Shown here: piece after piece, positions 1-64,000 of the stretch
How the letters are laid out: every line of letters starts with the position of its first letter
How positions within the stretch are numbered: position 1 is the stretch's first letter
NCBI GenBank assembly: GCA_037132255.1
Contig: JBAXPN010000002.1
Coordinates: forward strand, 12,433-76,432
DNA: 64,000 nt
Reading direction: 5' to 3'
Origin: Candidatus Falkowbacteria bacterium
GTDB lineage: Bacteria > Patescibacteriota > Patescibacteriia > Patescibacteriales > UBA12465
Translations under genes and position numbers: made by a program
Notes under the pieces: model-generated
What the model was told of the DNA's origin: nothing
What the model saw: the letters and a program-made list of their open reading frames with translations, nothing else
Databases searched by the model: none

Positions 1-955
1 TTAAATAGGTCACTCCCTTTTCTGGCCCATTTTTACTTTCAAAAATATCATAAACAAAAGGCTTCTCTTTTAAGTCTTTAATCTGTTCCGCGCTAAAACC
101 AGAATGAGAAAAGTCGTGATTATTTATCGCATCCTTAATTATTTGTTCGGCAGCCGCAATGCGAGCGTTAGTTAATTCCTCATTACCACCCTCCCATGTA
201 TTTGTGAGGCGCTCGTCGCTTGAACCGGAAATCTTCCAAACCTTAGCCATTAAATCATGATAATTGCCTGTATTAATTCCATCCAAAAAATTATGAATTT
301 GTGATTCAATATTTACCTGACTCTCATGAGGAACGTCCGCCTTATCTGTTTCATAACTATTTGTCAGATCAAGTTTGGCTAGGCTCTCAAGCGAATTATT
401 GTCGCCTGGGTTTGGGCCATCATAATGATAAGTTTTATCGCCACCATCAATTTTCGTTTCCGCGTTCTTTTTTGTTTCAGTATCATATTTATTTGAGTCG
501 TTTGTTTTTTTAGTATGAGCCGCGTCAGCGTGCGGGGCAAATTTTAAAAATAAAATTAAAGATAGAACACCAGCCTTAATAAAATTATTATTAGCTATTT
601 TTCTTAAATTACTATCCTTATATTCTTCTTCTGGCTCTGCCTGCGCATTACTTATTCTCTCGTTAAAATCCTTAACATCTTTAATTGTGATATTTTTTTC
701 TCCCGTTATAGTCTGCAAAAACTCTCCCGGATTTACTCCAGTCAGAGCCTCTAATTCTTCAAGTTTAATATTCGGCTCATTCTCAATAATGACGCGAAAG
801 TCATCGATTGTCGGCATGGTGGGGATATTTTTTTCTTTTTCTTTACCGGTTTCATTCCCGCTTTCTAGCTCAATTTTTTTAGCCAAAATTTCTTGCTCCT
901 CATAGGTAGAAGCGTCTCCATTTTTTGCGAGCCCAATTTTTTCCAAGAAACTCAT
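1..955 (-). CDS. hypothetical protein (C-terminus runs off the left window edge)
   Basis: ATG at 955-953 (MSFLEKIGLAKNGDASTYEE...). I read the frame by eye and found no stop down to position 2. It is absent from the ORF track because there is no in-window stop. It has one hydrophobic segment (AGVLSLILFLKF) and I recognise no family. Confidence 0.5.
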   Translation of the reverse strand, partial: MSFLEKIGLAKNGDASTYEEQEILAKKIELESGNETGKEKEKNIPTMPTIDDFRVIIENEPNIKLEELEALTGVNPGEFLQTITGEKNITIKDVKDFNERISNAQAEPEEEYKDSNLRKIANNNFIKAGVLSLILFLKFAPHADAAHTKKTNDSNKYDTETKKNAETKIDGGDKTYHYDGPNPGDNNSLESLAKLDLTNSYETDKADVPHESQVNIESQIHNFLDGINTGNYHDLMAKVWKISGSSDERLTNTWEGGNEELTNARIAAAEQIIKDAINNHDFSHSGFSAEQIKDLKEKPFVYDIFESKNGPEKGVTYL

Positions 956-965
956 ATGTTTACGG

Positions 966-1544
966 TTATTTTAATCCTAAATTCAAAAAATTATTAATTA
1001 TTAAGTTTGGCGCCTGCTTAAGCCTGTTTGATAAAACGCCAAGCAATTCGTCTTTATCGGAAATATTAATCAATACTTGGTACAAGGATTCTAAATCCTC
1101 AGGCGCTAATTTTGTCAAAAGTAAATTCAAGTAACGATTAAAATTATTATAAAGAGAAACTCTTAATTGGAAACTAAAATCATTATCGTTTTGGACATCT
1201 AAAATATCTCTCTCTTTTATTAGATCCGTAAGATAATATAAGATTTTATGATTGAAATTCACGATCGGAAAAAAATCTTGATTTTTATTTTCGCTTTTTT
1301 GATTAAAGCGTTTTTCAATCGCTTCACTATTTGTGATTTCAATTCCTTTATACTCTGGATACAATTTCAAAAAATTCTTTATAGTGAGCTCCTCCTCTTT
1401 TATCATCTCAATTATTTTATTCGCTTTATCGTGATCGGAAATAATAAGACCCGGAAGAATTTGAGCAATCAAGCTCTCTAGCAAAAGACGATCGCGCCAC
1501 TGAATTTCTGTTTTACCAGTATTATTTTTATTCTTATCTGTCAT
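966..1544 (-). CDS. hypothetical protein
   Basis: 192-aa ORF from the track, co-directional and tightly spaced with its neighbours. No recognisable motif. Confidence 0.5.
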   Translation of the reverse strand: MTDKNKNNTGKTEIQWRDRLLLESLIAQILPGLIISDHDKANKIIEMIKEEELTIKNFLKLYPEYKGIEITNSEAIEKRFNQKSENKNQDFFPIVNFNHKILYYLTDLIKERDILDVQNDNDFSFQLRVSLYNNFNRYLNLLLTKLAPEDLESLYQVLINISDKDELLGVLSNRLKQAPNLIINNFLNLGLK

Positions 1545-1588
1545 ATAATCTAAAAACTGGCTTAGGGCCCGCTTTTTTTAAAACTGTT

Positions 1589-2452
1589 TTAGGCGGCTTT
1601 CTTATACTTTGTTTCAACCTGCGATTTTTGCGTTTCAAATTCATTAATCTGATCTACAGTTTTTTCAAAATCCATCGCATCCTTAACGCTAGTCGGCCGA
1701 TCTATTGTCTCCTCATCTTTTACTATGAGACTCCCGTATTTTTCATTTGCCTCTTCATCATGCTTACAAACACCAGTTAGCATGTCTTGATATTTTTCAG
1801 TTTTTAAAAGTTCTGGATCATTCTCAGCTAAAAAAGCAATGACCGTTTTATATCCCTGGAGAATAGCTTCACCATCTAAATTGCTTGTTCCTATCTCCCC
1901 AGTTGTTAAAACGTTTTTAATAGTTATAAACTCCCGATTATTTATTTCTTGACTTTTTTTATGAGCGCCAAGCAAGCCAAGAATACCATCGGCCTTTTCT
2001 TCGCTCTTTTTTTCTTTATTTTTATCGGTCGCTAGAGCTAATAGGTCAACAATTTTATCGACACCTTTATATTTTTTGGAAAACGCTGCGGCCTCTGTCC
2101 CGCCAACGAAAGAAACTCCGCCGACCCCATTACTATATGAAGCGCTGGTTGTTAAGTTAGTATAATCTTTATTCTTTTCCTCTAATTCTTTCTCCAGAGC
2201 TTTCAATTTAGTATTAATTGCCTCCGTAGCTTCCTCTGGAGATTTTAATCCGAGAATTTCCGATTGTATCTTTTTATATTCAGCGTCACTTTCTAAAGCA
2301 TCCTGCTTCTTAGCTATCGATAATTCAGCGTTATTGGCCTTAGATTCTTCAGCCATTTTTTTCGTATCATCAAAATTTATGGTTTCGGCCTTAGCGGGCT
2401 TAGCCATGCTTTCGCTTTCATTAGCATTTAGCGTTAAAATCTCATTGTTCAT
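1589..2452 (-). CDS. hypothetical protein, Glu/Lys-rich, probably coiled-coil
   Basis: 287-aa ORF rich in charged heptad-like stretches (KLKALEKELEEKNKDY). No catalytic motif recognised. Confidence 0.5.
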   Translation of the reverse strand: MNNEILTLNANESESMAKPAKAETINFDDTKKMAEESKANNAELSIAKKQDALESDAEYKKIQSEILGLKSPEEATEAINTKLKALEKELEEKNKDYTNLTTSASYSNGVGGVSFVGGTEAAAFSKKYKGVDKIVDLLALATDKNKEKKSEEKADGILGLLGAHKKSQEINNREFITIKNVLTTGEIGTSNLDGEAILQGYKTVIAFLAENDPELLKTEKYQDMLTGVCKHDEEANEKYGSLIVKDEETIDRPTSVKDAMDFEKTVDQINEFETQKSQVETKYKKAA

Positions 2453-2563
2453 ATTTTTTAAATGATTAATTAGCCTTTCTTATATAATAGTAAAGATATG
2501 AAATAATGTCTAACTAATTTATACCATATTTACGTATTTTAGTCAATATAGTGATTTATATTG

Positions 2564-2572
2564 TGCTATAAT
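2564..2572 (+). promoter_or_regulatory. extended -10 promoter element (TGCTATAAT)
   Basis: TGnTATAAT match about 40 nt upstream of the ATG at 2611. Confidence 0.35.
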
Positions 2573-2610
2573 ATTTATAAGAGGATTTTATTACTTTTAA
2601 TATCTTACTT

Positions 2611-3051
2611 ATGAAAAATGTAGACAATTTTGGATTTTCGCCTTTGAAGGTAATCCTAGTTGTAACAGCGCTTTTTCTGCTTACCGGCATAACCGTGCTA
2701 GCGATTAACCCCGGTGATAAGCTTGGCGATAAAAATAATTCTCAAAGGAAAGTTGATATTAGCAAAATAGCTAATGCTATCCACCAATACTCGACTGATA
2801 ATGCCGGAGTACTACCTAAAACAATTTTATCAACAACTACAGAAATATGTAAAACAGGCGCCCGCTGTGCCGGCCTGATTAATCTTTCTGTTCTAACGGT
2901 CACCGAAAAATATTTATCCACTATGCCAATCGACCCGAATGGCGGAACCGATAACGGAACAAATTATCTTATTTCTAAAACAGCCAGCGGAAGCATTACG
3001 GTTTCAGCACCACGCGCCGAAAAGGGTGAGATTATTACAATCACACGATAA
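2611..3051 (+). CDS. type IV pilin / pseudopilin-like protein with atypical leader
   Basis: N-terminus MKNVDNFG|FSPLKVILVVTALFLLTGITVLAI resembles a class III (prepilin) signal followed by a hydrophobic helix. The following segment RKVDISKIANAIHQYSTDNAGVLP matches the usual pilin pattern R-x-D-x(n)-A-x-x-x-Y-x(n)-G-x-x-P. Position +5 after the putative cleavage Gly is Lys instead of the canonical Glu. Confidence 0.5.
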   Translation: MKNVDNFGFSPLKVILVVTALFLLTGITVLAINPGDKLGDKNNSQRKVDISKIANAIHQYSTDNAGVLPKTILSTTTEICKTGARCAGLINLSVLTVTEKYLSTMPIDPNGGTDNGTNYLISKTASGSITVSAPRAEKGEIITITR

Positions 3052-3112
3052 ACATTCTAAAAACATTGATTGCAAAAAAACAGGCCAAACGTCTGTTTTT
3101 TGTTTTATATTA

Positions 3113-3141
3113 TTGACAAAATATGAGATAGACAATAAAAT
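3113..3141 (+). promoter_or_regulatory. sigma70-like promoter TTGACA-N17-TAAAAT
   Basis: Exact TTGACA at 3113-3118, a 17-nt spacer, then TAAAAT at 3136-3141. This sits about 40 nt upstream of the ATG at 3183. Confidence 0.5.
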
Positions 3142-3182
3142 ATTATTACTATTTTACGAACCTTTAAAAAATAAAGTAAACC

Positions 3183-3509
3183 ATGGGAGAATTAGCAATT
3201 ACCACTGACAATGGTGCAGTTATGAAAGTCGAAAGATTTTTTTCATCATCATCCGCGATTAAAAAAGAAAAACGCGGCAACACCAAGGGATTAGTAATCC
3301 TTTGCAAGGTAACGACAGGTACTCTTACGATCGGAAGTAAGATCAACCTCCATTTGCCTGAATATATCTTAAAGGATAGAGTTGTTCGTATAGAACAAAA
3401 CAAAATCCCACTCAGGAATGCTTGCCCCGGACAAGAAATTGGCATCTGTCTGGAGAAAGAAACGGAAAAGAAAATTCGCGAACTATTAAACCAACCGACT
3501 TCCCGCTAA
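3183..3509 (+). CDS. small protein resembling translation-factor domain II (EF-Tu/IF2 beta-barrel)
   Basis: KGLVILCKVTTGTLTIGSKINLHL...DRVVRIEQNKIPLRNACPGQEIGICL follows the G-x-V-x-x-G-x-L-x-x-G...V-x-S-I-(n)-A-x-x-G-(n)-G-I-x-L pattern of GTP_EFTU_D2 barrels. No GTPase domain is present. Confidence 0.45.
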   Translation: MGELAITTDNGAVMKVERFFSSSSAIKKEKRGNTKGLVILCKVTTGTLTIGSKINLHLPEYILKDRVVRIEQNKIPLRNACPGQEIGICLEKETEKKIRELLNQPTSR

Positions 3510-3532
3510 CTCCCGCGAGAAATCTAAAACAA

Positions 3533-3562
3533 AAAGCATTGCGCAAACCGCAATGCTTTTCT
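3533..3562. terminator. intrinsic terminator, bidirectional
   Basis: 11-bp stem AAAGCATTGCG / CGCAATGCTTT with loop CAAAC, flanked by an A-run and a T-run. It lies between convergent genes. Confidence 0.7.
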
Positions 3563-3585
3563 ATTTATTTTAGATATTTATATAT

Positions 3586-3999
3586 TTATTTTTTCAGACG
3601 CAAAACTCTTTCTATCTCCGATTTTACTTGCCCATTTAAACCAAGTAGATACATATTATCATTTAATACCTCTCCGTATCGTTTAGAAAACTCGGTTTTT
3701 TCATTAGCCTCAAGCATCACCTGTAAACTACTGAGAGCTGCAGTAATTTTACTCCAATCAATTTCTTTTTGTTCGCCCTCTTCATCGATTAACGCGATTA
3801 CTTCAGAGAATGAGCGTAGCCAATTAAAATCTGGATGGCCAACCACTAAATTAAAATAATCGCCGTTACTGGCAATTACGCCGTTTTTCTTCTCATAGGC
3901 GTGTTTCTCTAACTCTAATAACTCTTTATGGAGATTTAGAAGTAATTTAATTAAATTTTGGATATCTTGATTCATATTATAATTGAATGAAAAATTCAA
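3586..3999 (-). CDS. hypothetical protein
   Basis: 137-aa ORF with no recognised family. Confidence 0.45.
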   Translation of the reverse strand: MNFSFNYNMNQDIQNLIKLLLNLHKELLELEKHAYEKKNGVIASNGDYFNLVVGHPDFNWLRSFSEVIALIDEEGEQKEIDWSKITAALSSLQVMLEANEKTEFSKRYGEVLNDNMYLLGLNGQVKSEIERVLRLKK

Positions 4000-4016
4000 A
4001 TCTTATTATACTTTAA

Positions 4017-5360
4017 TTAATTATAAACGCCAACTCTCTTCCATCTCTGCCAAGTAATCTTCTTCTTTCTGATTAGGGCCCAGATACTACGCATTAAAGC
4101 GTTAAATTCAATAAAATCAATAAAGTAGAATAGGAGCCAAACGACTGGGGCCCAAAGGAGCAGATAATAACCTTTGCGATTTTTAGTATCGCTTAATATC
4201 TGTATCGCTAAAACAGCCGCTGAAATCATAATACTGGTAACAAGGCTCGCAAAATTTCCCGATGTAAAGAGATAATAATAGAGAGCGGTTAACATGATAA
4301 CTTCAAAGAATAAAAGCATCTCGGAAAATACAGCGAGAGGTAAAACGAAAAAGGTTAAATATTTATTGCCATGAATATTGAAAAATAATTCACGGTATTT
4401 ATAGAAGGTTTCGAAACGTCCATATTTCCAACGTAAGCGTTGTTTAATTAAGCTTTTAATATCAGAGGGGCCTTCGGTATAAACAATAGCGTCATCCGCA
4501 TAGGCGATTTTCATTCTCGCTTGCTGAATACGCGTCGACATTTCAATATCCTCGGTTGAAGTTCCTTTATCGAATAAACCAATCTTGCGAAATACTTGGC
4601 GGCGATATGAAGCAGCCGCTCCGCCAACAATATAAATCGAACCGAACATAGAATCTGCTTTCTTAAAATAAAATCCTCCTAAATATTCAATTGATTGCAT
4701 TAAGCCAATTAAAGTTTTATGATTCCCAATTTTTACATTACCAGCGACACACATAACCGATGGATCGCGATAACGTTTTACAAAATTGGCCACTGTTTTT
4801 TTATCCATCGCGCTATCAGCGTCGACGGTAATAATAATTGATCCGGCTGATTTTCTAATACCAAGATTTAAAGCCGATGATTTGCCGCCATTTTTCTTAG
4901 AAAAATATTTAATTTTTCTTGAGCCTTTATAATTAGCAATAAATTTTTCAACAACTTCATGAGTTTTATCGGTCGAGCCATCGTTAACAACGATAACTTC
5001 TAAATTACGATAATAATTACTCAAGACTGATTTAACCGTATTAAGAATTCCAACCTCTTCGTTCCAGGCGGGAATAATAACTGAAACCAATGGTCGATAA
5101 TCCGGTCTCATTTTTTGAAAGCGACGCGACTTTATATTCTTGGCGATTGGATAGAGAGGCGAGATAAAAACGTTAACAAAATAACGAATTAAAATTGGCA
5201 TGAAAAGGATGACAAAAAGCAAATTAATGCTTTTTGCTGTCCCTCCCTTAGCAATAACCGTTGCTCCGGCCTCTTGGCCTGGAGGAAAGATTATTAAGAG
5301 TGTAATGGAGTACAAAAGTAAGAGTAGAGACGACTGAATGATTACATTTTTTGTCCTCAT
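4017..5360 (-). CDS. family 2 glycosyltransferase, processive type (PgaC/cellulose/chitin-synthase-like)
   Basis: VSVIIPAWNEE...VIVVNDGSTDKT, a DADS (DxD) motif, TEDIE, and QRLRWKYG (the QxxRW motif). Multiple TM helices flank the catalytic domain. Confidence 0.85.
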   Translation of the reverse strand: MRTKNVIIQSSLLLLLYSITLLIIFPPGQEAGATVIAKGGTAKSINLLFVILFMPILIRYFVNVFISPLYPIAKNIKSRRFQKMRPDYRPLVSVIIPAWNEEVGILNTVKSVLSNYYRNLEVIVVNDGSTDKTHEVVEKFIANYKGSRKIKYFSKKNGGKSSALNLGIRKSAGSIIITVDADSAMDKKTVANFVKRYRDPSVMCVAGNVKIGNHKTLIGLMQSIEYLGGFYFKKADSMFGSIYIVGGAAASYRRQVFRKIGLFDKGTSTEDIEMSTRIQQARMKIAYADDAIVYTEGPSDIKSLIKQRLRWKYGRFETFYKYRELFFNIHGNKYLTFFVLPLAVFSEMLLFFEVIMLTALYYYLFTSGNFASLVTSIMISAAVLAIQILSDTKNRKGYYLLLWAPVVWLLFYFIDFIEFNALMRSIWALIRKKKITWQRWKRVGVYN

Positions 5361-5485
5361 ATATATAAAATTATTAACAAGATATTATAATACATTTATA
5401 TGTATTTGTCAATACTAGGGCGTCATTATTAAGCATTTTAGCTAATATTAGATTATTGAATTTCAGGACCGAGCCCGCTTTGAAA

Positions 5486-5512
5486 ATAAAAAAGAAAGCG
5501 GTTTGGGCTTTC
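5486..5512 (-). terminator. intrinsic terminator of the 5543..6052 gene
   Basis: On the minus strand: GAAAGC-CCAAACC-GCTTTC followed by TTTTTTATTTT. Confidence 0.5.
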
Positions 5513-5542
5513 TTATGTGTTTAAGCGACTTTGAATTTTACG

Positions 5543-6052
5543 TCACCATTTATCGGACCAATCTTTGATGTCTTCGGGCCAATTTTCCTGGATACGATAA
5601 ATCTCATCGTTCTCTCCCCAAGCGGCAACAAATAGTACGCGTCTTTTCTCTGATTTGGCATCAAGTACCGCGATTTCTGCGACAGACGGAGAACCCGTAA
5701 TCAAACAGTTTCGCATTAATAATATTTTTCCTTCTGGTCCCAAATATTGTGAACCAAGGGAAAGAAACTCAAAGCCGAATTCTAAGGCTTGCTCAAGGTT
5801 ATCTGCACCATTCATATACAGGCGGATATCATCTGTTTTTTGTGAAATAACACTATTAACAAGACCAAGATATTCCTCTCCGATTAAAGCAGCTTTTTTT
5901 GAAAGAGCAGAAGTTATTGCATCATAATTCTTTGGAATTTTAGTGCTCTTAATGATTACTGATAATAACGGGACGTCGGCGCGTGTGCATTGATCAATTA
6001 TATCCACGATTGATTCGTGGAAGGGTTTTAATGAAATGGATTTTTCTTTCAT
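5543..6052 (-). CDS. hypothetical protein
   Basis: 169-aa ORF with no recognised family. Confidence 0.45.
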   Translation of the reverse strand: MKEKSISLKPFHESIVDIIDQCTRADVPLLSVIIKSTKIPKNYDAITSALSKKAALIGEEYLGLVNSVISQKTDDIRLYMNGADNLEQALEFGFEFLSLGSQYLGPEGKILLMRNCLITGSPSVAEIAVLDAKSEKRRVLFVAAWGENDEIYRIQENWPEDIKDWSDKW

Positions 6053-6212
6053 CGTTTGGATATTAAGTGTTGGGTTTATATATTTTTAAAAAAACAATTT
6101 CAAAATACTTTATCATAAGCTTTTTAATCCTTCAATAGCTCTTGATTTTAATTTTTTGCAAATCTGTATATAACAAAAAACACCATTTTATTGGTGTTCT
6201 TTGTTTCGTGGG

Positions 6213-6284
6213 AGCGGGTAAGGGGAATTGAACCCCTCTCTCGACCTTGGCAAGGTCGCATAATAGCCACTATACGATACCCGC
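6213..6284 (-). tRNA. tRNA-Gly (anticodon GCC)
   Basis: Hand-folded cloverleaf. Acceptor GCGGGTA/TACCCGC, anticodon arm CGACC-TTGCCAA-GGTCG, T arm AGGGG-TTCAATT-CCCCT. Confidence 0.85.
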
Positions 6285-6306
6285 ATATCGTTTATTCTAT
6301 TCTAAG

Positions 6307-6390
6307 TGCCGCGGGCGGGAATCGAACCCGCACTGTATCGCTACAACTGGATTTTAAGTCCAGCGCGTCTACCAGTTCCGCCACCGCGGC
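6307..6390 (-). tRNA. tRNA-Leu (anticodon TAA), class II with long variable arm
   Basis: Acceptor GCCGCGG/CCGCGGC, anticodon arm CTGGA-CTTAAAA-TCCAG, long variable arm, T arm GCGGG-TTCGATT-CCCGC. CCA is not encoded. Confidence 0.85.
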
Positions 6391-6394
6391 AATG

Positions 6395-6780
6395 TGGAGA
6401 TGATGGGAGTTGAACCCATGTCCAATCGGTTTTCCTAAATACATTTACAAAAATAGATCGATTTAATTTTTTTAACCTCAATCATCAAAAATCGAACAAA
6501 AGCGACTGAGGCGATTCTGATTTTGTTTCGATATTATCCGTCAGAAGCAGACAACATCTATCTTCATGATTATTACACCGGATGACCGCTATGGAGACTC
6601 ACAGCCCGCCGATGGTTACAGCCTTATTAATTAGGCCATAACTGGAGCATAGCTTGGAGTTAACCAAGTGAATGCTCTTGCCGTTTTGGCATTTATGTTT
6701 TTTTAGTCAGTTTAACGCGAGTAGCTAAGCGCGTTTTGAATATTTAGAAAAAGCTCCGACTGTCGATTCCTTTCATCCCC
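6395..6780 (-). ncRNA. ssrA: tmRNA (ssrA), predicted tag AKTARAFTWLTPSYAPVMA
   Basis: The 5' end GGGGATG pairs with the 3' end CATCTCC, including the G3:U70 alanine identity pair. T arm is ATGGG-TTCAACT-CCCAT. An internal ORF GCC AAA ACG ... ATG GCC TAA at 6690..6631 follows an A-rich stretch and ends TAA TTA ATA A. The gene lies directly downstream of smpB. Confidence 0.85.
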
Positions 6781-6799
6781 GAATCAGCCATATCTTTAA

Positions 6800-7258
6800 T
6801 TAGCTTCTTTTTGTTAACGATCGCAGCCTTCTATCTACCTCTCTTTTTTTGATTGACTCGCGTTTATCATATTTCTTTTTTCCTTTAGCAACCGCAAATT
6901 CGAGCTTCAAAAAACTATGATTAGTATATATTTTTAACGGGATTAGTGTCAAGCCCTCAGTTAATTTCTTGCCTAATAAATGGTTAATTTCCTCGCGTTT
7001 CAAGAGTAATTTGCGTTCCCGCATCTGATTATAATCAGGCATCGGGCCAGCGCTTTTATAGGGTGAGATTTGGCAATTAACTAAATATAATTCGGTTGCT
7101 CCATTTTTTGTTCGAATACTGATAAAACTTCCCTTTAAACTAACTTGTCCGGCGCGGACCGCTTTTACTTCGTGCCCAAACAGAACCAAGCCAGCTTCAT
7201 ATTTATCTTGAATCTGGTAATCAAAATTAGCTTTTTTGTTTATCGCCAGTTGAGGCAT
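6800..7258 (-). CDS. smpB: SsrA-binding protein SmpB
   Basis: IAINKKANFDYQI...YEAGLVLFGHEVKAVR...GSFISI and a basic C-terminal tail, which is the typical SmpB signature. Adjacent to tmRNA. Confidence 0.9.
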   Translation of the reverse strand: MPQLAINKKANFDYQIQDKYEAGLVLFGHEVKAVRAGQVSLKGSFISIRTKNGATELYLVNCQISPYKSAGPMPDYNQMRERKLLLKREEINHLLGKKLTEGLTLIPLKIYTNHSFLKLEFAVAKGKKKYDKRESIKKREVDRRLRSLTKRS

Positions 7259-8537
7259 AATTCCATTCCTTTAATTTCGCGATTACTTTCTCGTTAGTTA
7301 AAATATTATTTAAATAATTGTGGTAGCCTGGTTCGTGTATCATTTTGATCACTTCTTGGTTGCCTTTATATTGTTCTTCTAGCTCATCAATTTTTTTATG
7401 GATGTCGTCGTGGTCTGCGGAAATTTTTTCGACAATTGCGAGCTCACGAATAACCAGGGCGGACTTAACGCGCTTAATCGCATTCGGTAACATTTCTAAA
7501 ATTAATTCATCTTTAGTTTTATTAAGATGAGATAAATAATCTTCAAATTTTCCTCCTTGGCGAGTAACGCTTTGCTCAAGTTCTAAAAGCATATTACGAC
7601 TTTCACTTTCAACAATTGTTTCTGGTAAATCACCAAATTTAGTATCTTCAACAATTTTGCCAATCATTTCTGATTCATTTCTTAAATCAACATTATGACT
7701 TTTTTCATGCAATAAACTTTCTTTTAAATTCTTGCGCAGCTCTTCCATGTCTTTTAGACGGAAAAAGCTAGCGAACTCATCATTTAATTCTGGTATTTGT
7801 CTTTCATATACACCCTTTACCTTAACGGCGAACTCAACCATTTTACCGGCAATATTCTTTTGATGATGATCGTCTGGATAGAGCAATTCAAAATTTCTTT
7901 CTTCGCCCGTTTTTGCTCCAATCATTTTTTTATCAAATCCAGGAACAAAATAATCTTTACCAATAATAATTGCTAATTCTTTATGGTCGCCATCTTCTAA
8001 TGGGACTTTAGCTAATGACATTTTAATATCAACGGTAATTTTATCCGTTTCTTTTGCTTCGCGCTCGACTAAAATTTCTTGCGCGCGCATTTCTCTTAAA
8101 TCATTCATTGCCTTATCTAATTCGGCATCATCAATCTTTGCTTCCTCAACTTTTAAATTTAATCCTTTATATTTACCAACAGCAATTGTCGGAAGCAAGG
8201 AAACAATAACTTTATATTCAAAAGGATTCTCAGGAGCGAGTTTAGTAATATTAACTTGAGGTTGGCCAATCGCTTGACGCTCCATGGTATTTTTTTCAAC
8301 TGCCTCGTCGATAGTTTTATGGATAGCAATATTAGCCGCTTCTTCTAAAATTGTCATTTCACCAATTTTTTGTTTTAAAATATCCATCGGCACTTTGCCT
8401 TTTCTAAAACCTTCAATCTTAACTTCCTCAGAAACTTTTTGTGCGCCTTTTTCAATATAAGGGGCGAATTCTTCTGAGCTTAGTTCGACAGTTAATTCAA
8501 TTTGGGATTTTTCTAAATCTTTTTTAATAACTTGCAT
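7227..8537 (-). CDS. tig: trigger factor
   Basis: The N-terminus MQVIKKDLEKSQIELTVELSSEEF...EGFRKGKVPMDILKQKIG is the ribosome-binding trigger-factor signature (GFRxGKxP). Length is 436 aa. Confidence 0.9.
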   Translation of the reverse strand: MQVIKKDLEKSQIELTVELSSEEFAPYIEKGAQKVSEEVKIEGFRKGKVPMDILKQKIGEMTILEEAANIAIHKTIDEAVEKNTMERQAIGQPQVNITKLAPENPFEYKVIVSLLPTIAVGKYKGLNLKVEEAKIDDAELDKAMNDLREMRAQEILVEREAKETDKITVDIKMSLAKVPLEDGDHKELAIIIGKDYFVPGFDKKMIGAKTGEERNFELLYPDDHHQKNIAGKMVEFAVKVKGVYERQIPELNDEFASFFRLKDMEELRKNLKESLLHEKSHNVDLRNESEMIGKIVEDTKFGDLPETIVESESRNMLLELEQSVTRQGGKFEDYLSHLNKTKDELILEMLPNAIKRVKSALVIRELAIVEKISADHDDIHKKIDELEEQYKGNQEVIKMIHEPGYHNYLNNILTNEKVIAKLKEWNYASTGDKQKS

Positions 8538-8711
8538 AATGTCTTATTTAGGAGAAACGGGCCAAAAGCCCGCTTATCTATCTTATTAATTGACTTTATT
8601 GTAGCATGCTTTACAAAAAAAGCAATTGGGGTTAAATTTGACAAATTTTTATAATAATGATAAATTAAGCGGTTCTTTAACAATATTTCTAACCCCAAAA
8701 ACAGCAAAAAA

Positions 8712-9563
8712 ATGGATACAAAATCAAATGATTCTGACTCTCATGTCGTCCTTAATCTGATAACAAGAGAAATTAGCGTGCTGCCAGTTACAGAAATTGA
8801 TGTAAAACAGCATATTAGCATCATAACAATGACGGCATTAAAGGCTGAAATTCAGGTCTCTATTTCTAAGGACCCGCTTCTTGAAGTGATTATAAATACC
8901 GCTAAGCTCTTAATTTCTAAATTAGAGTCGGTAGAAAATCAAAACCCGTTTACCACTGCAAACCAAGCATCAGCCGAAGAAACTTTATTCATTCCGGCGA
9001 AACTAACAACTATTACTCCGGGACAAGCTAAGTACTTGCTTTGTAAATTGGTTGATCTTCCTCTTGAATGTCGCACATCAAACTGCTTAAAGGCGGCCGG
9101 CGTCGACTACGTTTGGAATTTAGCGGACTACGCAGATTATAATCTTGAAGGCATGCTAAGGTGGCCAAATTTTGGGAAAAGATCTTTAGGAGATCTGAAA
9201 GAAACCCTGAGCAAATTAATTGGCCCAAACTATGAGAGCGTGTTGCAAAAAATAAATGATTGCAACAAAGATCTACTCCAGCGCCAGTGGAATAAAATTA
9301 AAATTATCACTGGCAATATACACTTTATAGAGTTAAAGCAGGCAGTACGTGAAGAATATTTTTTGCAACACCAATCATTCGCTGATCTGATTGAACACCG
9401 GGTTGTTAATAACATCTATTTAAGAGATGACAATCCGAAAAGCTCAGAAAAAGCAAATAGTGCATTAGATTCTTTAAAAGGAGTAATTAGAACCTACATC
9501 TGCGCACAAGAAAAATTTATTATTACAGGAGCTTTAAATGCCATAATCACACAAAACAAATAA
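8712..9563 (+). CDS. protein with RNA polymerase alpha-subunit C-terminal-domain-like (HhH) module
   Basis: LVDLPLECRTSNCLKAAGVDYVWNLADY...WPNFGKRSLGDLKETLSKL aligns by eye with E. coli alpha-CTD ([22 protein letters not shown]...TPNLGKKSLTEIKDVL). There is no alpha NTD. A TTGACA-N17-TAAATT promoter lies at 8638-8666. Confidence 0.55.
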   Translation: MDTKSNDSDSHVVLNLITREISVLPVTEIDVKQHISIITMTALKAEIQVSISKDPLLEVIINTAKLLISKLESVENQNPFTTANQASAEETLFIPAKLTTITPGQAKYLLCKLVDLPLECRTSNCLKAAGVDYVWNLADYADYNLEGMLRWPNFGKRSLGDLKETLSKLIGPNYESVLQKINDCNKDLLQRQWNKIKIITGNIHFIELKQAVREEYFLQHQSFADLIEHRVVNNIYLRDDNPKSSEKANSALDSLKGVIRTYICAQEKFIITGALNAIITQNK

Positions 9564-9565
9564 AA

Positions 9566-10198
9566 ATGAAAAACTCGAAAAAAATCACCCGCTTAAGCGC
9601 ATCTCTACTCTTTTTTCTTTTTTTCGGATTATGTGCTGCCTTCGCCCAGGAAAAAAATAATAAAGAAATCAAACTATCATCCGCCTCTCTTTCGAGCGGT
9701 GAGGGTCCACTATCTGCCGGGCTTTTTGCAGAAGCCAATTTCAGCAGGGGAAGCGATGTTATTAATGTTTCACTCGGAGAGCGCGACATGTATGTAGTTT
9801 ACTTAAAAGGATTTGGAAAAAGATTTTCGATTGGTCCAAGTTTTGAATATTATTATAATGTTCCACTTATCGGAATTATGGCCTTCTCTACCCCGATTCA
9901 ATCTGCTAATTTCTCTGTCGGCACTATGACCTGGTCGGGTGTTTCCGCTGGTACTCCCGCTGAAGAGGTTGAACTTCTCAATTGGGGGCTGCGCTTCTTC
10001 TGGCAATCAATCGACATTAACTACAAAAATTTTACTGCCACCAGTGCTGTTCTCTATTATGATACATGGGGTCCACTAGTAGACTTCAAATACAAACAAC
10101 CTATAAATAAAAACTGGATTATCTTCGCTAGTGCTGGCTATAGCTGGTATAGCGACGGGAAAGCATTACTTAAACTTGGAATCACTTATAAACTCTAA
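9566..10198 (+). CDS. secreted protein with signal peptide, beta-strand-rich (porin-like alternation)
   Basis: Signal peptide MKNSKKITRLSASLLFFLFFGLCAAFA|QE. The remainder shows alternating hydrophobic/aromatic dyads and a C-terminal ...ALLKLGITYKL. No family recognised. Confidence 0.5.
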   Translation: MKNSKKITRLSASLLFFLFFGLCAAFAQEKNNKEIKLSSASLSSGEGPLSAGLFAEANFSRGSDVINVSLGERDMYVVYLKGFGKRFSIGPSFEYYYNVPLIGIMAFSTPIQSANFSVGTMTWSGVSAGTPAEEVELLNWGLRFFWQSIDINYKNFTATSAVLYYDTWGPLVDFKYKQPINKNWIIFASAGYSWYSDGKALLKLGITYKL

Positions 10199-10201
10199 CC
10201 C

Positions 10202-10558
10202 ATGGAAGAATCGAACAACGCCCGGCAGATGCATTCTGTCTTTAATCAACTTGCGCTTTCAGAAAAGCCGTTTTCATTAAACGACGTTTACGTCGAACTA
10301 ACTAAGCGAGGTGCTATTGGAAATTCTGGCCTTCGCTCGGCAATTGAAGCTTATTTCAAAAATATGCTTGATCAGGACTTTATTCTTGCAGCCGGCGCCT
10401 GCGAAGCCTTTCCTTACAGAGCATTATTTATCGCCTCCGAACAACTTCTCCATGTAGGAGAAATAACTCCCGGTTGTATCGACAATGGCATAAACCTTAG
10501 TGGCATGGCCATGTATGCAACGCTTGGCGAACTAAGGAAACAAAACAAAAAGGAATAA
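10202..10558 (+). CDS. hypothetical protein
   Basis: 118-aa ORF starting 3 nt after the previous stop, so probably the same operon. Confidence 0.45.
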   Translation: MEESNNARQMHSVFNQLALSEKPFSLNDVYVELTKRGAIGNSGLRSAIEAYFKNMLDQDFILAAGACEAFPYRALFIASEQLLHVGEITPGCIDNGINLSGMAMYATLGELRKQNKKE

Positions 10559-10577
10559 AATTATTATTCTAAACTCT

Positions 10578-10607
10578 AAGACTTGTCTTAAAAAACAAGT
10601 CTTTTTT
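10578..10607 (+). terminator. intrinsic terminator
   Basis: AAGACTTGT-loop-ACAAGTCTT followed by TTTT. Confidence 0.7.
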
Positions 10608-10613
10608 ATTTAC

Positions 10614-10644
10614 AAAAACACCCTCGATTAAAAGGGTGTTTTTT
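10614..10644. terminator. intrinsic terminator, bidirectional (serves hppA on the minus strand)
   Basis: ACACCCT-CGATTAAA-AGGGTGT flanked by A5 and T5 runs. Confidence 0.65.
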
Positions 10645-10663
10645 ATTTTCGCTTTTTTCTAAT

Positions 10664-12673
10664 TTAGAGTAGTAGTCCAACGATAAGGAGGGCAACGATG
10701 TTTAAAACTTTGATCATCGGATTGATAGCTGGCCCAGCTGTATCCTTATAAGGGTCACCGACTGTATCGCCTGTAACCGCTGCCTTATGAGCATCAGATC
10801 CTTTACCTCCGAAATTACCGGCTTCAATATATTTCTTCGCATTGTCCCAGGCGCCTCCACCCGAGGTCATTGAAACAGCGACAAAAATACCGGTAACGAT
10901 TGAACCAACAAGCAAGCCGCCTAAAACTTCTAAGCCACGGCCCGGAGCAATCATATTAAAACCAAATCCAACAATGATCGGCACGACAACCGGGATCAAA
11001 GCCGGAATAATCATTTCTTTGATGGCGGCCTTAGTGACGATATCAACGGTACGACCATAATCTGGTTTTTCTGTGCCGGACATAATTCCTGTTTTTTCTC
11101 TGAATTGAGCGCGCACATCTTCAACGACCGCACCCGCTGCGCGACCAACCGCTTTCATCGACATAGCGCCAAAAATATAAGGTAATGCGCCACCAATAAA
11201 TAATCCGATTAACACATATGGATTATCTATTAAGAATTGAGCGCTGCCGCCAGATGCCTTTATCTTATAAGTAAAATCAGCAAATAGAACTAGGGCTGCT
11301 AAAGCAGCTGAACCAATAGCATAACCCTTGGTAACCGCTTTAGTGGTATTACCAACTGCGTCTAATGGATCTGTAATATTGCGAACGTCATCACCAAGCT
11401 CGGCCATCTCTGCAATGCCACCAGCATTATCAGTGATTGGTCCATAAGCATCGATAGTAACGATGATGCCTGCCATTGATAACATGGCCATAGCTGCAAT
11501 CGCAACGCCGTATAAACCAGCGAGCGAGAAAGCGCCAAGAATGGCTAAACAAATAACGAGAACTGGAAGCGCAGTCGACTTCATGGAAACTGCTAATCCG
11601 GCAATAACATTAGTGCCATGGCCAGTTTTCGAAGCTTCTGCAATTTCCTTAACCGGGCTAAAGGCAGTCGAAGTATAATACTCAGTAATAACCACGAGTA
11701 AACCAGTTACAAGTAAACCAATTAAGCTGGCAAAATAAATCTTCATGCTTAAACCGCCAACAATCATGTATTTAGTGATTGGATAAAAGGCGACAGCGGC
11801 TAAAACTCCAGCGGCAATCAAACCTTTGTATAACGCTCTCATGATATTTTGTTTTTTTCCTAAACGGATAAAGAAAATACCAATGATTGAAACAATAATG
11901 GAAACTGCTCCCAAAACTAATGGGAATAAAATTATATTTTTATTATCAGCAAAAGTGAGTGATCCTAAAACCATTGCGGCAATTAAAGTAACAGCATAGG
12001 TTTCAAATAAATCAGCCGCCATACCAGCGCAGTCACCAACGTTATCACCAACGTTATCAGCAATAACCGCTGGGTTACGAGGATCATCTTCTGGAATACT
12101 AGCTTCAACCTTACCAACTAAATCTGCGCCAACGTCCGCTGCCTTGGTATAAATACCGCCGCCAAGACGAGCGAAGATAGAAATTAAAGATCCGCCAAAA
12201 GCGAAACCGATAAGCGCGTGCAAGTCATTTGTTAAAAAATAGAAACCGGCTGTACCAATTAAAGCGAGACCAACAACTAACATACCAGTAACGCTACCGC
12301 CTTTAACGGCAACGTTTAAGGCTTTGGCCAATCCGCCACGAGCCGCTTCGGTTGTTCTGACATTAGCGCGAACGCTAACAAACATACCAATGTAACCAGT
12401 TAAAGCCGAGAGGCTCGCTCCGACAATAAAGGCTAAGGCTGTTTTCCATCCTAACTCTGGGATGAAGCCAATGATTAAAAATAAAACTACAGCCACCATC
12501 GCCACTGCTCTGTACTGACGATTCAAGAAAGCTTTTGCTCCCTCTTGAATAGCTTTAGCGATTTCTTTCATTTTGTCGTTGCCCTCAGGCATACGCAAAA
12601 TTGAAGCAATTACGATACCACCATATAAAATAGCGATAAGCGCGCTCCCCAAAATAAATAATGTCATCATCAT
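10664..12673 (-). CDS. hppA: membrane-bound proton-translocating pyrophosphatase, K+-independent type
   Basis: [31 protein letters not shown] and [15 protein letters not shown] motifs, with about 15 TM helices. [16 protein letters not shown] carries Lys/Thr at the positions that are Ala/Gly in K+-dependent enzymes (recalled from the family literature). Confidence 0.92.
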
Positions 12674-12684
12674 AGTGTTGTTAC

Positions 12685-14019
12685 TTATTCTTTTTTAGTT
12701 TTTTTAATTTTCTTATCTTCTTTTTTTTCTTCTTCTTTAGCGTCTTCGGCTTTTATTTCAGTTTCAATAATTTCTGATTCTTTAGCGTCTTCCATGACCT
12801 GATTTTCTTCTAAAATTTCCATTGTCTCACCATCACTTTCTAAAACTTTCTTTTCGCCTTCTTCTGAGGCTTCAATAATATCAATTTTCCAACCCGTTAA
12901 GCGAGCCGCCAAGCGAACGTTCTGGCCATTCTTACCGATAGCAAGCGATAATTTATCAGAAGCAACCTTAACAATCGCTTTATGATCAGCTTCATCGAGT
13001 TCAATGGAAATAACTTTTGCTGGCGCTAGAGCATTGGCAATAAACTTCGCTGAATCCTCATTATATTCAATAATATCAATTTTTTCTCCGCCGAGTTCAC
13101 TAATAATAGTCTGGATACGGCTACCGCGTTGACCAACACAAGAGCCGACTGGGTCGACATTCTCAGCCTCGGTTGCGATTGCGACCTTAGAACGAGAACC
13201 GGCTTCACGAGCGACTTCTTTGATTTCAACTAAGCCATTCGCAATCTCTGGAATTTCTAAATAAAAAACTTTCTTTAGAATTTCTTCGCTTCGGCGAGAT
13301 AAAATAATTTCCGGTCCCTTATGGCCTTCTCTTACTTCTTTGATGTAAACCTTTAAGCGGTCGTTAGGATTATAGCGTTCATTAAAAATTTGTTCTTCGG
13401 CTGGTAAAAGACCAATCGCTTTGCCTAAATCGACAAAAACGAAACGACCTTCACGACGTTGAACAATCCCGGAAACAACTTCTCTTTCCTTCCCTTTGAA
13501 TTCACCGAATATCATGTCTCGCTCCATCTCTCTTAATTTTTGGATAATAACTTGTTTGGCTGTTTGAGCGGCCATGCGTCCGTAGCTTTCCGGGATTGGT
13601 AAATCAGTCACTATCTCTTCTCCGACTTTTGCTTCAAATTTTAAAATTGAGGCTTCTTTAATTTGAATATCAGTTTTAGGATTAAACTTTTTCTTACCCT
13701 CCTCTAAAACTTCCTCTTCAGGAACATAAAAGCCAACATGAGTTTCTTCTTTTTTAAGATCTTTAGGGTTTGGATTATAAAGATTCTGAAGCATCTCCGC
13801 TTCTTCCTGCTCCGGTAGATTCTCAACAACCGTTTTGACATCAAAAATTTCCGATGCTCCAGTGGTCGGATCGAATTTAACGCGGATGTTTTGATTACGT
13901 TCACCGTAATCTTTGCGATAGGCGGCGGCAAGAGCGAGCTCAATCGCTGCAATCACCGAATTGTATTCAAGATTTTTCTCTTCACACAATTGCTTAATCG
14001 CTGTGCTTATTTCTGACAT
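12685..14019 (-). CDS. nusA: transcription termination/antitermination factor NusA
   Basis: [36 protein letters not shown] (NusA N-terminal domain), S1 domain ([18 protein letters not shown]) and two KH domains ([24 protein letters not shown]). The track ORF extends to 14085, but the Met at 14019 fits the family N-terminus. The C-terminal tail is acidic and Lys-rich. Confidence 0.9.
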
Positions 14020-14153
14020 ATTTTTATATTTTTTCATCCCCGCAAAAGCGAGAATTCTTTTTTTAAGAGAAAAAGCTAATTGCATTAAACAACTAGCTTT
14101 CTATGTAATATGATACCATATTTTAGATTTTTGTCAAAAAGACTAATCCCGTC

Positions 14154-14594
14154 TTAATAGTTTGCATTACCGCTTGCGCCGGACGCCCAGTTCATCGCAT
14201 TAAGCACAAAAGTGGTTATTCCCCAGGCAGCAAGAACAACAATTAGTCCGATTACCGCATCTCTAATTTGCCCGACTGCTTTTTTCGTTTGATCTTGATT
14301 ACCCGCCGCAGTCATATATCTAAAACCAGCAAAAATAACTAGAGCCAAAAAAATCGCAGCTATAAATCCTAAAACCACTTGAATTATTTTACCGATAATA
14401 ACCCTAATATCAGTCACATTTTTGCCATCCTGATTCCCGTATGCTTTTCCAATATCACTTATGCCTGTCTGGCTATTAAACAGCGCTTCGTCAGCGCGCG
14501 CTTGATGGGCGCTAGAGGCAAACACTACGATTTGAATTACGCTAAAGATAGCTAAAAAAAGAAAAGAAATGACGTGCTTTTTAGTGATTGCCAT
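14154..14594 (-). CDS. small membrane protein, possibly TrbC/VirB2-like pilin
   Basis: A signal/TM segment, then two TM helices flanking MTAAGNQDQTKKAVGQIRDA. This topology is reminiscent of VirB2-type pilins, but the assignment is weak. Confidence 0.35.
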   Translation of the reverse strand: MAITKKHVISFLFLAIFSVIQIVVFASSAHQARADEALFNSQTGISDIGKAYGNQDGKNVTDIRVIIGKIIQVVLGFIAAIFLALVIFAGFRYMTAAGNQDQTKKAVGQIRDAVIGLIVVLAAWGITTFVLNAMNWASGASGNANY

Positions 14595-14686
14595 AAATAT
14601 GATATAATTGAGTTACAATTTAGCTTGTGCTAAAAAGAGCAAAGCTCTATTCTTATTATATAAAACTAGCCCTAAAAACACAAGAA

Positions 14687-16165
14687 ATGAGTTTAGCAAA
14701 AAAAATCGCCCATAACACTTTAATCCAAGTTGCTGGCAAAATTGTGTCCACTGTCCTGGGCCTTTTTTCGCTTGCCCTTATCACGCGCTATCTCGGGCAG
14801 ACTGGTTTTGGTGAATACACCACAATCATGACTTTTTTGACTTTTTTCGCCGTGATTGCTGATCTTGGACTAACCCTCGTAACTGTCCAGATGATTAGTG
14901 GCCAAAGAGATGATGAGAATAAAATCTTAAATAATCTTTTTAGTTTACGTTTAGTCTCTGCTCTTTTATTTATTGGCATCGCTCCGTTTATTGTCATGTT
15001 CTTTCCTTATAGCGCCACTGTTAAGTTTGGAGTTTTAATCGCCGCTGCCTCATTTGTTTTCCCAGCCCTAAACCAAATACTGGTTGGTCTTTTCCAAAAG
15101 AAATTGAATATGGACCGCGCCGCTCTAGCTGAAGTAATAAGTAGAGTTGTTTTAATTATCGGAATTATTTTAACCCAAAAATATGAAGCCGGTCTCCGTG
15201 GAATCTTAATAACGTCGATTGCCTCAAGCGCCGCGAGCTTTTTATTGCATTATATTTTTGCTTGTAAATTTGCCGTCGTAAAATTTGAATTCGACTTATC
15301 TCTCTGGAAAAAAATTATCAGCCGTTCTTGGCCGCTGGCTATTACTATTGTTTTAAATTTAATATATTTACGCGCTGATACATTAATCCTTTCGTTGTTC
15401 CGTGGCCCAGAGATTGTTGGACTTTACGGCGCTGCCTATAAAATATTAGATGTTCTAACAACTCTTCCTTTTATGTTCGCGGGTTTAATTCTGCCTATCT
15501 TAACTAGCGCCTGGGCAGAAAATAATAAACCCTTCTTTAAAAAAATCTTACAAAAATCTTTTGACTGCATGGCGATTGTCGCTATCCCCCTCATGATCGG
15601 TGCCCAATTTCTCGGCAAGCCAATAATGTATTTTGTGGCTGGTAAAGATTTCGTGCTCGCCGGTGATATTTTAAAGATTTTGATTTTTGCCGTCGCGGCC
15701 ATCTTTTTGGGCACAATGTTTTCTCATGCCGTCATTGCTATTGATAAGCAGAAAAAAATGATCGGCTTTTACGTATTTACTAGTATCAGTTCTCTTGCCG
15801 CCTACCTTTATTTAATCCCGCGCTATTCCTATATTGGCGCCGCGAGCGTAACCATCTACAGCGAACTCCTGATTGCTATTTTCTCAGCATACTGTATCTT
15901 TAAGTATACTCGCTTCTTCCCGAGCCTATGCGTTGTTATTAAATCAATAATCGCCGGGCTTGCCATGGGCGCCTTAATCTATATCCTTCCGGCCTATTTC
16001 CAAGCCAGTCTTGGCGGCTTACTATTCATACTTATTCTAGCCAGTTTAGCTTATTTCTTATTCCTTTATCTTCTCGGTGGAATTAATTCAGAAGATTTGC
16101 GCTCTATTTTTAGTAAACAAACTAAAAGTGGCGGACAAGTTTATGATACGGGAACTAACTTATAA
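14687..16165 (+). CDS. MOP-superfamily flippase (Wzx/MurJ-like polysaccharide or lipid-linked oligosaccharide transporter)
   Basis: MSLAKKIAHNTLIQVAGKIVSTVLGLFSLALITRYLGQTGFGEYT is a typical Wzx/polysaccharide-biosynthesis-protein N-terminus, with about 12-14 TM helices. The track ORF starts at a GTG at 14627, but the ATG at 14687 is more plausible. Confidence 0.75.
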   Translation: MSLAKKIAHNTLIQVAGKIVSTVLGLFSLALITRYLGQTGFGEYTTIMTFLTFFAVIADLGLTLVTVQMISGQRDDENKILNNLFSLRLVSALLFIGIAPFIVMFFPYSATVKFGVLIAAASFVFPALNQILVGLFQKKLNMDRAALAEVISRVVLIIGIILTQKYEAGLRGILITSIASSAASFLLHYIFACKFAVVKFEFDLSLWKKIISRSWPLAITIVLNLIYLRADTLILSLFRGPEIVGLYGAAYKILDVLTTLPFMFAGLILPILTSAWAENNKPFFKKILQKSFDCMAIVAIPLMIGAQFLGKPIMYFVAGKDFVLAGDILKILIFAVAAIFLGTMFSHAVIAIDKQKKMIGFYVFTSISSLAAYLYLIPRYSYIGAASVTIYSELLIAIFSAYCIFKYTRFFPSLCVVIKSIIAGLAMGALIYILPAYFQASLGGLLFILILASLAYFLFLYLLGGINSEDLRSIFSKQTKSGGQVYDTGTNL

Positions 16166-16167
16166 AT

Positions 16168-16938
16168 ATGACAACTACAACTTTTCCCGAGATTATCTTT
16201 GAGAATGAAGATTATCTAGTAATTAATAAACCTGCCGGAATCGCCGTTCATGGCGGCGGAAATATTAAAGATAAAACTATCGCTGATTTTTTAATTGAAC
16301 GCTACCCCGGTATTGAATCTGTCGGTGATGATCCAATCAGACCAGGCATTGTTCATCGTTTAGATAAAGAAGTTAGCGGCTTAATGGTTATCGCTAAAAA
16401 TGAACCGACTTTTTCTCTCCTTAAAAATCAGTTCAAAGATCGTGACGTTAATAAAGAGTATGTCGCGCTTGTTCACGGTAAAATGAATACTGAATTCGGC
16501 TCTATTAATTTTCCGATTAAAAGATCGTCCGAAGGATTTAAGATGGCCGCCATGCCTCTAAACACCGCCGATCTCCTTAGTCGTCGTCAGCCAAAGGAGC
16601 GCGATAAGGGAAATCTCGACGGAATGTTTAAAGCACGCGAAGCAATTACTGAATATAATGTTATAAATTTTTTTGTAAATTATACTCTCTTGCAAGTGAA
16701 AATTAAAACTGGTCGTACTCATCAAATCCGCGTTCACCTTTTTGCGCTTGGCCATCCACTAGTTGGCGATACGCTCTACTTTAATAAAAAATCCAAAGCG
16801 CAAAATAAAAAGGTAAATTTGGGAAGAATATTTTTAGCTGCCAATAAATTAAGCTTTAAGGATAAAAATGGAGAAACACAGAGCTTTTCAATCGAAATGC
16901 CGCCTGTTTTAACTGATTTTTTAAAAACAATTAAATAA
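16168..16938 (+). CDS. RluA-family pseudouridine synthase
   Basis: HRLDKEVSGLMVIAK (catalytic Asp motif) and GRTHQIRVHL. Confidence 0.88.
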   Translation: MTTTTFPEIIFENEDYLVINKPAGIAVHGGGNIKDKTIADFLIERYPGIESVGDDPIRPGIVHRLDKEVSGLMVIAKNEPTFSLLKNQFKDRDVNKEYVALVHGKMNTEFGSINFPIKRSSEGFKMAAMPLNTADLLSRRQPKERDKGNLDGMFKAREAITEYNVINFFVNYTLLQVKIKTGRTHQIRVHLFALGHPLVGDTLYFNKKSKAQNKKVNLGRIFLAANKLSFKDKNGETQSFSIEMPPVLTDFLKTIK

Positions 16939-17011
16939 ATTGACGCTCAGTCGTTATTTTATTATAATTAAAGAGTTAATTAAAAAAGTTAATAATAAAA
17001 CAAGAAAAAAT

Positions 17012-18067
17012 ATGAAGAAACTCACTTCTATTTTCCAACAAAAAAAGACTTGGACCACCGTTTTAGTTATTGTGGCCATCTCAATCATCTTGGGAATTAT
17101 AACCTCATCATCTTTACGTAAAGAAGATGCGAAAACTAGCGCTAATAAACCGGGCAAAACAATTAGCACGGATTTAGCAAAAAAAACAGCCGAAGATTTT
17201 ATAAATAATTTCTTGATGCAAAGTGGCAGCAAGGCTACAATCAAGAACATTACTACTGAATATGGCTTATATAAACTGAGCGTTGATATCACGAGCGACG
17301 TTGTTGACTCTTATATGACGAAGGATGGTAAATTATTCTTCCCTCAAGCTCTTAATGTTGCTGAAGTTACTGCCGCTAAAGCTGGAACTGCCGCCGCTGG
17401 TAGCGACACAGCCGCTGCCGCCACACCGTCAGCCACTGTTACTAAAAAGAGCGACAAGCCAGTAATTGAATTATTCGTGATGAGCTATTGCCCATACGGA
17501 ACTCAGATTGAAAAAGGAATATTACCTGTTCTATCAACACTCGGCAGTAAAATAAATTTCCAATTAAAATTCTGTAGCTATGCGATGCATGGTGAAAAAG
17601 AATTAACTGAAAATTTGCTACAATATTGTATTCAAAAAGAACAGCCAGCTAAGTTAAATACTTATTTAACTTGTTTCTTGGCTGATAGCAGTCAATCAGC
17701 TACTTGTCTTGATAAGGCTGGTATTAATAAAAATACTGTTAATAGTTGCGTAACTAAGACTGATAAAGATTTCAAAGTTATGGCTAACTTCACCAGTAAA
17801 ACTGGTTATCAAGGAAGTTACCCGGGATTTGATGTTCAAAAAGCAGATAATGATAAATATAGTGTTGGCGGTTCTCCAACCTTAATTATCAATGGCCAAG
17901 ATATCCAAAGTGGTCGCGACTCAGCTTCCCTTCTTGCGACTATCTGTAGCGCCTTCAATACCCCACCAGCTGAATGTTCAACAAAACTATCAAGCGCTTC
18001 TCCTTCTGCCGGTTTTGGCACAGGAACTGCGGCTGCTAGCGGTGCGGCTGCTGGTTGCGGACAATAA
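17012..18067 (+). CDS. membrane-anchored thioredoxin-fold (DsbA/GILT-like) protein, single-Cys CPYG motif
   Basis: N-terminal TM anchor (TWTTVLVIVAISIILGIITSS) and an Ala-rich linker. VIELFVMSYCPYGTQ...FQLKFCSY has a thioredoxin-fold beta-alpha start with CPYG where CxxC is expected. The track ORF starts at a TTG at 16940, but the ATG at 17012 is preferred. Confidence 0.55.
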   Translation: MKKLTSIFQQKKTWTTVLVIVAISIILGIITSSSLRKEDAKTSANKPGKTISTDLAKKTAEDFINNFLMQSGSKATIKNITTEYGLYKLSVDITSDVVDSYMTKDGKLFFPQALNVAEVTAAKAGTAAAGSDTAAAATPSATVTKKSDKPVIELFVMSYCPYGTQIEKGILPVLSTLGSKINFQLKFCSYAMHGEKELTENLLQYCIQKEQPAKLNTYLTCFLADSSQSATCLDKAGINKNTVNSCVTKTDKDFKVMANFTSKTGYQGSYPGFDVQKADNDKYSVGGSPTLIINGQDIQSGRDSASLLATICSAFNTPPAECSTKLSSASPSAGFGTGTAAASGAAAGCGQ

Positions 18068-18089
18068 TAATTAGTAAAGCATATAAAAA

Positions 18090-18117
18090 ACAGGCCCGAT
18101 TATTTGGGTCTGTTTTT
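18090..18117. terminator. intrinsic terminator, bidirectional
   Basis: ACAGGCCC-GATTATTT-GGGTCTGT flanked by an A-run and a T-run, between convergent genes. Confidence 0.65.
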
Positions 18118-18139
18118 ATTTATATCAATTGTTTATTTC

Positions 18140-19363
18140 TTATATATGCCCGCGATATTTTTCGGCGGCTAAAATTCTTTTAACAGCAATAACATAAGCG
18201 GCTTGGCGTAAAGTTATGAGTCCTTTATGTTCATCGAACTTATCATAAACACGCTCATAATTAACGCGCATTTTTTTCTCAAGCAAATCACGAAGATAGT
18301 TTTCATCAAGAATTTGTCCGGTACGATTTTGCGCCCATTCAAAATAACTAACAATAACTCCTCCGGAATTAGCGAGAATATCTGGCACGACAAGCTTTTT
18401 ATTCTGCGCTAAAATCTGATCCGCTTCGAAAGTGATCGGACCATTCGCCAATTCAATTATGTAATCAGCTTTGATATTAGCTGCATTATCTTGGCGGATT
18501 TGGTTCTCAAGGGCCGCTAACACTAAAATATCTGTTTTTAATTCTAGTAGTTCTGCATTACTTATTTTTTTACCCTCAGACCAATTTTCAACCGCCTGTC
18601 CGCTGTTTTTAAATTTAGCGAGTTCATTAATATTAAGTCCCGTCTCTTCATAAATACCACCTTTGCTATCGGAAACGGCAATTATTTTATAGCCATCGTT
18701 ATAGAGCTTCTCGGCCATAAATAAACCGGCATTCCCGAATCCCTGAACGACAACTTTTATTTCCTCTTTATGAATTAATTTATTCGATAATTCTTTAGTA
18801 ATAATATATCCGCCTTGAGCAGTCGCATCACCGCGTATGGCAATTCCGCCGAGTTCAACTGGTTTACCAGTTATCATTCCTGGCTCATGATGACCGACTT
18901 TCTTTTCAAATTCATCTAACATCCAAGACATTATTTGCCCATTTGTATAAACGTCCGGTGCCGGAACATCCTTATCTTGACCCAAATATTCGTAAAAATT
19001 GTCGACATACTTACGACTCACCTCCTCGAGCTCCGCCTTATCGGCCACTTTCGGATCAAACTTAACTCCACCCTTAGCGCCTCCGTAAGGAATATCAGCT
19101 AAGGAATTTTTTAAAGCCATCCAAAAAGCTAAAGACTTAACCTCGTCTTCACTAACATCGGGATGGAATCTGATTCCGCCCTTACCCGGACCAATAGCAC
19201 GGCTATAAATAATTCGCCAGGCAGGATATTTCTTTCCCTTGATTTCAAGTTCCGCATATTTTATTTGCACTGGCTCAAGAAGAGCGGACATTTCCGCGTC
19301 GCTTATTCCCTCTATTTTTTGCACCTCTTTTAAACGATTAAGATTATCGTCAAAAATACTCAT
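18140..19363 (-). CDS. gdhA: Glu/Leu/Phe/Val-family dehydrogenase, probable glutamate dehydrogenase
   Basis: GPGKGGIRFHP, PYGGAKGG and a VVVQGFGNAG dinucleotide fold. Confidence 0.88.
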   Translation of the reverse strand: MSIFDDNLNRLKEVQKIEGISDAEMSALLEPVQIKYAELEIKGKKYPAWRIIYSRAIGPGKGGIRFHPDVSEDEVKSLAFWMALKNSLADIPYGGAKGGVKFDPKVADKAELEEVSRKYVDNFYEYLGQDKDVPAPDVYTNGQIMSWMLDEFEKKVGHHEPGMITGKPVELGGIAIRGDATAQGGYIITKELSNKLIHKEEIKVVVQGFGNAGLFMAEKLYNDGYKIIAVSDSKGGIYEETGLNINELAKFKNSGQAVENWSEGKKISNAELLELKTDILVLAALENQIRQDNAANIKADYIIELANGPITFEADQILAQNKKLVVPDILANSGGVIVSYFEWAQNRTGQILDENYLRDLLEKKMRVNYERVYDKFDEHKGLITLRQAAYVIAVKRILAAEKYRGHI

Positions 19364-19370
19364 ATAATTA

Positions 19371-19703
19371 TTATTTAACTAGGGCCTCAATTTCACCCTT
19401 AAGGGTTTCCTTGTTTCTGAGACCAATAAATTCTCCAATCATTTTCCCGCCGTGAAATAATTTCATATTCGGAATACTTTGAATTTGATATTCCATCGCA
19501 AGGTCTTGATTATCTCCATCTTCAGTATTAACTTTAACAATCTTAACTTTGCCGGCCATCTCAACACTTAGCTCATCAAGAATTGGCGCCATCATTTGGC
19601 AAGGCATGCACCAGGTTGCCCAAAAATCTACCAATACGGGAACGTCGCTGTTTAAAACTTCAGCAGCAAAACTGCTTTTTGTAACTTCTAATGCTTTTGA
19701 CAT
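19371..19703 (-). CDS. trxA: thioredoxin (active site WCMPC)
   Basis: VLVDFWATWCMPCQMMAPILDE...PNMKLFHGGK. Length is 110 aa. Confidence 0.9.
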   Translation of the reverse strand: MSKALEVTKSSFAAEVLNSDVPVLVDFWATWCMPCQMMAPILDELSVEMAGKVKIVKVNTEDGDNQDLAMEYQIQSIPNMKLFHGGKMIGEFIGLRNKETLKGEIEALVK

Positions 19704-19707
19704 AATT

Positions 19708-19950
19708 TTATTTTTTTATAATTTCATTAAAAAATTTTGTTATTTTTTCTTTATTATTATTTTTTTTATCAAGCAGACATGAGTTAAATTCATCGGCAAT
19801 CACTGTTTCCATTAAAGATGAAGTAGCTGATTTAATTGCTTTAAGCTGAATAATTAGGGAGAAACAATCTCGCTCCTTATCATTTATCATGCGTTTAGCC
19901 CCCTCCAATTGGCCGATTATATTATTTATTCTCTGCTCATTTGTTTTCAT
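19708..19950 (-). CDS. CsoR/RcnR/FrmR-family (DUF156) metal- or thiol-sensing transcriptional repressor
   Basis: INNIIGQLEGAKRMINDKERDCFSLIIQLKAIKSATSSLMETVIADEFNSCL matches the family helix pattern with two Cys. The residue aligned by eye with the CsoR His (4 residues before the second Cys) is Glu. Confidence 0.8.
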   Translation of the reverse strand: MKTNEQRINNIIGQLEGAKRMINDKERDCFSLIIQLKAIKSATSSLMETVIADEFNSCLLDKKNNNKEKITKFFNEIIKK

Positions 19951-19966
19951 AAATTAATTATACCAT

Positions 19967-19983
19967 ACACCCCCAGGGGGTGT
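19967..19983. promoter_or_regulatory. candidate CsoR-family operator, perfect palindrome ACACCCCC-A-GGGGGTGT
   Basis: 17-bp dyad located 17 nt upstream of the repressor start codon. C-tract/G-tract inverted repeats are the known operator type for this family. Confidence 0.6.
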
Positions 19984-20054
19984 CAAGATATTTATAAAAA
20001 GACCGGTTATTTTAACCGGCCAGAATTTTTTCCTAAAATTAGCCATTAGAAGGG

Positions 20055-20843
20055 CTAGCTTATCCAGGCTTCGTCTTTAGTTAAACAAATAGCCATTTTT
20101 TTCTGAACTCGAACTTTATCTTCGGAAAGAAAATTTATCTTTCCATCAATAATGCCAACGCAAACTTCATCGAGATGACCATTGATCACACTTGTCCGGT
20201 AAAAGAGGTCTGGCGCTTTTTGACCAAGTCGGTGAAGAGTTAAAAGAAGCTCGACCGTCAGATTAAAATCCAAGCGAGAACATTCTCTTGGCTGTGCTTC
20301 TTTTTCAAAATTCGGGCTACGGTTAGACAAAGGGTTCTCTAAGCTAATAAGATAACAGCCAGCAACATTTGTTTGCCGGTCATTAACATATTTTCCCCAA
20401 TTATGGTCAGGAAATCTCTTGGCCATTTCATAAACGGATAAGCCGCGAAGATAAACTTTTTGAAAAACATAAGCTGAGTCGGAAAAAACTTGGTTCTTAC
20501 TTGTCGTTGAGCTCACTGGTAAATTTTTTTCTTTCTCGCTCCAGCTTCCCCAGACCCTTTCGCTTTGCAAATAGGAAATTGTAAGCGGGTTAGTCAATCG
20601 ATACTCTTTATCTTCTCCATCGGTCGTGCTTATTCCCTTTTTTCTTTCCTTTTTTTGTTTTCTTCTAACCTTTTTACCGTCTTTTTCTAACGACTCTAAG
20701 ATTGCAATCAAGATATCGTTAGTTACAATTTCATTCTTTATTAGATTTTCGAAGCGAACAATAATCTCCGGATCTAATACTTCTCGTTCGGCAACATTAG
20801 TTTCAGGCATATATCGGGATTTTAGGATTATTTTATTTTTCAA
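20055..20843 (-). CDS. hypothetical protein
   Basis: 262-aa ORF with no recognised family. A hairpin CCGGTT-AAAA-TAACCGG plus T-rich tail follows downstream, at about 20000-20025. Confidence 0.45.
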   Translation of the reverse strand: MKNKIILKSRYMPETNVAEREVLDPEIIVRFENLIKNEIVTNDILIAILESLEKDGKKVRRKQKKERKKGISTTDGEDKEYRLTNPLTISYLQSERVWGSWSEKEKNLPVSSTTSKNQVFSDSAYVFQKVYLRGLSVYEMAKRFPDHNWGKYVNDRQTNVAGCYLISLENPLSNRSPNFEKEAQPRECSRLDFNLTVELLLTLHRLGQKAPDLFYRTSVINGHLDEVCVGIIDGKINFLSEDKVRVQKKMAICLTKDEAWIS

Positions 20844-20864
20844 GAACTTTTGTCTATTCTATAT

Positions 20865-21590
20865 TTATATTTTCTTTTCTAAGATTAACCAGAAATTATA
20901 TTTATCACGGTAAAGTCGCAAAATTCTAAAACCGGCTAATCGGGATAATTTCTTTAATTCTTTTTTAGTATAGGCGTGGTAATAGCGCTCGCTTACTTTT
21001 TGTCCGGAAGAACTCTTCCAGGAAAACAATAAATCATTATAATCTAACTCATATTTTCCTAAAATCTTAAGCCAAAAGTTCTTTAAAAGCAAGGGGCGAT
21101 GTTTCGGGCTGCTCCAGAGATTCCAATTACTGATAATTATCTGCCCAGAATCGCTTAACTTGGCTTTCATTTGCTGTAAGGCCTTGATCCTTAATTCACG
21201 GCTTGGAATATGCTGAAGAACAGCTAAACAAAAAATATAATCAAAGTTATTATCAGCTATTTTATCTAAATTTAATATATCTGCTATTAGAAATTGCTGA
21301 GTAGGATAATTTTCTTTTGCTAATTTAATTAGCGCCTCGCTATTATCTAAGCCTAAATATTTAATTTTTTTTTCGCCCATTGCCTCTAGTAAGCGCCCGT
21401 TACCACAGCCTAAATCTAAAACACTTTTATCCGTTTTTACTTTCTCGGCTAAGTTTCTAATCTCCGGCCAAATCTCCTTTTTTCTGGTAGCATCAAAACT
21501 CGCAGCAATTTCCTGATAATTACGCTTAACGAGATCGAGAATATCTTGAGCTTTTTTTGTTTCCATTTTTTTAATTCGAGGATAAGACAA
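20865..21590 (-). CDS. class I SAM-dependent methyltransferase
   Basis: VLDLGCGNGRLL (motif I) and DYIFCLAVLQHI (motif II/III region). Confidence 0.8.
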   Translation of the reverse strand: MSYPRIKKMETKKAQDILDLVKRNYQEIAASFDATRKKEIWPEIRNLAEKVKTDKSVLDLGCGNGRLLEAMGEKKIKYLGLDNSEALIKLAKENYPTQQFLIADILNLDKIADNNFDYIFCLAVLQHIPSRELRIKALQQMKAKLSDSGQIIISNWNLWSSPKHRPLLLKNFWLKILGKYELDYNDLLFSWKSSSGQKVSERYYHAYTKKELKKLSRLAGFRILRLYRDKYNFWLILEKKI

Positions 21591-21594
21591 TCCC

Positions 21595-23379
21595 CTAAAA
21601 ACTTAAATACTGTTTTTTAGTATAATCTTCGCCACCGCGTGCCTTAACCTGATTAACTTTCAAGCAGCCATCACATTGTCCGCAAGGCTTAGCTTTTGAG
21701 TCGCCGAAATAATTTAAGATATAGCTCTGACGACAACCCAAATGATAAACATAATTTTCCATCTCACTTAATTTTTCATAAGCGCGATCAGCTTTCGCAC
21801 GAAGCTCCTTAAAGTTTAAATTTAAGTCTTCAGGCTCAACAACCTTTAGTATTTTAATTTCCGTTCCGCGAAAAGGTGGTTTATATTCAACAAGATCTTT
21901 TTCCGCTAACTTTTTAATTGTGCGCAGAAGCGAATCTTTCTTTACTTTTAAAACAACCGCGACTTCTTCCGGATTAAAATCCCATCCCTCTAATAATTCC
22001 TGAGCGTATTTACGGCCTAAATTTTCGACAACTTCAATTTGGCTCTTGGCGCGTTTGCTAATAGATGCGGCGACTTCCTCCCAGGGTTTTTTCGCTTTTA
22101 GATATGAAACCGAATTCTTTTCATTCGGACGAGAAAGATAGCCTTCTCTCTCTAAAATTTTAAGGGCCGTGCCAATTGCCATTTCCGGAACAGAATCAGA
22201 TAAGTTCTGTGATATCTCAGCATAGGTAATTAAAATTGAGTCATTCGTATCAACTTCAAAACCGGCGCGACGAAGCAAGAAATCATAAATTTCAATAATC
22301 ATGTTCGGATCTGGATTATCGCCTTTGATAAAAAATTCCCGGAGGTATCTATCTTGTTGATGATAAAATAATAAACAAAAACTCGGGAGACCGTCGCGAC
22401 CAGCGCGACCCGCTTCTTGATAATAAGCTTCAATGGTCCCCGGTAAATCATGATGAATAACGAAGCGTATATCTTTTTTATTTATGCCTAATCCAAAAGC
22501 GTTAGTTGCAACGACAACCTGCGCTTCTCCTGACATAAATTTATTTTGTACCCAATCGCGACTCTCGGCGTCCATGCCGGCGTGATAAACAACCGCCTTA
22601 ACATCATGATCCATCAAAACTTCAACAATTTCATCCGCTTTATTTCTTGTGCCAACATAAATAATTCCCGAGCCTAATTCCGAATTTGTCGTTAGTAGAT
22701 TTACAATACTTTCAATTTTTTGGCTATTAGCTGCTGGCATAACCGCAAATTGTAAATTTGGTCGCGCAAAGCCAGTAATTACTAAATCCGATTCATTGAG
22801 CGCTAATTGTTTAACAATATCGTCTCGCACTTCCGGAGTCGCCGTCGCAGTCAGAGCAACAACAACTGGAGAACCAACCATTTTAATCGCATCTTTAAGA
22901 CGCATATAGCTTGGGCGAAAATCGTGACCCCATTGGCTGATGCAATGCGCTTCGTCGATGGCAAACAATGAAACTTTCAGAGCTTTTAATTCAGTAATAA
23001 ATATTTGATTATAAAAACGCTCAGGAGCAATATAAATAATTTTATAATACCCGCTGCGTATTCGCGCTAGTCTTTTTTCGGTTTCATCTGGGGAAATAGA
23101 GGAATTAATAAACGTTGCTGGTATCCCAACTTTCTCCAATGAGTCGACCTGATCTTTCATTAAGGCAATAAGAGGCGAAACAACGATTGTGATTCCCTCT
23201 AATATTAAGGCGGGTAATTGATAGATTAGAGATTTTCCGCCGCCGGTCGGCAGAACGACAACTGTATTTTTCTTATGCAAAATATTATCAATGGCTCTTT
23301 CTTGACCAGGACGAAAAGACTCATAGCCAAAATGAATCTTAAGTAATTCCTTTAATTGTTGCTTCTGTTTCTCTATCAT
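21595..23379 (-). CDS. recQ: ATP-dependent DNA helicase RecQ
   Basis: PTGGGKSLIYQLP (Walker A), FAIDEAHCISQWGHDFRPSY (DEAH box), TNAFGLGINKKDIRFVIH, and a Cys cluster ending CGQCDGC. Confidence 0.9.
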   Translation of the reverse strand: MIEKQKQQLKELLKIHFGYESFRPGQERAIDNILHKKNTVVVLPTGGGKSLIYQLPALILEGITIVVSPLIALMKDQVDSLEKVGIPATFINSSISPDETEKRLARIRSGYYKIIYIAPERFYNQIFITELKALKVSLFAIDEAHCISQWGHDFRPSYMRLKDAIKMVGSPVVVALTATATPEVRDDIVKQLALNESDLVITGFARPNLQFAVMPAANSQKIESIVNLLTTNSELGSGIIYVGTRNKADEIVEVLMDHDVKAVVYHAGMDAESRDWVQNKFMSGEAQVVVATNAFGLGINKKDIRFVIHHDLPGTIEAYYQEAGRAGRDGLPSFCLLFYHQQDRYLREFFIKGDNPDPNMIIEIYDFLLRRAGFEVDTNDSILITYAEISQNLSDSVPEMAIGTALKILEREGYLSRPNEKNSVSYLKAKKPWEEVAASISKRAKSQIEVVENLGRKYAQELLEGWDFNPEEVAVVLKVKKDSLLRTIKKLAEKDLVEYKPPFRGTEIKILKVVEPEDLNLNFKELRAKADRAYEKLSEMENYVYHLGCRQSYILNYFGDSKAKPCGQCDGCLKVNQVKARGGEDYTKKQYLSF

Positions 23380-23407
23380 TGACTTATTTTAAATAATGTG
23401 GTATATT
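23379..23407 (+). promoter_or_regulatory. sigma70-like promoter TTGACT-N17-TATATT with TG extension
   Basis: TTGACT at 23379-23384 and TGgTATATT ending at 23407, about 29 nt before the ATG at 23436. Confidence 0.5.
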
Positions 23408-23435
23408 AATTGGAACCCTAAAACTTGTTCTTTAT

Positions 23436-23633
23436 ATGAAACAAATACGATTACTGGTAATTCTGTTTACCACTCTGGGCACCGCTTTATTATTTGGTGC
23501 TGCCGGCCTTCTTTTTCAGAAAATGGTTTTATCAATGCCAAAAATTGATTATATCAGCGTTGCTTCTTTTGGCATCACTGGCGTCTTCTTTCTTATCGTC
23601 GCCATTGTCACAAAGAGGCAAATCGTTGCATAG
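23436..23633 (+). CDS. small membrane protein (2 TM)
   Basis: 65-aa ORF with two hydrophobic helices, preceded by a good promoter. Confidence 0.4.
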   Translation: MKQIRLLVILFTTLGTALLFGAAGLLFQKMVLSMPKIDYISVASFGITGVFFLIVAIVTKRQIVA

Positions 23634-23664
23634 CAATAAGCACGCCAAGTCTCTACCGACCCTT

Positions 23665-24474
23665 TTATCTAGGGCCGGTATTTTTTTGTTTGGCCTTGAA
23701 AATTTCCAATACGTTTTTAAAGAGAAACGCAATTGTCATTGGGCCAATGCCGCCGGGAACCGGCGTAATATATGAAGCTTTGTTTTTTAAATCTTCAAAG
23801 TCGGCATCACCTAATACTTTATCATCGCGCTTAGTAATCCCAATATCAATTATTACTGCTTTATCTTTAATCATTTCCTTTTTAATAAAGTGGGGCTTGC
23901 CTAAAGCACTCACAATTAAATCCGCTTCTTCAGAATTCTCTTTTAAAGAAACTCGCATTCCCTTTTCTTCTAAAAGTTTTTTTACGCTTAGTCCAAAAAT
24001 ATCCGAGTTGTGCAGCACACAAGCGGTTTTATTTTCAAAATCGAAATTAATTTCTTCTAGGCAGGCGAGAATAGAAGCCAGGACTGGGGACATAACATAA
24101 TAGGGATGATCCTCATGAAAACCATCAGCATCTTTCAGAGGGTCAATGGCGGCTATAATTTTATCAGTATCAAATTGTGGCGGTAAAGGAAGTTGGACAA
24201 GAATCCCGTCTATTAAATCATCAACGTTTAAAAAACCAATCACTTTTAATAATTCTTCTTCCGTCGCATTTTCTTCGAGTTCGTATAAATGGGTGTCGAC
24301 GCCAACCTTAATTCCCTCTTTTTGCTTCAAAGAAACATAGAGCTTCGAGTCTTCCCTTTCGCCAACTAAAATAATGGCCAAGTTTGGTCTTGGTCCATTA
24401 AGTTTAAATATTTGTGTTGCTATTTGATCCTTAAATTTTTCGGCAATTGCGTGACCGTCTATTTTTTTTACCAT
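23665..24474 (-). CDS. folD: bifunctional methylenetetrahydrofolate dehydrogenase/methenyl-THF cyclohydrolase FolD
   Basis: MVKKIDGHAIAEKFKDQI..., LVGEREDSKLYV and TPVPGGIGPMT. The Met at 24474 is chosen over the track start at 24516 because it removes the overlap with glyA. Confidence 0.9.
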   Translation of the reverse strand: MVKKIDGHAIAEKFKDQIATQIFKLNGPRPNLAIILVGEREDSKLYVSLKQKEGIKVGVDTHLYELEENATEEELLKVIGFLNVDDLIDGILVQLPLPPQFDTDKIIAAIDPLKDADGFHEDHPYYVMSPVLASILACLEEINFDFENKTACVLHNSDIFGLSVKKLLEEKGMRVSLKENSEEADLIVSALGKPHFIKKEMIKDKAVIIDIGITKRDDKVLGDADFEDLKNKASYITPVPGGIGPMTIAFLFKNVLEIFKAKQKNTGPR

Positions 24475-24475
24475 A

Positions 24476-25720
24476 TTATTTTGTTGGGACGGGAAACTTA
24501 GCGCACAGCTCTTCAACTTTATGCTTTAATTCTAAAAGTTTCTCCTCATTATCTTTATTTATTATCGCCTCATTAATATAAGCAACAATTAATTTCATTT
24601 CTCCTTCTTTCATGCCGCGAGTTGTAATCGCCGGTGTACCGATTCTGATTCCCGATGGATTCATTGGCGGATTAGGATCATTTGGAATAGTCGAACGCGA
24701 AACAGAAACTCCTATCTTTTCTAGTGCTTTTTCTGCCTCTTTGCCAACCAGCTCTTTATTATTTAAATCTATTACCATTAAATGATTATCTGTCCCTCCG
24801 GAAATAATACGATAGCCGAGAGAAATAAATTCCGCGGCCATAGCTTGCGCATTTAATATTATCTGTTTTGAATATTCAATAAACTCTGGCTTTAAGGCTT
24901 CGCCAAAAGCAATCGCCTTAGCAGCCGTGATATGATCATGCGGACCGCCCTGCATGCCTGGGAACACAGCACTATTAACTTGCTTGGCAAATTGCTCCTT
25001 GCACATAATAATCGCACCACGTGGACCACGGAGAGTTTTATGGGTCGTTGTTGAGACAACATCAAATATCGGAACTGGATTCTTTAATTGCTTACCTGCG
25101 ATTAATCCGGCGATATGAGCAATATCAGCAAAAGTATAGGCTCCAATTTCATCGGCAATATCTTTAAATTTCTGCCAATCAATTTCTCGAGAATAGGCAG
25201 AGAAACCAGCAACTATCATTTTTGGCTTTTCTCGCAGTGCAATTTCCCTGACTTCATCCATATTAATAATTCCCGTTTGTGCGTCAACGCCGTATTGAAC
25301 AAAATTATATAGACGTCCAGAAAAATTAACACTGTGCCCATGAGATAAATGACCACCGTGATCAAGCTTTAGTCCTAATACTTTATCGCCCGGATTTAAG
25401 AAGGCCATGTAGACCGCGGCGTTAGCTGGTGAGCCAGATAAAGGCTGAACATTAACATGTTCCGCATTAAATAATTGCTTAACCCGCTCTATCGCTAAGG
25501 TTTCAATTTCATCAATATTATAATTACCACCATAATAGCGCTTGCCACTATAGCCCTCACTATATTTATTAGTCAAAACCGTTGCCATAGCTTCCAGGAC
25601 CGCCGGGCTAACATAATTTTCCGAGGCAATTAGCTCGATTTCTTCATTTTGCCGTTTTTCTTCCTTCTCAATTATCTCCCAAACGGCAGGGTCTTGTTGT
25701 TTTAAGTGGTCATATTTCAT
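24476..25720 (-). CDS. glyA: serine hydroxymethyltransferase
   Basis: ELIASENYVS, and TTTHKTLRGPRG containing the PLP lysine. Length is 414 aa. Confidence 0.95.
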   Translation of the reverse strand: MKYDHLKQQDPAVWEIIEKEEKRQNEEIELIASENYVSPAVLEAMATVLTNKYSEGYSGKRYYGGNYNIDEIETLAIERVKQLFNAEHVNVQPLSGSPANAAVYMAFLNPGDKVLGLKLDHGGHLSHGHSVNFSGRLYNFVQYGVDAQTGIINMDEVREIALREKPKMIVAGFSAYSREIDWQKFKDIADEIGAYTFADIAHIAGLIAGKQLKNPVPIFDVVSTTTHKTLRGPRGAIIMCKEQFAKQVNSAVFPGMQGGPHDHITAAKAIAFGEALKPEFIEYSKQIILNAQAMAAEFISLGYRIISGGTDNHLMVIDLNNKELVGKEAEKALEKIGVSVSRSTIPNDPNPPMNPSGIRIGTPAITTRGMKEGEMKLIVAYINEAIINKDNEEKLLELKHKVEELCAKFPVPTK

Positions 25721-25766
25721 ATTATTAATCTTAATTTAAAGGAGCCCCTTTGTCAAAAGGCTTTTT

Positions 25767-26465
25767 TTATTTAATCCGCCTAAATAAAGGCCAATACATA
25801 TCTTCTTCGATATCTATTTTCAACTCTTTTTTATTAATTTTTTCACAATATTTTATTGGCGCCTCTTTAATTAATGCGAGGGGCATTCTTTCATCGCCCT
25901 CGCCCATACAAAGGACTGCGGCCGTTGCTAAACTGTCAGCAACATCTACCTGAGAATACTTAAAAGGGCGGCCAAAAATATCTAAAGTATTCTTATAGCT
26001 TTTAAGCCCCTCAAAACCAGCGTAGCCTAAAGCGACGCCAGTTATTCCAGCTCTTAGTGGCAGACAACGACTATCAGTAATAATTACGCCCATTTCTTTT
26101 AATTTATATTTACTACAAAAATATTTTCTTATTTTATCAGCGGCTTTAAAACTATCAGCCGGCAAGAGAATAATATTGCCATCAGCATTATTTTCGTCGA
26201 CTCCAGCGTTAGCCATCACGACACCATTCTTAATAGTTAATAAAACATGTTTTGTTTGTAAGGAAAATTCACATTCTCCTTTAATTATTTTTTCTTTGCT
26301 TGCTTCATTAATATATTTTACTAATCTCCCTTCAGCGAGCGCAACAATTTTCGAAGTAACAACTAAAATACTTCTTTCCGAAATGCTAGGCAGATATTTT
26401 TCAATAAATATTAAGAGGTTTTCATTAGGCTTGAATATTCTTGTTTTAATTGCTTTTATTTTCAT
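25767..26465 (-). CDS. CofE-like gamma-glutamyl ligase family protein (F420-0:gamma-glutamyl ligase fold), possible folate-related ligase
   Basis: ILVVTSKIVALAEGRLV, MANAGVDENNADGNIILLP and GVIITDSRCLPLRAGITGVALGYAG match the CofE/FbiB N-terminal family pattern. Located immediately downstream of glyA-folD. Confidence 0.7.
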   Translation of the reverse strand: MKIKAIKTRIFKPNENLLIFIEKYLPSISERSILVVTSKIVALAEGRLVKYINEASKEKIIKGECEFSLQTKHVLLTIKNGVVMANAGVDENNADGNIILLPADSFKAADKIRKYFCSKYKLKEMGVIITDSRCLPLRAGITGVALGYAGFEGLKSYKNTLDIFGRPFKYSQVDVADSLATAAVLCMGEGDERMPLALIKEAPIKYCEKINKKELKIDIEEDMYWPLFRRIK

Positions 26466-27087
26466 ACTTTAAAAGATAAATACCTAAATAAGATAAAGGG
26501 GTATATAAAAATCCCATAATAACTTTATAGACAAACCAGGGTGCCCCGATGAGTAACATTGTTTTTGGAGAATAAATTCCAGCGAAAGCAACAATCATAA
26601 AAACCATTGTATCGAGTAGTTGCGACCAGAGATTTGAAAGATTTGATTGCAACCAAAACGCCTTATCTTTTAATTTCTTTTTGAAAAAGAAAAAAGCAGC
26701 GACGTCCTGATACTCTGCTATTATATATGCGGCAAGTGAGGCGAGAGACATACGCAAAGATATTCCAAAAATTGTATTAAAACTATCTTTGAATTTTAAG
26801 CCGCTATCTGCCCAGGGCAAGGCAAGCGAAAGAAGCGAATAAATCATGAAGAGACAAATACTAATAAACCCCGCCAAAACAAAGCTTCTCGCCATTTGTT
26901 TGCCATATACTTGACCGATAACATCAGTTGTTAAAAAGACGAAAGGGAAAAAGAATACTGCGACTGATAAATTCGTCCCGAAAATGCATGGCATTATTTT
27001 AAGACCCAAGGTATTGGCGGCGAGCAAAGAGATAAGATAAAGAACGAGCGCAATTAATATTTTTAAGTTTATTTTTTCATTACACAT
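26446..27087 (-). CDS. yhhQ: YhhQ/VUT-family queuosine-precursor transporter
   Basis: FFPFVFLTTDVIGQVYGK...AYIIAEYQDV...LDTMVFMIVAF, the DUF165/YhhQ signature, with 6 TM helices. Confidence 0.8.
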   Translation of the reverse strand: MCNEKINLKILIALVLYLISLLAANTLGLKIMPCIFGTNLSVAVFFFPFVFLTTDVIGQVYGKQMARSFVLAGFISICLFMIYSLLSLALPWADSGLKFKDSFNTIFGISLRMSLASLAAYIIAEYQDVAAFFFFKKKLKDKAFWLQSNLSNLWSQLLDTMVFMIVAFAGIYSPKTMLLIGAPWFVYKVIMGFLYTPLSYLGIYLLKYENKSN

Positions 27088-27105
27088 AGAACAGGATTAT
27101 TAAAT

Positions 27106-27131
27106 AAAAAAACGTCCCGGAAGGACGTTTT
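27106..27131 (-). terminator. intrinsic terminator / attenuator 18 nt upstream of the yhhQ start
   Basis: Minus strand: AACGTCC-TTCCG-GGACGTT followed by T7. The upstream segment CCTGGAAG (complement of 27147-27154) can pair with CTTCCGGG inside this hairpin, giving an alternative structure. Confidence 0.55.
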
Positions 27132-27280
27132 AAATAAAATAAAAGTCTTCCAGGTTTACAGAAATAATCTAGTAGATGAGAATCCCGACCAAGTTGTGAT
27201 GTTTTTCGTTATCAGCATACTGACAAGGTAGCATATTTAAAACAAAAAAACAAACAAATATATCCACAGCCGGGGCAATT

Positions 27281-27303
27281 AAAAAACCTGTCGGATGACA
27301 GGT
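27281..27303 (-). terminator. intrinsic terminator of the 27333..28097 gene
   Basis: Minus strand: ACCTGTC-ATCC-GACAGGT followed by T6. Confidence 0.65.
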
Positions 27304-27332
27304 TTATTGATTTAATAAATTTTAATGTTTCT

Positions 27333-28097
27333 TTATTCGTCGCAAGAAATAACTTCTCTGGGGCCAACCTTCGCGTGTGAGTACGAGGGCTTAACCCAAC
27401 TTATTTGTATTATATATCCTTGCAGGCAACTAACACATGGAACTAATCCTAAGACACTCTGTGAGCCGGAACATAAAGTAAGCATAGTAATATCCATATG
27501 TTTCTTATGCTCATCCCAATATTTCAATCCATGGATTAATCTTTCTACTAATGTCTCACTCTCTTTAGGACAATTAGACATCCAGGCCGCAGAGTGACCA
27601 CGATGATCAACTTCTGGTTCTTCTCCGTCATGCACCCAAATTGCATACGGAACAGAATTTCCTTCGCGCTGATTTATGGTTGCGTCGACACTGTGATCTG
27701 ATGGGTCAATTATAACTGAAAATCGTTTCTCCATAACGCTAATAATTCTGAATAAGGGGATTTTTGGAACAATAATTACTAAGCGACTGAATTCCTTCCA
27801 AGGTCTCTGGACTTTAATCTTCGAAAGATTTACCTCAATGTCAAAATATTTCTTATAAAACCGCTCCCATTCTTCTACCCTACTCTTATAAAAAGAGCTA
27901 TTAAGTGATGGGTTATAAAACAACGCAATAATTTCTTGCGCCATACTGTTTCCACTTGTCCCCCGTAGACAATCTAGCATCTCGCGGGTAAAGCCGTTCT
28001 TCTCCAAGACCTGGAGACTTGTGACAACTTCACTGAACTTGGCAGTCCATAAACCACCTTCGTCCTGTTTGTTTTTTTTCATGGATGATTCCTCCAT
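27333..28097 (-). CDS. hypothetical protein
   Basis: 254-aa ORF, Cys/His-rich in the C-terminal third (HRGHSAAWMSNCP...LCSGS...PCVSC). No family recognised. Confidence 0.45.
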   Translation of the reverse strand: MEESSMKKNKQDEGGLWTAKFSEVVTSLQVLEKNGFTREMLDCLRGTSGNSMAQEIIALFYNPSLNSSFYKSRVEEWERFYKKYFDIEVNLSKIKVQRPWKEFSRLVIIVPKIPLFRIISVMEKRFSVIIDPSDHSVDATINQREGNSVPYAIWVHDGEEPEVDHRGHSAAWMSNCPKESETLVERLIHGLKYWDEHKKHMDITMLTLCSGSQSVLGLVPCVSCLQGYIIQISWVKPSYSHAKVGPREVISCDE

Positions 28098-28190
28098 TTT
28101 GTGCCTTCGCTTCTATTTAATTTAGAAAGCTTGGCTGGTTAGTAATTTGTTAATTTACAATCTACTTCAAAAAAGTATTATCTTATTTAA

Positions 28191-29789
28191 CTATTTGTTT
28201 GTATTTTTGTCAATAATAGTCTTAAGCATATACGTCCCCTGTAGTTTATAGCCGAACTTCTTATAATAGCCTCTTACTCCGACTCCGGAAATAATCGCTA
28301 GCTTATTTATTTCCGCGGCCTCAACTAATCTTTCTGCGGACTGTATGAGTTTGGTGCCCAGGCCGCTATGCTGGACCATTTTCTTTTCACCCATCATCAC
28401 GAGCTCTCCGTAAACATGAAGTTCGCGAATTATCGCTGGCGCAACCGGACTATTTTTATCAATTCTTAAACGACAAAAACCAAAGAGAGTTTTTCCGTCT
28501 TTGCTATCGGCGCTAATAAAATACTCTACGCCACCTGATGACGGATATTCTAAAATATTTAAATCAAAATTCTTTACTGGTTGGTCTTTGGCTTCGCGAC
28601 ATCTAATACAATTACATTTAACGCCCCGGTCTTTCATAACCTGGCGCAAATTCGTAATTTTATTGCCAGCCACAATCGACTCTCCTGGGATATCGCGAAT
28701 CAGGCGAATAATTCTAACATAAGTCGGAACAGCCTCTTTGCATTCAACTATTAATTCTTGTAAAACTTTATCACTATATGGCTTATATTTTCCCGCCTTA
28801 TACCATTTATATAGTAGACTGCCTTTAGTAACGACTGTTGGATAAAATTTAATCTGATCGGGTTGAAATCTTTCGTCGCTAAATAATTGCTTAAATAATT
28901 CTAAATCTTTTTTCGGTGTGGCCCCGGGAAGAGCCGGCATTAAATGATAGGTAACCTTAAAACCATATTGTTTTAATAATTTGGTTGCATCAGCTATCTC
29001 CTTTACACCATGGCCGCGTTTATTAAGTGCGAGTATTTTATCATCAATCGCTTGGACGCCAATTTCGACTCGTGTACAACCCAAATCGCGCATCTCTTCC
29101 AATTCTTTAACATTAATATAGTCCGGCCGAGTTTCGAGAGTTATGCCAATTAAATTATATTTAGCCACCTCGTTTTTCTTTTGTTCTAGTTTTAATAATC
29201 TCTTAAGTTCTACTAAACTTAAGTTTTTCTTATATTCATCTTTTAAATTAATTGTTTTTTTTTGAAAATCGTTCGCTGCTTTAAAACAATTTAAAATATA
29301 CCAATAGCGATATCTCTCCGGAAGATAACTCCAAGTTCCCCCGATAACAATAAGCTCAATTTTAGTTGGTTGGTGCCCATTATTCTCCAGGGCCTTTAGG
29401 CGACTAATGACTTGAACGTAGGGGTCATAGCCACAGCGAATCGCGCGCATCACCGCCGGTTCATTAGATAAGTAACTAGCCGGAACATCGGTCTCGTGTG
29501 GACAATAGGCGCAGGTTCCAGGGCAAGGATATGATTTAGTTAAAACAGCCACTGGCGCTATTCCAGACATTGTACGCACTGAGCGCTTCCTTAAAGTTTT
29601 TTCTAGTGATTCTATAGTCTTAATTTTTCCCGATTTTAATAAAAGGCGATATTCTTTCAAAATATCTGAGTTTAAAATCGCGGCAATCGTATATTTTTTA
29701 CAAATCATGCGTTTAACCCCCTCTAAATCCTCACGATTTTTTATTTGTCTTGCATAATTATTTAATAGGTCTTTTATTGCTTCTACCAT
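28191..29789 (-). CDS. elp3: Elp3-like radical SAM / GNAT acetyltransferase (tRNA U34 carboxymethylation enzyme family)
   Basis: RTMSGIAPVAVLTKSYPCPGTCAYCP (Cx3Cx2C radical-SAM cluster in the Elp3 context). The C-terminal GNAT has QHSGLGTKLIQSAERLV...YYKKFGYKL. Length is 532 aa. Confidence 0.85.
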   Translation of the reverse strand: MVEAIKDLLNNYARQIKNREDLEGVKRMICKKYTIAAILNSDILKEYRLLLKSGKIKTIESLEKTLRKRSVRTMSGIAPVAVLTKSYPCPGTCAYCPHETDVPASYLSNEPAVMRAIRCGYDPYVQVISRLKALENNGHQPTKIELIVIGGTWSYLPERYRYWYILNCFKAANDFQKKTINLKDEYKKNLSLVELKRLLKLEQKKNEVAKYNLIGITLETRPDYINVKELEEMRDLGCTRVEIGVQAIDDKILALNKRGHGVKEIADATKLLKQYGFKVTYHLMPALPGATPKKDLELFKQLFSDERFQPDQIKFYPTVVTKGSLLYKWYKAGKYKPYSDKVLQELIVECKEAVPTYVRIIRLIRDIPGESIVAGNKITNLRQVMKDRGVKCNCIRCREAKDQPVKNFDLNILEYPSSGGVEYFISADSKDGKTLFGFCRLRIDKNSPVAPAIIRELHVYGELVMMGEKKMVQHSGLGTKLIQSAERLVEAAEINKLAIISGVGVRGYYKKFGYKLQGTYMLKTIIDKNTNK

Positions 29790-29859
29790 ATATTTCCTGT
29801 TATACTTGAATTAAGATGCAATAATAATATAGCATTTTTTATAATTTAACAATATCACT

Positions 29860-31002
29860 ATGAAAGGCAAGATTACAAAAATTCTTATATTTTTAGCCTT
29901 AATACTTCTTCCTCTTGGCGTCACTAAAGCTGCTGACACAAAAACTGGCGATGCCGTCTATGTTTCAAAAGATGAAATAGTTAGCGGAAATTTATATGCT
30001 GCCGGCAACTCTATCACTATTGATGGTAATATTAGTGGAGATTTAATAGCAGCTGCTCAAATAATTACCGTTAATGGGCGCGTTGAAGGCGACATAATTG
30101 CAGCCGCACAAACCATAACCGTTAACGGTGAAGTTGGGGGAAACATTCGGGTGGCTGGAAGTTCAATTACTTTAAATGGTCCAGTTGAACGCAATGTTAA
30201 TGCCTTTGCTTCAAATATAATCATGGGCGCAACAAGTAAAACTGGCTGGGATGTTTTTGTGGCTGGTGCTACTTTCGAAAGTCGCGGCACAATTAATGGT
30301 AGCTTATCAGGAAAAGTTGGCCGTGCCTTAGTGTCTGGAAAAATTGCTAAAAATGTAAATTTACAAATTGCAGAAAATAGTCTTAGCGAGGGGTTAATCG
30401 TTTCACCCGACTCGTCAATTGGCGGCAGTCTGACTTATTCATCAAAAAATACGGCGCAGATTTCTGAGAAAGCTGTAGTTGGAGGTAAAATTGAGCAAAA
30501 AATTCCAGAAAGTAAAAACATAAACTGGTTTGCGCTTTGGGCTGGAACGAGAATTTATATAATTTTCTCCGCCTTACTCGTTGGCTTAGTCCTAGTTCTA
30601 CTTGGCAAAAAAGTTACTCCAAAAATTATTCAGAAAATTGAAGATAAACCGTTCCAAGCACTTCTTCCCGGATTAGTGATCATTTTTATTATTCCACCAA
30701 TCGCTTTATTTTTAGCTTTCACAGTTATTGGCATTCCGCTAGCCTTAATAGTTATCGCTTTATGGTTTGTCGCTGTATTTATAGCTAAAATTTTTACCGC
30801 CATTTTAGTTGGCAAAATTATTTTACATAGTCTAATTAAAAAACATGATATTAAACTCATCTGGTCTTTGATTTTAGGAGTTATTATCTGTTACTTATTA
30901 TTTGCCATTCCTTTTGTCGGCTGGATAATCAGCTTAATCGCTGCTTGGCTCGGCTTAGGTGGTCTTTGGTTATATGTTACCAATCAATTCAGAAATCTTT
31001 AA
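29860..31002 (+). CDS. membrane protein with N-terminal bactofilin-like beta-helical repeats
   Basis: Signal/TM start. Repeated units are GNLYAAGNSITIDGNISGDLIAAAQIITVNGRVEGDIIAAAQTITVNGEVGGNIRVAGSSITLNG. The C-terminal half has 4-5 TM helices. Confidence 0.6.
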   Translation: MKGKITKILIFLALILLPLGVTKAADTKTGDAVYVSKDEIVSGNLYAAGNSITIDGNISGDLIAAAQIITVNGRVEGDIIAAAQTITVNGEVGGNIRVAGSSITLNGPVERNVNAFASNIIMGATSKTGWDVFVAGATFESRGTINGSLSGKVGRALVSGKIAKNVNLQIAENSLSEGLIVSPDSSIGGSLTYSSKNTAQISEKAVVGGKIEQKIPESKNINWFALWAGTRIYIIFSALLVGLVLVLLGKKVTPKIIQKIEDKPFQALLPGLVIIFIIPPIALFLAFTVIGIPLALIVIALWFVAVFIAKIFTAILVGKIILHSLIKKHDIKLIWSLILGVIICYLLFAIPFVGWIISLIAAWLGLGGLWLYVTNQFRNL

Positions 31003-32344
31003 AGCCTACGACATCCGCGGAATCTACGGTCAAGATTTCGACAACGAAATGGCTTATCTTTTAGGCCTTGCTTTTGTTGAGCTGAGAAAAAAAGATGGAG
31101 ACTGTGGCTGCGGCAAGCTACAAATAGCCGTTGGCATGGACATGCGCCTTTCTTCCCCGTCTTTAAAAGATAATTTAATTCGCGGTTTAACCGACGCTGG
31201 CGCCGAGGCTATTTTTCTCGGCCTTGTTTCGACGCCAACTTTTTACTTTGCCGTTTCTAAATATAATTACCAGGGAGGAATAATGATTTCCGCCTCGCAT
31301 AATCCTAAGGAGTGGAATGGTTTTAAGATAGTAAGGGCAAAAGGAATCCCTGTTAGTGGTGATACCGGCATAAATTTCCTTAAAGAGCTGGTTCTTCTTA
31401 ATCATTTCCTACCAGCGACCGAGAAGGGCGAAGAATTAATAAATGATTCCGCTCTTGAGGACGAATTAAATTATACTTGGAGCCTAATTGATGTCGCAAA
31501 AATTAAAAAATTTAAGATCGTCGCTGACGCCGCTAATGGTATGGGCGCAATGTATTTAAACAGAATTCTCACCCTTGCTCCGGGCGAGGCAACTCCTTTA
31601 AATTTCAAGTTAGACGGCACTTTCCCCGCTCACGAGGCCGATCCGCTGAAAGAAGAAAATCTCGCCGACTTAAAAAAGGAGGTATATAAACAAAAAGCGG
31701 ATTTAGGAATTGCCTCTGACGGCGACGGCGATAGAATATTTTTTGTTGATAATGAAGGAGAAACAATTAACCCAGCAATTATCCGCGGATTACTTGCACA
31801 GTCATTTTTACAGGGTAAGCCGGGCGCTAAAATTGGTTATGATGTTCGTCCAGGAAAAATTACACCTGATTTAATTTCTGCGGCCGGAGGTATTCCGGTT
31901 ATTACCCGCGTTGGCCATTCTTTAATTAAAGAACAAATGATTAAAGAAGATATTTATTTCGCCGGCGAATCATCGGGTCATTTTTATTTCAATAGCCCGG
32001 TCGGTTGCTTTGAATTTCCGAGTTTAATGATTCTTAAATTACTTTTAGTTTTTTCGGCGAGCGACTTGCCGATCTCAGAACAAATCAAACAATATAAAAA
32101 ATACTTTCTCTCTGGTGAAATTAATCGCGATGTTAAGGACAAAGATTTAGTGTTTAAAACTATTGAAGAAAAATATGCGAGTGGCAAAATAAATAAACTC
32201 GACGGCGTATCAGTCGAGTTCCCCGACTTTTGGTTTAATGTACGCGGTTCAAACACTGAGCCAAAAATAAGATTGAACCTTGAAGCTATAAGCCAAGAAA
32301 TTATGGAAAAAAAACTCGACGAGGTTCTGGAATTAATTAAATAG
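30974..32344 (+). CDS. phosphomannomutase/phosphoglucomutase
   Basis: FKAYDIRG, MISASHNPKEWNGFK (phosphoserine loop) and ASDGDGDR (metal loop). The ATG at 30974 is preferred over the track start at 30959. Confidence 0.9.
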   Translation: MLPINSEIFKAYDIRGIYGQDFDNEMAYLLGLAFVELRKKDGDCGCGKLQIAVGMDMRLSSPSLKDNLIRGLTDAGAEAIFLGLVSTPTFYFAVSKYNYQGGIMISASHNPKEWNGFKIVRAKGIPVSGDTGINFLKELVLLNHFLPATEKGEELINDSALEDELNYTWSLIDVAKIKKFKIVADAANGMGAMYLNRILTLAPGEATPLNFKLDGTFPAHEADPLKEENLADLKKEVYKQKADLGIASDGDGDRIFFVDNEGETINPAIIRGLLAQSFLQGKPGAKIGYDVRPGKITPDLISAAGGIPVITRVGHSLIKEQMIKEDIYFAGESSGHFYFNSPVGCFEFPSLMILKLLLVFSASDLPISEQIKQYKKYFLSGEINRDVKDKDLVFKTIEEKYASGKINKLDGVSVEFPDFWFNVRGSNTEPKIRLNLEAISQEIMEKKLDEVLELIK

Positions 32345-32357
32345 AAAATACAAACAA

Positions 32358-32387
32358 AAAGACCTGATAGTTTTTCAGGTCTTTTTT
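32358..32387. terminator. intrinsic terminator, bidirectional
   Basis: AAAGACCTGA-loop-TCAGGTCTTT followed by a T-run. Confidence 0.7.
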
Positions 32388-32399
32388 ATTTTTCTTTTT

Positions 32400-32663
32400 T
32401 TATTTTCTTTCGACCTCAATCGTGCATTTAGTCATTAGAGCAGCTAGTGCGCCGATAGCGGCTAGCACCGGAGCAAAGAAGGCGCCAACTACAGCGAAGG
32501 TTACTGGTATCTCCATCATCTCTTTTCCTTTTTCATTTTTTATAATAATCCGACGGACATTCCCTTCTTTAATTAGTTCCTTTATTTTTTTAACTAATTC
32601 ATGGCCATAAACCTTAAACTGTTCTTTGGTCGATTCATTTTTCTTTGTTTGTTTTTTTGGCAT
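32400..32663 (-). CDS. DUF4342-like small protein
   Basis: LVKKIKELIKEGNVRRIIIKNEKGKEMMEIPVTFAVVGAFFAPVLAAIGALAAL matches my memory of the DUF4342 pattern. Confidence 0.55.
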   Translation of the reverse strand: MPKKQTKKNESTKEQFKVYGHELVKKIKELIKEGNVRRIIIKNEKGKEMMEIPVTFAVVGAFFAPVLAAIGALAALMTKCTIEVERK

Positions 32664-32748
32664 AAATTTATTCTTAATAATATGTATTTATTATACTCTA
32701 ATTACTAAGCAATTAAAACTATTTTCTTTTTTTATTTTCTCTTTTAGC

Positions 32749-32964
32749 TTAATACATTTGTTTTGACTTTCTGGTTACGGCAAGTATGGTAAGCACGGTA
32801 ATATATGAAGAGATTATTGAATTTGGTATTTGGTAGTCGCGGCGATAGGCAAAATCAAGAAAAAATAGACAGAAGACTAAAACTGTCCAAGCAATCACAA
32901 AAATTTCTCCGAGATGTTTTCTTCCATGTTTATCGTACCAGCGCTCAAACTCCTTATTGCTCAC
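32749..32964 (-). CDS. small membrane protein (2 TM)
   Basis: 71-aa ORF with two hydrophobic helices. Confidence 0.35.
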   Translation of the reverse strand: MSNKEFERWYDKHGRKHLGEIFVIAWTVLVFCLFFLDFAYRRDYQIPNSIISSYITVLTILAVTRKSKQMY

Positions 32965-33028
32965 CTAAATGGCTAAAGCACTAATATATATGGCTGTTAA
33001 TATATTTAAAAGATCGTTATGGCTAATA

Positions 33029-33057
33029 TTGACAATATATTGCTGATATGTTAAGCT
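33029..33057 (+). promoter_or_regulatory. sigma70-like promoter TTGACA-N17-TAAGCT
   Basis: TTGACA at 33029-33034 and TAAGCT at 33052-33057, upstream of the kinase gene. Confidence 0.4.
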
Positions 33058-33098
33058 ACTATTCTCTGTAACTTAACAATTAACCTAAACTAAATATA

Positions 33099-34163
33099 AT
33101 GGAAACTTTAATGACCGCAATGAGCGGACTTCCAGATGGATTTGCGATAATTAACAAATGCGGACATGTCCTGTATTGGAACCCCCAAATGGAAAAACTT
33201 ACAGGCCTATCTGCTGGACAGGCTAAAAATAAACTTGTTTGGGAAATCCAAGCAATGTTAATGCCAAAAGCTCTTAGTGAGGAGCGACTAATTTCATTAA
33301 AAAAATTCTGGGAGACAGGGAAATCGAATCTGGTCGATCTGGCCGAAAGCACAGAAACTGTGTTCGAAAAAGTAGATGGAAAGAGTATTCATGTTTCGCT
33401 TAGTTATTATAAAGCAAAGGTTTCAAAAATGCGCTCAATCCTTTGTGTGGTCGTCAAAGACCTCACAAAACAGAAAGAAAAAGAGCGTTTCTTTGAAAAT
33501 ATCGAAAGCATAAGAAATCATGAAATAAGAAGTCCTCTAAGCGGCGTAATCGGACTTTCTAATATACTATTAGACGATGCCGAGTACGGAATAAAGGGCG
33601 AAGCTGCTAAACTTCTTAAAATGGTCCGGGATAGTGGACTACTAACTCTCAAAATTGCTGAAACCTCACTACTTCTAGCGAAACTTGAAAGAAACAATTG
33701 TGAGTTAGCGAAAGAAGATATAGATCTTCAATCGTTTATTGCTCAAGTGACAAGCATCGCTCTTCAAATTGAACGCACGCACAGCGCCCATATTGAAATT
33801 CTTCCAGTCTTTGGAATTATTACAGAAAAGCCTATTGTCTTCCAAGGGGAGAAAACTCTCCTACTCTCGCTTTTAAGCAATCTAGTAAATAACGCAGCCG
33901 TCTCTTCCCCGGAGGGCAATCGAAATGTTATTTTGACTATCCATGTTAACGAAAAGCTATCGTTCATTATTCGCAACCCCGGTAATATCCCCGAGGAAGT
34001 GCGGCCACATTTATTCCAAAAGTATGCAACTGTTGGCAAAAAAAATGGAAATGGACTTGGCCTTTTCATCGCAAAGTTAATCACTGAAGCGCATGGTGGT
34101 GAAATATCATATTCTACCGGCGACGGCGAAACATTTTTTATCATTCAAATGCCGTTAAATTAG
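33099..34163 (+). CDS. cytoplasmic PAS-domain sensor histidine kinase (no adjacent response regulator)
   Basis: PAS-like N-terminus (DGFAIINKCGHVLYWNPQMEKLTGLSAGQAKNK), H-box IRNHEIRSPLSGVIG, N-box LVNNAAVSS, and G-boxes GNGLGLFIAKLITEAHGGEI. Confidence 0.85.
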   Translation: METLMTAMSGLPDGFAIINKCGHVLYWNPQMEKLTGLSAGQAKNKLVWEIQAMLMPKALSEERLISLKKFWETGKSNLVDLAESTETVFEKVDGKSIHVSLSYYKAKVSKMRSILCVVVKDLTKQKEKERFFENIESIRNHEIRSPLSGVIGLSNILLDDAEYGIKGEAAKLLKMVRDSGLLTLKIAETSLLLAKLERNNCELAKEDIDLQSFIAQVTSIALQIERTHSAHIEILPVFGIITEKPIVFQGEKTLLLSLLSNLVNNAAVSSPEGNRNVILTIHVNEKLSFIIRNPGNIPEEVRPHLFQKYATVGKKNGNGLGLFIAKLITEAHGGEISYSTGDGETFFIIQMPLN

Positions 34164-34181
34164 GCATATTCTCAAAATCGC

Positions 34182-34207
34182 AAAACAGCCCAACAAAGGC
34201 TGTTTTT
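34182..34207. terminator. intrinsic terminator, bidirectional
   Basis: AAAACAGCC-CAACAAA-GGCTGTTTTT. Confidence 0.7.
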
Positions 34208-34224
34208 AATTTGCTTTTTATTTT

Positions 34225-35856
34225 CTATTTATAGGCCTGAGCAATATACTCTTCAAGCGCCCGATCGGAATTAAAATATGAAGCATTCCAACTAATTGTA
34301 TTTTTCATAATTTCTCTCCAGTCTTCCGGCGAATTATAGTAAAGAGGGATAACTTCTGTTTTAAGAATATTATAAAGTTCATCCGCATTCTCAATTGCCC
34401 AGCCAGTTTTATTTTTAACGTAACCCTCTAACCACCAACCATCTAGAGTTCCGAGTTGTGGCACTCCGTTATGTGCTGCTTTCATGCCGCTGGTTCCGCT
34501 AGCTTCAAGTGGTGGTAGCGGCACATTAAGCCAGAGATCAACGCCGGCCACTAATAATTGCGCGATATCGAGATTATAGTTTTCTAAAAAAATAATATTA
34601 AGATGCGGATATTCTTTCTTTATCTGATAGATTTTTTGAATTGCTTCTTGCCCACTTTTATCGCGGCGATGCGCTTTCCCAGCAATAACTATTTGCGCCT
34701 GTCCGCTTGTTTCTAAGACATCGATAAGCCGCTCAACATCGCTAAATAATAAAAGTGGTTGCTTATAGCTCGTAAATCTTCGGGCAAAACCAATCGTAAA
34801 AACTTCATCCTTCCAATTATTCTTTTGTTTTTTGCTAATGTATTGCAATAATCTTCGCTTTGCTTTTTGATGCGAAACCCAAAGTTCTCCACTTGGGATA
34901 TTAATAGCTTGTTTAAGTAAGCTATTATTATTTTCCCACCCTTTCAAATATTTGTCGTATAAATCTTTAAATTCCGGAGCGGTCCAAAATAATGAATTTA
35001 CTCCATTCGTAATTGCCTGAATATTTTTCTCCGGAAAAATATTATTTAGAAGAGCTTGATGCCTTTTCGAGACACCATTAATATACGAACTAAAATACAT
35101 TGCCAAATTAAGCGAATTTAGTTTTTTGTTTTCTATAAGCCCTTCTAAGTTAGCTGGAAAATCTGCTTGGTTTTTTAATAATAGGTCTTGAGGAAATTCG
35201 TCATAAACTGTTTTAATTGGAGTATGGGTTGTAAATACACAAATTTTTTTCACTTCCTGTATTTTTTCTTGCTCACCACCTGCCAAAAATTGATTATATA
35301 ATTCAATCGCCGTTAAGGCGCCGTGCCCTTCGTTCAAATGATATTTCTTAATATTTTTATATCCGAGCGCTTGCAATATTTTCACGCCGCCCCGACCAAG
35401 AATAATTTCCTGGCGCAATCTATATTCGAGATCGCCACCGTAAAGACGCATAGTTAAATTCCGATATTCTTTTTTATTACTCTTAAGGTTGGCGTCCAAA
35501 AAATATACCGGAATTTTAAAGGCATTAGCACTTTTTATTATGTATTCCCAAACACCAATTTTAATCTTATCTGCCCCGATGTTTAATTCTATTTCTGTAT
35601 CAAGTTTTTTTAGAAGAGAAAAATCATAATCCTTATCCGAGACTTCCTTTTGCTCACCATGCTTATTTATTATTTGCTTAAAATATCCCTCATTATTAAT
35701 TAGGCTTATTCCCAGCATTGGGAACTCTTTTCCGGCGGCCGATTTTAAGATGTCGCCCGCTAAAACACCTAGGCCGCCGGCATAGGTTTTAATATTATTT
35801 TCTAGCGCAATCTCCATGCTTAAATAAGCAACGGAGTATAATTCTTTATTAATCAT
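34225..35856 (-). CDS. glgP: alpha-glucan phosphorylase (GT35, maltodextrin/glycogen phosphorylase family)
   Basis: GGLGVLAGD, and EASGTSGMKAAHNGV containing the PLP lysine. Length is 543 aa. Confidence 0.88.
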   Translation of the reverse strand: MINKELYSVAYLSMEIALENNIKTYAGGLGVLAGDILKSAAGKEFPMLGISLINNEGYFKQIINKHGEQKEVSDKDYDFSLLKKLDTEIELNIGADKIKIGVWEYIIKSANAFKIPVYFLDANLKSNKKEYRNLTMRLYGGDLEYRLRQEIILGRGGVKILQALGYKNIKKYHLNEGHGALTAIELYNQFLAGGEQEKIQEVKKICVFTTHTPIKTVYDEFPQDLLLKNQADFPANLEGLIENKKLNSLNLAMYFSSYINGVSKRHQALLNNIFPEKNIQAITNGVNSLFWTAPEFKDLYDKYLKGWENNNSLLKQAINIPSGELWVSHQKAKRRLLQYISKKQKNNWKDEVFTIGFARRFTSYKQPLLLFSDVERLIDVLETSGQAQIVIAGKAHRRDKSGQEAIQKIYQIKKEYPHLNIIFLENYNLDIAQLLVAGVDLWLNVPLPPLEASGTSGMKAAHNGVPQLGTLDGWWLEGYVKNKTGWAIENADELYNILKTEVIPLYYNSPEDWREIMKNTISWNASYFNSDRALEEYIAQAYK

Positions 35857-35933
35857 TCTATTTAGCTATTATATGATAATTTGATTATAGCATATTAAAA
35901 AAGGGCTCAACAATTAGTCGGGCCCTTAATTTT

Positions 35934-36635
35934 TCAGATTTTGTCTTCAGCAAATGTTTTTAGTTTAAGAACTGCATCTCTCACTTCTTTTTTTACTAAA
36001 TCAATATTAGTTTCATCGCTGAAAATTATCGGTTTGCCAATATAAAGTTCACCTTTATGGCCACCGTAAATTTTAGAAAAATTGAAACCAGATTCGATTG
36101 GCATTATCACTTGAATGTTGTGCAGATAAATAGGAACAACGTATTTCGGACGAACTGTCGTTATTGTTTTGGCAACGCCATATTTACAATCACCGATTAT
36201 CCCATTACGCGTTCTTGTCCCCTGGAAAAATAGCACTAAATTGCTGTTTTTCTTTTTTAATATATCACAAAAATTTGCAATGTCTTTTTCAACAACTTCC
36301 ATTTTCTTAGTATTCCGATGAGCTGGTACACACTTTGTCAGAAACATCACTTGTTCACCAAAGGGATGTTCATAAAAATTATGGTAATCCGGCGCATTGT
36401 ATGGAACACGATCATAACGAAAGAATATATCGAAGAGCGACGACACGCTAATCCCGATCAAGAGCGAATCAATAATGGTTTCATGGTTGGAGACATATAA
36501 AATCCCATTCTCCTTGGGTAAGTTTTTTCTGCCGCGAACTTTAACGCGGTTTCCGATTCGAAAGATATAGATCGCAACCAAGGCTAATAGTAGTAGCCAA
36601 ATGCGCCCAACGCTTTCTCCAATGAGTTTTTTCAT
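35934..36635 (-). CDS. plsC: 1-acyl-sn-glycerol-3-phosphate acyltransferase family protein
   Basis: NHETIIDS (HX4D motif) and FFQGTRTRNG (FPEGTR-like motif), with an N-terminal TM. Confidence 0.8.
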   Translation of the reverse strand: MKKLIGESVGRIWLLLLALVAIYIFRIGNRVKVRGRKNLPKENGILYVSNHETIIDSLLIGISVSSLFDIFFRYDRVPYNAPDYHNFYEHPFGEQVMFLTKCVPAHRNTKKMEVVEKDIANFCDILKKKNSNLVLFFQGTRTRNGIIGDCKYGVAKTITTVRPKYVVPIYLHNIQVIMPIESGFNFSKIYGGHKGELYIGKPIIFSDETNIDLVKKEVRDAVLKLKTFAEDKI

Positions 36636-36703
36636 GTTTTGGCTTGTTTTTAAGGTTCTTCAAGTATTATAGCACTGGCTAGAAAAACAGGAAGAGAATT
36701 AAA

Positions 36704-36979
36704 TTAGATATTTTTCGACATGTAAATTGCAGTATGGTTATGCTTTTTTTCAGTTTTATATATCTTAAAACCAAATCGTTTATAATAATCCTCTAATCCC
36801 TTTTCCTTAGCTGATTTACTTTCTCTAAATTTGTAGTCAATGCTCAAATTTAAAGAATCGGCTAATCGTAGCATTTCTTTCTCTTGTGAATCTAGAGAAA
36901 GAATTTGCCGACTGCTGTCTTCGGTAGACTTTCGGCAGTAGAGGGCATATTTAATTGTTTGTTCATTTTTGTCGTTCAT
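36704..36979 (-). CDS. junction chimera: serine recombinase N-terminal catalytic fragment (aa 1-58) fused in frame to a GNAT acetyltransferase C-terminus (aa 59-91)
   Basis: KYALYCRKSTEDSSRQILSLDSQEKEMLRLA is the resolvase-domain start with the catalytic Ser. After ...SKSAK it continues EKGLEDYYKRFGFKIYK, which is GNAT motif B. Confidence 0.8.
   Translation of the reverse strand: MNDKNEQTIKYALYCRKSTEDSSRQILSLDSQEKEMLRLADSLNLSIDYKFRESKSAKEKGLEDYYKRFGFKIYKTEKKHNHTAIYMSKNI
36806..36811. repeat. att core copy (CTTAGC), left junction
   Basis: Codons GCT AAG (Ala57-Lys58) of ORF 36704..36979, identical to the hexamer at 42053-42058. Confidence 0.65.
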
Positions 36980-37004
36980 ATAATTATTATTTAATAATCA
37001 AAAA

Positions 37005-37072
37005 GGGCAGTCCTGATTCACCCAGCAAATAAACCAACCCAAAGGCTAATTTATCGTTTGGCAGAACTACCC
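37005..37072 (-). other. strand-specific imperfect palindrome between rep and the recombinase start (candidate single-strand origin or structured leader)
   Basis: Minus strand GGGTAGTTCTG (37072-37062) pairs with CAGGACTGCCC (37015-37005) over 11 bp. The two non-Watson-Crick positions are G-T on the minus strand but C-A on the plus strand. Confidence 0.35.
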
Positions 37073-37084
37073 ATTTCGAGCGAC

Positions 37085-37110
37085 AAAAGGTATTTTGTTA
37101 AAAAAATACC
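37085..37110 (-). terminator. intrinsic terminator after rep
   Basis: Minus strand: GGTATTT-TTTTAACAA-AATACC followed by TTTT. Confidence 0.5.
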
Positions 37111-37164
37111 TAAGGGTAATTGGTTTTTTGCTAGGTCAATACTGTTAATATATCAAAGAACAAG

Positions 37165-38112
37165 CTAAAAATCAATATTGTCTAAAGAATGGCCAGTTAG
37201 TATCTCGGCGATGTTCTCGTCCAGCTCTGGAAAATTAGACAGGTCATATTGCTGATAATTAAACCAGCGCATAAAATTTACTGGTTTGCCGATAGTGTCA
37301 TTAATATCGCTCTGGTTATATTCTGTTTCGCCGTCATACTTATAAACTAAAGATTCCGAGGGCAGTTTTGATTCCACGAGCGCCACGACTTCAACAAAAG
37401 AATTTTCTTGCGGTTTGAGCAGTCCTTTACTAGCGATGTATTTCTTTTGCCGAGGGCAGTTATTCTCAAAGACAGATTTTTGAATGTATTTTATAAAATA
37501 GAAAATAATCTTTTGCAGTTGCGCCTGGTTTTTTATTTTAGTAAAATTTCGGTCTTTTCCGCCGACCATTATTCTCCCTTGTCCCCAAATATCAAACATC
37601 TTTTTATAAATGTTTTTGATATAGGGCAGATTGAAGAAAATCATATGATAGTGAATCGCTCCTCGTTTTTGCAGTTCAAATACCGCTAGATATTTTAAGT
37701 TGCTTTGTTTTAAGTCTTTGCCCTCAATGCCATTGGTTTCATAATTGAGCCGTCTGATAAATTTGGTAAATTCATAGTTGGCTTTTTTAAGGTCTGTAAT
37801 ATTTTCGGCAAATGTTAGAGTTAGGGTAATCGGCAAATATGGTTTACCCTTTTCTTTAAACCATAAAAAACAATTAGCCATAATCAGCCGCTTAATCATT
37901 CTCTTGGCACGCCGAGCGGAGGACTTCAATATTTCTTCCTGGCTAGCCTTAGGCTTGGGGAATTTTTTAGCCTCTTCAATTTCTTCCTCGGTTTTGATAT
38001 GTCTGATTCTTCGCTCCAAATGAATATCCCGACCAAACTGATATATTTCCAAGAGCGACCCAGATTTTACCAGTTTACGATTGGATAAGTATTTATTATC
38101 TTGTTGTTTCAT
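37165..38112 (-). CDS. rep: rolling-circle replication initiator, HUH superfamily, two-tyrosine type (phiX174 gpA / Microviridae VP4-like motifs)
   Basis: Motif I is ITLTLTF, motif II is GAIHYHMIFF (HUH), and motif III is YFIKYIQK (Y-x-x-K-Y-x-x-K, cf. YVAKYVNK of phiX gpA). Confidence 0.75.
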   Translation of the reverse strand: MKQQDNKYLSNRKLVKSGSLLEIYQFGRDIHLERRIRHIKTEEEIEEAKKFPKPKASQEEILKSSARRAKRMIKRLIMANCFLWFKEKGKPYLPITLTLTFAENITDLKKANYEFTKFIRRLNYETNGIEGKDLKQSNLKYLAVFELQKRGAIHYHMIFFNLPYIKNIYKKMFDIWGQGRIMVGGKDRNFTKIKNQAQLQKIIFYFIKYIQKSVFENNCPRQKKYIASKGLLKPQENSFVEVVALVESKLPSESLVYKYDGETEYNQSDINDTIGKPVNFMRWFNYQQYDLSNFPELDENIAEILTGHSLDNIDF

Positions 38113-38131
38113 ATGTTTATTATTAATCTAG

Positions 38132-38143
38132 TTCTAATTAGAA
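38132..38143. promoter_or_regulatory. perfect 12-bp palindrome TTCTAATTAGAA upstream of rep
   Basis: Self-complementary 12-mer 20 nt upstream of the rep ATG (38112), overlapped by the direct repeat AGTTCT...AGTTCT. Confidence 0.4.
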
Positions 38144-38163
38144 GTTCTCTTAACAAGGATAAC

Positions 38164-38209
38164 TTTTTCTTTTCGGCTCCCCCTACGGGGGAACCGCCGA
38201 AAAGAAAAA
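38164..38209. repeat. 46-nt nested hairpin (candidate rolling-circle double-strand origin)
   Basis: Outer 14-bp stem TTTTTCTTTTCGGC / GCCGAAAAGAAAAA enclosing an inner hairpin TCCCCC-TAC-GGGGGA. Confidence 0.5.
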
Positions 38210-38214
38210 AAGAG

Positions 38215-38358
38215 TTATTCCTTATTAAAGAGAGAGTTATATAAATTAACTAAAGAGGTAAGAAAAGAATCAGCCTCATCGGGAGTTATTGCTCGCCCAT
38301 ACAATCCGCTAAAATATTCTTGGGCGTCGGATATCAGTTGGTCGTCATATTTAGTCAT
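38215..38358 (-). CDS. small hypothetical protein (47 aa) of the element
   Basis: Hand-translated as MTKYDDQLISDAQEYFSGLYGRAITPDEADSFLTSLVNLYNSLFNKE. It is below the ORF-track size cutoff and sits between a terminator and the origin-like hairpin. Confidence 0.3.
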   Translation of the reverse strand: MTKYDDQLISDAQEYFSGLYGRAITPDEADSFLTSLVNLYNSLFNKE

Positions 38359-38375
38359 GATTTCAGCATAACAAA

Positions 38376-38407
38376 AGAGCCTTGCGTAAAATTGCCCGCA
38401 AGGCTCT
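38376..38407 (-). terminator. intrinsic terminator of the 38427..39377 gene
   Basis: 11-bp stem AGAGCCTTGCG / CGCAAGGCTCT followed on the minus strand by TTTGTT. Confidence 0.6.
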
Positions 38408-38426
38408 TATAGATGTTTAGTTGTTT

Positions 38427-39377
38427 TTACAGGTATTTTGGATTAATCTTGCACCAACCTAATTGCTCCGTTGAGTTTAAAATAAAGTCGTTTATTTTAG
38501 TTTTATCATTTATTTTTGTATTTAAGTCTTCGCAAGCATGCCTGAATTTATTCCATCCCTTAATATTATCGTAATCCTCTTTAAGGAAATCCTCGGATAT
38601 TTCCGAGAAGTCGGCTGGTTCTGAAATATCGTCTTTAGAAAAAATACACTCTAAAATATAATGATCAGTTGGCCTACGTTTTTGTCTGGCAATTTTTATC
38701 TCTTGACCTCGGATATATAAGAGACTATTTTCAGAATCAAAGCTAATTGGCGATATCGGTTTATTGCCCTTTAAAAATTCTTTGGTGTCTAGTTCGCTAA
38801 AAATATAGGAGCTAACAACGGCTAAGCAGTTAAGACCATAAGCAGGGAGAACTAAAGAAAGAGATTTTTCTTCATTTTTATCTTTATATTTAAAAGGTAA
38901 TGAGGTTGTGGATATTTCTTTTATAACCTGGGCAATTTCTTTAGATTTATCAGGGTTATTTTTTAATTCTTCTTTAGCCTTGCTAACCGCCTCATGAATC
39001 ATGGCAAGATAGCCAAGGCTAACTGGCATTTGTAATTCTATAGGGCTAAAAGGCTGAGAATCTTTAATAACAGCGGAAGCAATATTATGTTCTTTAGCAA
39101 AAATATCTTTATCCGACCAGGTGTCGGGATTTTCTGGGTCAATGGGGGTTTTATTATCCAAACGAGCATCAAATTCTTCGTCAGTTATTTTAAGAAGAAT
39201 ATCCTTTTGACTTTCAAAATAGGCAAATTGGTCTTTCATTATTACCTTAACAGTTGAGTCATTTTTGATAAATTCAACAAATTCATAAATAACCAGGCTA
39301 CCATTAAAAGTGCCTAGTTTTTCTTGGTATTCTGCGATAAACGATTCTAGTTTATTTTTGATTTTATCGGGAGTCAT
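38427..39377 (-). CDS. hypothetical protein of the element (possible C-terminal winged-helix)
   Basis: 316-aa ORF. The C-terminal ...WNKFRHACEDLNTKINDKTKINDFILNSTEQLGWCKINPKY loosely resembles the recognition helix plus wing of wHTH regulators. The assignment is weak. Confidence 0.45.
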   Translation of the reverse strand: MTPDKIKNKLESFIAEYQEKLGTFNGSLVIYEFVEFIKNDSTVKVIMKDQFAYFESQKDILLKITDEEFDARLDNKTPIDPENPDTWSDKDIFAKEHNIASAVIKDSQPFSPIELQMPVSLGYLAMIHEAVSKAKEELKNNPDKSKEIAQVIKEISTTSLPFKYKDKNEEKSLSLVLPAYGLNCLAVVSSYIFSELDTKEFLKGNKPISPISFDSENSLLYIRGQEIKIARQKRRPTDHYILECIFSKDDISEPADFSEISEDFLKEDYDNIKGWNKFRHACEDLNTKINDKTKINDFILNSTEQLGWCKINPKYL

Positions 39378-39425
39378 AGGTCTATTTTGGCATAATTTAT
39401 GGTTGATGGCAATTTAACAAAGATA

Positions 39426-39454
39426 TTGACAAATTTTACTGTAAATAGAATAAT
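39426..39454 (+). promoter_or_regulatory. sigma70-like promoter TTGACA-N17-AATAAT
   Basis: TTGACA at 39426-39431 and AATAAT at 39449-39454, in the divergent intergenic region of the element. Confidence 0.4.
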
Positions 39455-39489
39455 ATAGATAGATTTATAAAAATTAATACTATTAATTT

Positions 39490-40698
39490 ATGGGAATCAA
39501 TTCATGGCCAATGCCAACAAACGGCGATAGCGATAATTTAGAAAATAAAGAGAAAGATTTGCCAAAACCAGGAGAAAAAATTATAGAAAAAAATGACGAG
39601 ATATTTAAATTAGAAAAAGCTAAGGGCTCTGGTGCGGGAGTTTTTACTAAGCTTTATGGGGAACAATTGGAAAATATTAAAGAAGATTTAAAAATGCATA
39701 ATGGCTATGTCGATTCTAAGTTCAGTGATTCATATAAAAATAAAGAATTAGGTATTGAAGTGGGGACTTATGATAAGGATTGGTGGGCAGGAAACCCACA
39801 CGCAGAAATGTTGTATCTTAATGGGGTATTTGTGATTAGAGATAAGGAACAAACATATAGCGCTGGTCCAGAATTTAAGTGGAAAGGCGGAGGAGGGGTT
39901 AAACATGAAAATCATATTTCTTCCATAGAAAGCGTAAAAATTGAAAATAATAGAATTCTTGCTGATATAAAATTTTGGGATGGAAGTATTAGAACGGAGG
40001 ATATAGGCGCTTATGAGCTTCCTCCGGTTTATACTGTATATAGGAATAATAAAACATACGATAACGCTAATTTACTAAAAATTGTTAAATCTTTAACTGG
40101 AGAGCATAAAATAGTAACCGATATTGAAAAAGGAATTTTTAATCAGGGTACAAGTATTGAGGACAATGACTATATAAAATCTATTCCTGAAAACGCCATT
40201 GTTATTACGGACACGGCAGCCTTAAAATCTCTGCCGGAGCTGGAACAGAAAAAAGTTATCAAAATAGAGGATTTTTTAGAAGGAAATTATGGTAGTTTGG
40301 GGTACTATGCAAACAAAATTGATAGTTACCCCTATCAGATAATAATATATAAGCCTGGGTGTGCAGACCACGTTATTCCTGAAGCACGTGAAGAAGGAAT
40401 AGAAAATTATGATGAAGATAAATATGCAGAATACTTAAAAAAACAATTAGTAGCAGCTTATCCAGGCAGAGTTTCATTAGATATCGTGGTAACTAGAGAC
40501 CCAAAAGATTTGAAAAAGTCACGTTTTAGAGTTATTGACAGGCATAGTTTAAGCGCTAAGCCGTCGGAGTATCTTGCTGGTAGCGATTTAATCCTTCCCC
40601 CAAGTGAAAATGAGAGTAAAGGCAATCAATCTTTGGATAAAAAAATAAACAATTTTTTAAAAAATGAAATAACCAAGATTGAAAAGGCAAAAGAATAG
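39490..40698 (+). CDS. hypothetical protein of the element
   Basis: 402-aa ORF with no recognised family. It is the only plus-strand gene in the element. Confidence 0.5.
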   Translation: MGINSWPMPTNGDSDNLENKEKDLPKPGEKIIEKNDEIFKLEKAKGSGAGVFTKLYGEQLENIKEDLKMHNGYVDSKFSDSYKNKELGIEVGTYDKDWWAGNPHAEMLYLNGVFVIRDKEQTYSAGPEFKWKGGGGVKHENHISSIESVKIENNRILADIKFWDGSIRTEDIGAYELPPVYTVYRNNKTYDNANLLKIVKSLTGEHKIVTDIEKGIFNQGTSIEDNDYIKSIPENAIVITDTAALKSLPELEQKKVIKIEDFLEGNYGSLGYYANKIDSYPYQIIIYKPGCADHVIPEAREEGIENYDEDKYAEYLKKQLVAAYPGRVSLDIVVTRDPKDLKKSRFRVIDRHSLSAKPSEYLAGSDLILPPSENESKGNQSLDKKINNFLKNEITKIEKAKE

Positions 40699-40705
40699 AT
40701 AGTAA

Positions 40706-42412
40706 TCACAGCAATTTCATTCCAAGTGCGTCCCACCCTCTCCGCACTGAGTTAAAATCGCTTTTATTTTCAATTTTAGAGAGGACATTATATGGCTCTT
40801 TGAAAGAAATATTAGCGATTTTTTTGTTATCAATAGTAGCGTTCCAAAGTACGTCAATTAGAGTATTTCGTTGTTCGTCAGGTTTTTGAGATAAAAACTC
40901 TTTTTGCATTGTTTTAGGCTCTAAAAACGCATTTCTTATCCGTTCCAAAGTAATATTATCTTGGCTAGATTTTTTGATTTCTAACTCTTGTAAGTCCTTA
41001 TTAATCAAAACGATTTCATTTTCTATTATCTGATTCTTAGCCTTATAGTCGCCCTCTAAAACAACTTTATCCAAGTAGCCGTCTATCAGAACTTTCTTGC
41101 GCTCTTCAAGCGTTTTGAGCCTATTTTGAAGACCGAGGATAGCCTCTTCTAGGTATGACAAGACATTTCCGCTTTCTCTTTGCTTAGCCCGATAAACGAG
41201 ATTAACGACTTTCTCGTCAAAGATTAAATTATCAAAAACTCCGTTCAATTCCGTTGATAGATTTTCCTCTTTGATATAGGCCTTATGCTCCTCGCAGACA
41301 TTCTTGCCATTCGTACAGTAGTAATATGTTAGCCGTCCCTTTTTCTTCGTGGCTGTTAGCAGACAGCCACACTTGGCACATCTTAACATACCCCTGAAAG
41401 CGAAAGGAATATTTTGTTTTTTGATATGGGATTTTTTAGTTAGCATTTCTTGTACCTCGTCAAATAACTTCTTAGAAATTAACGGCTCATGATTACCCTG
41501 ATAAATATTTCCGCTTTTTTCCATTATTCCGCAATAAAAAGACTCCGATAGCATTTTATGAATTTTGCTTTTGTGATATTTATTATGCGCCCGACTTCTA
41601 AACCCCTCTTTGAATAGTATATCGGCTATTTCCTTAACGCTATATTTCCCAGTCTTATACATTTCAAATATTTTAATGATATATTTTCCTCTCGCCTTAT
41701 CAATTATTATTTTACTATCTTTGTTCAAATATCCTAGAGGGGCTAAGTTAGGCCAACCGCCTTTTTCTAGTTTTGCTCTGATTCCTCGTTTTACATTTTT
41801 ACTCAAGTCCAAAATATACTGATTAGCCATTCCGCTTTCCACATTAAACAAGAGAGCATTATCGCCTGGCAAATATTGCCGTTCCATTGTTTGAATAATT
41901 TTTAATTCATTCTGTTGCAATAGCCATTGAATAGTTGCCGAGTCTATCGGGTTGCGACTTAATCTATCAATCTTCCAACAGATAACGCCCTGAATTTTAC
42001 CTCGCTTGATCAAATTGATAAGTTCGGAAAATTGCGGACGATTATCCGGCTTCTTAGCGCAATCGAGAAATATTTTTTTACTTCCCTTTTTTATTGCCGC
42101 CCCTTCAACAGCTTTAATCAGCAAAGTTCCGGCACCAAGGCTTCGGTATGTTTTTAGAACGGCTAATTTAAAAAAATATAGATTATTATTTTCATCAAAG
42201 AAATAGCGGACTGCTCCAATTATTTTACCATTCACCAAACAAACTAAAACAAAAAACTCCTTTTTTTGAAATTGCTCGTTAAGTTCTTTTGGCTCATGAG
42301 GTTTTGTTATAAGCGTAGCGTTTTTATTTAAAGCCCTATAGGCCCATTTCGTTATGGCCGTAATTCGAGAAAGTTCGCTAAATTTTGCTTTTCTAATTAT
42401 TATTCTGTTCAT
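40706..42412 (-). CDS. junction chimera: GNAT acetyltransferase N-terminus (120 aa) fused in frame to the body of a large serine recombinase (448 aa)
   Basis: MNRIIIRKAKF...LAVLKTYRSLGAGTLLIKAVEGAAIKKGSKKIFLDCAK (GNAT motif A) is followed by KPDNRPQFSELINLIKRGKIQGVICWKIDRLSRN (resolvase-domain end). Next come the recombinase domain, a zinc ribbon (CAKCGCLLTATKKKGRLTYYYCTNGKNVCEEH) and a coiled coil. The track ORF extends to a TTG at 42505, but the Met at 42412 fits the GNAT start. Confidence 0.8.
   Translation of the reverse strand: MNRIIIRKAKFSELSRITAITKWAYRALNKNATLITKPHEPKELNEQFQKKEFFVLVCLVNGKIIGAVRYFFDENNNLYFFKLAVLKTYRSLGAGTLLIKAVEGAAIKKGSKKIFLDCAKKPDNRPQFSELINLIKRGKIQGVICWKIDRLSRNPIDSATIQWLLQQNELKIIQTMERQYLPGDNALLFNVESGMANQYILDLSKNVKRGIRAKLEKGGWPNLAPLGYLNKDSKIIIDKARGKYIIKIFEMYKTGKYSVKEIADILFKEGFRSRAHNKYHKSKIHKMLSESFYCGIMEKSGNIYQGNHEPLISKKLFDEVQEMLTKKSHIKKQNIPFAFRGMLRCAKCGCLLTATKKKGRLTYYYCTNGKNVCEEHKAYIKEENLSTELNGVFDNLIFDEKVVNLVYRAKQRESGNVLSYLEEAILGLQNRLKTLEERKKVLIDGYLDKVVLEGDYKAKNQIIENEIVLINKDLQELEIKKSSQDNITLERIRNAFLEPKTMQKEFLSQKPDEQRNTLIDVLWNATIDNKKIANISFKEPYNVLSKIENKSDFNSVRRGWDALGMKLL
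42053..42058. repeat. att core copy (CTTAGC), right junction
   Basis: Codons GCT AAG (Ala150-Lys151 of the track ORF), exactly where the sequence switches from GNAT-like to recombinase-like. Confidence 0.65.
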
Positions 42413-42523
42413 ATATTTAAATAATAGCATATTCTTTCTGGCTCTTGCCAAAATCACTAGTTTTGCTAAGATTATCCGTTGCCAAAGGTCCTTTAAAAAT
42501 AACAATAAAAACAGATAAAAACC

Positions 42524-44203
42524 ATGAAAACAGACACGGAATTTGATAACCTGGCTAATCAGGTTGGGTACGGCCTCGCCGTTGTTCTCTTTGAAAAAAG
42601 ACTAACGGATAAATTCTTCTCCTCGCTTAACACAGGCGAGATTATTTCTATTGCCAGGCACGTACTCAATAACAAGCGCTTAATTAAATTACTAGGCCAA
42701 AGAGTTGCCCGTGTTGATTGGGAAATCAGAAACTTAGTTGAAACTTACAACAATTCAAAAACACCAACATTTCTCAAAGAGCAAATCTTTTCAAAAATTG
42801 AAAAGCTTACGCTCTCTTCTCGGGTCTGGCTAGATATTCAATCCTTGTCTAACAGCGCACTATTATCTGATATGGCGTGCAAAAAAGCATTAGCTTCAAT
42901 TGTAAGTTTCGAAGAAGGCCAGGCGGTATTTACTAAGGCTGCCGAACGGCACACCAGAAAAACAGATGAGATACTCGAAATGTTAACTCACCTGGCAACG
43001 ACTTATGATGACTGGGCTTGGATTATTGCAAGAGAAGTAAGCAGCGCATCTCTTCTTGAGAAATGTTTTAGCGCAGTTAATAATCTAACATTGAGTTACC
43101 AGGAATGGTGCGAAAAAGAAACTCATCTTCGCGGGGGAAGCAAAGTATGGCGCAGGTGGTATATACTTGTCACTAAAAAAAGAAGTGAGGCCGCCCTGAC
43201 TTTTAATGATTACAAAAACGAGCTTGATATTGTGTCTAGTGACTTCGGCCTCCCTGAAAAGCAAAAGGAGGCACAACTAGAGATTCGTAAACTTCTAAAA
43301 AAAGTAAAATTATTAGCAAGGTCTTTCAGCGATTGGTACGACCTATATTATTATGCGGATGAACAAGATAGACCGTCTCTAAAAAGAGCCTGTCTTTCTA
43401 AGTTGCGTCTTCTCGCTGTTGAAGCCGAAGACTATTATTTGCTCTATATAATACTGGGGAAAAGAAACAAGGCGGAAAAAGAGTCTTATCTAACAAAAAT
43501 AAGGTCTTTCAACCCTGACCACAACTTTTGGATTTACACTTATAAGCCAAAATGGTGTGACAAAAATTACCTCGATGTTGCTGAAAAATGTCTCGCCGCT
43601 TGTTCGGCTGATTCAGAGGCCTGGTTAAAAATCTTTCGGGAATCCGGTAATGACGAACCAATTAGAAAAATTGCCCTACAAAAACTTTCCAAGTCTCAAA
43701 ATACTGGAGACTATTGGTGCGGGATACACATTGTTTCTCGCAACTCGAAGGAATTAAGAAGTGTTTGTGAAAATAATCTTTTGGCGCTGAGCGCTCCCTG
43801 TTCCGAATGGAAAGATATCATGAATAAGTATAGCAGCACCGACAGATATGATCTTAGCAATATAATCTACAAAAAACTTGTTGAATCGGCTAAAACTTTT
43901 GACGACTGGCTCTATATACTTGAATCGCCCAAATCTCCTAATGCTAATACGGACAATAAAAAAGCGATTGTCCAATTAGGAGTTCTCGCTTCTTCGCTCA
44001 ATGAATACATAAATGTTTGTCTTTTGTCTGAGACTGGCTCTTCAGAATATAAAACGGCACGTAACAACATCTCATTACTCCGTTTGGATTTTAAGGAATG
44101 GCTACATGTATACAACACGGCTTCTAACGACTCAAAAAATCGTTGTGATAGGTCGGGTGGCAATCCATTAGCCGAACTAGCTCTGGCAAAGATGGCTCCA
44201 TAA
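42524..44203 (+). CDS. tandem-repeat protein, about 15 copies of a ~32-aa Trp/Tyr-anchored helical repeat
   Basis: The motif [LA]-x-[ST]-[FY]-x-[DE]-W-x-x-[IL]-[YF] recurs with the aromatic residue at aa 66, 102, 164, 195, 230, 271, 304, 336, 367, 398, 429, 462, 495 and 526. Examples are TYDDWAWI, SYQEWCEK, SFSDWYDLY, SEAWLKIF, CSEWKDIM, TFDDWLYIL and DFKEWLHVY. Confidence 0.6.
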   Translation: MKTDTEFDNLANQVGYGLAVVLFEKRLTDKFFSSLNTGEIISIARHVLNNKRLIKLLGQRVARVDWEIRNLVETYNNSKTPTFLKEQIFSKIEKLTLSSRVWLDIQSLSNSALLSDMACKKALASIVSFEEGQAVFTKAAERHTRKTDEILEMLTHLATTYDDWAWIIAREVSSASLLEKCFSAVNNLTLSYQEWCEKETHLRGGSKVWRRWYILVTKKRSEAALTFNDYKNELDIVSSDFGLPEKQKEAQLEIRKLLKKVKLLARSFSDWYDLYYYADEQDRPSLKRACLSKLRLLAVEAEDYYLLYIILGKRNKAEKESYLTKIRSFNPDHNFWIYTYKPKWCDKNYLDVAEKCLAACSADSEAWLKIFRESGNDEPIRKIALQKLSKSQNTGDYWCGIHIVSRNSKELRSVCENNLLALSAPCSEWKDIMNKYSSTDRYDLSNIIYKKLVESAKTFDDWLYILESPKSPNANTDNKKAIVQLGVLASSLNEYINVCLLSETGSSEYKTARNNISLLRLDFKEWLHVYNTASNDSKNRCDRSGGNPLAELALAKMAP

Positions 44204-44236
44204 TAATTAGCAAAGTACTTTCAATTTTTGAAAAAC

Positions 44237-44263
44237 AAAACAGCCCCACAAAGGCTGTTTTTT
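44237..44263. terminator. intrinsic terminator, bidirectional
   Basis: AAAACAGCC-CCACAAA-GGCTGTTTTTT, nearly identical to the hairpin at 34182-34207. Confidence 0.7.
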
Positions 44264-44280
44264 AATATTCTGCTATTTTT

Positions 44281-45552
44281 TTATTCTCTATTTAAACCAT
44301 TATATATTTTACTTGTCTTCGTTTTTCTTAATGCTTTTAGAAACTGTGATTTTAATTGTCGATTAGCTATTAAAAATTTAGCCGGGCTTAATTTAAATAA
44401 TATACCAACTAAATTACGCAAGAGTTCGTTCGTCCATAAACCGTAGTTATCAAAAATATAATTTTGTAATTTATTAGTTTCAATCGCGGTTATAACACAA
44501 CGTTCAAAGCTATCCAAAGGAACCTCTACTAATTTTTCTCGGCGTTCAATACTTATTGCCTTGACTCCACATTTTCGCTCACAGACTCCGCAACCGATAC
44601 AAATATCCTTATCGACCACAGCTTTTTTATCAATTATTTTAATTGCTTCAACTGGACACTTGGCGACACAGACACCGCAGGCAACACATTTTTCACTATC
44701 AACAAGAGCGAAAAAATTACTATTTATTTTTCGACGATAGCCAATTTTTTTGTAGGCTTGGATTGCTTCGCAGCAACAACCGCAACAATTGCACATCCAA
44801 TTAACTTCGTTCTGAACATTATCTCCAATCTGAACTAAACCATAATCAACACATCTATCTAAAACGGCAAGCGCCTCTTCTTTGCTAATTTTTTTTGCTA
44901 TCTGATGCTTAACTAGACTTTCGGCTGCCGTATTAAAAGTTAAGCAAACATCTTGCGGCGCCTGACAAGCCTTTCCAACGTGTTCCATTTTATGGCGGCA
45001 ATAGCAGGTCCCAACCGTGATACAACTTGCAGAATTAATAATGTGGGTTGCTCTTTCATAATCAAGAACTTCGGACTGGTCTTTACTTTGAATTGTGTTT
45101 TCGTGAACCATCGTTCGCGCAATTGGTGTTTTTTGCATGAGTACTTTTTCCACGAAATCATCTTCTTCGTTAATGTAATTATAAAATAATTCTGATAAAA
45201 CTTTACGATCGAAGCGACCGTCCGTCCTCATTAAAGCGAACTCAAAAAAACCGGCCATTGTTGGCGCTAAAACATAAGTTTGCGTGCCGTTATCATTCAT
45301 GTCGAGCAGAAGTCCTTTGTCAGCTAGTTCGTAAAGGATTTTATTTGTTTCTTCTAGACTTAAGTTCCATCTAGCGGCGGCTTCGCTGGCCGCAAATGGT
45401 TTAACCGGTAAAAGCGAAACTTTTTCCGCCTCTTCTGTGGAGAATAATATTTCTAAAATTTTATAAAGCGACTCTGACTCTGGAGCGCCTTGCGCGTTCA
45501 TGTCTAATCGTTTTTGAAGAGCTAAATAGCTCTTTGAAGTAATGTGTCCCAT
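44281..45552 (-). CDS. cysteine-rich Fe-S protein with C-terminal 2x[4Fe-4S] ferredoxin domain
   Basis: CVACGVCVAKCPVEAI and CIGCGVCERKCGVKAI (two CxxCxxCxxxCP motifs), plus CYCRHK...C and CNCCGCCCE clusters. The N-terminal region looks winged-helix-like. Confidence 0.7.
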   Translation of the reverse strand: MGHITSKSYLALQKRLDMNAQGAPESESLYKILEILFSTEEAEKVSLLPVKPFAASEAAARWNLSLEETNKILYELADKGLLLDMNDNGTQTYVLAPTMAGFFEFALMRTDGRFDRKVLSELFYNYINEEDDFVEKVLMQKTPIARTMVHENTIQSKDQSEVLDYERATHIINSASCITVGTCYCRHKMEHVGKACQAPQDVCLTFNTAAESLVKHQIAKKISKEEALAVLDRCVDYGLVQIGDNVQNEVNWMCNCCGCCCEAIQAYKKIGYRRKINSNFFALVDSEKCVACGVCVAKCPVEAIKIIDKKAVVDKDICIGCGVCERKCGVKAISIERREKLVEVPLDSFERCVITAIETNKLQNYIFDNYGLWTNELLRNLVGILFKLSPAKFLIANRQLKSQFLKALRKTKTSKIYNGLNRE

Positions 45553-45655
45553 ATATTAGATTTTATATATTTTAAGTATAACATATTATGAAATAATTTT
45601 ATGGTGTATTTATTTAAAATAAAAAAGAGGCTTCTTTGTCAGCCCCTTTACTTAA

Positions 45656-46039
45656 TTACTCCTCCCACCCTTCGGTTCCTCTTCTGTAGTTACAAGAGTA
45701 ATACTCCCGAGAAAACGGTGGATTAAGTTGCTCAATTTTCCTGATAGCCAGCGCCTCATCAATAAACTTGCCTGCTTTCTCCTTAAGTATTTCTACTGGA
45801 ATATCTTCATCCAGGGCCGCAAATCTTGCGTCTTCACTTAATTCAACTATAATTTCTACCGTGCGATCAATTCCACAACAACCCCCTTTATTCTTTTTCT
45901 TATTGTGAATGCCGATATCGATAGTAGTCGACTCAATGGCCATTTCTGAGTCTAATTCGGGCAAGATGTTTTCCAGAAAAAATTTCTTAATCCAGTCCTC
46001 GTAAAATCTTTTGTGCCCACACTTAATAATAACCTTCAT
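45656..46039 (-). CDS. hypothetical protein
   Basis: 127-aa ORF with no recognised family. Confidence 0.4.
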   Translation of the reverse strand: MKVIIKCGHKRFYEDWIKKFFLENILPELDSEMAIESTTIDIGIHNKKKNKGGCCGIDRTVEIIVELSEDARFAALDEDIPVEILKEKAGKFIDEALAIRKIEQLNPPFSREYYSCNYRRGTEGWEE

Positions 46040-46061
46040 TTTTTCTCCTTTCTAAAAAAGT

Positions 46062-46256
46062 TTACGTACCAATAGTGGCCGGCGGATTTACACTTCCCAC
46101 CCAAAGAATTAAAGTAAGTATGCCAGAAATAGCGAGAATTGGCATCGTAATTGACGTGCTTTTAGGGAATCTCTCCGGCTGGACGCCAGACCAGAAGTAG
46201 GTAACAATTGCAAACAAAACGACAGCAGTAACAAAATAAACGATGAACACGTACAT
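46062..46256 (-). CDS. small membrane protein (2 TM)
   Basis: 64-aa ORF with two hydrophobic helices. Confidence 0.35.
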   Translation of the reverse strand: MYVFIVYFVTAVVLFAIVTYFWSGVQPERFPKSTSITMPILAISGILTLILWVGSVNPPATIGT

Positions 46257-46460
46257 GATTAATCCTCCATTATTAGTGAAACAAATTGTTATTAATGATC
46301 AATGCTAAATTCTACAATGTTACTAACTATTTGTCAATAAGATTGCTCTCTATTTAGGGATAAAATAAAAAAAACCTTAATATTAGAGTTATTTTTATGT
46401 GGGTGGCCAATCGAAAAGCTTGGCAAACTTTTTTAATGAAATATTTTGTAAATTGATATA

Positions 46461-46491
46461 AAAAGCGCCCAAAAAGTTGGGCGCAAAAAAA
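46461..46491 (-). terminator. intrinsic terminator of the 46498..47001 gene
   Basis: Minus strand: GCGCCCA-ACTTTT-TGGGCGC followed by TTTT. Confidence 0.6.
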
Positions 46492-46497
46492 TAAATA

Positions 46498-47001
46498 CTA
46501 AATAAATGTAAATACAAATCTGGAACCACTGGAATATTTAACCATAATTCCAATATTTTTAGCATCCAATTGTTTGCTTGCTAAAGTAAATACATATTCG
46601 TCTGTTGTGCTCATCCAAGTATTATAACTTATTGGACGCATACTTAAAGTTCCTGACACCCTACACAGGTTATTGATTCCCAATAAATCATGCGGACATT
46701 CGCCCAAACCCATTGTCTCTGCCCGCCCAATTATTTCTTTATAGACGAGTGAGCAACCCTCTAGGCCCAAGTCGGATAGCAACATACTAACAAATTTCAC
46801 CTGACGTTCTTTGCTCAATTGGAAATTTCCAGAACTTATAACTTTTTGGGCTAATTCTGTAATTTTCAGCCGATTGTTTAATCCTTCTTTGATTTCTGCT
46901 TGGTTTTTCCCGCCCAAACTTAATTGGAACAAATCAATGCGGCCGCTATCGAGCGCGTCCTTAAAATTAGGATGCTTTTCAATAAAATCATCTTTCATCA
47001 T
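46498..47001 (-). CDS. hypothetical protein
   Basis: 167-aa ORF with no recognised family. Confidence 0.45.
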   Translation of the reverse strand: MMKDDFIEKHPNFKDALDSGRIDLFQLSLGGKNQAEIKEGLNNRLKITELAQKVISSGNFQLSKERQVKFVSMLLSDLGLEGCSLVYKEIIGRAETMGLGECPHDLLGINNLCRVSGTLSMRPISYNTWMSTTDEYVFTLASKQLDAKNIGIMVKYSSGSRFVFTFI

Positions 47002-47223
47002 TTCTTGAATATTTAGATTAAATAATTTGGTTAATTATTAAATCTACTAGAACTAACAGACTTAATAATTAACCTAATCATTTTTTTTCAATGGACTATA
47101 TAACACTAAAATATAACATTATTACTATATTCTGTCAATTAGTTTATATTCCCTTTAGGATTAGGCCATTTTTAATAAAAAAATAGCCCTTTTTATTGGG
47201 ATATTTTTACTTCACTTCTAGGG

Positions 47224-47295
47224 GGTGCCTAGAGGGAATCGGACCCTCGCTAACGGGACCACAACCCGCCGTTCTACCATTAAACCATAGGCACC
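47224..47295 (-). tRNA. tRNA-His (anticodon GTG) with encoded G-1
   Basis: An extra 5' G opposite C73, acceptor GTGCCTA/TAGGCAC, anticodon arm GCGGG-TTGTGGT-CCCGT, T arm GAGGG-TCCGATT-CCCTC. Confidence 0.8.
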
Positions 47296-47316
47296 ATAAA
47301 TTGTTTCTCAGAAACG

Positions 47317-47388
47317 TACGCCCGGGGGGAGTCGAACCCTCGTCTAGAGCTTAGAAGGCTCCCGTTCTATCCGCTGAACTACGGGCGC
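47317..47388 (-). tRNA. tRNA-Arg (anticodon TCT)
   Basis: Acceptor GCGCCCG/CGGGCGT (G1-U72), D arm GTTC...GAAC, anticodon arm GGAGC-CTTCTAA-GCTCT, T loop TTCGACT. Confidence 0.8.
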
Positions 47389-47477
47389 GATACGCATTTT
47401 GATTAATTCTTGTCTTATATTAATAGAATTATTCACTATTGTCAAACGCCAAAAAGTTTATTACGGCGCTTTTTCTA

Positions 47478-48260
47478 TTATTCTCTCTGTCTTAAGGCCT
47501 CATACATTAAAACAGCCGCCGAAACTGATACATTTAGGGAATCTATTCCCTTTTCCATTGGAATCTTTACTAATTTATCCGCTCTTTTCAACCACTTATC
47601 ACTTAAACCATTTGCTTCTGATCCAAGAACAATAGCTAGTGAGCTGTTCATTTTTTCCTTTGTATAAATATTTTTTCCGCTAGTCGCCGCCGCAAAACTA
47701 CTAATCTTATTCTCTTTAAGCCAGGCACACGTCTCCTCGACCGAGGCAATAATTATTGGCACTTTAAAAATAAAGCCCTCGCTTGCCCGTATTACATTCG
47801 GATTATATATGTCTGTCTGGTTATCATTAATAATAATTGCGTCTACGCCAACAGCGTAGGCCGTTCTTAGAATAGCCCCCAAATTACCTGGTTTTTCAAC
47901 AGCCTCAAGAATAATTATCAATGGCTTTTTTGAAATTTTAATTCCTTTTAGTTTGCTCGCTCCCATTTTTATTAAAGCAAAATAACCATCCGGATTTTCC
48001 TTATAGCATATTTTTTCGAACACCGCCTCGGATGTTTCCGTAATAAGTTCGCGATTCAGACCAAAAAAATCCTTTACCTCTTTTTTGACGAGCGCGGGAC
48101 AATAAAATAACTCAACTATCTCATGCCCAGATAGTTTAGCTAATTCAATTTCTCTAACCCCATCTACTATTATTAGCCCCCTTTCTTTTCTTTCACTCGC
48201 TTTCTTTAATTTAACAATGTCTTTGATTTTTTGGTTGTTGATGCTATTAATTAGATTCAT
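47478..48260 (-). CDS. TrmH/SpoU-family RNA 2'-O-methyltransferase (RlmB-like)
   Basis: EKPGNLGAILRTA, IVLGSEANGLS and IPMEKGIDSLNVSVSAAVLMYE, the SPOUT motifs 1-3. Confidence 0.85.
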   Translation of the reverse strand: MNLINSINNQKIKDIVKLKKASERKERGLIIVDGVREIELAKLSGHEIVELFYCPALVKKEVKDFFGLNRELITETSEAVFEKICYKENPDGYFALIKMGASKLKGIKISKKPLIIILEAVEKPGNLGAILRTAYAVGVDAIIINDNQTDIYNPNVIRASEGFIFKVPIIIASVEETCAWLKENKISSFAAATSGKNIYTKEKMNSSLAIVLGSEANGLSDKWLKRADKLVKIPMEKGIDSLNVSVSAAVLMYEALRQRE

Positions 48261-48389
48261 AGAATTATATTTAAAAACAGATTATTCTTATTATAAAACA
48301 AATCCAAACAAAGGTATAATATCCAACAATTAGCATAATTCTAAAAAGAATTAATTTCTGCTATAATGGGGGTATCTTAATAATATTTT

Positions 48390-51230
48390 ATGCCAATTCC
48401 ACAACTAAAATCACGCAATCAGGGTCCTTGGAAAGAGGGGCCTAGCCGCGATAATTCACGCCGAAAGGTCAAAAAAAGCTTAAAAAAAAGGCTGTTTTTA
48501 TATGCCCTGCTTCTTTTTGCTGCGTTTGCGCTAATCTCTGTGATAGCCATTGCCTGGCTTTCGCGTGATCTTCCGAATCCAAATCAATTAATAAACCGCG
48601 AGGTTGCCCAGAGTACAAAAATTTACGACCGCTCCGGCGAAAATATTCTCTATGAAATTAGCGGTGAGCAAAGACGCACCCTTGTCCCCTTAAGCGCCAT
48701 CCCTGATCATGTTAAACAGGCAACAATTTCGATTGAAGATAAAAACTTTTATAAGCACGGCGGCTTTAGTGTTTGGGCCATGATTAGAACGGTGATTACC
48801 AACGTGGTTTATAATCGCAGTGCTGGTGGATCCACCTTGACTCAGCAATTTATTAAAAATGCAGTTTTATCAAATGAAAAAACTGTTACCAGAAAAATAA
48901 AAGAATTAATTCTTGCTTATCAATTAGAAAAGAAATTCTCTAAGGATGATATTTTACAGATGTACTTGAACGAGATTCCTTACGGCTCGAATGCTTATGG
49001 TGTTGAGGCTGCCAGTCAAAAGTATTTTGGTAAAGGTGTTGCCGATTTAAGCTTAGCCGAGTCTGCTGTTTTAGCGGCCCTTCCCCAATCCCCTAGCCGC
49101 TATTCGCCATATGGTGCCAATAAAGATTTACTACTTGGTCGTAAAGATTATATTTTAGATTTAATGGTTGAACAGGGTTATATTTCTAGCGCTGAAAGAG
49201 ATGAGGCAAAAAAACAGGAGATTGTTTTTAAAGGACGTGATAATAATATTACCGCCCCTCATTTCGTCATGTATATCAAAGATATTTTGGCCGAAAAATA
49301 CGGTGAGAAAATGGTTGAACAAGAAGGTTTAAAAATATATACCACGCTCGATTTATATAAACAAAAAATAGCCGAAGAAACTATTACTGAAAAAACCAAA
49401 GACTATTCTGAAAAATATGGAGCAAATAATGCCGCCCTTGTCTCGATTGATCCGAAGACCGGACAGATTTTAGCCATGGTTGGTTCGCGTGATTATTTTG
49501 ATGACTCTATCGACGGGCAAGTTAACGTTGCCACGCGACCGCGCCAACCAGGTTCCTCAATGAAGCCAATTGTTTATGCCGCCTTATTTGAAAAAGGATA
49601 CACGCCAGACACAATCCTTTATGACGTTGTTACGAATTTTTCCACCAACTCCGCCGAACCATATATTCCTCATAATTATAACGGCGCTGAGTATGGTCCA
49701 GTAAAAATTAGACAAGCACTCGCCGGATCTTTAAATATTCCAGCTGTTAAGGCGATATATTTAGCTGGCATTAATAGCGTTATTGATTTAGCTGAAAGTC
49801 TGGGTTACACAACGCTGTACCCTAGAAGTCGCTTTGGTCTATCTCTTGTTTTGGGTGGTGGCGAAGTAAAACTTTTGGAACACACTAATGCTTATAGCGC
49901 ATTTGCGCGCGATGGCCAAATGAGTCCAATTGTTAGTATTTTAAAAATTGAAGATAAAAATGGAAAAGTTATCGAAGAATATCAGCCGAGCGAAAAAAAG
50001 GTTTTAGATTCGCAGGTGGCACGAATGATAAATAGCATTCTTAGTGATAATGCCGCCAGAACCTTTATTTTTGGCGCAAAAAATTATTTAACTCTTGGCG
50101 ATAGACCGGTGGCCGCAAAAACTGGAACCACTAATGATTTCCATGATGCTTGGGCTATGGGCTACACACCATCTCTTGTCACTGGTGTCTGGGTGGGAAA
50201 TAGTGATAACAAGGCGATGAAGGGTAAGGCTGACGGTAGTGTTTTGGCTGCTCCGATTTGGCACGACTATATGTTAAAAGTTTTAGGTGATACGCCGAGT
50301 GAAAACTTCAAGGCACCCGACGACTACAAGACCGGCAAAGCGATTCTAGACGGCCAAATTCCGTCGCAAGCAGTACAAGTTGATAAAAGCTCTGGCTCAC
50401 TCGCCACAAGCTCAACGCCGCCCGAATTAATTGAAGAGCGCAACGCCCTTGTTAATCACAATATTTTATTTTATGTAGATAAGGACAACCCTCGCGGCGA
50501 TATTCCAAAAAATCCAGCAAACGATCCTCAATTTACTCTCTGGGAAGACGCTGTCCAGAACTGGGCCACCAAAAATTCAAGCTCTTCCTCTATTGTTCTT
50601 CCAACAGATTATGATACAAACCATAAACCAGAAAATAAGCCAACACTTAGTATTTCTACGCCCGTAAAAAATCAAACAATTAGTAGCCCGAGTCTAGATA
50701 TTAATATCAGCGCCTCGGCTCCGCGCGGAATTAGTCGGGTCGATTATTTTATCAATGATAATCTTTGGCAAACAAAGTGGGGTGAGCCGAGCGCATTTTC
50801 TGCCCCAATGAACTTCCTGAGCAATGGCTATCAAACTCTAAAAATTAAGGCGTGTGATGATGTTCAAAATTGCAGCGAGGAATCAATTAATTTTAATCTA
50901 TTAATTAATAATAATCCGGTAGGTGCTGGAAAAAATTCTCTCTCCCTAATATCTCCAAACTCTAATCTTGCTTTAAATACTATAGACTTTCCTCTTTCTC
51001 TAGCCTTCCAAATAAGCCACCCCGAGCGCGCTGCGCAAATAAACTTACTGTTCCGAGATAAGGATGGAAAAATTAGCACACCAAAAACCGTTAATGGCCC
51101 TCTTGGTGCTAGTATAACCTTAAGTTGGGACACTCCGCCGCCAAGCGGTACATATTCCCTTTTTGGTGAACTTCGCGACTGGAGTGGGGAAATAATAAAG
51201 AGCTCCGAGATTAAAGCAACAGTAAACTAA
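48390..51230 (+). CDS. bifunctional class A penicillin-binding protein (PBP1A family) with long C-terminal extension
   Basis: GT51 motifs IEDKNFYKHGG and GGSTLTQQ. Transpeptidase motifs SSMKP (SxxK), SLN and KTGTT. It has an N-terminal TM anchor and about 250 aa of extra C-terminal beta-rich sequence. Confidence 0.92.
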   Translation: MPIPQLKSRNQGPWKEGPSRDNSRRKVKKSLKKRLFLYALLLFAAFALISVIAIAWLSRDLPNPNQLINREVAQSTKIYDRSGENILYEISGEQRRTLVPLSAIPDHVKQATISIEDKNFYKHGGFSVWAMIRTVITNVVYNRSAGGSTLTQQFIKNAVLSNEKTVTRKIKELILAYQLEKKFSKDDILQMYLNEIPYGSNAYGVEAASQKYFGKGVADLSLAESAVLAALPQSPSRYSPYGANKDLLLGRKDYILDLMVEQGYISSAERDEAKKQEIVFKGRDNNITAPHFVMYIKDILAEKYGEKMVEQEGLKIYTTLDLYKQKIAEETITEKTKDYSEKYGANNAALVSIDPKTGQILAMVGSRDYFDDSIDGQVNVATRPRQPGSSMKPIVYAALFEKGYTPDTILYDVVTNFSTNSAEPYIPHNYNGAEYGPVKIRQALAGSLNIPAVKAIYLAGINSVIDLAESLGYTTLYPRSRFGLSLVLGGGEVKLLEHTNAYSAFARDGQMSPIVSILKIEDKNGKVIEEYQPSEKKVLDSQVARMINSILSDNAARTFIFGAKNYLTLGDRPVAAKTGTTNDFHDAWAMGYTPSLVTGVWVGNSDNKAMKGKADGSVLAAPIWHDYMLKVLGDTPSENFKAPDDYKTGKAILDGQIPSQAVQVDKSSGSLATSSTPPELIEERNALVNHNILFYVDKDNPRGDIPKNPANDPQFTLWEDAVQNWATKNSSSSSIVLPTDYDTNHKPENKPTLSISTPVKNQTISSPSLDINISASAPRGISRVDYFINDNLWQTKWGEPSAFSAPMNFLSNGYQTLKIKACDDVQNCSEESINFNLLINNNPVGAGKNSLSLISPNSNLALNTIDFPLSLAFQISHPERAAQINLLFRDKDGKISTPKTVNGPLGASITLSWDTPPPSGTYSLFGELRDWSGEIIKSSEIKATVN

Positions 51231-51241
51231 AACATGAATAG

Positions 51242-51267
51242 AAAACCACCGTCTCTGGTGGTTTTTT
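51242..51267. terminator. intrinsic terminator, bidirectional
   Basis: AACCACC-GTCTCT-GGTGGTT followed by T-run. Confidence 0.65.
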
Positions 51268-51293
51268 ATTTCTATCTTAATTCAACTTTCTTT

Positions 51294-52418
51294 TTATTGT
51301 CTGATCGGCATTACTATATATAAATACTTTTCATCTTTCTCCGGCTTCAAAACACACGGCGTAGCATTATTAAGTACGCCCAAGCGAACCATTTCTCCTT
51401 CTATATTGTTTAGACCATCTAATAAATAGCGATAATTTATTGTGACCTCATTGTCTCCGCCCTTAACATCTGCTTCAAGCTCAATTTGGCTTTCTCCACT
51501 TGTTCCTGAAAACGCCGATACAACAATCTTCTCTTTAAAGAAGAGCAGGGTGATGTCGTTAATTCCAGTTTTTGAAAAGAGGGCTGCGGCCTTAACAGCT
51601 CTTGTAAGCTCCGTTCGCTCCACCAATACATCAGTCTGGCTTTTAGTGGGAATTATTTGTTTGTAGTCAGGGTAGTGTCCGTTTATTAATCTTGATATTA
51701 GTTCTACTGAGTCTACGGTAAACAAAATTTGGTTTTCTGCGAGATAAAATTTTACCTCCTGGTCTTCACCGAGCTCAGTTCCTTCTAAATTGCTAAGCAC
51801 TCTTAATAATTCTTGAACTGTTTTCGCCGGAACAATAATTTTCTGCTCTCCTTCGATCCCGCTCGCGGAAACCGCGAGCTCTCTCTCTGCTAAGCGGTAA
51901 CTATCTGTTGAGGCAAGACTCAATTCATTTTTATTAAAGGAAAAGAGAACTCCAGTAAGCTCAATTCTATTTTCACTACTTGAAACAGCAAACACGACGC
52001 TATTAAGAGCCTTCTTTAATTCCCCACTCTTACAGGCGTAGTAGCCAGTTCTTGGTATTGTTGGAATTAATGGGAAGTCTTTTGCCGACTCTCCTTTAAT
52101 TTTTGTTTTATAACTTCCACACTCAATCTTAAGTTCATTGTCTTTCACTTCAACCTTTACCTTTTCTCCACCACTTAATAAATTAACATATTCCCCGATC
52201 AACTTCGAGTCGACCGTAAACGAACCTTCTGATTCAATCTTCCCTCTAACCTGATGGGTGATTCCAATTTCTAGATTTGTACTTACAAATTCAATATTCC
52301 CATTCTCAGCCTTTATTAAAATATTATTTAATATCGGGAGATTAATGTTCTTTGTGGTTACATGTCCAGTTATACTTAAGCCTCTTTTTAGATTCTCTTG
52401 CAGGCTAATAAATTGCAT
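51294..52418 (-). CDS. dnaN: DNA polymerase III beta sliding clamp
   Basis: 374 aa, MQFISLQENLKRGLSITGHVTTKNINLPILNNILIKAE..., with the typical three-domain length and a position downstream of dnaA. Confidence 0.9.
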   Translation of the reverse strand: MQFISLQENLKRGLSITGHVTTKNINLPILNNILIKAENGNIEFVSTNLEIGITHQVRGKIESEGSFTVDSKLIGEYVNLLSGGEKVKVEVKDNELKIECGSYKTKIKGESAKDFPLIPTIPRTGYYACKSGELKKALNSVVFAVSSSENRIELTGVLFSFNKNELSLASTDSYRLAERELAVSASGIEGEQKIIVPAKTVQELLRVLSNLEGTELGEDQEVKFYLAENQILFTVDSVELISRLINGHYPDYKQIIPTKSQTDVLVERTELTRAVKAAALFSKTGINDITLLFFKEKIVVSAFSGTSGESQIELEADVKGGDNEVTINYRYLLDGLNNIEGEMVRLGVLNNATPCVLKPEKDEKYLYIVMPIRQ

Positions 52419-52694
52419 ATGTTTAATTGCTTGTATTATATATTAATTTATATATAAATAAATAATAACAATAATAAGGGACGGGATAACTTTATAAATT
52501 TGGCATTTAATGGTTTTTTATTGGCAAATGATTTGATTTTCTTGTTGAAAGCTCGGTATATATTTAGGGTAAAGCTTTTTGTACTTTGTGGGTAAGTAGG
52601 TAAAATAATTTTTTATCAACATTCTACAACACTCAATCCACGGAGTCCAAACAAGTTACTAACAGCTTAATCCACAGAACGGAGAAAAAAACTG
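52419..52694. other. candidate oriC (dnaA-dnaN intergenic region)
   Basis: 276-bp non-coding gap. DnaA-box-like 9-mers are TGTGGGTAA (52587-52595), TAATCCACA (52668-52676) and CAATCCACG (52634-52642). An almost pure A/T tract lies at 52425-52478. Confidence 0.55.
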
Positions 52695-54140
52695 TTAATA
52701 AGTGTGTCCAAAGAGTTGACGAATAGACTCAATTTCTTGTTTTATTTTCTCATTGCCCTTTTCCTTAACCTCTTGATAGATTTTATTATAGGCGTGCATA
52801 GCGGTTGTGTGATCGCGACCACCCAACTCATTTCCAATAGTTGGATAGGAGGTGTTGAGTTCTTCACGAATTAAGAAAATGGAAATTTGGCGTGGCCAGA
52901 CCAACTCTTTCTTGCGACCACTACTAATAATATCTTTATAGCTAATGTTATAAAACTTGGCGACGGCTTCGATAATCTCCTTTGGTGTAAGAGACTTTGT
53001 CTGAATATTAGAAATATAGTCCCCTAAAACCTCCTTAACTGTCTTAATTGAGGGGGTTAGGCCTTTAAATTGATGTGAGGCGATTACTTTAGTAAGGGCG
53101 CCCTCAAGTTCACGAATATTGTTTTGAACGTGCTCGGCAATATATAAAAGCATTTCACGATCCAATATTCCACCTTTTTCAAGAGATTTTTTCTCTAAAA
53201 TTGCGATTTTAGTCTCGATGTCTGGTTTTCCAACGTCCGCAACCATGCCGGCCTCAAAGCGGGAAACCAAGCGCTTCTCGATGGCGGGAATAGACTTTGG
53301 CGCGCGGTCTGACGTTAAGACAATTTGTTTATCGTTTTGTAGTAGTTCGTTGAAAGTATGAAAAAATTCTTCCTGTGTTCCATCTTTGCCACCCATGAAT
53401 TGGACATCGTCGACCAAGAGAAGGTCAACGTTGCGGTAAAGATTTTTAAATTCTTTTGCTTTGCCCGTTGTAACCGCTTGAATATAATTGTTGGTAAATT
53501 TTTCACTGGTTGTATAAAGAATTTTGTCTGTTTTTTTTGCGACCTCGTTGCCGATAGCTTGGAGTAAATGGGTTTTACCAAGACCAACTCCTCCATATAT
53601 AAAGAGGGGGTTGTATGATTTTCCTAAATTGTTAACAACGGCGAGACAGGCGGCGTGTGCTAACTCATTACCTTTGCCAACAATAAAATTTTCAAAAACA
53701 TAGCGGGTGTTCAGGCCATGGCGTCCAACATTATTCCCATTCCCATTCCCACTAATTGGGTTTGAATGAACTCCGGAACCACTGGCCGCAGGAGTTGATG
53801 GTGGAAAATTATTAGAGCTTTTATTTTCATTATTTTCAGTTTCGGTTTTTATTTCTGGGCTATTGATTTGAAAAGTTGTGTTATTTCCCCGGCGTAGCTC
53901 AATTTTATAAATAATCTCTTTAATAGATTGTTTGGTTACATTCTCAAGCGCACTAAGAGTATTTTTGTGATATTTCTCTTCAAGCCATTTTTTTACAAAA
54001 GCGTTGGGTACGCAAATAACAACCCGCTCGTTTTCGAAAGAAGAAATAAAAGTATCTTTAAACCAAGTAATAAAATTAGCTCGGGATAAACTTACCTCAA
54101 TCTCCCCTAATACGGCCTGCCAGACTTGTTCGTTAGTCAT
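52695..54140 (-). CDS. dnaA: chromosomal replication initiator DnaA
   Basis: GGVGLGKTHLLQA (Walker A), LLVDDVQF, and the C-terminal DNA-binding domain ELGGRDHTTAMHA. Confidence 0.95.
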   Translation of the reverse strand: MTNEQVWQAVLGEIEVSLSRANFITWFKDTFISSFENERVVICVPNAFVKKWLEEKYHKNTLSALENVTKQSIKEIIYKIELRRGNNTTFQINSPEIKTETENNENKSSNNFPPSTPAASGSGVHSNPISGNGNGNNVGRHGLNTRYVFENFIVGKGNELAHAACLAVVNNLGKSYNPLFIYGGVGLGKTHLLQAIGNEVAKKTDKILYTTSEKFTNNYIQAVTTGKAKEFKNLYRNVDLLLVDDVQFMGGKDGTQEEFFHTFNELLQNDKQIVLTSDRAPKSIPAIEKRLVSRFEAGMVADVGKPDIETKIAILEKKSLEKGGILDREMLLYIAEHVQNNIRELEGALTKVIASHQFKGLTPSIKTVKEVLGDYISNIQTKSLTPKEIIEAVAKFYNISYKDIISSGRKKELVWPRQISIFLIREELNTSYPTIGNELGGRDHTTAMHAYNKIYQEVKEKGNEKIKQEIESIRQLFGHTY

Positions 54141-54367
54141 AAGTAGTGTGGGATTAGGAACTATTAAAACAATTAATATTTCAGTTTTTTTATAGTAATA
54201 TAATTATATTCGAAACAGACAGTAATAACAAGATAAAGCCCTGTTATAAATATGTTAACAAAAGGGGGATAAGTTGAAATTAGGGCTTTCTGCCCCGATT
54301 GACTTTAGTAAATAAAGATGTTATCTTATAGAAACGAATATCAATTATTTAAAGTTATATCTTACTT

Positions 54368-54505
54368 ATGCCGAAGAGAACCTACCAACCGAATAAACGT
54401 CGGGCTAGCAAAAAGCACGGTTTCTTAAAGAGAATGCAGACTGAAGATGGTCGAGTGGTCCTAAAGAGACGCCGCGACAAAGGTCGTAAAAAACTCAGCA
54501 AATAG
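54368..54505 (+). CDS. rpmH: 50S ribosomal protein L34
   Basis: Hand-translated as [45 protein letters not shown] (45 aa), below the ORF-track cutoff. It has the classic position upstream of rnpA. Confidence 0.92.
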
Positions 54506-54520
54506 AAATAAACGGCTTCC

Positions 54521-54862
54521 ATGTTAGAGAAAAAAAATCGAATATGCTTAGACAAAGAGTTTGACCGCGTTTTTAAAACCGGCCAATCTTTTTATGGTAA
54601 GGTATTGGGCCTAAAAGCTGCTACAAATGATCAGAAATATAGCCGCTTTGGGCTTATGGTTAGTCTAAAAGTCAGTAAAAAGGCGGTAATCAGAAATAAA
54701 ATAAAAAGACAGCTTCGGGCGATTATTGAAAAAGAGCTCCCCCTCCTTAAAGAAGGAAAAGATGTGGTAATTATTGTTTTTCCTTTAATATTAGAGAAAA
54801 ATTTCAGTGAAATACGAGAATTCCTCAAAATGGCCATGACTCGTTTAAAACTATATAAATAG
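54521..54862 (+). CDS. rnpA: ribonuclease P protein component
   Basis: VSKKAVIRNKIKRQLRAI (RNR motif), 113 aa, in rpmH-rnpA synteny. Confidence 0.88.
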   Translation: MLEKKNRICLDKEFDRVFKTGQSFYGKVLGLKAATNDQKYSRFGLMVSLKVSKKAVIRNKIKRQLRAIIEKELPLLKEGKDVVIIVFPLILEKNFSEIREFLKMAMTRLKLYK

Positions 54863-54879
54863 GCTAAAATTAGGTAAAT

Positions 54880-55137
54880 ATGATTAAATATCTTTATTTT
54901 TTGCCGCGCCGACTGCTAGTTGGATTTATTAAGATTTACCAGAAAACCATCTCTTTCGACCACGGATTTTTAAAAATCTTCTATCCGCACGGATTTTGTC
55001 GCTTTACGCCAAGTTGCTCGGAATACGGAGCCCAGGCTATTAATAAATACGGTGTTATTCGCGGCGGAATCATGGCCTCGTGGCGCGTTTTGCGCTGTAA
55101 CCCCTGGAATAAAGGTGGGCATGACCCACTAAAATAA
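54880..55137 (+). CDS. yidD: membrane protein insertion efficiency factor YidD
   Basis: [19 protein letters not shown]...[15 protein letters not shown]. Confidence 0.9.
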
Positions 55138-55157
55138 TATATAAATAATTTTTTAAT

Positions 55158-55916
55158 ATGACACAAATATTTACAACAATTTTTTATCAACCAATTTTAA
55201 ATTTATTGGTTTTATTATACAATACCGTTTCTTTTCAGGATCTCGGTATCGCTATTATTTTATTAACTGTGTTAATAAAATTAATTCTTTGGCCGCTTGG
55301 GCAACAATCTATTAAGTCGCAAAAATCTCTTCAAGACCTGCAACCAAAAATTGAGGAGTTGAAAAAGAAATATGCCGACAATAAAGTAGAATTAAGTAAG
55401 GCGACAATGGATCTTTATAAAGAAAATAAAGTAAACCCCTTCTCTTCTTGTTTGCCGCTCCTAATACAATTGCCTTTTTTGTTTGCAGTCTATAGAGTTT
55501 TTCGTGATGGACTTAATAATAAGTTAGACCTAGTATATTCTTTTATTCCAAAACCAGAAGTAATTAATGGTTTATCATTTGGATTTCTAGATTTAAATAA
55601 GCCGAATATTTATCTCGCGGTTTTAGCTGGTCTTGCTCAATTTTTACAAGCCAAGATGATGATGACTAAACAGCCAGCGATTAAAACAGAAGGCTCTAAA
55701 GATGAAAGCATGACCGCGATCATGAATAAACAAATGCTTTATTTCATGCCAGCGATAACTATTTTCATCGGTATTTCTTTGCCGGGTGGTCTGACGCTCT
55801 ATTGGTTTGTAATAACTGCCCTAACTGCACTCCAGCAATTATATGTATTTAGGAAAAAGACAAATAAAGATAAAGATAATTCAAAGACACCAATTGAAGG
55901 AGAAATAATTAAGTAA
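55158..55916 (+). CDS. yidC: membrane protein insertase YidC (short form)
   Basis: LYKENKVNPFSSCLPLLIQLPFLFAVY...GLTLYWF, with 5 TM helices. Length is 252 aa. Confidence 0.9.
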   Translation: MTQIFTTIFYQPILNLLVLLYNTVSFQDLGIAIILLTVLIKLILWPLGQQSIKSQKSLQDLQPKIEELKKKYADNKVELSKATMDLYKENKVNPFSSCLPLLIQLPFLFAVYRVFRDGLNNKLDLVYSFIPKPEVINGLSFGFLDLNKPNIYLAVLAGLAQFLQAKMMMTKQPAIKTEGSKDESMTAIMNKQMLYFMPAITIFIGISLPGGLTLYWFVITALTALQQLYVFRKKTNKDKDNSKTPIEGEIIK

Positions 55917-55931
55917 AATAACCGAGCATAT

Positions 55932-55959
55932 AAAAACACCCCAAAGTGGGGTGTTTTTT
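55932..55959. terminator. intrinsic terminator, bidirectional
   Basis: ACACCCC-AAAGT-GGGGTGT flanked by A5 and T6. Confidence 0.7.
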
Positions 55960-55976
55960 GTTATAGCTAAATATAA

Positions 55977-57872
55977 TTAATTAGGAGTGCTGGTGCTCGA
56001 GACTGGGCTTGAGCTTGCTTTGACTGGAACCGTAGTAGAGGCGTTAGTAATCGGGGTACTGGTGCTTGAGAGGCTTTTGCCCACTAAACAAACTTCTTGC
56101 CAAGGGACATAATGAGAGCTGAATCGTGTTTCCTGAACAGGCGTTGTTGTTGCACCTTCGGGATAGACTACTTTATAGTCGAAATAAGCATCGGCGCCGT
56201 TATGGGCATGCTCGGTACATTTTTTCTCACCAGCCGGAAGATCGCTAGTTTCAATAATTTTAGTGGCTGCTGGTTTTACAATATTATATATAGTAGGCGC
56301 TGTGGTTGTTGCAATGCGACCATCCTTGGTTCCCCAGAAATCAAAATACGCAATATTTTTTACTATTCGCGATTGAATTAAAATATAATTGCCCGTATCG
56401 TTAATAAAGCGGACGTCTGGTTTTGGTAAATAAACGGCGGCGTCTGTCCCGGCTGGCTCATAGTAAACGACGCGATATGAATGGTTGTGGCGTTCAGTAA
56501 TAGGAAGTCCTGAGGCCAGGGCGGCCCGGAAAAGAGTTGTCGCAATTTGGCACAAGCCGCCGCCAAACTCGGGAAGAGTTTTATTTCCTTTAATTACTAA
56601 TTCTGGGAAATAGCCTGACGCCTCACTAACATCGCCTAGGGCCTTAACGAGCGAGAATTCTTCTCCTGGCGCGAGTAGAATGCCATGAACAGAATTGGCG
56701 CCAACTTGGATATTTTTACGGCGGTTGACCGGTGAACCCGTGAAATCTGATTGGCCGGTGCCAATTAATTCTTTAACATTTAAGGATTGATCGGGACCAA
56801 GAGTATCAACCGCTGAAGATTTAATTAATATAGAAATTGTTTTCTGACCTTTAATAAATTCTTCAACAATTTTAGAGGCTGTTAATTCAAGATCAACTTG
56901 GCGACCGTCAGTTCCGGTTTGCCAATTATTAACTTTACCATTTTTCATCTCGAAGCGCGGCCTAACAGCTTCAATGTCAATCTCCGGCGAAACATTTAAT
57001 AACAAATACTGCTTAATTTTTTCTTGGTCAAGAGATAAGCTTAGTTTCCCTTGGTTTTGAGCAACGCTTAACCAGGTTAAAAGGCGATCTGGCTTAATAT
57101 TCCAGGTTTTAGTTGTGGATGTTCCGTCTCCAGGTTCAGAAAAGATTAACTCAAGACCGCCCTGTTTAATAATCGACTGGGCTTCAGCAGAAAGAATCTC
57201 AAGATCAGATTGTTTTACGTCCGAATATTTTGAATGAGTTTTAATGATAATAGGAGAATCGCTTAAAATATCCAAATTACTTTTAATTTCAGAAAAAATT
57301 AAATCATAATTAATTTCTTTGCCCGGTCTGTCTGGGCTTGCTTGGAGCTCTCCTGTTTTAGATGAAACAGTGAAGGAGGAGTTTGTTGGCGGGATATTTA
57401 ATTCTTTAAAAGATTCGCTCAAGAGATTTTTTATTTTAGTTTCGTCTAGGGTATAAATAGGCTTTATAAGCTTTTTGTCTGCCCCCTGTAATTTAAATAG
57501 CAGATAATTAACAAAGGTCTTTTTTTCGCCGACATTTTTAGCACGATTAAGAGTTTGGTCGATATCAAAAATTAAGGCCGGAAATGAGAGGTCGGCATCA
57601 AAAGAGGAGATATTAGTATCAATGCTGACATTTTTATTTTCATATTGAAAAACAAGGCCGGTGTTGATTATTTTCTCAGTTCTCTCATTAATTAAGGCTT
57701 GAGCCTCGACTGAACTTTTATTAGATAAATTAATATCACCGATTTTTACACCCGGATATATATGATCACTGTAATTGTTTTTCCAGCGCAAATAACTAAA
57801 TGTCGTTCCAGCGAGCAACAAAAAAACCACCAACAGAAGAAGTGATTTTATAAGCCATTTTTTTGTTTTCAT
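55977..57872 (-). CDS. VanW-domain protein with N-terminal TM anchor and Ser/Thr-rich C-terminal tail
   Basis: GGGLCQIATTLFRAALASGLPITERHNHSYRVVYY is the VanW core. The C-terminal tail is STSTPITNASTTVPVKASSSPVSSTSTPN. Confidence 0.8.
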   Translation of the reverse strand: MKTKKWLIKSLLLLVVFLLLAGTTFSYLRWKNNYSDHIYPGVKIGDINLSNKSSVEAQALINERTEKIINTGLVFQYENKNVSIDTNISSFDADLSFPALIFDIDQTLNRAKNVGEKKTFVNYLLFKLQGADKKLIKPIYTLDETKIKNLLSESFKELNIPPTNSSFTVSSKTGELQASPDRPGKEINYDLIFSEIKSNLDILSDSPIIIKTHSKYSDVKQSDLEILSAEAQSIIKQGGLELIFSEPGDGTSTTKTWNIKPDRLLTWLSVAQNQGKLSLSLDQEKIKQYLLLNVSPEIDIEAVRPRFEMKNGKVNNWQTGTDGRQVDLELTASKIVEEFIKGQKTISILIKSSAVDTLGPDQSLNVKELIGTGQSDFTGSPVNRRKNIQVGANSVHGILLAPGEEFSLVKALGDVSEASGYFPELVIKGNKTLPEFGGGLCQIATTLFRAALASGLPITERHNHSYRVVYYEPAGTDAAVYLPKPDVRFINDTGNYILIQSRIVKNIAYFDFWGTKDGRIATTTAPTIYNIVKPAATKIIETSDLPAGEKKCTEHAHNGADAYFDYKVVYPEGATTTPVQETRFSSHYVPWQEVCLVGKSLSSTSTPITNASTTVPVKASSSPVSSTSTPN

Positions 57873-57887
57873 ATTCTTGGGGCCGCT

Positions 57888-58304
57888 CTAGTCCTTTTCT
57901 TTGACTTCGATCTGGCCGGAGTTGCTTTTGTATAAAGTTATTGTAAGAACGCCGCTTTCGAGCTCGGCTTCGACGCGGTGACTGTCAACTTCAGCAGGAA
58001 GAATAATGGAGCGCGAGAAAGAGCCCCAATAACATTCGCGGAAGAGATAATCTTCTTCTCGGACATCTTCTTTGACCGAACGACTCCCCTTGATAGTAAG
58101 AAGGTCGTGATGGAGAGATATTTTTAAATCTTCCGGCTTAACGCCGGCGATTGTTGATTTTATGATAATTTGTTTAGAGGTTTGAAAAACATCAATTGCT
58201 AATTGGCCGTCTGTTTCATTATCTTCTTCGAACCATTGTGCGATGGAGGGCTCGGTATCTTCTTGAATTAATGGCGATTTAGTGTTTTGTTTATTGAAAA
58301 GCAT
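57888..58304 (-). CDS. Hsp20/alpha-crystallin small heat-shock protein
   Basis: GVKPEDLKISLHHDLLTIKGSR...AELESGVLTITL, the alpha-crystallin domain. Confidence 0.85.
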   Translation of the reverse strand: MLFNKQNTKSPLIQEDTEPSIAQWFEEDNETDGQLAIDVFQTSKQIIIKSTIAGVKPEDLKISLHHDLLTIKGSRSVKEDVREEDYLFRECYWGSFSRSIILPAEVDSHRVEAELESGVLTITLYKSNSGQIEVKEKD

Positions 58305-58363
58305 ATTATTTTATTCTTTACTCTAATTTACCAATTTTTGGAAGAAATGTAAATGCCAAAATT

Positions 58364-58397
58364 AAAAAAATCTTCATTATTATTGAAGATTTTTTTA
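58364..58397 (-). terminator. intrinsic terminator after the tRNA-Ile/tRNA-Val pair
   Basis: AATCTTCA-loop-TGAAGATT with A7/T7 flanks. Confidence 0.6.
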
Positions 58398-58401
58398 GTT
58401 G

Positions 58402-58475
<74 letters not shown>

Positions 58476-58488
58476 TAAATATTTTCTG

Positions 58489-58562
58489 TGGGCATAGATG
58501 GACTTGAACCATCGACCCCCGCTTTATAAGAGCGGTGCTCTAACCAACTGAGCTATATGCCC
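58489..58562 (-). tRNA. tRNA-Ile (anticodon TAT)
   Basis: Acceptor GGGCATA/TATGCCC, D arm GCTCAGTTGGTTAGAGC, anticodon arm CCGCT-CTTATAA-AGCGG (anticodon TAT), T arm GATGG-TTCAAGT-CCATC. Confidence 0.8.
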
Positions 58563-58629
58563 ATTATAATGGCCGTTATAAAAGATTGCAAGAGAGGCAC
58601 AATAATGGATTTGCTTTTATTTTATACCA

Positions 58630-59772
58630 CTAAGCGCTTATTTTTTCAAGTTTATTTTTTAGCTCGAGAATTAAGTCTGTGCTGCTGGTGTTTAGGTCAT
58701 TCTTAATAATAGCAGAGGCGATTTTGATTGAACCTTGCGGCGAATAATCTTTTAAAATTTCTAAGGCATTTATATTCTTAAGAGAGTAAAGAATTATTTT
58801 TGTCTCATTTGCCTCAAGCTCACAAAAAATTGCTACGAGTTTCGCGCTCGGAACATTCATGATTAATTCATCAATAATGTCATTTAGGCTTTCAGTGGAT
58901 GAATTAGTATCTTTAAAATCCTGAAGTTTTAATTGAGACCAAATTAATTCCTCGCCTTTTTCTGCGCGGAGATTATTAAGAACTCGTCCCCAAAGTTTTA
59001 GAGTGCTTAAATCTCGAGAGCGGTACAGGTGAGTAACTATGTCTTCGCGATTAGCACCAATTGAAAGTAATTGTGAAGTGGTAAGTAATGTTCGTGGCGT
59101 AAGATTTTGCGTTTTGAAATTCTTTGTTTTTTGAATAATACCGGCGAGGAGACAAGTGGCAATTTCTTCGCTTATTAATTCAGGTTTATAATTTTTTAAA
59201 AGATAAAATAGAATTTCGGAAATTGATACGGCATTTAAATCGATAAAATTTATTTGTCCGAAAGACTCATTGCTGGCGCGGTGATCAATATTAATAATCG
59301 TAGTTTTGTAAAAAAATTCGACGTTTTGGTCATATAGTTTCCCTAGTGATTCTAAGTCGCTGGCGCCGACGGTAATAATTAAATCATGTTTAAATTCACC
59401 GGCCTTAGCACTAACGTCCTCTGGTTTAAACCAACCCTCAGATGGAGAGATTATAAAGTTAAGTGTATTGTTTTCAACAAGATATTTAATTTGGTTAACC
59501 TTGGCCTGACTAATATCAACGGAAACGATAAATTGGCGCAAGTTATTTAAATTTGCAGAAATTTGGCTATAAGCTGGCAGAAAGGAATAAAGATGTTTTG
59601 TGTCTTCTAAGCCCTGACTAACAACCGTTACCTCATATCCTTGTTTTTTTAGGAATAAAAAAAGAGCCAGTGCCGAAGCAACTGAGTCCCCCTCCCGATC
59701 CGCGGGAAAAACAATCAATATATTTTTTGATATTTCAATTTGTTTGAAAATTTGTTGCTCTAAATTCAGCAT
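58630..59772 (-). CDS. DHH-family phosphoesterase (NrnA-like), motifs partly degenerate
   Basis: PADREGDSVASALAL (DHH motifs I/II region). IINIDHRASN has DHR where DHH is expected. The C-terminal DHHA1-like region lacks a clear GGGH. Confidence 0.6.
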   Translation of the reverse strand: MLNLEQQIFKQIEISKNILIVFPADREGDSVASALALFLFLKKQGYEVTVVSQGLEDTKHLYSFLPAYSQISANLNNLRQFIVSVDISQAKVNQIKYLVENNTLNFIISPSEGWFKPEDVSAKAGEFKHDLIITVGASDLESLGKLYDQNVEFFYKTTIINIDHRASNESFGQINFIDLNAVSISEILFYLLKNYKPELISEEIATCLLAGIIQKTKNFKTQNLTPRTLLTTSQLLSIGANREDIVTHLYRSRDLSTLKLWGRVLNNLRAEKGEELIWSQLKLQDFKDTNSSTESLNDIIDELIMNVPSAKLVAIFCELEANETKIILYSLKNINALEILKDYSPQGSIKIASAIIKNDLNTSSTDLILELKNKLEKISA

Positions 59773-59893
59773 TTTTTTATCATTAAAAAGCGATTCGACT
59801 CCTTCAAGTCGACTTTATAATATATAATTAATAAATGCTAAAGTCAAGGATAAATTAGTTGACTTAAGGCTGTTTTTTTGGTAATTTTAAGTT

Positions 59894-62518
59894 ATGAAAC
59901 GAGAACTCGATAAAGCCTATAATCCGGGCGAAAATGAGGATAAAATCTATAAAAAGTGGGAAGAATCCGGGTATTTTAACCCGGATAATTTAGTATTAGA
60001 CCCTGATGCGAAAAGCTATACTATTGTTCTTCCGCCACCTAATATTACCGATAAATTGCATATGGGCCATGCGGCGACAGTTGCAATTGAAGATCTTCTT
60101 ATTCGCTATCATCGCCTCCTCGGGGAGCGTGCTTTATGGATTCCTGGAACTGACCATGCGGCGATAGCCACACAAAATGTCGTTGAAAAAAGGTTATTGA
60201 AAGAAAAAGGTAAAACGCGTCAAGATTTAGGCAAAGAAAAATTTTTAGAGGAGGTTTGGGCGTTCTTAAAAATTACCCAATCGACAATTCTTCATCAAGT
60301 TAAGAAGATGGGAGCCTCTTTAGACTGGTCGCGCCTCTCTTTTACGCTTGACGACGAGCGTCAATTAGCGGTTCGAACAATGTTTTCCGAAATGTATAAG
60401 GAGGGTGTAATTTATCGTGGCGATAGAATTGTAAATTGGTGTCCGCGTTGTCACTCAACCTTGGCCGATGACGAAGTCGAATATAAAGAACAACTCGCAA
60501 AGATATATACTTTTAAATATGATAAGAATTTTCCGCTTTCTATCTCAACTACGCGCCCGGAAACAAAACTGGGTGATACCGCTGTGGCAGTAAACCCAAA
60601 AGACGAAAGATATAAAAAATATATTGGGCAAGAATTCAAGGTAGTTTTTTGCGGCCAAGCACTAAATATTAAAATTATTGCCGATAGAAATGTTGAATCT
60701 GACTTTGGAACAGGCGCCCTTGGTGTTACACCGGCGCACTCAATGGTTGACTGGCAGATGGCGCAGGCCAATAATCTTCCGTTGATAAAAGTTATTAACG
60801 AAGAGGGCCAGATTCATCCTGGATTTGGAAAATTTTCCGGGCTAAGCGCCTTAGCGGCCCGCGAAGCAATCGTTAACGAGCTTCGAGAGCGTGGTTTATT
60901 AGAGAAAGAAGAAGATCTCACAAATAATTTATCTATCTGCTATCGATGCGGCACCGCTATTGAACCCTTAAGCTCAAAACAATGGTTTATTTCGGTTGAT
61001 AAAAAAATTGAGAGATTAGGAAATAAATCTTTAAAGGAAAAATCAATTGAAGCGGCGCAAAGTGAAGAAATCAAATTTATTCCGGAAAGATTTAATAAAA
61101 GATATCTTGATTGGATGAATAATCTTCACGATTGGTGTATTTCTCGGCAGATTTGGTTTGGTCACCAGATTCCGGTTTGGTATAAGGGAGAAGATATTTA
61201 TACTGGCCTTGAGGCGCCAAGTGGCGAGGGCTGGATTCAAGACCAAGACACACTTGATACCTGGTTTTCGTCTGGTATGTGGACGTTTTCGACTCTCGGT
61301 TGGCCGACAAACTATAATGATGCCAAAAAAAGTGGCGATTTAGCCAAGTTTCACCCGACGCAGGTTCTTGAAACCGGATATGAATTAATTACTTTATGGA
61401 TATCGAGAATGATAATGATGTCATTCTTCGCGCTCGATGAAATTCCTTTTTCTAAAGTTTATCTTCACGGAATGATATTAGATAAGGATGGTAAAAAAAT
61501 GTCGAAGTCGAAAGGAAATGGTATTGATCCTTTAGATATTATTGAAAAATATGGCACCGACGCGACCCGCCTTGCTCTGCTCATGGGAACAACCCCTGGT
61601 AATGATTCACGTTTTAGCGAAGATAAGGTTGAAGCAAAGCGTAATTTTATTAATAAGCTCTGGAATATTTCGAGATTTATTTTAACTAGTTGCGATGAAA
61701 AGTTTTATGCAGCGGCAAGTGAAAAAGCGCCACAAGAAAAAAGTATAGCTGATACTTGGATTTTGGGAGAAATGTCTAAACTAATAAAAAACACGACGGA
61801 AAGATTTAATAGCTTCGAATTTTCTTTGGCTGCGGAAGAGCTAAATGATTTTACTTGGAATAAATTGGCCGATTGGTATTTAGAGATTGCTAAAGTTGAA
61901 AAAGACAAGGAAGAAATTTTAATATATTTATTGAAAAACTTATTAATTCTCTGGCACCCGTTTATTCCGTTCGTAACTGAAGCTATTTGGGAGAGCTTTA
62001 ATGACAATGTTTTAATGGTGGCCAAGTGGCCAGGCGCCGAAGAGAAAGAAGTCTTTCTAAATAATGACATAAATCTAATTCAAGATATTATTGTCGCAAT
62101 TCGTAATGCCCGCAGTGAGAATAAAATTGAACCGTCAAAAAAAATTGACGCAATTATTTATGCCGGCAAATCGACTCCCCTTATTTTAAGACAGGCGGAA
62201 ATAATTAAGAGTTTAAAAACCGGCATTGCTAGCCTTGAAGTTTATGAGAAGGGAGAAAAAATAGATTCAGCTATTATGTTACCCCTGGGGGAGATTGAAA
62301 TATATTTACTCGGCGCAATTGATGGTGAAAAAGAAAAAACACGCTTGATAAAAGAGAAGGCTAATCTAGAAAAATTAATTTCACTCCAGGCGCAGAAATT
62401 AAATAACGCCGATTTCGTTTCCCGCGCTCCGGAAAAAATAGTTACAGCCGAAAAAGAAAAATTAAATTCCTATGAACAGGAATTATCAAAAATAGTTAAT
62501 ATAATATCTAGCCTATGA
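59894..62518 (+). CDS. valS: valine--tRNA ligase
   Basis: PPPNITDKLHMGHA (HIGH-type motif), KMSKSKGN, an editing domain and a C-terminal coiled coil. Length is 874 aa. Confidence 0.95.
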   Translation: MKRELDKAYNPGENEDKIYKKWEESGYFNPDNLVLDPDAKSYTIVLPPPNITDKLHMGHAATVAIEDLLIRYHRLLGERALWIPGTDHAAIATQNVVEKRLLKEKGKTRQDLGKEKFLEEVWAFLKITQSTILHQVKKMGASLDWSRLSFTLDDERQLAVRTMFSEMYKEGVIYRGDRIVNWCPRCHSTLADDEVEYKEQLAKIYTFKYDKNFPLSISTTRPETKLGDTAVAVNPKDERYKKYIGQEFKVVFCGQALNIKIIADRNVESDFGTGALGVTPAHSMVDWQMAQANNLPLIKVINEEGQIHPGFGKFSGLSALAAREAIVNELRERGLLEKEEDLTNNLSICYRCGTAIEPLSSKQWFISVDKKIERLGNKSLKEKSIEAAQSEEIKFIPERFNKRYLDWMNNLHDWCISRQIWFGHQIPVWYKGEDIYTGLEAPSGEGWIQDQDTLDTWFSSGMWTFSTLGWPTNYNDAKKSGDLAKFHPTQVLETGYELITLWISRMIMMSFFALDEIPFSKVYLHGMILDKDGKKMSKSKGNGIDPLDIIEKYGTDATRLALLMGTTPGNDSRFSEDKVEAKRNFINKLWNISRFILTSCDEKFYAAASEKAPQEKSIADTWILGEMSKLIKNTTERFNSFEFSLAAEELNDFTWNKLADWYLEIAKVEKDKEEILIYLLKNLLILWHPFIPFVTEAIWESFNDNVLMVAKWPGAEEKEVFLNNDINLIQDIIVAIRNARSENKIEPSKKIDAIIYAGKSTPLILRQAEIIKSLKTGIASLEVYEKGEKIDSAIMLPLGEIEIYLLGAIDGEKEKTRLIKEKANLEKLISLQAQKLNNADFVSRAPEKIVTAEKEKLNSYEQELSKIVNIISSL

Positions 62519-62895
62519 CCCTAAAAAACTATTTATTCGTTATGTCGGCGTTGACCGCCATTTGTTGGGGTATTTTTATCTTTGTTGTTGGGCTGGTTGA
62601 TCCGACGGCAACTAATTGGTTCGGATATGGTTTGTTCTATCTTTCTCTGTTCCTTGCGCTTAGCGGGACAACGGCTCTAATAGGTTTTATTTTTCGTTTT
62701 GTCGCTCTAAAAAAAGAATTGGCCTTTAATTTGGTTAAGGTTGCTTTTCGCCAATCATTCCTATTCTCCTTATTTATTGTCCTTCTCCTAATATTAAAAT
62801 CACAGCAGCTTTTTAATTGGATAAATCTCCTATTGCTAGTTATAATTTTTGCAATTTTAGAATTATTTTTAATAAGTTATAAGAAGAGTCGTTAA
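62515..62895 (+). CDS. small membrane protein (4 TM)
   Basis: 126-aa ORF whose start overlaps the valS stop by 4 nt (ATGA), with four hydrophobic helices. Confidence 0.5.
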   Translation: MTLKNYLFVMSALTAICWGIFIFVVGLVDPTATNWFGYGLFYLSLFLALSGTTALIGFIFRFVALKKELAFNLVKVAFRQSFLFSLFIVLLLILKSQQLFNWINLLLLVIIFAILELFLISYKKSR

Positions 62896-62906
62896 ATCAT
62901 TAATGT

Positions 62907-63935
62907 ATGAAAACTCAAATAGAAAAAATACGGGAAGAATTCCTCAAGCAGTTAGCACTCATTAAAGACAATGAGGAGCTTCGTGAATTAGAATTAAAAT
63001 ATTTATCTCGTAAAGGAGAGTTTAGTGAAATCATGCATGGTCTAAAGGATGTCAGCATTGAACTTCGCAAGGAACTCGGTGAACTTGCCAATACTGTGAA
63101 GGGAGAAATGCAGACTAAATTCGAAGAAGTACGTCATAGTCTTGAAAGCTTTGCCAAAAAAAGTGACTTCATTGATGTTACTTTGCCGGGCGAAAAAATA
63201 GAAAATGGTCACATTCATCCCGTAACTTTAGTGCAAAATGAATTGGAAGACCTTTTTACTTCACTTGGCTTTATGATTGGCGACGGTCCAGAACTTGAGA
63301 GTGACTATTATAATTTTACCGCTTTAAATGTGCCGCCCCTTCATCCGGCACGTGATATGCAGGATACTTTTTATATTGAGTCGAAAAATAAAGAAGATCA
63401 ATATGATTTAGTTATGCGCACGCAAACATCCCCTGTGCAAATTCGTTTGATGCAAAAATACGGGGCGCCGCTTAAGGCAATTATTCCTGGGCGTTGTTTC
63501 CGTAATGAGGCGACAGACTCGCGTCATGAACACACATTTTATCAAGTTGAAGGGATTATGGTTGGAAAAGATATTAATTTTGCAAATTTAAAAAGCTTAT
63601 TAGAAATTGTTGGTAAAAAATTATTTGGTGCAAATACAGAATTACGTATGCGCCCTAAGTTTTTCCCTTTTGTTGAGCCAGGTAATAACGGCGAATACAC
63701 CTGCTTTCTTTGCCAAGGAAAAGGCTGTCGTGTTTGTAAATATACCGGCTGGCTCGAAATAGTTGGCGCTGGATTAATCCATCCTGATGTTTTACGCGCC
63801 GGCGGAGTTGATCCGGAAATATATTCCGGCCTCGCTTTTGGTTTCGGTCTTAATCGCTTAGCGATGCTTAAATATAATATTAATGATGTCCGCTTGTTTA
63901 ATAGTGGTGATATTAAATTTTTAGAGCAATTTTAA
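62907..63935 (+). CDS. pheS: phenylalanine--tRNA ligase alpha subunit
   Basis: HPARDMQDTFY, FRNEATDSRHEHTFYQVEG and GLAFGFGLNRLAM, the class II motifs 1-3. Confidence 0.95.
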   Translation: MKTQIEKIREEFLKQLALIKDNEELRELELKYLSRKGEFSEIMHGLKDVSIELRKELGELANTVKGEMQTKFEEVRHSLESFAKKSDFIDVTLPGEKIENGHIHPVTLVQNELEDLFTSLGFMIGDGPELESDYYNFTALNVPPLHPARDMQDTFYIESKNKEDQYDLVMRTQTSPVQIRLMQKYGAPLKAIIPGRCFRNEATDSRHEHTFYQVEGIMVGKDINFANLKSLLEIVGKKLFGANTELRMRPKFFPFVEPGNNGEYTCFLCQGKGCRVCKYTGWLEIVGAGLIHPDVLRAGGVDPEIYSGLAFGFGLNRLAMLKYNINDVRLFNSGDIKFLEQF

Positions 63936-63939
63936 ATAT

Positions 63940-64000
63940 ATGTATATATCTCTTAATTGGTTAAAGGATTTCGTTAAGATACCAGCAAAAATTGACGCCG
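63940..64000 (+). CDS. pheT: phenylalanine--tRNA ligase beta subunit, N-terminal fragment (continues beyond the window)
   Basis: Hand-translated MYISLNWLKDFVKIPAKIDA, the typical PheT start (M-x-I/F-S-x-x-W-L). It begins 4 nt after the pheS stop. Confidence 0.75.
   Translation, partial: MYISLNWLKDFVKIPAKIDA

Follow-up and report, generated by a model that had tools for sequence, protein, structure and literature searches.

A circular element of ~5.24 kb appears to have entered a GNAT gene of its host through a reciprocal, conservative exchange at a hexamer that both carried, a reading that the data support, in the 64,000-nucleotide stretch of Candidatus Falkowbacteria DNA analyzed here (the window). 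We give about even odds (roughly 0.5) to the view that this was a rare off-target recombination between two non-cognate sites, catalyzed by a large serine recombinase (LSR), which removed the enzyme's catalytic serine and trapped the element.

An insertion between two chimeric genes

The insert occupies positions 36812..42052 of the window (minus strand; 5,241 bp) and is plasmid-like; its boundaries were set by a metagenome contig, L007, that carries the empty site. In minus-strand sense it is flanked at both ends by GCTAAG, one copy (36806..36811, minus strand) lying where the N-terminal part of the LSR meets the C-terminal part of the GNAT, and the other (42053..42058, minus strand) where the N-terminal part of the GNAT meets the C-terminal part of the LSR. 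The hexamer is also the 6-bp overlap between the two alignments of L007 to the window (43938..42053 and 36811..36648). A 153-aa GNAT gene and a 506-aa LSR gene were thereby split into two in-frame chimeras, and the exchange is reciprocal and perfectly conservative at both junctions; the point of exchange on the element side, at codon 57/58 of the element's own serine-recombinase ORF, is confirmed. The earlier note, made from sequence alone, had proposed an element integrated into a host GNAT gene with both junction ORFs open and in frame, and the empty site on L007 bears this out. The ORFs and sequences that it described at 36704-42505 are as stated, with the end at 42505 being merely a TTG extension of the long ORF.

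The long chimeric ORF (40706..42412, minus strand; 568 aa from its ATG) joins GNAT residues 1-120 to LSR residues 59-506. Pfam places Acetyltransf_1 at residues 35-120 and Resolvase, from profile position 22, at residues 101-220, followed by Recombinase and Zn_ribbon_recom, so that the protein is without the nucleophile serine and retains the remaining catalytic domain, the recombinase domain and the zinc ribbon. It is identical to P0005, a protein from a Candidatus Falkowbacteria MAG with a GNAT annotation, to residues 119-568 of which residues 57-506 of the LSR align by BLASTP. The short chimeric ORF (36704..36979, minus strand; 91 aa; identical to P0148) consists of LSR residues 1-57/58 and the last 33 residues of the GNAT; it matches the N-terminus of Resolvase (profile positions 2-47), with an RKS(18)T nucleophile motif, and ends in the GNAT tail. 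Catalytic Ser18 is thus separated from the DNA-binding domains of the LSR, and in the window it is found on the 91-aa fragment only. The HMM search suggested in the earlier note located both the resolvase N-terminus in the short ORF and the GNAT-to-Resolvase switch in the long one. As that note had also predicted, exchanging the halves at GCTAAG restores complete profile matches: a 153-aa GNAT covering positions 14-116 of 116 of Acetyltransf_1 (PF00583; 14-102 in the chimera alone), and a 506-aa LSR covering positions 2-145 of 145 of Resolvase (PF00239; E 7e-23), with Recombinase (PF07508; E 1.7e-15) and zinc ribbon (PF13408; E 3.5e-7) matches that both exceed the curated cut-offs. Among PDB structures, the N-terminal domain of the LSR matches TP901-1 integrase and the recombinase of a conjugative transposon. 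By eye, residues ~390-450 look heptad-rich, a candidate for the directionality-controlling coiled coil that LSRs carry within the zinc ribbon domain.

Intact forms of both genes exist elsewhere. L007 encodes an uninterrupted 153-aa GNAT (P0121) at 99% identity, and across the junction the contig agrees with the predicted attB at all 121 bases compared; intact GNAT orthologues measure 152-156 aa, and none of the 26 other GNAT homologues listed is interrupted at this site. In every related locus that covers the crossover point (about 60), the recombinase runs through it colinear and unbroken, and the codon-57/58 split was found in none of the 118 other protein clusters aligned, being restricted to the window lineage (P0005, P0148 and contig L026). 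Of the searches suggested earlier, that for the empty site succeeded. As for the circular junction, the recombinase is uninterrupted in relatives, and the exact 32-mer predicted for this element's own intact site is absent from JGI metagenome contigs, and a degenerate 29-base version had no match in IMG/VR. Several contigs (e.g., L045 and L015) bear the family's attP undivided; terminal overlaps were present in none of the contigs fetched. The split gene is without decay, and on this sequence evidence the insertion in the window lineage is recent.

The element and the usual target of its family

The insert is probably a small integrative rolling-circle plasmid encoding a Rep and an LSR. In the circular form the order would be canonical attP, a 402-aa gene on the opposite strand, a 316-aa gene, a 47-aa ORF, Rep and LSR, colinear with relatives L002 and L003. 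Relatives share 63-97% identity and come from Patescibacteria, and the family is confined to Patescibacteria/CPR genomes. Rep (37165..38112, minus strand; 315 aa) is a rolling-circle (HUH-type) initiator that matches Pfam REP_ORF2-G2P (PF23343; 6e-17), phrog_3419 (2e-25; described as "rolling circle DNA replication initiation") and, weakly, RepSA in Pfam; related Rep proteins come from small Firmicutes plasmids and a Spiroplasma phage, and by tblastn it matches Rep genes on Geobacillus and Brevibacillus plasmids of 1.5-2.2 kb. The 47-aa ORF (38215..38358, minus strand) and the 3′ part of the gene for a 316-aa cargo protein (38427..39377, minus strand) lie within a backbone conserved among relatives, and the gene for a 402-aa cargo protein (39490..40698, plus strand) belongs to the variable part of the element, with no DNA match in most relatives. 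None of these three has a Pfam or PHROG match, and the same searches detected no Xis or transfer gene. An inovirus- or plectrovirus-like prophage was considered and rejected, as the resemblance to plectrovirus proteins is limited to Rep and the three other ORFs show no match to a pI/Zot-type ATPase or coat protein, of which remote homologues could escape these profiles. A developmentally excised element of the skin/SpoIVCA or XisF type was likewise rejected, because the element's sole recombinase gene is itself split, with its nucleophile apart from the remainder.

By the evidence of their junction sequences, members of this family insert right at the 3′ terminus of tRNA-Ser genes, which may have any of four anticodons. 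In 30 different junctions (gct, 12; cga, 8; tga, 5; gga, 5) the LSR ORF continues at its 3′ end into antisense tRNA-Ser. The same comparison places the family's attP inside the last ~12 codons of the LSR ORF, and the LSR is presumably the enzyme that performs the insertion. In the window the canonical attP is intact and unused (40718..40775, minus strand, approximate outer limits; ...AAAAGCGATTTTAACTCAGT GCGG AGAGGGTGGGACGCACTTGGAATG), and its crossover falls within GCGG at 40745..40742 (minus strand), exactly where relatives leave the window sequence for antisense tRNA-Ser. The right (P′) arm is conserved and marks the far end (attL) of integrated relatives. Reconstruction of attL and attR at many loci shows conservative junctions and a short core, identical in the two sites and lying within GCGG. 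In the attB half-site TTCGAAC occupies positions 16-22, and in the attP half-site TTGGAAC occupies positions 21-27, a 5-bp offset of the kind expected for the zinc-ribbon-domain motif of LSR att sites; the left flanks of attB are without consensus, and non-tRNA targets are also used via the normal attP. Third-position conservation in the true attP region is 0.92-0.95, against a gene mean of 0.79. Because attP lies inside the 3′ end of the ORF, integration swaps only the last few codons and integrated copies read through the antisense tRNA, gaining variable tails (0-103 aa); in an alignment of 119 homologue clusters, homology stops at about residue 484-506, mostly 494-500, before such tails begin. 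The proposal that attP is the codon-57/58 site within the recombinase thus fails for the family, whose 30 junctions use the 3′ end of the LSR and whose canonical site survives in the window; that attP lies inside the recombinase ORF was correct, but at its extreme 3′ end and not at codon 57.

The two sites of the exceptional crossover

The element-side site at LSR codons 56-58 (site X) varies freely at synonymous positions in relatives, where it most often reads GCCAAGAAACCAG and the hexamer is GCCAAG in most; third-position conservation around codons 51-65 (0.82-0.84) is near the gene mean. Scores of the site with the right-arm matrices fall in the top 0.3-0.6% of window positions, mostly owing to the shared hexamer, and rank 10-49 among 10,482 positions within the element, and its left arm has no resemblance to the left arm of attP (rank 50,496 of 127,938). 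In a comparison with 19 relatives, two synonymous changes (AAG and CCG) give the window's X the highest core score. X looks, from its sequence, like a weak imitation of attP and not like the family's attP. Nor does self-splitting appear to be the layout of the element, as had been suggested, for the split is seen solely in the window lineage and X is not conserved at synonymous sites. Compared with its relatives, the split LSR has no private substitutions that hint at a new specificity.

The right half of the GNAT-side site (site Y) reproduces the acceptor/T-arm half-site of tRNA-Ser that forms the normal attB, with equal spacing (GC..AG....AGGGATT.GA). A weight matrix derived from the right halves of 15 natural attB sites puts Y 5th among 127,956 window positions, with register and orientation exactly those of the crossover. 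The four positions that score higher are two real tRNA/tmRNA 3′ ends, one chance match in a coding gene and the attP of the element itself; without the shared hexamer Y ranks 72nd. The likeness was spotted before the test, and with ~8-20 combinations of half-site and register examined, the corrected significance is ~1e-3 to 1e-2. This attB-like right half is the one canonical att-site feature present at the window's own junctions. At core positions 1, 2, 5 and 6 (GC..AG), X and Y both agree with the cognate core; at positions 3-4 the cognate core has GG and both sites have TA.

Origin of the insertion

Because Y mimics the tRNA-Ser attB half-site in exact register, we favor an off-target reaction of the LSR. 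The circular element would have recombined once, conservatively and reciprocally, between X in the LSR gene and Y in the GNAT gene, each carrying GCTAAG, with the element's own LSR or that of a co-resident relative as the probable catalyst. Core positions 3-4 would act as the central dinucleotide, whose canonical placement is confined to within GCGG; the bases that match the cognate core, together with the shared TA, would then account for the 6-bp identity, and, as attB left flanks lack a consensus, a single good half-site may suffice. Against an LSR reaction, a wild-type enzyme normally requires one cognate attP to recombine with a pseudo-site, so that joining two non-cognate sites is rare, and X is a poor site, its left arm unlike attP and its right arm weak. 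The main rival, which we regard as possible but the less probable account, is illegitimate recombination by the host, either short-homology-dependent or mediated by topoisomerase/gyrase, in which a single reciprocal crossover took place at the GCTAAG microhomology, the LSR was uninvolved and the likeness to tRNA-Ser is coincidental. In its favor are the restriction of the event to one lineage, the bypassed canonical attP and an X with no DNA-level conservation, a left arm unlike attP and a right arm that is weakly attP-like. The 6 bp shared also exceed what an LSR would demand (core identity of 2 bp), and in-frame fusions have a prior of ~1 in 3 with orientation fixed (1 in 6 overall). However, a chromosomal partner picked at random would not be expected to rank as high as Y, the cognate core has the same base at four of the six shared positions, and both junctions are perfectly conservative.

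A programmed attP at codon 57/58 with the GNAT site as its attB, which would give bacteria a serine-type equivalent of the "suicidal" integrases of archaea, has in its favor the clean, reciprocal in-frame chimeras, the empty site, the intact recombinases of relatives and the resemblance of the GNAT site to an LSR site. The family survey nevertheless largely refutes it, and we consider it very improbable: the split and the GNAT interruption recur in none of the other loci, clusters or homologues counted above, synonymous variation falls right at the crossover (with GCCAAG in most relatives), third-position conservation there is near average when the true attP stands far above it, the LSR is without private residues, and a complete, family-typical attP lies unused 1.3 kb away. 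Least probable of all is an artifact of assembly or binning, in which an assembler made the junctions from a free plasmid and an intact chromosome. The source is a metagenome-assembled genome, and short-read assemblers can yield chimeric contigs; however, the shared sequence, at just 6 bp, is much shorter than any assembly k-mer, each junction is the exact reciprocal of the other, and the right-hand (X-left/Y-right) junction recurs with 100% identity over ~500 bp, encoding the same 91-aa ORF, in L026, an independent assembly from another sample, which argues against misassembly.

The Resolvase, Recombinase and zinc-ribbon architecture of the enzyme is common to LSRs such as phiC31, Bxb1, TP901-1 and A118/LI integrase, as are conservative crossover at a short common core and a distal half-site motif offset by 5 bp. 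The family differs in having the 3′ end of tRNA-Ser as its cognate attB, since tRNA 3′-end targeting is more typical of tyrosine integrases, and in carrying attP within the LSR ORF, at its 3′ end; the crossover in the window differs further in involving no cognate partner site at all. In phiC31-type pseudo-site recombination and rearrangements in heterologous genomes, partly att-like sites are joined at precise junctions with a matching central dinucleotide; an off-target LSR reaction here would likewise have acted on partly att-like sequences with precise junctions, but with both sites non-cognate, where one cognate partner is usual, and in the natural host. Small size, a rolling-circle Rep and site-specific integration at a tRNA 3′ end are shared with integrative plasmids of the pSAM2 type (actinomycete AICEs), which have a tyrosine integrase; here the integrase is of the serine type, no Xis or transfer gene was detected and the host belongs to the Patescibacteria. 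Pseudo-sites or multiple targets are documented for LSRs (PMC10083194).

Self-disrupting integrases are so far known only in archaea (reviewed in PMC8371274). As in the SSV1/pTN3/pT26-2-type elements, the recombinase of the present element is left as N- and C-terminal fragments at the element's ends, and an intact recombinase in trans should then be required (PMC8371274). Those enzymes, however, are archaeal tyrosine recombinases with an obligatory, conserved split (PMC8371274), whereas here a bacterial serine recombinase was split in a single exceptional event and the regular attP swaps the last ~10 codons only. The "suicidal" layout was thus rejected for this element, whose family members are not split at codon 57/58, whose internal site has no excess DNA conservation and whose recombinase, in a Candidatus Falkowbacteria host, is not an SSV-type tyrosine enzyme. 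A programmed internal attP, if true, would be new, since self-disruption has been reported from archaea only (PMC8371274). On the reading that we favor, the insertion would instead be a one-off, off-target accident, because the family normally enters tRNA-Ser genes via a different site, still intact here, and the element would be unable to excise by itself and hence probably trapped.

Chimeric genes, the empty site and the element

Consistent with the earlier note, which had read two minus-strand ORFs as reciprocal GNAT acetyltransferase/serine-recombinase chimeras, Pfam found the claimed domain order in both: the long ORF (42412..40706) carries Acetyltransf_1 over residues 35–120 and then a serine recombinase without its first ~57 residues (Resolvase from profile position 22 on, Recombinase, and Zn_ribbon_recom), and the short ORF (36979..36704) runs from a recombinase N-terminus covering Resolvase profile positions 2–47 into a GNAT tail. 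When the halves are exchanged at the shared hexamer GCTAAG, the predicted 153-aa GNAT and 506-aa large serine recombinase (LSR) both emerge with the expected domains; the GNAT matches Acetyltransf_1 positions 14–116 of 116, reaching the profile end, and the LSR has a complete catalytic domain. The ORFs stand as first drawn, but the proposed feature end at 42505 is merely a TTG extension, the GNAT starting with the ATG at 42412 as its intact orthologue does. At the sequence level the reconstituted enzyme answers to the definition of an LSR, and among solved structures only its N-terminal domain has counterparts, in TP901-1 integrase and in a conjugative-transposon recombinase. In the window, the nucleophile Ser18 lies on a 91-aa fragment and the DNA-binding domains are joined to GNAT residues 1–120; both chimeric products should lack catalytic competence, and the GNAT gene is disrupted. 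The in-frame outcome had a prior of ~1 in 3 and needs no special explanation.

The insertion is real and cleanly documented, with its empty site in hand. The intact GNAT that the note had proposed seeking in other genomes and metagenomes was recovered by homologue search as P0121, a 153-aa protein 99% identical to the reconstituted GNAT over its full length. Its contig, L007, aligns to window positions 43938..42053 and then 36811..36648 with a 6-bp overlap, and is identical to the predicted empty site across the 121 bases printed over the junction; this break defines the insert as 36812..42052, 5,241 bp. An origin of the chimeric junctions in assembly can be given practically no weight, as the junction between the LSR N-part and the GNAT C-part recurs in L026, an independent assembly from another sample, with 100% identity for ~500 bp around it, which excludes misassembly. 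The database entry of the long chimera, P0005, places the host as a Candidatus Falkowbacteria MAG. The reconstituted LSR has 2,019 homologues, the best of them 95–80% identical over 97–99% of the query and reading uninterrupted through FRESKSAK|KPDNRPQF. The expectation of an element circle with an intact ~506-aa recombinase was thus borne out for the recombinase in relatives, but the intact crossover site of this exact element was not found: a 32-mer for it had no match in JGI metagenome contigs, a degenerate 29-base version had none in IMG/VR, and no circular contigs were present among the fetched loci.

Two side observations concern these contigs. Positions 1–306 of L026 have clearly diverged from window 37323..37018 in the 3' end of Rep, the element's rolling-circle replication (RCR) initiator, and in the Rep–LSR spacer; from a point ahead of the LSR start, across the junction and on into the host sequence, contig and window are 100% identical. 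This mosaic suggests either that element variants have recombined or that the short contig is a chimera of strains. Adjoining the GNAT is a 559-aa gene (42524..44203, plus strand) without a Pfam match, which shares ~56–84% DNA identity with L007 3–1415, as against 94–100% for the adjacent GNAT and intergenic DNA, and would appear to be either fast-evolving or replaced.

Among the cargo genes, a function can be recognised for Rep alone, which matches PF23343 as well as an RCR initiator in PHROG. Its relatives are Rep proteins of 1.5–2.2-kb Firmicutes plasmids and of a Spiroplasma phage; neither Pfam nor PHROG gave a match for the 316-aa, 402-aa, and 47-aa ORFs. Because no morphogenesis ATPase was found in the element, we classify it as an integrative RCR plasmid and not as an inovirus. 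Its GC content (~0.28–0.38) is no different from that of its flanks and gives no compositional signal. Some relatives carry an HNH gene (L003, 9559–9969) or extra DNA (L015, 2017–2357) between Rep and LSR, or a GIY-YIG gene among the cargo (L002, 1187–1561), all of which may be nested selfish genes.

The usual target of the family

The C-terminal tails of close LSR relatives differ after ...KIENKSDFxSVRR, and many read RDSNP, the peptide of an antisense tRNA T-arm. In L001 and L003–L006, the last LSR codons overlap a complete tRNA-Ser that ARAGORN called on the opposite strand, and most of the loci retrieved from GTDB genomes and from JGI metagenomes show this overlap too. The 82 loci together gave 30 distinct tRNA-Ser junctions (gct 12, cga 8, tga 5, gga 5), with all four anticodons represented among the targets; distant relatives (63–67% identity) use tRNA-Gln. 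The canonical attP reads ...AAAAGCGATTTTAACTCAGT-GCGG-AGAGGGTGGGACGCACTTGGAA..., with crossover confined to GCGG; the right half of attB is GCGGAGAGGNNGGGATTCGAACC, and the far end of integrated relatives bears the conserved arm GCGGAGAGGGTGGGACGCACTTGGAAYGG. TTCGAAC occupies positions 16–22 of the attB half-site and TTGGAAC positions 21–27 of the attP half-site, and such a 5-bp offset is what sets P-type half-sites of LSRs apart from B-type ones, which supports the LSR as the enzyme responsible for tRNA-Ser integration. Homology among 119 homologue clusters ends at ~residue 484–506, mostly 494–500, and gives way to tails of 0–103 aa; with attP at the extreme 3' end of the LSR ORF, integration swaps the last codons only. 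The attP lies within the last ~12 LSR codons in the window (40718..40775, minus strand), L001 (2198–2314), L003 (11453–11608), and many other loci, and integrated copies read through the antisense tRNA-Ser into tails such as GRDSNP..., the free-form tail being GWDALGMKLL.

Several loci depart from this pattern. A recurrent alternative target, GGGATTTCCGCC, begins like a tRNA-Ser 3' end with an odd T-loop, GCGGAGAGGGAGGGATTTCCGCCCTC... (L002 7986–8090, L018 730–830, L020 11469–11567, L028 1979, L048 2628, and L051 1253); it received no ARAGORN call, nor, in L002, L018, and L020, an Rfam call at the gathering threshold, and may represent a tRNA that is unusual or interrupted by an intron, or else a tRNA-like gene of Candidate Phyla Radiation (CPR) bacteria. 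Four loci at 63–67% identity (L058, L059, L060 at 1726, and L066 at 1182) share the architecture with a junction core of GCTC, which lies in tRNA-Gln in L060 and L066; the enzyme and its target seem to have shifted in concert. Tandem attL-type arms and isolated LSR 3' remnants beside tRNA-Ser genes (L013 3490/4255/4885, L017 4349/5937, L023 145/754, L018 936/1837, L025 10000–10257, L077, and L078) indicate that family members have inserted and decayed at these loci more than once. In L010 (JBAZTY010000003.1, 183 kb), a copy of the element at the contig start (1–2820) leads into a variant P'-like arm, GCGGGGAGTTCGGGACTATATCAGAACTG, and then into HD-domain, DUF2779, and DNA-methyltransferase genes, and may represent a larger element or a further non-tRNA insertion.

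Origin of the insertion in the GNAT gene

The canonical attP is undivided in the window (~40718..40775), and this copy did not integrate through it. The earlier note had placed an attP inside the recombinase ORF; the family does keep its attP there, at the 3' end, but not at codon 57, which is split in no other lineage (0 of ~60 other loci spanning the N-terminus, and 0 of 118 other aligned clusters). A programmed internal attP at codon 57/58 is accordingly very improbable. The crossover site in the LSR gene (X) reads TCG GCC AAG AAA CCA in most relatives and TCA GCT AAG AAG CCG in the window, and third-position conservation is near the gene average at X as against 0.92–0.95 at the true attP region; X is not constrained as DNA. 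None of the 26 other GNAT homologues listed is interrupted at the position of the host crossover site (Y). Compared with 31 close relatives, the split LSR carries no amino-acid change of its own; the insertion is recent, and the enzyme has not evolved a new specificity. As a separate observation, LSR codons ~61–80 (~42045..41985, minus strand), CGTCCGCAATTTTCCGAACTTATCAATTTGATCAAGCGAGGTAA, are almost invariant in DNA, with the highest third-position conservation (0.92–0.95) outside the attP region, the codon 421–445 region excepted; this is largely kept in the 75%-identical L022 and less so in L023.

What, then, joined X to Y? When the whole window was scanned with weight matrices built from natural half-sites, the right half of Y, GCTAAGGAAAAGGGATTAGAGGA, ranked 5 of 127,956 for the attB right-half matrix in the exact crossover register and orientation, below the tmRNA 3' end, the tRNA-Leu 3' end, one chance coding-gene match, and the element's own attP; leaving out the GC anchor lowered its rank to 36th and leaving out the entire hexamer to 72nd, and because the likeness had been seen before testing, the corrected significance is ~1e-3 to 1e-2. 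There was no consensus among 44 unique attB left flanks, and the LSR seems to read attB mainly via the tRNA half, in which case pseudo-attB sites would be easy to come by. The signal at X is weaker: its right arm falls in the top 0.3–0.6% of window positions for right-arm matrices (rank 10–49 of 10,482 within the element), its left arm bears no resemblance to the attP left-arm matrix, and the window's variant of X outscores that of each of 18 relatives owing to two synonymous changes. Core positions 1, 2, 5, and 6 (GC..AG) of both sites match the cognate core; in the proposed reaction, positions 3–4 would be the central dinucleotide (GG in the cognate, TA in X and Y) and would need to match between partners only, which would account for the 6-bp identity. 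We therefore put an off-target reaction of the LSR at about even odds and favour it over host illegitimate recombination, which would likewise employ the hexamer, as a microhomology, and which we regard as possible with a lower probability.

Other routes were considered and rejected. Two-step routes, with a rearrangement after canonical integration or two deletions after integration of a dimer, were dismissed by reasoning, since they could yield the observed circular permutation only by a pair of independent, precise deletions that both end at this one hexamer; Rep-mediated (HUH) integration is without support, the junctions being reciprocal and conservative. A likeness of the left halves of X and Y to attB left flanks, a 7/8 match to one flank, GTAAATCT, was cherry-picking, as both rank in the thousands and the 44-flank matrix holds no information. 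Reading X as attL-like and Y as attR-like relied on the attP left-arm matrix, for which Y-left ranks 196 of 127,938, but anchor bases and AT-richness supply much of that score. Recurrent interruption of GNAT homologues was likewise set aside, P0143, P0145, P0146, and P0147 being N-truncated, frameshifted, or possibly incomplete and none a chimera. The attB half-site matrix has its best match outside tRNAs at 61221..61243 (plus strand), GTGGCGAGGGCTGGATTCAAGAC; this site lies unoccupied inside a protein-coding gene, and we take it to be chance.

Consequences for the element and its family

The element should be trapped unless a related LSR acts in trans, a doubtful rescue given hybrid, non-cognate sites. 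One could also envision that the family houses its attachment biology within the recombinase ORF by design, which we consider improbable. With the regular attP in the last ~12 codons, each integration rewrites the LSR C-terminus with an antisense-tRNA tail, and by analogy with the integration-dependent immunity of mycobacteriophages, this swap could sense the integrated versus the free state and affect stability or directionality. In the window copy, the LSR would also be able to recombine at a secondary site in its own gene, a "suicidal" integration, and the GNAT–LSR fusion, lacking the nucleophile and retaining DNA-binding domains, might serve as a site-blocking immunity factor. A review holds "suicidal" integrases to be exclusive to archaea (PMC8371274); the recombinase gene is likewise split in those tyrosine integrases, but here the split is not the family's regular mode, and the defining feature of that class is absent. 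That LSRs use pseudo-sites and multiple targets is well documented (PMC10083194); the unusual point in this case is the lack of a cognate site on either side. This is an accident befalling a conventional kind of element and not a new class of recombination system.

Novelty at the family level is modest: a CPR-restricted Rep+LSR family that targets tRNA-Ser, with attP in the last LSR codons and antisense-tRNA tails, on which we found no publication in the full-text literature on serine recombinases and Patescibacteria/Candidate Phyla Radiation, where a cryptic-inovirus paper and its preprint were the sole matches. To our knowledge, few mobile elements have been described in Patescibacteria, and these small elements now form a defined family there with well-defined attP/attB pairs. 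Recognition of attB mainly through one half-site may be of interest in mining LSRs for genome engineering. As a natural case of a serine-integrase element that landed off-target and destroyed its own integrase, the window copy offers a concrete picture of mobile-element fixation and of a putative LSR pseudo-site in its native host.

Follow-up and report, generated by a model that had tools for sequence, protein, structure and literature searches.

According to a review, self-disrupting recombinases are known from archaea only: the SSV1-type 'suicidal' integrases are tyrosine recombinases that become split into N- and C-terminal fragments at the element ends, such that excision would depend on an intact copy supplied in trans (PMC8371274). 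A literature search returned nothing relevant on the natural partition of serine integrase genes or on the element family described below.

Large serine recombinases (LSRs) recombine attP with attB, with identity required at the central dinucleotide alone, and phiC31 is able to act on genomic pseudo-sites. The targets of characterised serine integrases are mostly protein-coding genes. In the skin element of B. subtilis (SpoIVCA, in sigK) and the A118-like prophage in comK of Listeria, an LSR element splits a host ORF that is restored by excision. Rolling-circle plasmids of the pC194/pUB110 type, in turn, are prone to illegitimate recombination.

Here, we analyse a bacterial locus with a recombinase gene that, as in SSV1, pTN3 and pT26-2, is split at the element ends with presumably inactive fragments. 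In the following, the window denotes the whole stretch of 64,000 nt. Its inserted element and the two junctions (J1, J2) comprise

36806..42052, minus strand: inserted integrative rolling-circle plasmid-like element of 5,247 bp, delimited via the empty-site contig L021 and in silico circularisation
36704..36979, minus strand: junction ORF J2, 91 aa, i.e., LSR residues 1-58 (with YCRKST, which holds the nucleophile Ser) followed by GNAT residues 121-153
40706..42412, minus strand: junction ORF J1, 568 aa, i.e., GNAT residues 1-120 followed by LSR residues 59-506
42053..42412, minus strand: 5' part of the host GNAT gene, residues 1-120 (intact homologue P0121)
36704..36805, minus strand: 3' part of the host GNAT gene, residues 121-153 (intact homologue P0121)
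36806..36811 (read 36811..36806), minus strand: crossover hexamer GCTAAG of J2, from junction sequence and L021 alignment
42053..42058 (read 42058..42053), minus strand: crossover hexamer GCTAAG of J1, from junction sequence and L021 alignment

The element interrupts the host GNAT gene, and both junctions share GCTAAG within an in-frame chimera. We set the element bounds by the two hexamers (36806-36811 and 42053-42058) and count one copy as part of the element. The empty site exists: metagenome contig L021 aligns to window positions 43036-42053 and 36811-36648 and encodes the uninterrupted GNAT (P0121, 99% aa identity). Since the two alignments overlap in GCTAAG only, the insertion of 5,247 bp is precise. 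We rejected GCTAAG as a 6-bp target-site duplication, i.e., its Ala-Lys codons belong to the intact rec gene of all relatives as well as to the intact GNAT gene. Junction J2 and its 91-aa chimera recur on contig L022 (810 bp, independent assembly), a mosaic that matches the window perfectly below 37018 and differs by about 10% above this position.

When the halves are joined in silico, two intact genes result, namely a 506-aa LSR and a 153-aa GNAT. The rejoined LSR matches Pfam Resolvase (PF00239) in one stretch at positions 2-145/145 (E = 7e-23), along with Recombinase (PF07508, E = 2e-15) and Zn_ribbon_recom (PF13408, E = 4e-7). This is the architecture of phiC31, Bxb1, TP901-1, A118 and SPbeta SprA, and among solved structures, a conjugative-transposon recombinase (3g13) and TP901-1 integrase come nearest, each with its catalytic domain. 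Intact LSR relatives exist at 90-97% identity. The zinc ribbon of LSRs typically harbours a coiled-coil insertion that governs directionality; between residues ~340 and 470, we see by eye many heptad-like Leu/Glu/Lys positions. The rejoined GNAT covers Acetyltransf_1 at positions 14-116/116. Unlike the SSV1 type, the enzyme is a bacterial LSR; the tyrosine fold Phage_integr_3 (PF16795) was not found, and domain searches of the rejoined enzyme yield serine-recombinase domains only, with no tyrosine recombinase elsewhere in the element.

The partition described by the sequence-only reading, i.e., catalytic-Ser fragment and DNA-binding body placed 5.2 kb apart, each fused in frame to GNAT sequence, is thus correct to the base. 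Both family hallmarks, YCRKST and DRLSRN, are present in the reconstructed protein but lie on different fragments in the window, such that the nucleophile Ser is parted from the other catalytic residues and from the DNA-binding domains. The J2 chimera (P0148) covers the Resolvase profile at positions 2-47 only. The J1 chimera (P0005), which NCBI lists under a Candidatus Falkowbacteria MAG with the annotation GNAT family protein, has 568 aa when counted from its ATG, with a TTG upstream at 42505. A sigma-70 promoter and terminator scan of 36500-42700 gave 30 promoter-like sites vs. 22.6 expected, a count that does not inform on whether the chimeras are expressed. The same reading had considered that the in-frame fusions are selected, and nothing we found suggests so. 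Neither rec fragment contains a complete catalytic domain, and the GNAT half lacks its C-terminal strands. Two in-frame fusions need no special explanation either: both amount to one condition (same orientation and same codon phase) and their chance is therefore about 1/6. The suspicion that the element is locked in, on the other hand, very probably holds, because the window contains no second rec copy.

Besides rec, the element encodes four genes, listed here with its unused canonical attP:

37165..38112, minus strand: Rep, HUH-type rolling-circle replication initiator of 315 aa with motif HYHMIF, from profile matches
38215..38358, minus strand: p47, small conserved ORF, related loci 36, with 91-100% aa identity in the 25 matches listed
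38427..39377, minus strand: p316, conserved ORF with homologues in 37 related loci (30-65% identity)
39490..40698, plus strand: p402, variable cargo ORF, no homologue among 76 related loci
40715..40770, minus strand: unused canonical attP, overlapping the last 13 codons of rec

Rep matches PF23343 (REP_ORF2-G2P, E = 6e-17) as well as PHROG 3419 (phrog_3419, E = 2e-25) and adjoins rec in 53 related loci. No Pfam or PHROG match was obtained for p47, p316 or p402; p47 may be a regulator or directionality factor. Rfam scans of the element, the related loci and a tRNA-Ser-like 'X' unit gave chance-level microRNA/sRNA matches only. With its module p316-p47-Rep-LSR, the element is best placed in a family of small integrative rolling-circle plasmids that is widespread in Patescibacteria. 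With an HUH Rep on a replicon of ~5 kb it resembles pC194/pUB110 plasmids and replicons with phage G2P/ORF2-type Rep. Unlike the pC194/pUB110 plasmids, the family adds an LSR and a dedicated attP and is mostly integrated in Patescibacteria chromosomes. While exact terminal overlaps revealed no circular free-form contig in 78 loci, the attP-form loci and the Rep gene suggest a free plasmid form.

The regular integration sites of the family can be read from related loci. In 37 of them, an antisense tRNA-Ser gene, called complete by ARAGORN, overlaps the LSR 3' end. The family thereby behaves like tRNA-targeting integrative elements, in which attB lies in a tRNA gene and attP brings along a copy of the tRNA 3' end that restores it; the window copy, in contrast, sits in the GNAT gene. 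Canonical targets are the 3' ends of four tRNA-Ser isoacceptors, with the 'X' unit as an alternative. This differs from characterised serine integrases in the kind of target and from phage LSRs in that the family's attP overlaps the stop region of its own enzyme. Left ends of integrated relatives read GCGGAGAGG+gtgggacgcacttggaa (for sixteen of them flank+GCGGAGAGG+gtgggacg...), right ends show the rec 3' arm and core fused to tRNA-Ser, and the relatives' sequences part immediately past ...TCAGTGCGG. In the comparison of attL and attR sites, the crossover falls within GCGG, the only sequence that both ends have in common at locus L029. The dyad symmetry of attP variants does not fix the centre any further, i.e., several centres tie at 9-11/22.

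In the window, GCGGAGAGG+gtgggacgcacttggaa is still joined to the LSR 3' end at 40745..40718, such that its canonical attP is unused. From the rec 3' arm, this attP continues through the core GCGGAGAGG (40745..40737) into the P' arm gtgggacgcacttggaatg (40736..40718). No other such site occurs in the window, and it is the top position weight matrix (PWM) match in the element. A tRNA-like att site within the recombinase ORF is shared with the SSV1 type, but here the site in question is the canonical attP, located 13 codons ahead of the stop, and regular integration removes just the last ~9 residues.

The sequence-only reading likened the partition to that of SSV1, which would make it the normal mode of integration, via an att site within residues 50-65. 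We compared about 75 related copies, 57 loci of which show the LSR N-terminus. None of these (0/57) is split at residue 57-59, and 37 loci are integrated at tRNA-Ser instead. That is, while SSV1-type elements with their attP in the ORF split the gene at every integration, the split at residue 58 is seen in one of about 58 copies examined. Among the best 120 protein clusters, P0005 alone lacks the N-terminus at the split point. Two further proteins of lower coverage were rejected as splits, since P0078 just has its start at a Met further downstream (~residue 27) and a contig end truncates P0029. Nor is the DNA conserved there: synonymous positions of codons 54-63 vary freely among the relatives surveyed. 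Most of them have GCCAAGAAACCAG in this region, so the hexamer GCTAAG is not conserved (GCT AAG AAG CCG in the window lineage vs. GCC AAG AAA CCA in the majority). These synonymous variants bring the rec-internal site of the window lineage closer to the canonical core, with 9/13 rather than 7/13 matches (counted by hand).

We also compared both crossover sites with the canonical ones. The first 19 nt of the GNAT 3' part, GAAAAGGGATTAGAGGATT, resemble tRNA-Ser on its T-arm side and provide the right arm of a pseudo-attB. The alignment is in exact register, i.e., GCTAAG followed by GAAAAGGGATT in GNAT vs. GCGGAG followed by AGGCAGGGATT in tRNA-Ser. Scored with an attB PWM in the register that the hexamer sets, the GNAT site reaches 9.5 bits and rank 6 among the 117,458 positions of the element-free window, and all positions above it are real tRNA/tmRNA 3' ends. 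A PWM built on 19 unique sites gives it rank 2 to 6. The right arm alone, with the hexamer excluded, ranks 10-58 of about 117,000 (p = 1e-4 to 5e-4), while the left arm adds nothing to the score. Given that the likeness was spotted by eye before the test and about 8 registers/references were considered, the corrected p is about 1e-3. The rec-internal site ranks 4/10,494 against a model of the 13-nt core; no similarity is seen in its left arm, and the match of its right arm past the hexamer falls short of significance (p = 0.06-0.08). Aligned with the first six bases of the canonical core, the hexamer agrees at positions 1-2 and 5-6 (4/6) and lies at the canonical crossover.

Taken together, we favour, with a probability of roughly 0.55 and on the basis of sequence comparison, a rare reaction in which the LSR recombined two pseudo-sites off target, thereby destroying the recombinase and trapping the element. 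In the normal reaction, the LSR would recombine attP (rec 3' arm, GCGGAGAGG, gtgggacgcacttggaa) with the 3' end of tRNA-Ser. In the window genome, the canonical attP would have been bypassed in a one-off mis-targeted integration. That is, a single crossover would have joined a weak pseudo-site in the LSR gene (codons 57-58, GCTAAG followed by AAGCCGG) with the pseudo-attB in the host GNAT gene. Positions 3-4 of the hexamer, where TA replaces GG, would form the crossover dinucleotide that has to be identical in both partners. Such a crossover would split both genes and separate the N-terminal nucleophile part from the LSR body. Its outcome would be an immobilised, recently formed fossil and not a designed self-partitioning. 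While the insertion, the empty site, the canonical att sites, the unsplit relatives and the attB likeness of the GNAT site are shown by the data, the role of the LSR as catalyst of this aberrant crossover is inferred, and the element presumably is unable to excise. The LSR element inside a host ORF recalls skin/SpoIVCA-sigK and A118-comK, and precise excision would restore GNAT here as well. In those systems, however, the recombinase stays intact and excision is programmed, whereas here the same crossover breaks the recombinase, and the GNAT target does not recur in relatives.

Some observations speak against an LSR reaction and are in line with its main rival, an LSR-independent illegitimate recombination in which the circular plasmid joined the chromosome at GCTAAG microhomology, e.g., when replication intermediates underwent template switching or error-prone end joining. 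On the element side, the crossover site makes a poor attP, with no attP likeness beyond the hexamer, such that the reaction would need two non-canonical partners while a perfect attP is left unused 1.3 kb away; documented LSR pseudo-site events have one canonical partner. Furthermore, the 6 bp of identity between the partners exceed what a serine recombinase needs (2 bp) and are typical of microhomology-mediated joining. The HUH rolling-circle Rep of the element fits this route, too. The likeness of GNAT to tRNA-Ser, however, would then be coincidental, although the register fixed by the junction makes the host site the best non-tRNA attB match in 58.7 kb, the likeness persists without the hexamer, and the hexamer agrees with the canonical core just where the canonical crossover lies. 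We therefore rate illegitimate recombination as a serious but rather unlikely alternative. Among the other routes, canonical attP x GNAT pseudo-attB with a later rearrangement is unparsimonious, as one crossover at the internal site already yields the observed order. We also rejected Rep-mediated or Xer-type integration, given junctions without nick-site or dif-like features and an element without tyrosine recombinase.

A functional attP at codons 57-58 that partitions the gene SSV1-style at each integration, with possibly selected chimeras, is very improbable. In its favour are a real, clean partition, two in-frame fusions and element ORFs that are all intact. Against this stand the unsplit related loci with their integration at tRNA-Ser via the rec 3' end, P0005 as the only one of the best 120 clusters without the N-terminus there, the free synonymous sites, the chance level of the in-frame fusions, and the intact canonical attP that persists in the window; an alternative attP is what the sequence-only reading had itself named as evidence against its proposal. 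It had also named a mis-join lacking support. That a free plasmid and a chromosome with intact GNAT were mis-joined in the MAG is, in our view, scarcely credible. The data stem from short-read metagenome assembly and several element variants coexist in such samples (as in the mosaic L022), but a pair of reciprocal junctions with just 6 bp in common cannot come about by k-mer overlap, and both lie inside one contig of 157,665 bp. J2 is, moreover, reproduced in a different assembly.

Two further-reaching readings are, even jointly, improbable. The internal site might be a genuine secondary attP; if so, the lineage would 'lock in' at tRNA-like pseudo-sites when a tRNA-Ser attB is lacking, as the first bacterial serine-recombinase counterpart of the archaeal suicidal integrases. 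The milder and more likely version concerns the regular attP. Because this site lies inside the ORF, each canonical integration would swap the last ~9 residues for a ~26-residue tail from antisense tRNA, and this exchange would serve as a built-in switch, reporting the integration state and tuning directionality.

Under the favoured off-target reaction, the locus is a natural record of a serine integrase that apparently wrecked its own gene via wrong sites. The part of the target that mattered would be one arm mimicking the tRNA-Ser T-arm, which bears on off-target activity of LSRs in genome engineering. A single split recombinase is no proof of a programmed SSV-like strategy without a comparative survey. 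The statement that self-disruption is confined to archaea (PMC8371274) is not overturned; the split state can arise accidentally in bacteria, and the family's regular attP does overlap the recombinase ORF. Finally, a compact LSR family (~500 aa) emerges from the comparison, with attP and attB sites that can be read off (attB being the 3' end of tRNA-Ser, four isoacceptors). Its members are abundant in Patescibacteria, for which few mobile elements have been described.

The recombinase gene of the element is divided between two chimeric ORFs, whose coordinates and composition the sequence-only reading had described exactly, as judged from the ORFs, the hexamers at the switch points and in silico rejoining. 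The features of the window referred to in the following are:

36704..36979, minus strand: chimeric ORF of 91 aa; residues 1-58 of the large serine recombinase (LSR), then a GNAT C-terminus
36811..36806 and 42058..42053, minus strand: hexamer GCTAAG at both switch points
37165..38112: rolling-circle Rep (PF23343, phrog_3419)
38215-38358, minus strand: 47-aa ORF (p47), no family match
40759..40706, minus strand: unrecombined attP (...gattttaactcagtGCGGAGAGGgtgggacgcacttggaatgaaattgctgTGA), the sole such site in the window
40706..42412, minus strand: chimeric ORF of 568 aa; GNAT acetyltransferase start, then the remainder of the recombinase

The 91-aa ORF starts with MNDKNEQTIKYALYCRKSTEDSSRQILSLDSQ..., i.e., a serine recombinase N-terminus with its nucleophile motif, and continues past residue 58 with ...EKGLEDYYKRFGFKIY..., the C-terminus of the GNAT protein. 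The 568-aa ORF shows past residue 120 the remainder of the recombinase (KPDNRPQFSELINLIKRGKIQGVICWKIDRLSRN...). When the halves are rejoined in silico, we obtain a 506-aa protein with a complete Pfam Resolvase domain (2-145/145) plus Recombinase and Zn_ribbon_recom, and a 153-aa protein that matches the complete GNAT profile. That is, the partition of the LSR in the window copy is real, with two chimeric ORFs and reciprocal junctions.

The reconstructed GNAT has an uninterrupted 153-aa homologue (protein cluster P0121, 99% identical). Its contig, L021, aligns to window positions 43036-42053 and 36811-36648 with an overlap of the two alignments only in GCTAAG, and the gene neighbouring GNAT is likewise conserved. 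L021 is the empty site and defines a clean insertion of 5,247 bp. The host of the window copy is a Candidatus Falkowbacteria MAG, in which a 157,665-bp contig carries the 568-aa chimera (cluster P0005). GCTAAG was also considered as a target-site duplication and ruled out, since every relative has its Ala-Lys codons in the uninterrupted recombinase and the hexamer is also part of the intact GNAT gene.

The element encodes, in this order, Rep, p47, a 316-aa ORF (p316), a 402-aa ORF on the opposite strand (p402) and the recombinase. We compared it to 76 related loci, i.e., 74 from scans of genome and metagenome collections, nearly all of them Patescibacteria, plus the contigs L001 and L002. Rep is present in 53/76 loci, p316 in 37/76 (30-65% identity) and p47 in 36/76 (91-100% identical among the 25 listed); p402 is absent from all 76 and is therefore regarded as variable cargo. 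The element belongs to a family of small integrative rolling-circle plasmids with the module p316-p47-Rep-LSR, and our literature searches returned no description of this family. Judging from its conservation, p47 is a small protein under strong constraint; a role as regulator or as recombination directionality factor is conceivable. Some TPA metagenome bins with the element (L003, L006, L008, L016, L017, L019) are titled 'uncultured Gammaproteobacteria bacterium', which probably reflects a labelling or binning problem and no real host range.

Within the family, recombinase C-termini diverge past ...NKSDFxSVRRG and often continue with RDSNPG...WHLS, i.e., a tRNA gene read in antisense. ARAGORN reports in 37 loci a complete tRNA-Ser on the opposite strand whose 3' end overlaps the 3' end of the recombinase gene. 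Four tRNA-Ser isoacceptors are used as targets (anticodons gga, gct, cga, tga), and beyond the tRNA host genes are found. The common core GCGGAGAGG corresponds to the 3' strand of the tRNA-Ser acceptor read in antisense, and at the opposite end of integrated copies 16 sites show a host flank (usually with a terminator hairpin) followed by GCGGAGAGG and gtgggacgcacttggaacgg. Relating these left ends to the tRNA-fused recombinase ends, attR consists of recombinase 3' arm, core and tRNA, attL of flank, core and P' arm (the element-side arm beyond the core), and attP of recombinase 3' arm, core and P' arm. GCGG is the sole sequence common to both ends of one copy (contig L029), and homology stops family-wide directly past ...TCAGTGCGG, which places the crossover inside GCGG; since GG is the only non-palindromic choice therein, the central crossover dinucleotide is presumably GG. 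Canonical integration keeps the recombinase intact save its last ~9 residues. The regular attP and the final 13 codons of the recombinase ORF overlap (minus strand of the window, 40706-40770; L002 2224-2314; 36 other loci), such that each such integration swaps the tail WDALGMKLL for about 26 residues of antisense tRNA-Ser (RDSNPG...WHLS).

Further att-related sequences are found in relatives. Upstream of one element there can be arrays of 2-3 attL-type sites (terminator flank, GCGGAGAGG and gtgggacg...) that are 0.6-1.6 kb apart, which suggests serial integrations with subsequent decay or short satellite units using the same recombinase. Between two GCGGAGAGG cores, we also observe a structured, conserved stretch (~165 nt, with a terminator hairpin in addition), termed X unit, which is absent from the window. 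Positions are:

attL-type arrays: L008 3490, 4255, 4885; L012 4349, 5937; L018 145, 754; L013 936, 1837
X unit: L001 2662-2869; L013 731-935 and 1627-1836; L020 9504-9712; L011 1354-1541; L015 11470-11567

The start of the X unit resembles the T-arm side of tRNA-Ser (gagggatttccgcc), and its two hairpins show compensatory changes between copies. Neither a tRNA (ARAGORN) nor an Rfam match was obtained for it. In at least seven loci the recombinase 3' end is fused to the unit, i.e., the LSR uses it as an alternative attB. It might be an RNA gene derived from tRNA-Ser, or else serve as landing pad or decoy. Remnants comprising only the recombinase 3' end (query residues 318-505) are located in contig interiors (L020/L073 10001-10261, L074 8001-8347, L068 1307-1852, L076 248-511) and adjoin tRNA-Ser in 3/5 loci (L020/L073, L074); they are decayed copies in which nothing but the gene portion close to the att site is left.

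How, then, did the window copy get into the GNAT gene? An assembly artefact is extremely improbable, given that k-mer mis-joining cannot yield two reciprocal junctions with 6 bp in common and that the junction at 36806..36811 is found again in a different assembly, i.e., on the 810-bp contig L022, which also encodes the 91-aa chimera (cluster P0148) and is identical to window 37018-36516. As a whole, L022 (1-810 vs. window 37323-36516) is a mosaic: it is identical from 37018 downstream across the junction into host DNA and ~10% diverged upstream thereof (Rep 3' end and intergenic region). This may result from recombination of the integrated copy with a different variant of the element, or from an assembly path that switched between co-occurring variants. 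The sequence-only reading had instead proposed a programmed, SSV1-like partition with an attP inside the recombinase ORF near residue 58, which we consider very improbable. The recombinase is continuous through residue 58 in 57 related loci, i.e., all that show the N-terminal third, and among the best 120 protein clusters only P0005, the window's own, lacks the N-terminus at the split point. Internal truncations in relatives have breakpoints at residues 242-418, several of them being 3' remnants adjoining tRNA-Ser. For codons 54-63, third positions vary freely among 42 unique DNA sequences (most relatives GCC AAG AAA CCA vs. GCT AAG AAG CCG in the window); thus, there is no conserved DNA element, and the hexamer itself is missing in most relatives. 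Finally, the alternative attP that the same reading had named beforehand as speaking against it is found intact and is the top hit of the canonical-site model (PWM) in the element. The window copy integrated without using its canonical attP.

We favour, at a probability of roughly 55%, an off-target reaction catalysed by the recombinase, in which one pseudo-site recombined with another. With the register set by aligning the junction hexamer to bases 1-6 of the canonical core, the host GNAT site GCTAAGGAAAAGGGATT matches tRNA-Ser GCGGAGAGGCAGGGATT at 11/17 positions, with AGGGATT at 7/7. Scanning both strands of the element-free window with an attB PWM from canonical attR sites, the GNAT site ranks 6th among 117,458 positions (3rd with a 20-nt model, 2nd to 6th with a PWM of 19 unique sites), and all positions above it in the attB PWM scan are true tRNA or tmRNA 3' ends. 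The latter serve as internal control, i.e., the 3' ends of an otherwise ordinary tmRNA gene directly followed by tRNA-Leu(taa) and tRNA-Gly(gcc) (6211-6780, minus strand) have the top attB-model scores. Even the right arm alone, excluding the hexamer, ranks 10th to 58th (p = 1e-4 to 5e-4). This in-register likeness is left unexplained by the main rival, an LSR-independent microhomology-mediated joining of the rolling-circle plasmid, which we rate as considerably less likely. This rival does account for the 6 bp of identity and for the poor quality of the site on the element. With a 13-nt core model, the element-side site ranks 4th among 10,494 positions, and with a P'-arm model it ranks 40th to 62nd; it is not significant without the hexamer, and its left arm is dissimilar to the canonical one. 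Positions 1-2 and 5-6 of GCTAAG agree with the canonical core; in the off-target reaction, positions 3-4 (TA vs. canonical GG) would form the crossover dinucleotide, which has to be identical in both partners.

As a consequence of the split, the Ser nucleophile (residues 1-58) would be separated from the DRLSRN catalytic residues and the DNA-binding domains on another polypeptide, with both genes 5.2 kb apart under different promoters. No second recombinase copy is present in the window, and a related LSR acting in trans would meet poor substrates, as the junctions would be hybrids of two pseudo-sites. The suggested lock-in of the element can thus be maintained as probable: the element is most likely trapped. 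The host GNAT gene would be inactivated. All element ORFs are still open, which indicates a recent event. Selection for the in-frame fusions, also suggested before, finds no support, since both junctions come into frame together whenever orientation and phase agree, which is expected by chance in about one of six cases and needs no explanation by selection.

By domain content, the window enzyme groups with the phiC31, Bxb1, TP901-1 and A118-type integrases. It is unusual in this group, to our knowledge, to target tRNA-Ser and to use four isoacceptors as well as the tRNA-like X unit. The split recombinase of the integrated state resembles the 'suicidal' tyrosine integrases of archaeal SSV1, pTN3 and pT26-2, but the enzyme here is a large serine recombinase from a bacterium, and its split happened accidentally in a single copy instead of being regular. 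Self-disrupting recombinases are restricted to archaea according to a review (PMC8371274), and our literature searches did not reveal a natural self-partition of a serine integrase. The family as a whole is SSV-like in having a tRNA-like attP within the recombinase ORF, but this attP is so near to the stop codon that only the tail is exchanged. The window element belongs to an LSR plasmid family that looks new but is ordinary in its mechanism, and is itself mis-integrated; its value lies mainly in the natural off-target record it provides, together with the attP-in-ORF architecture of the family.
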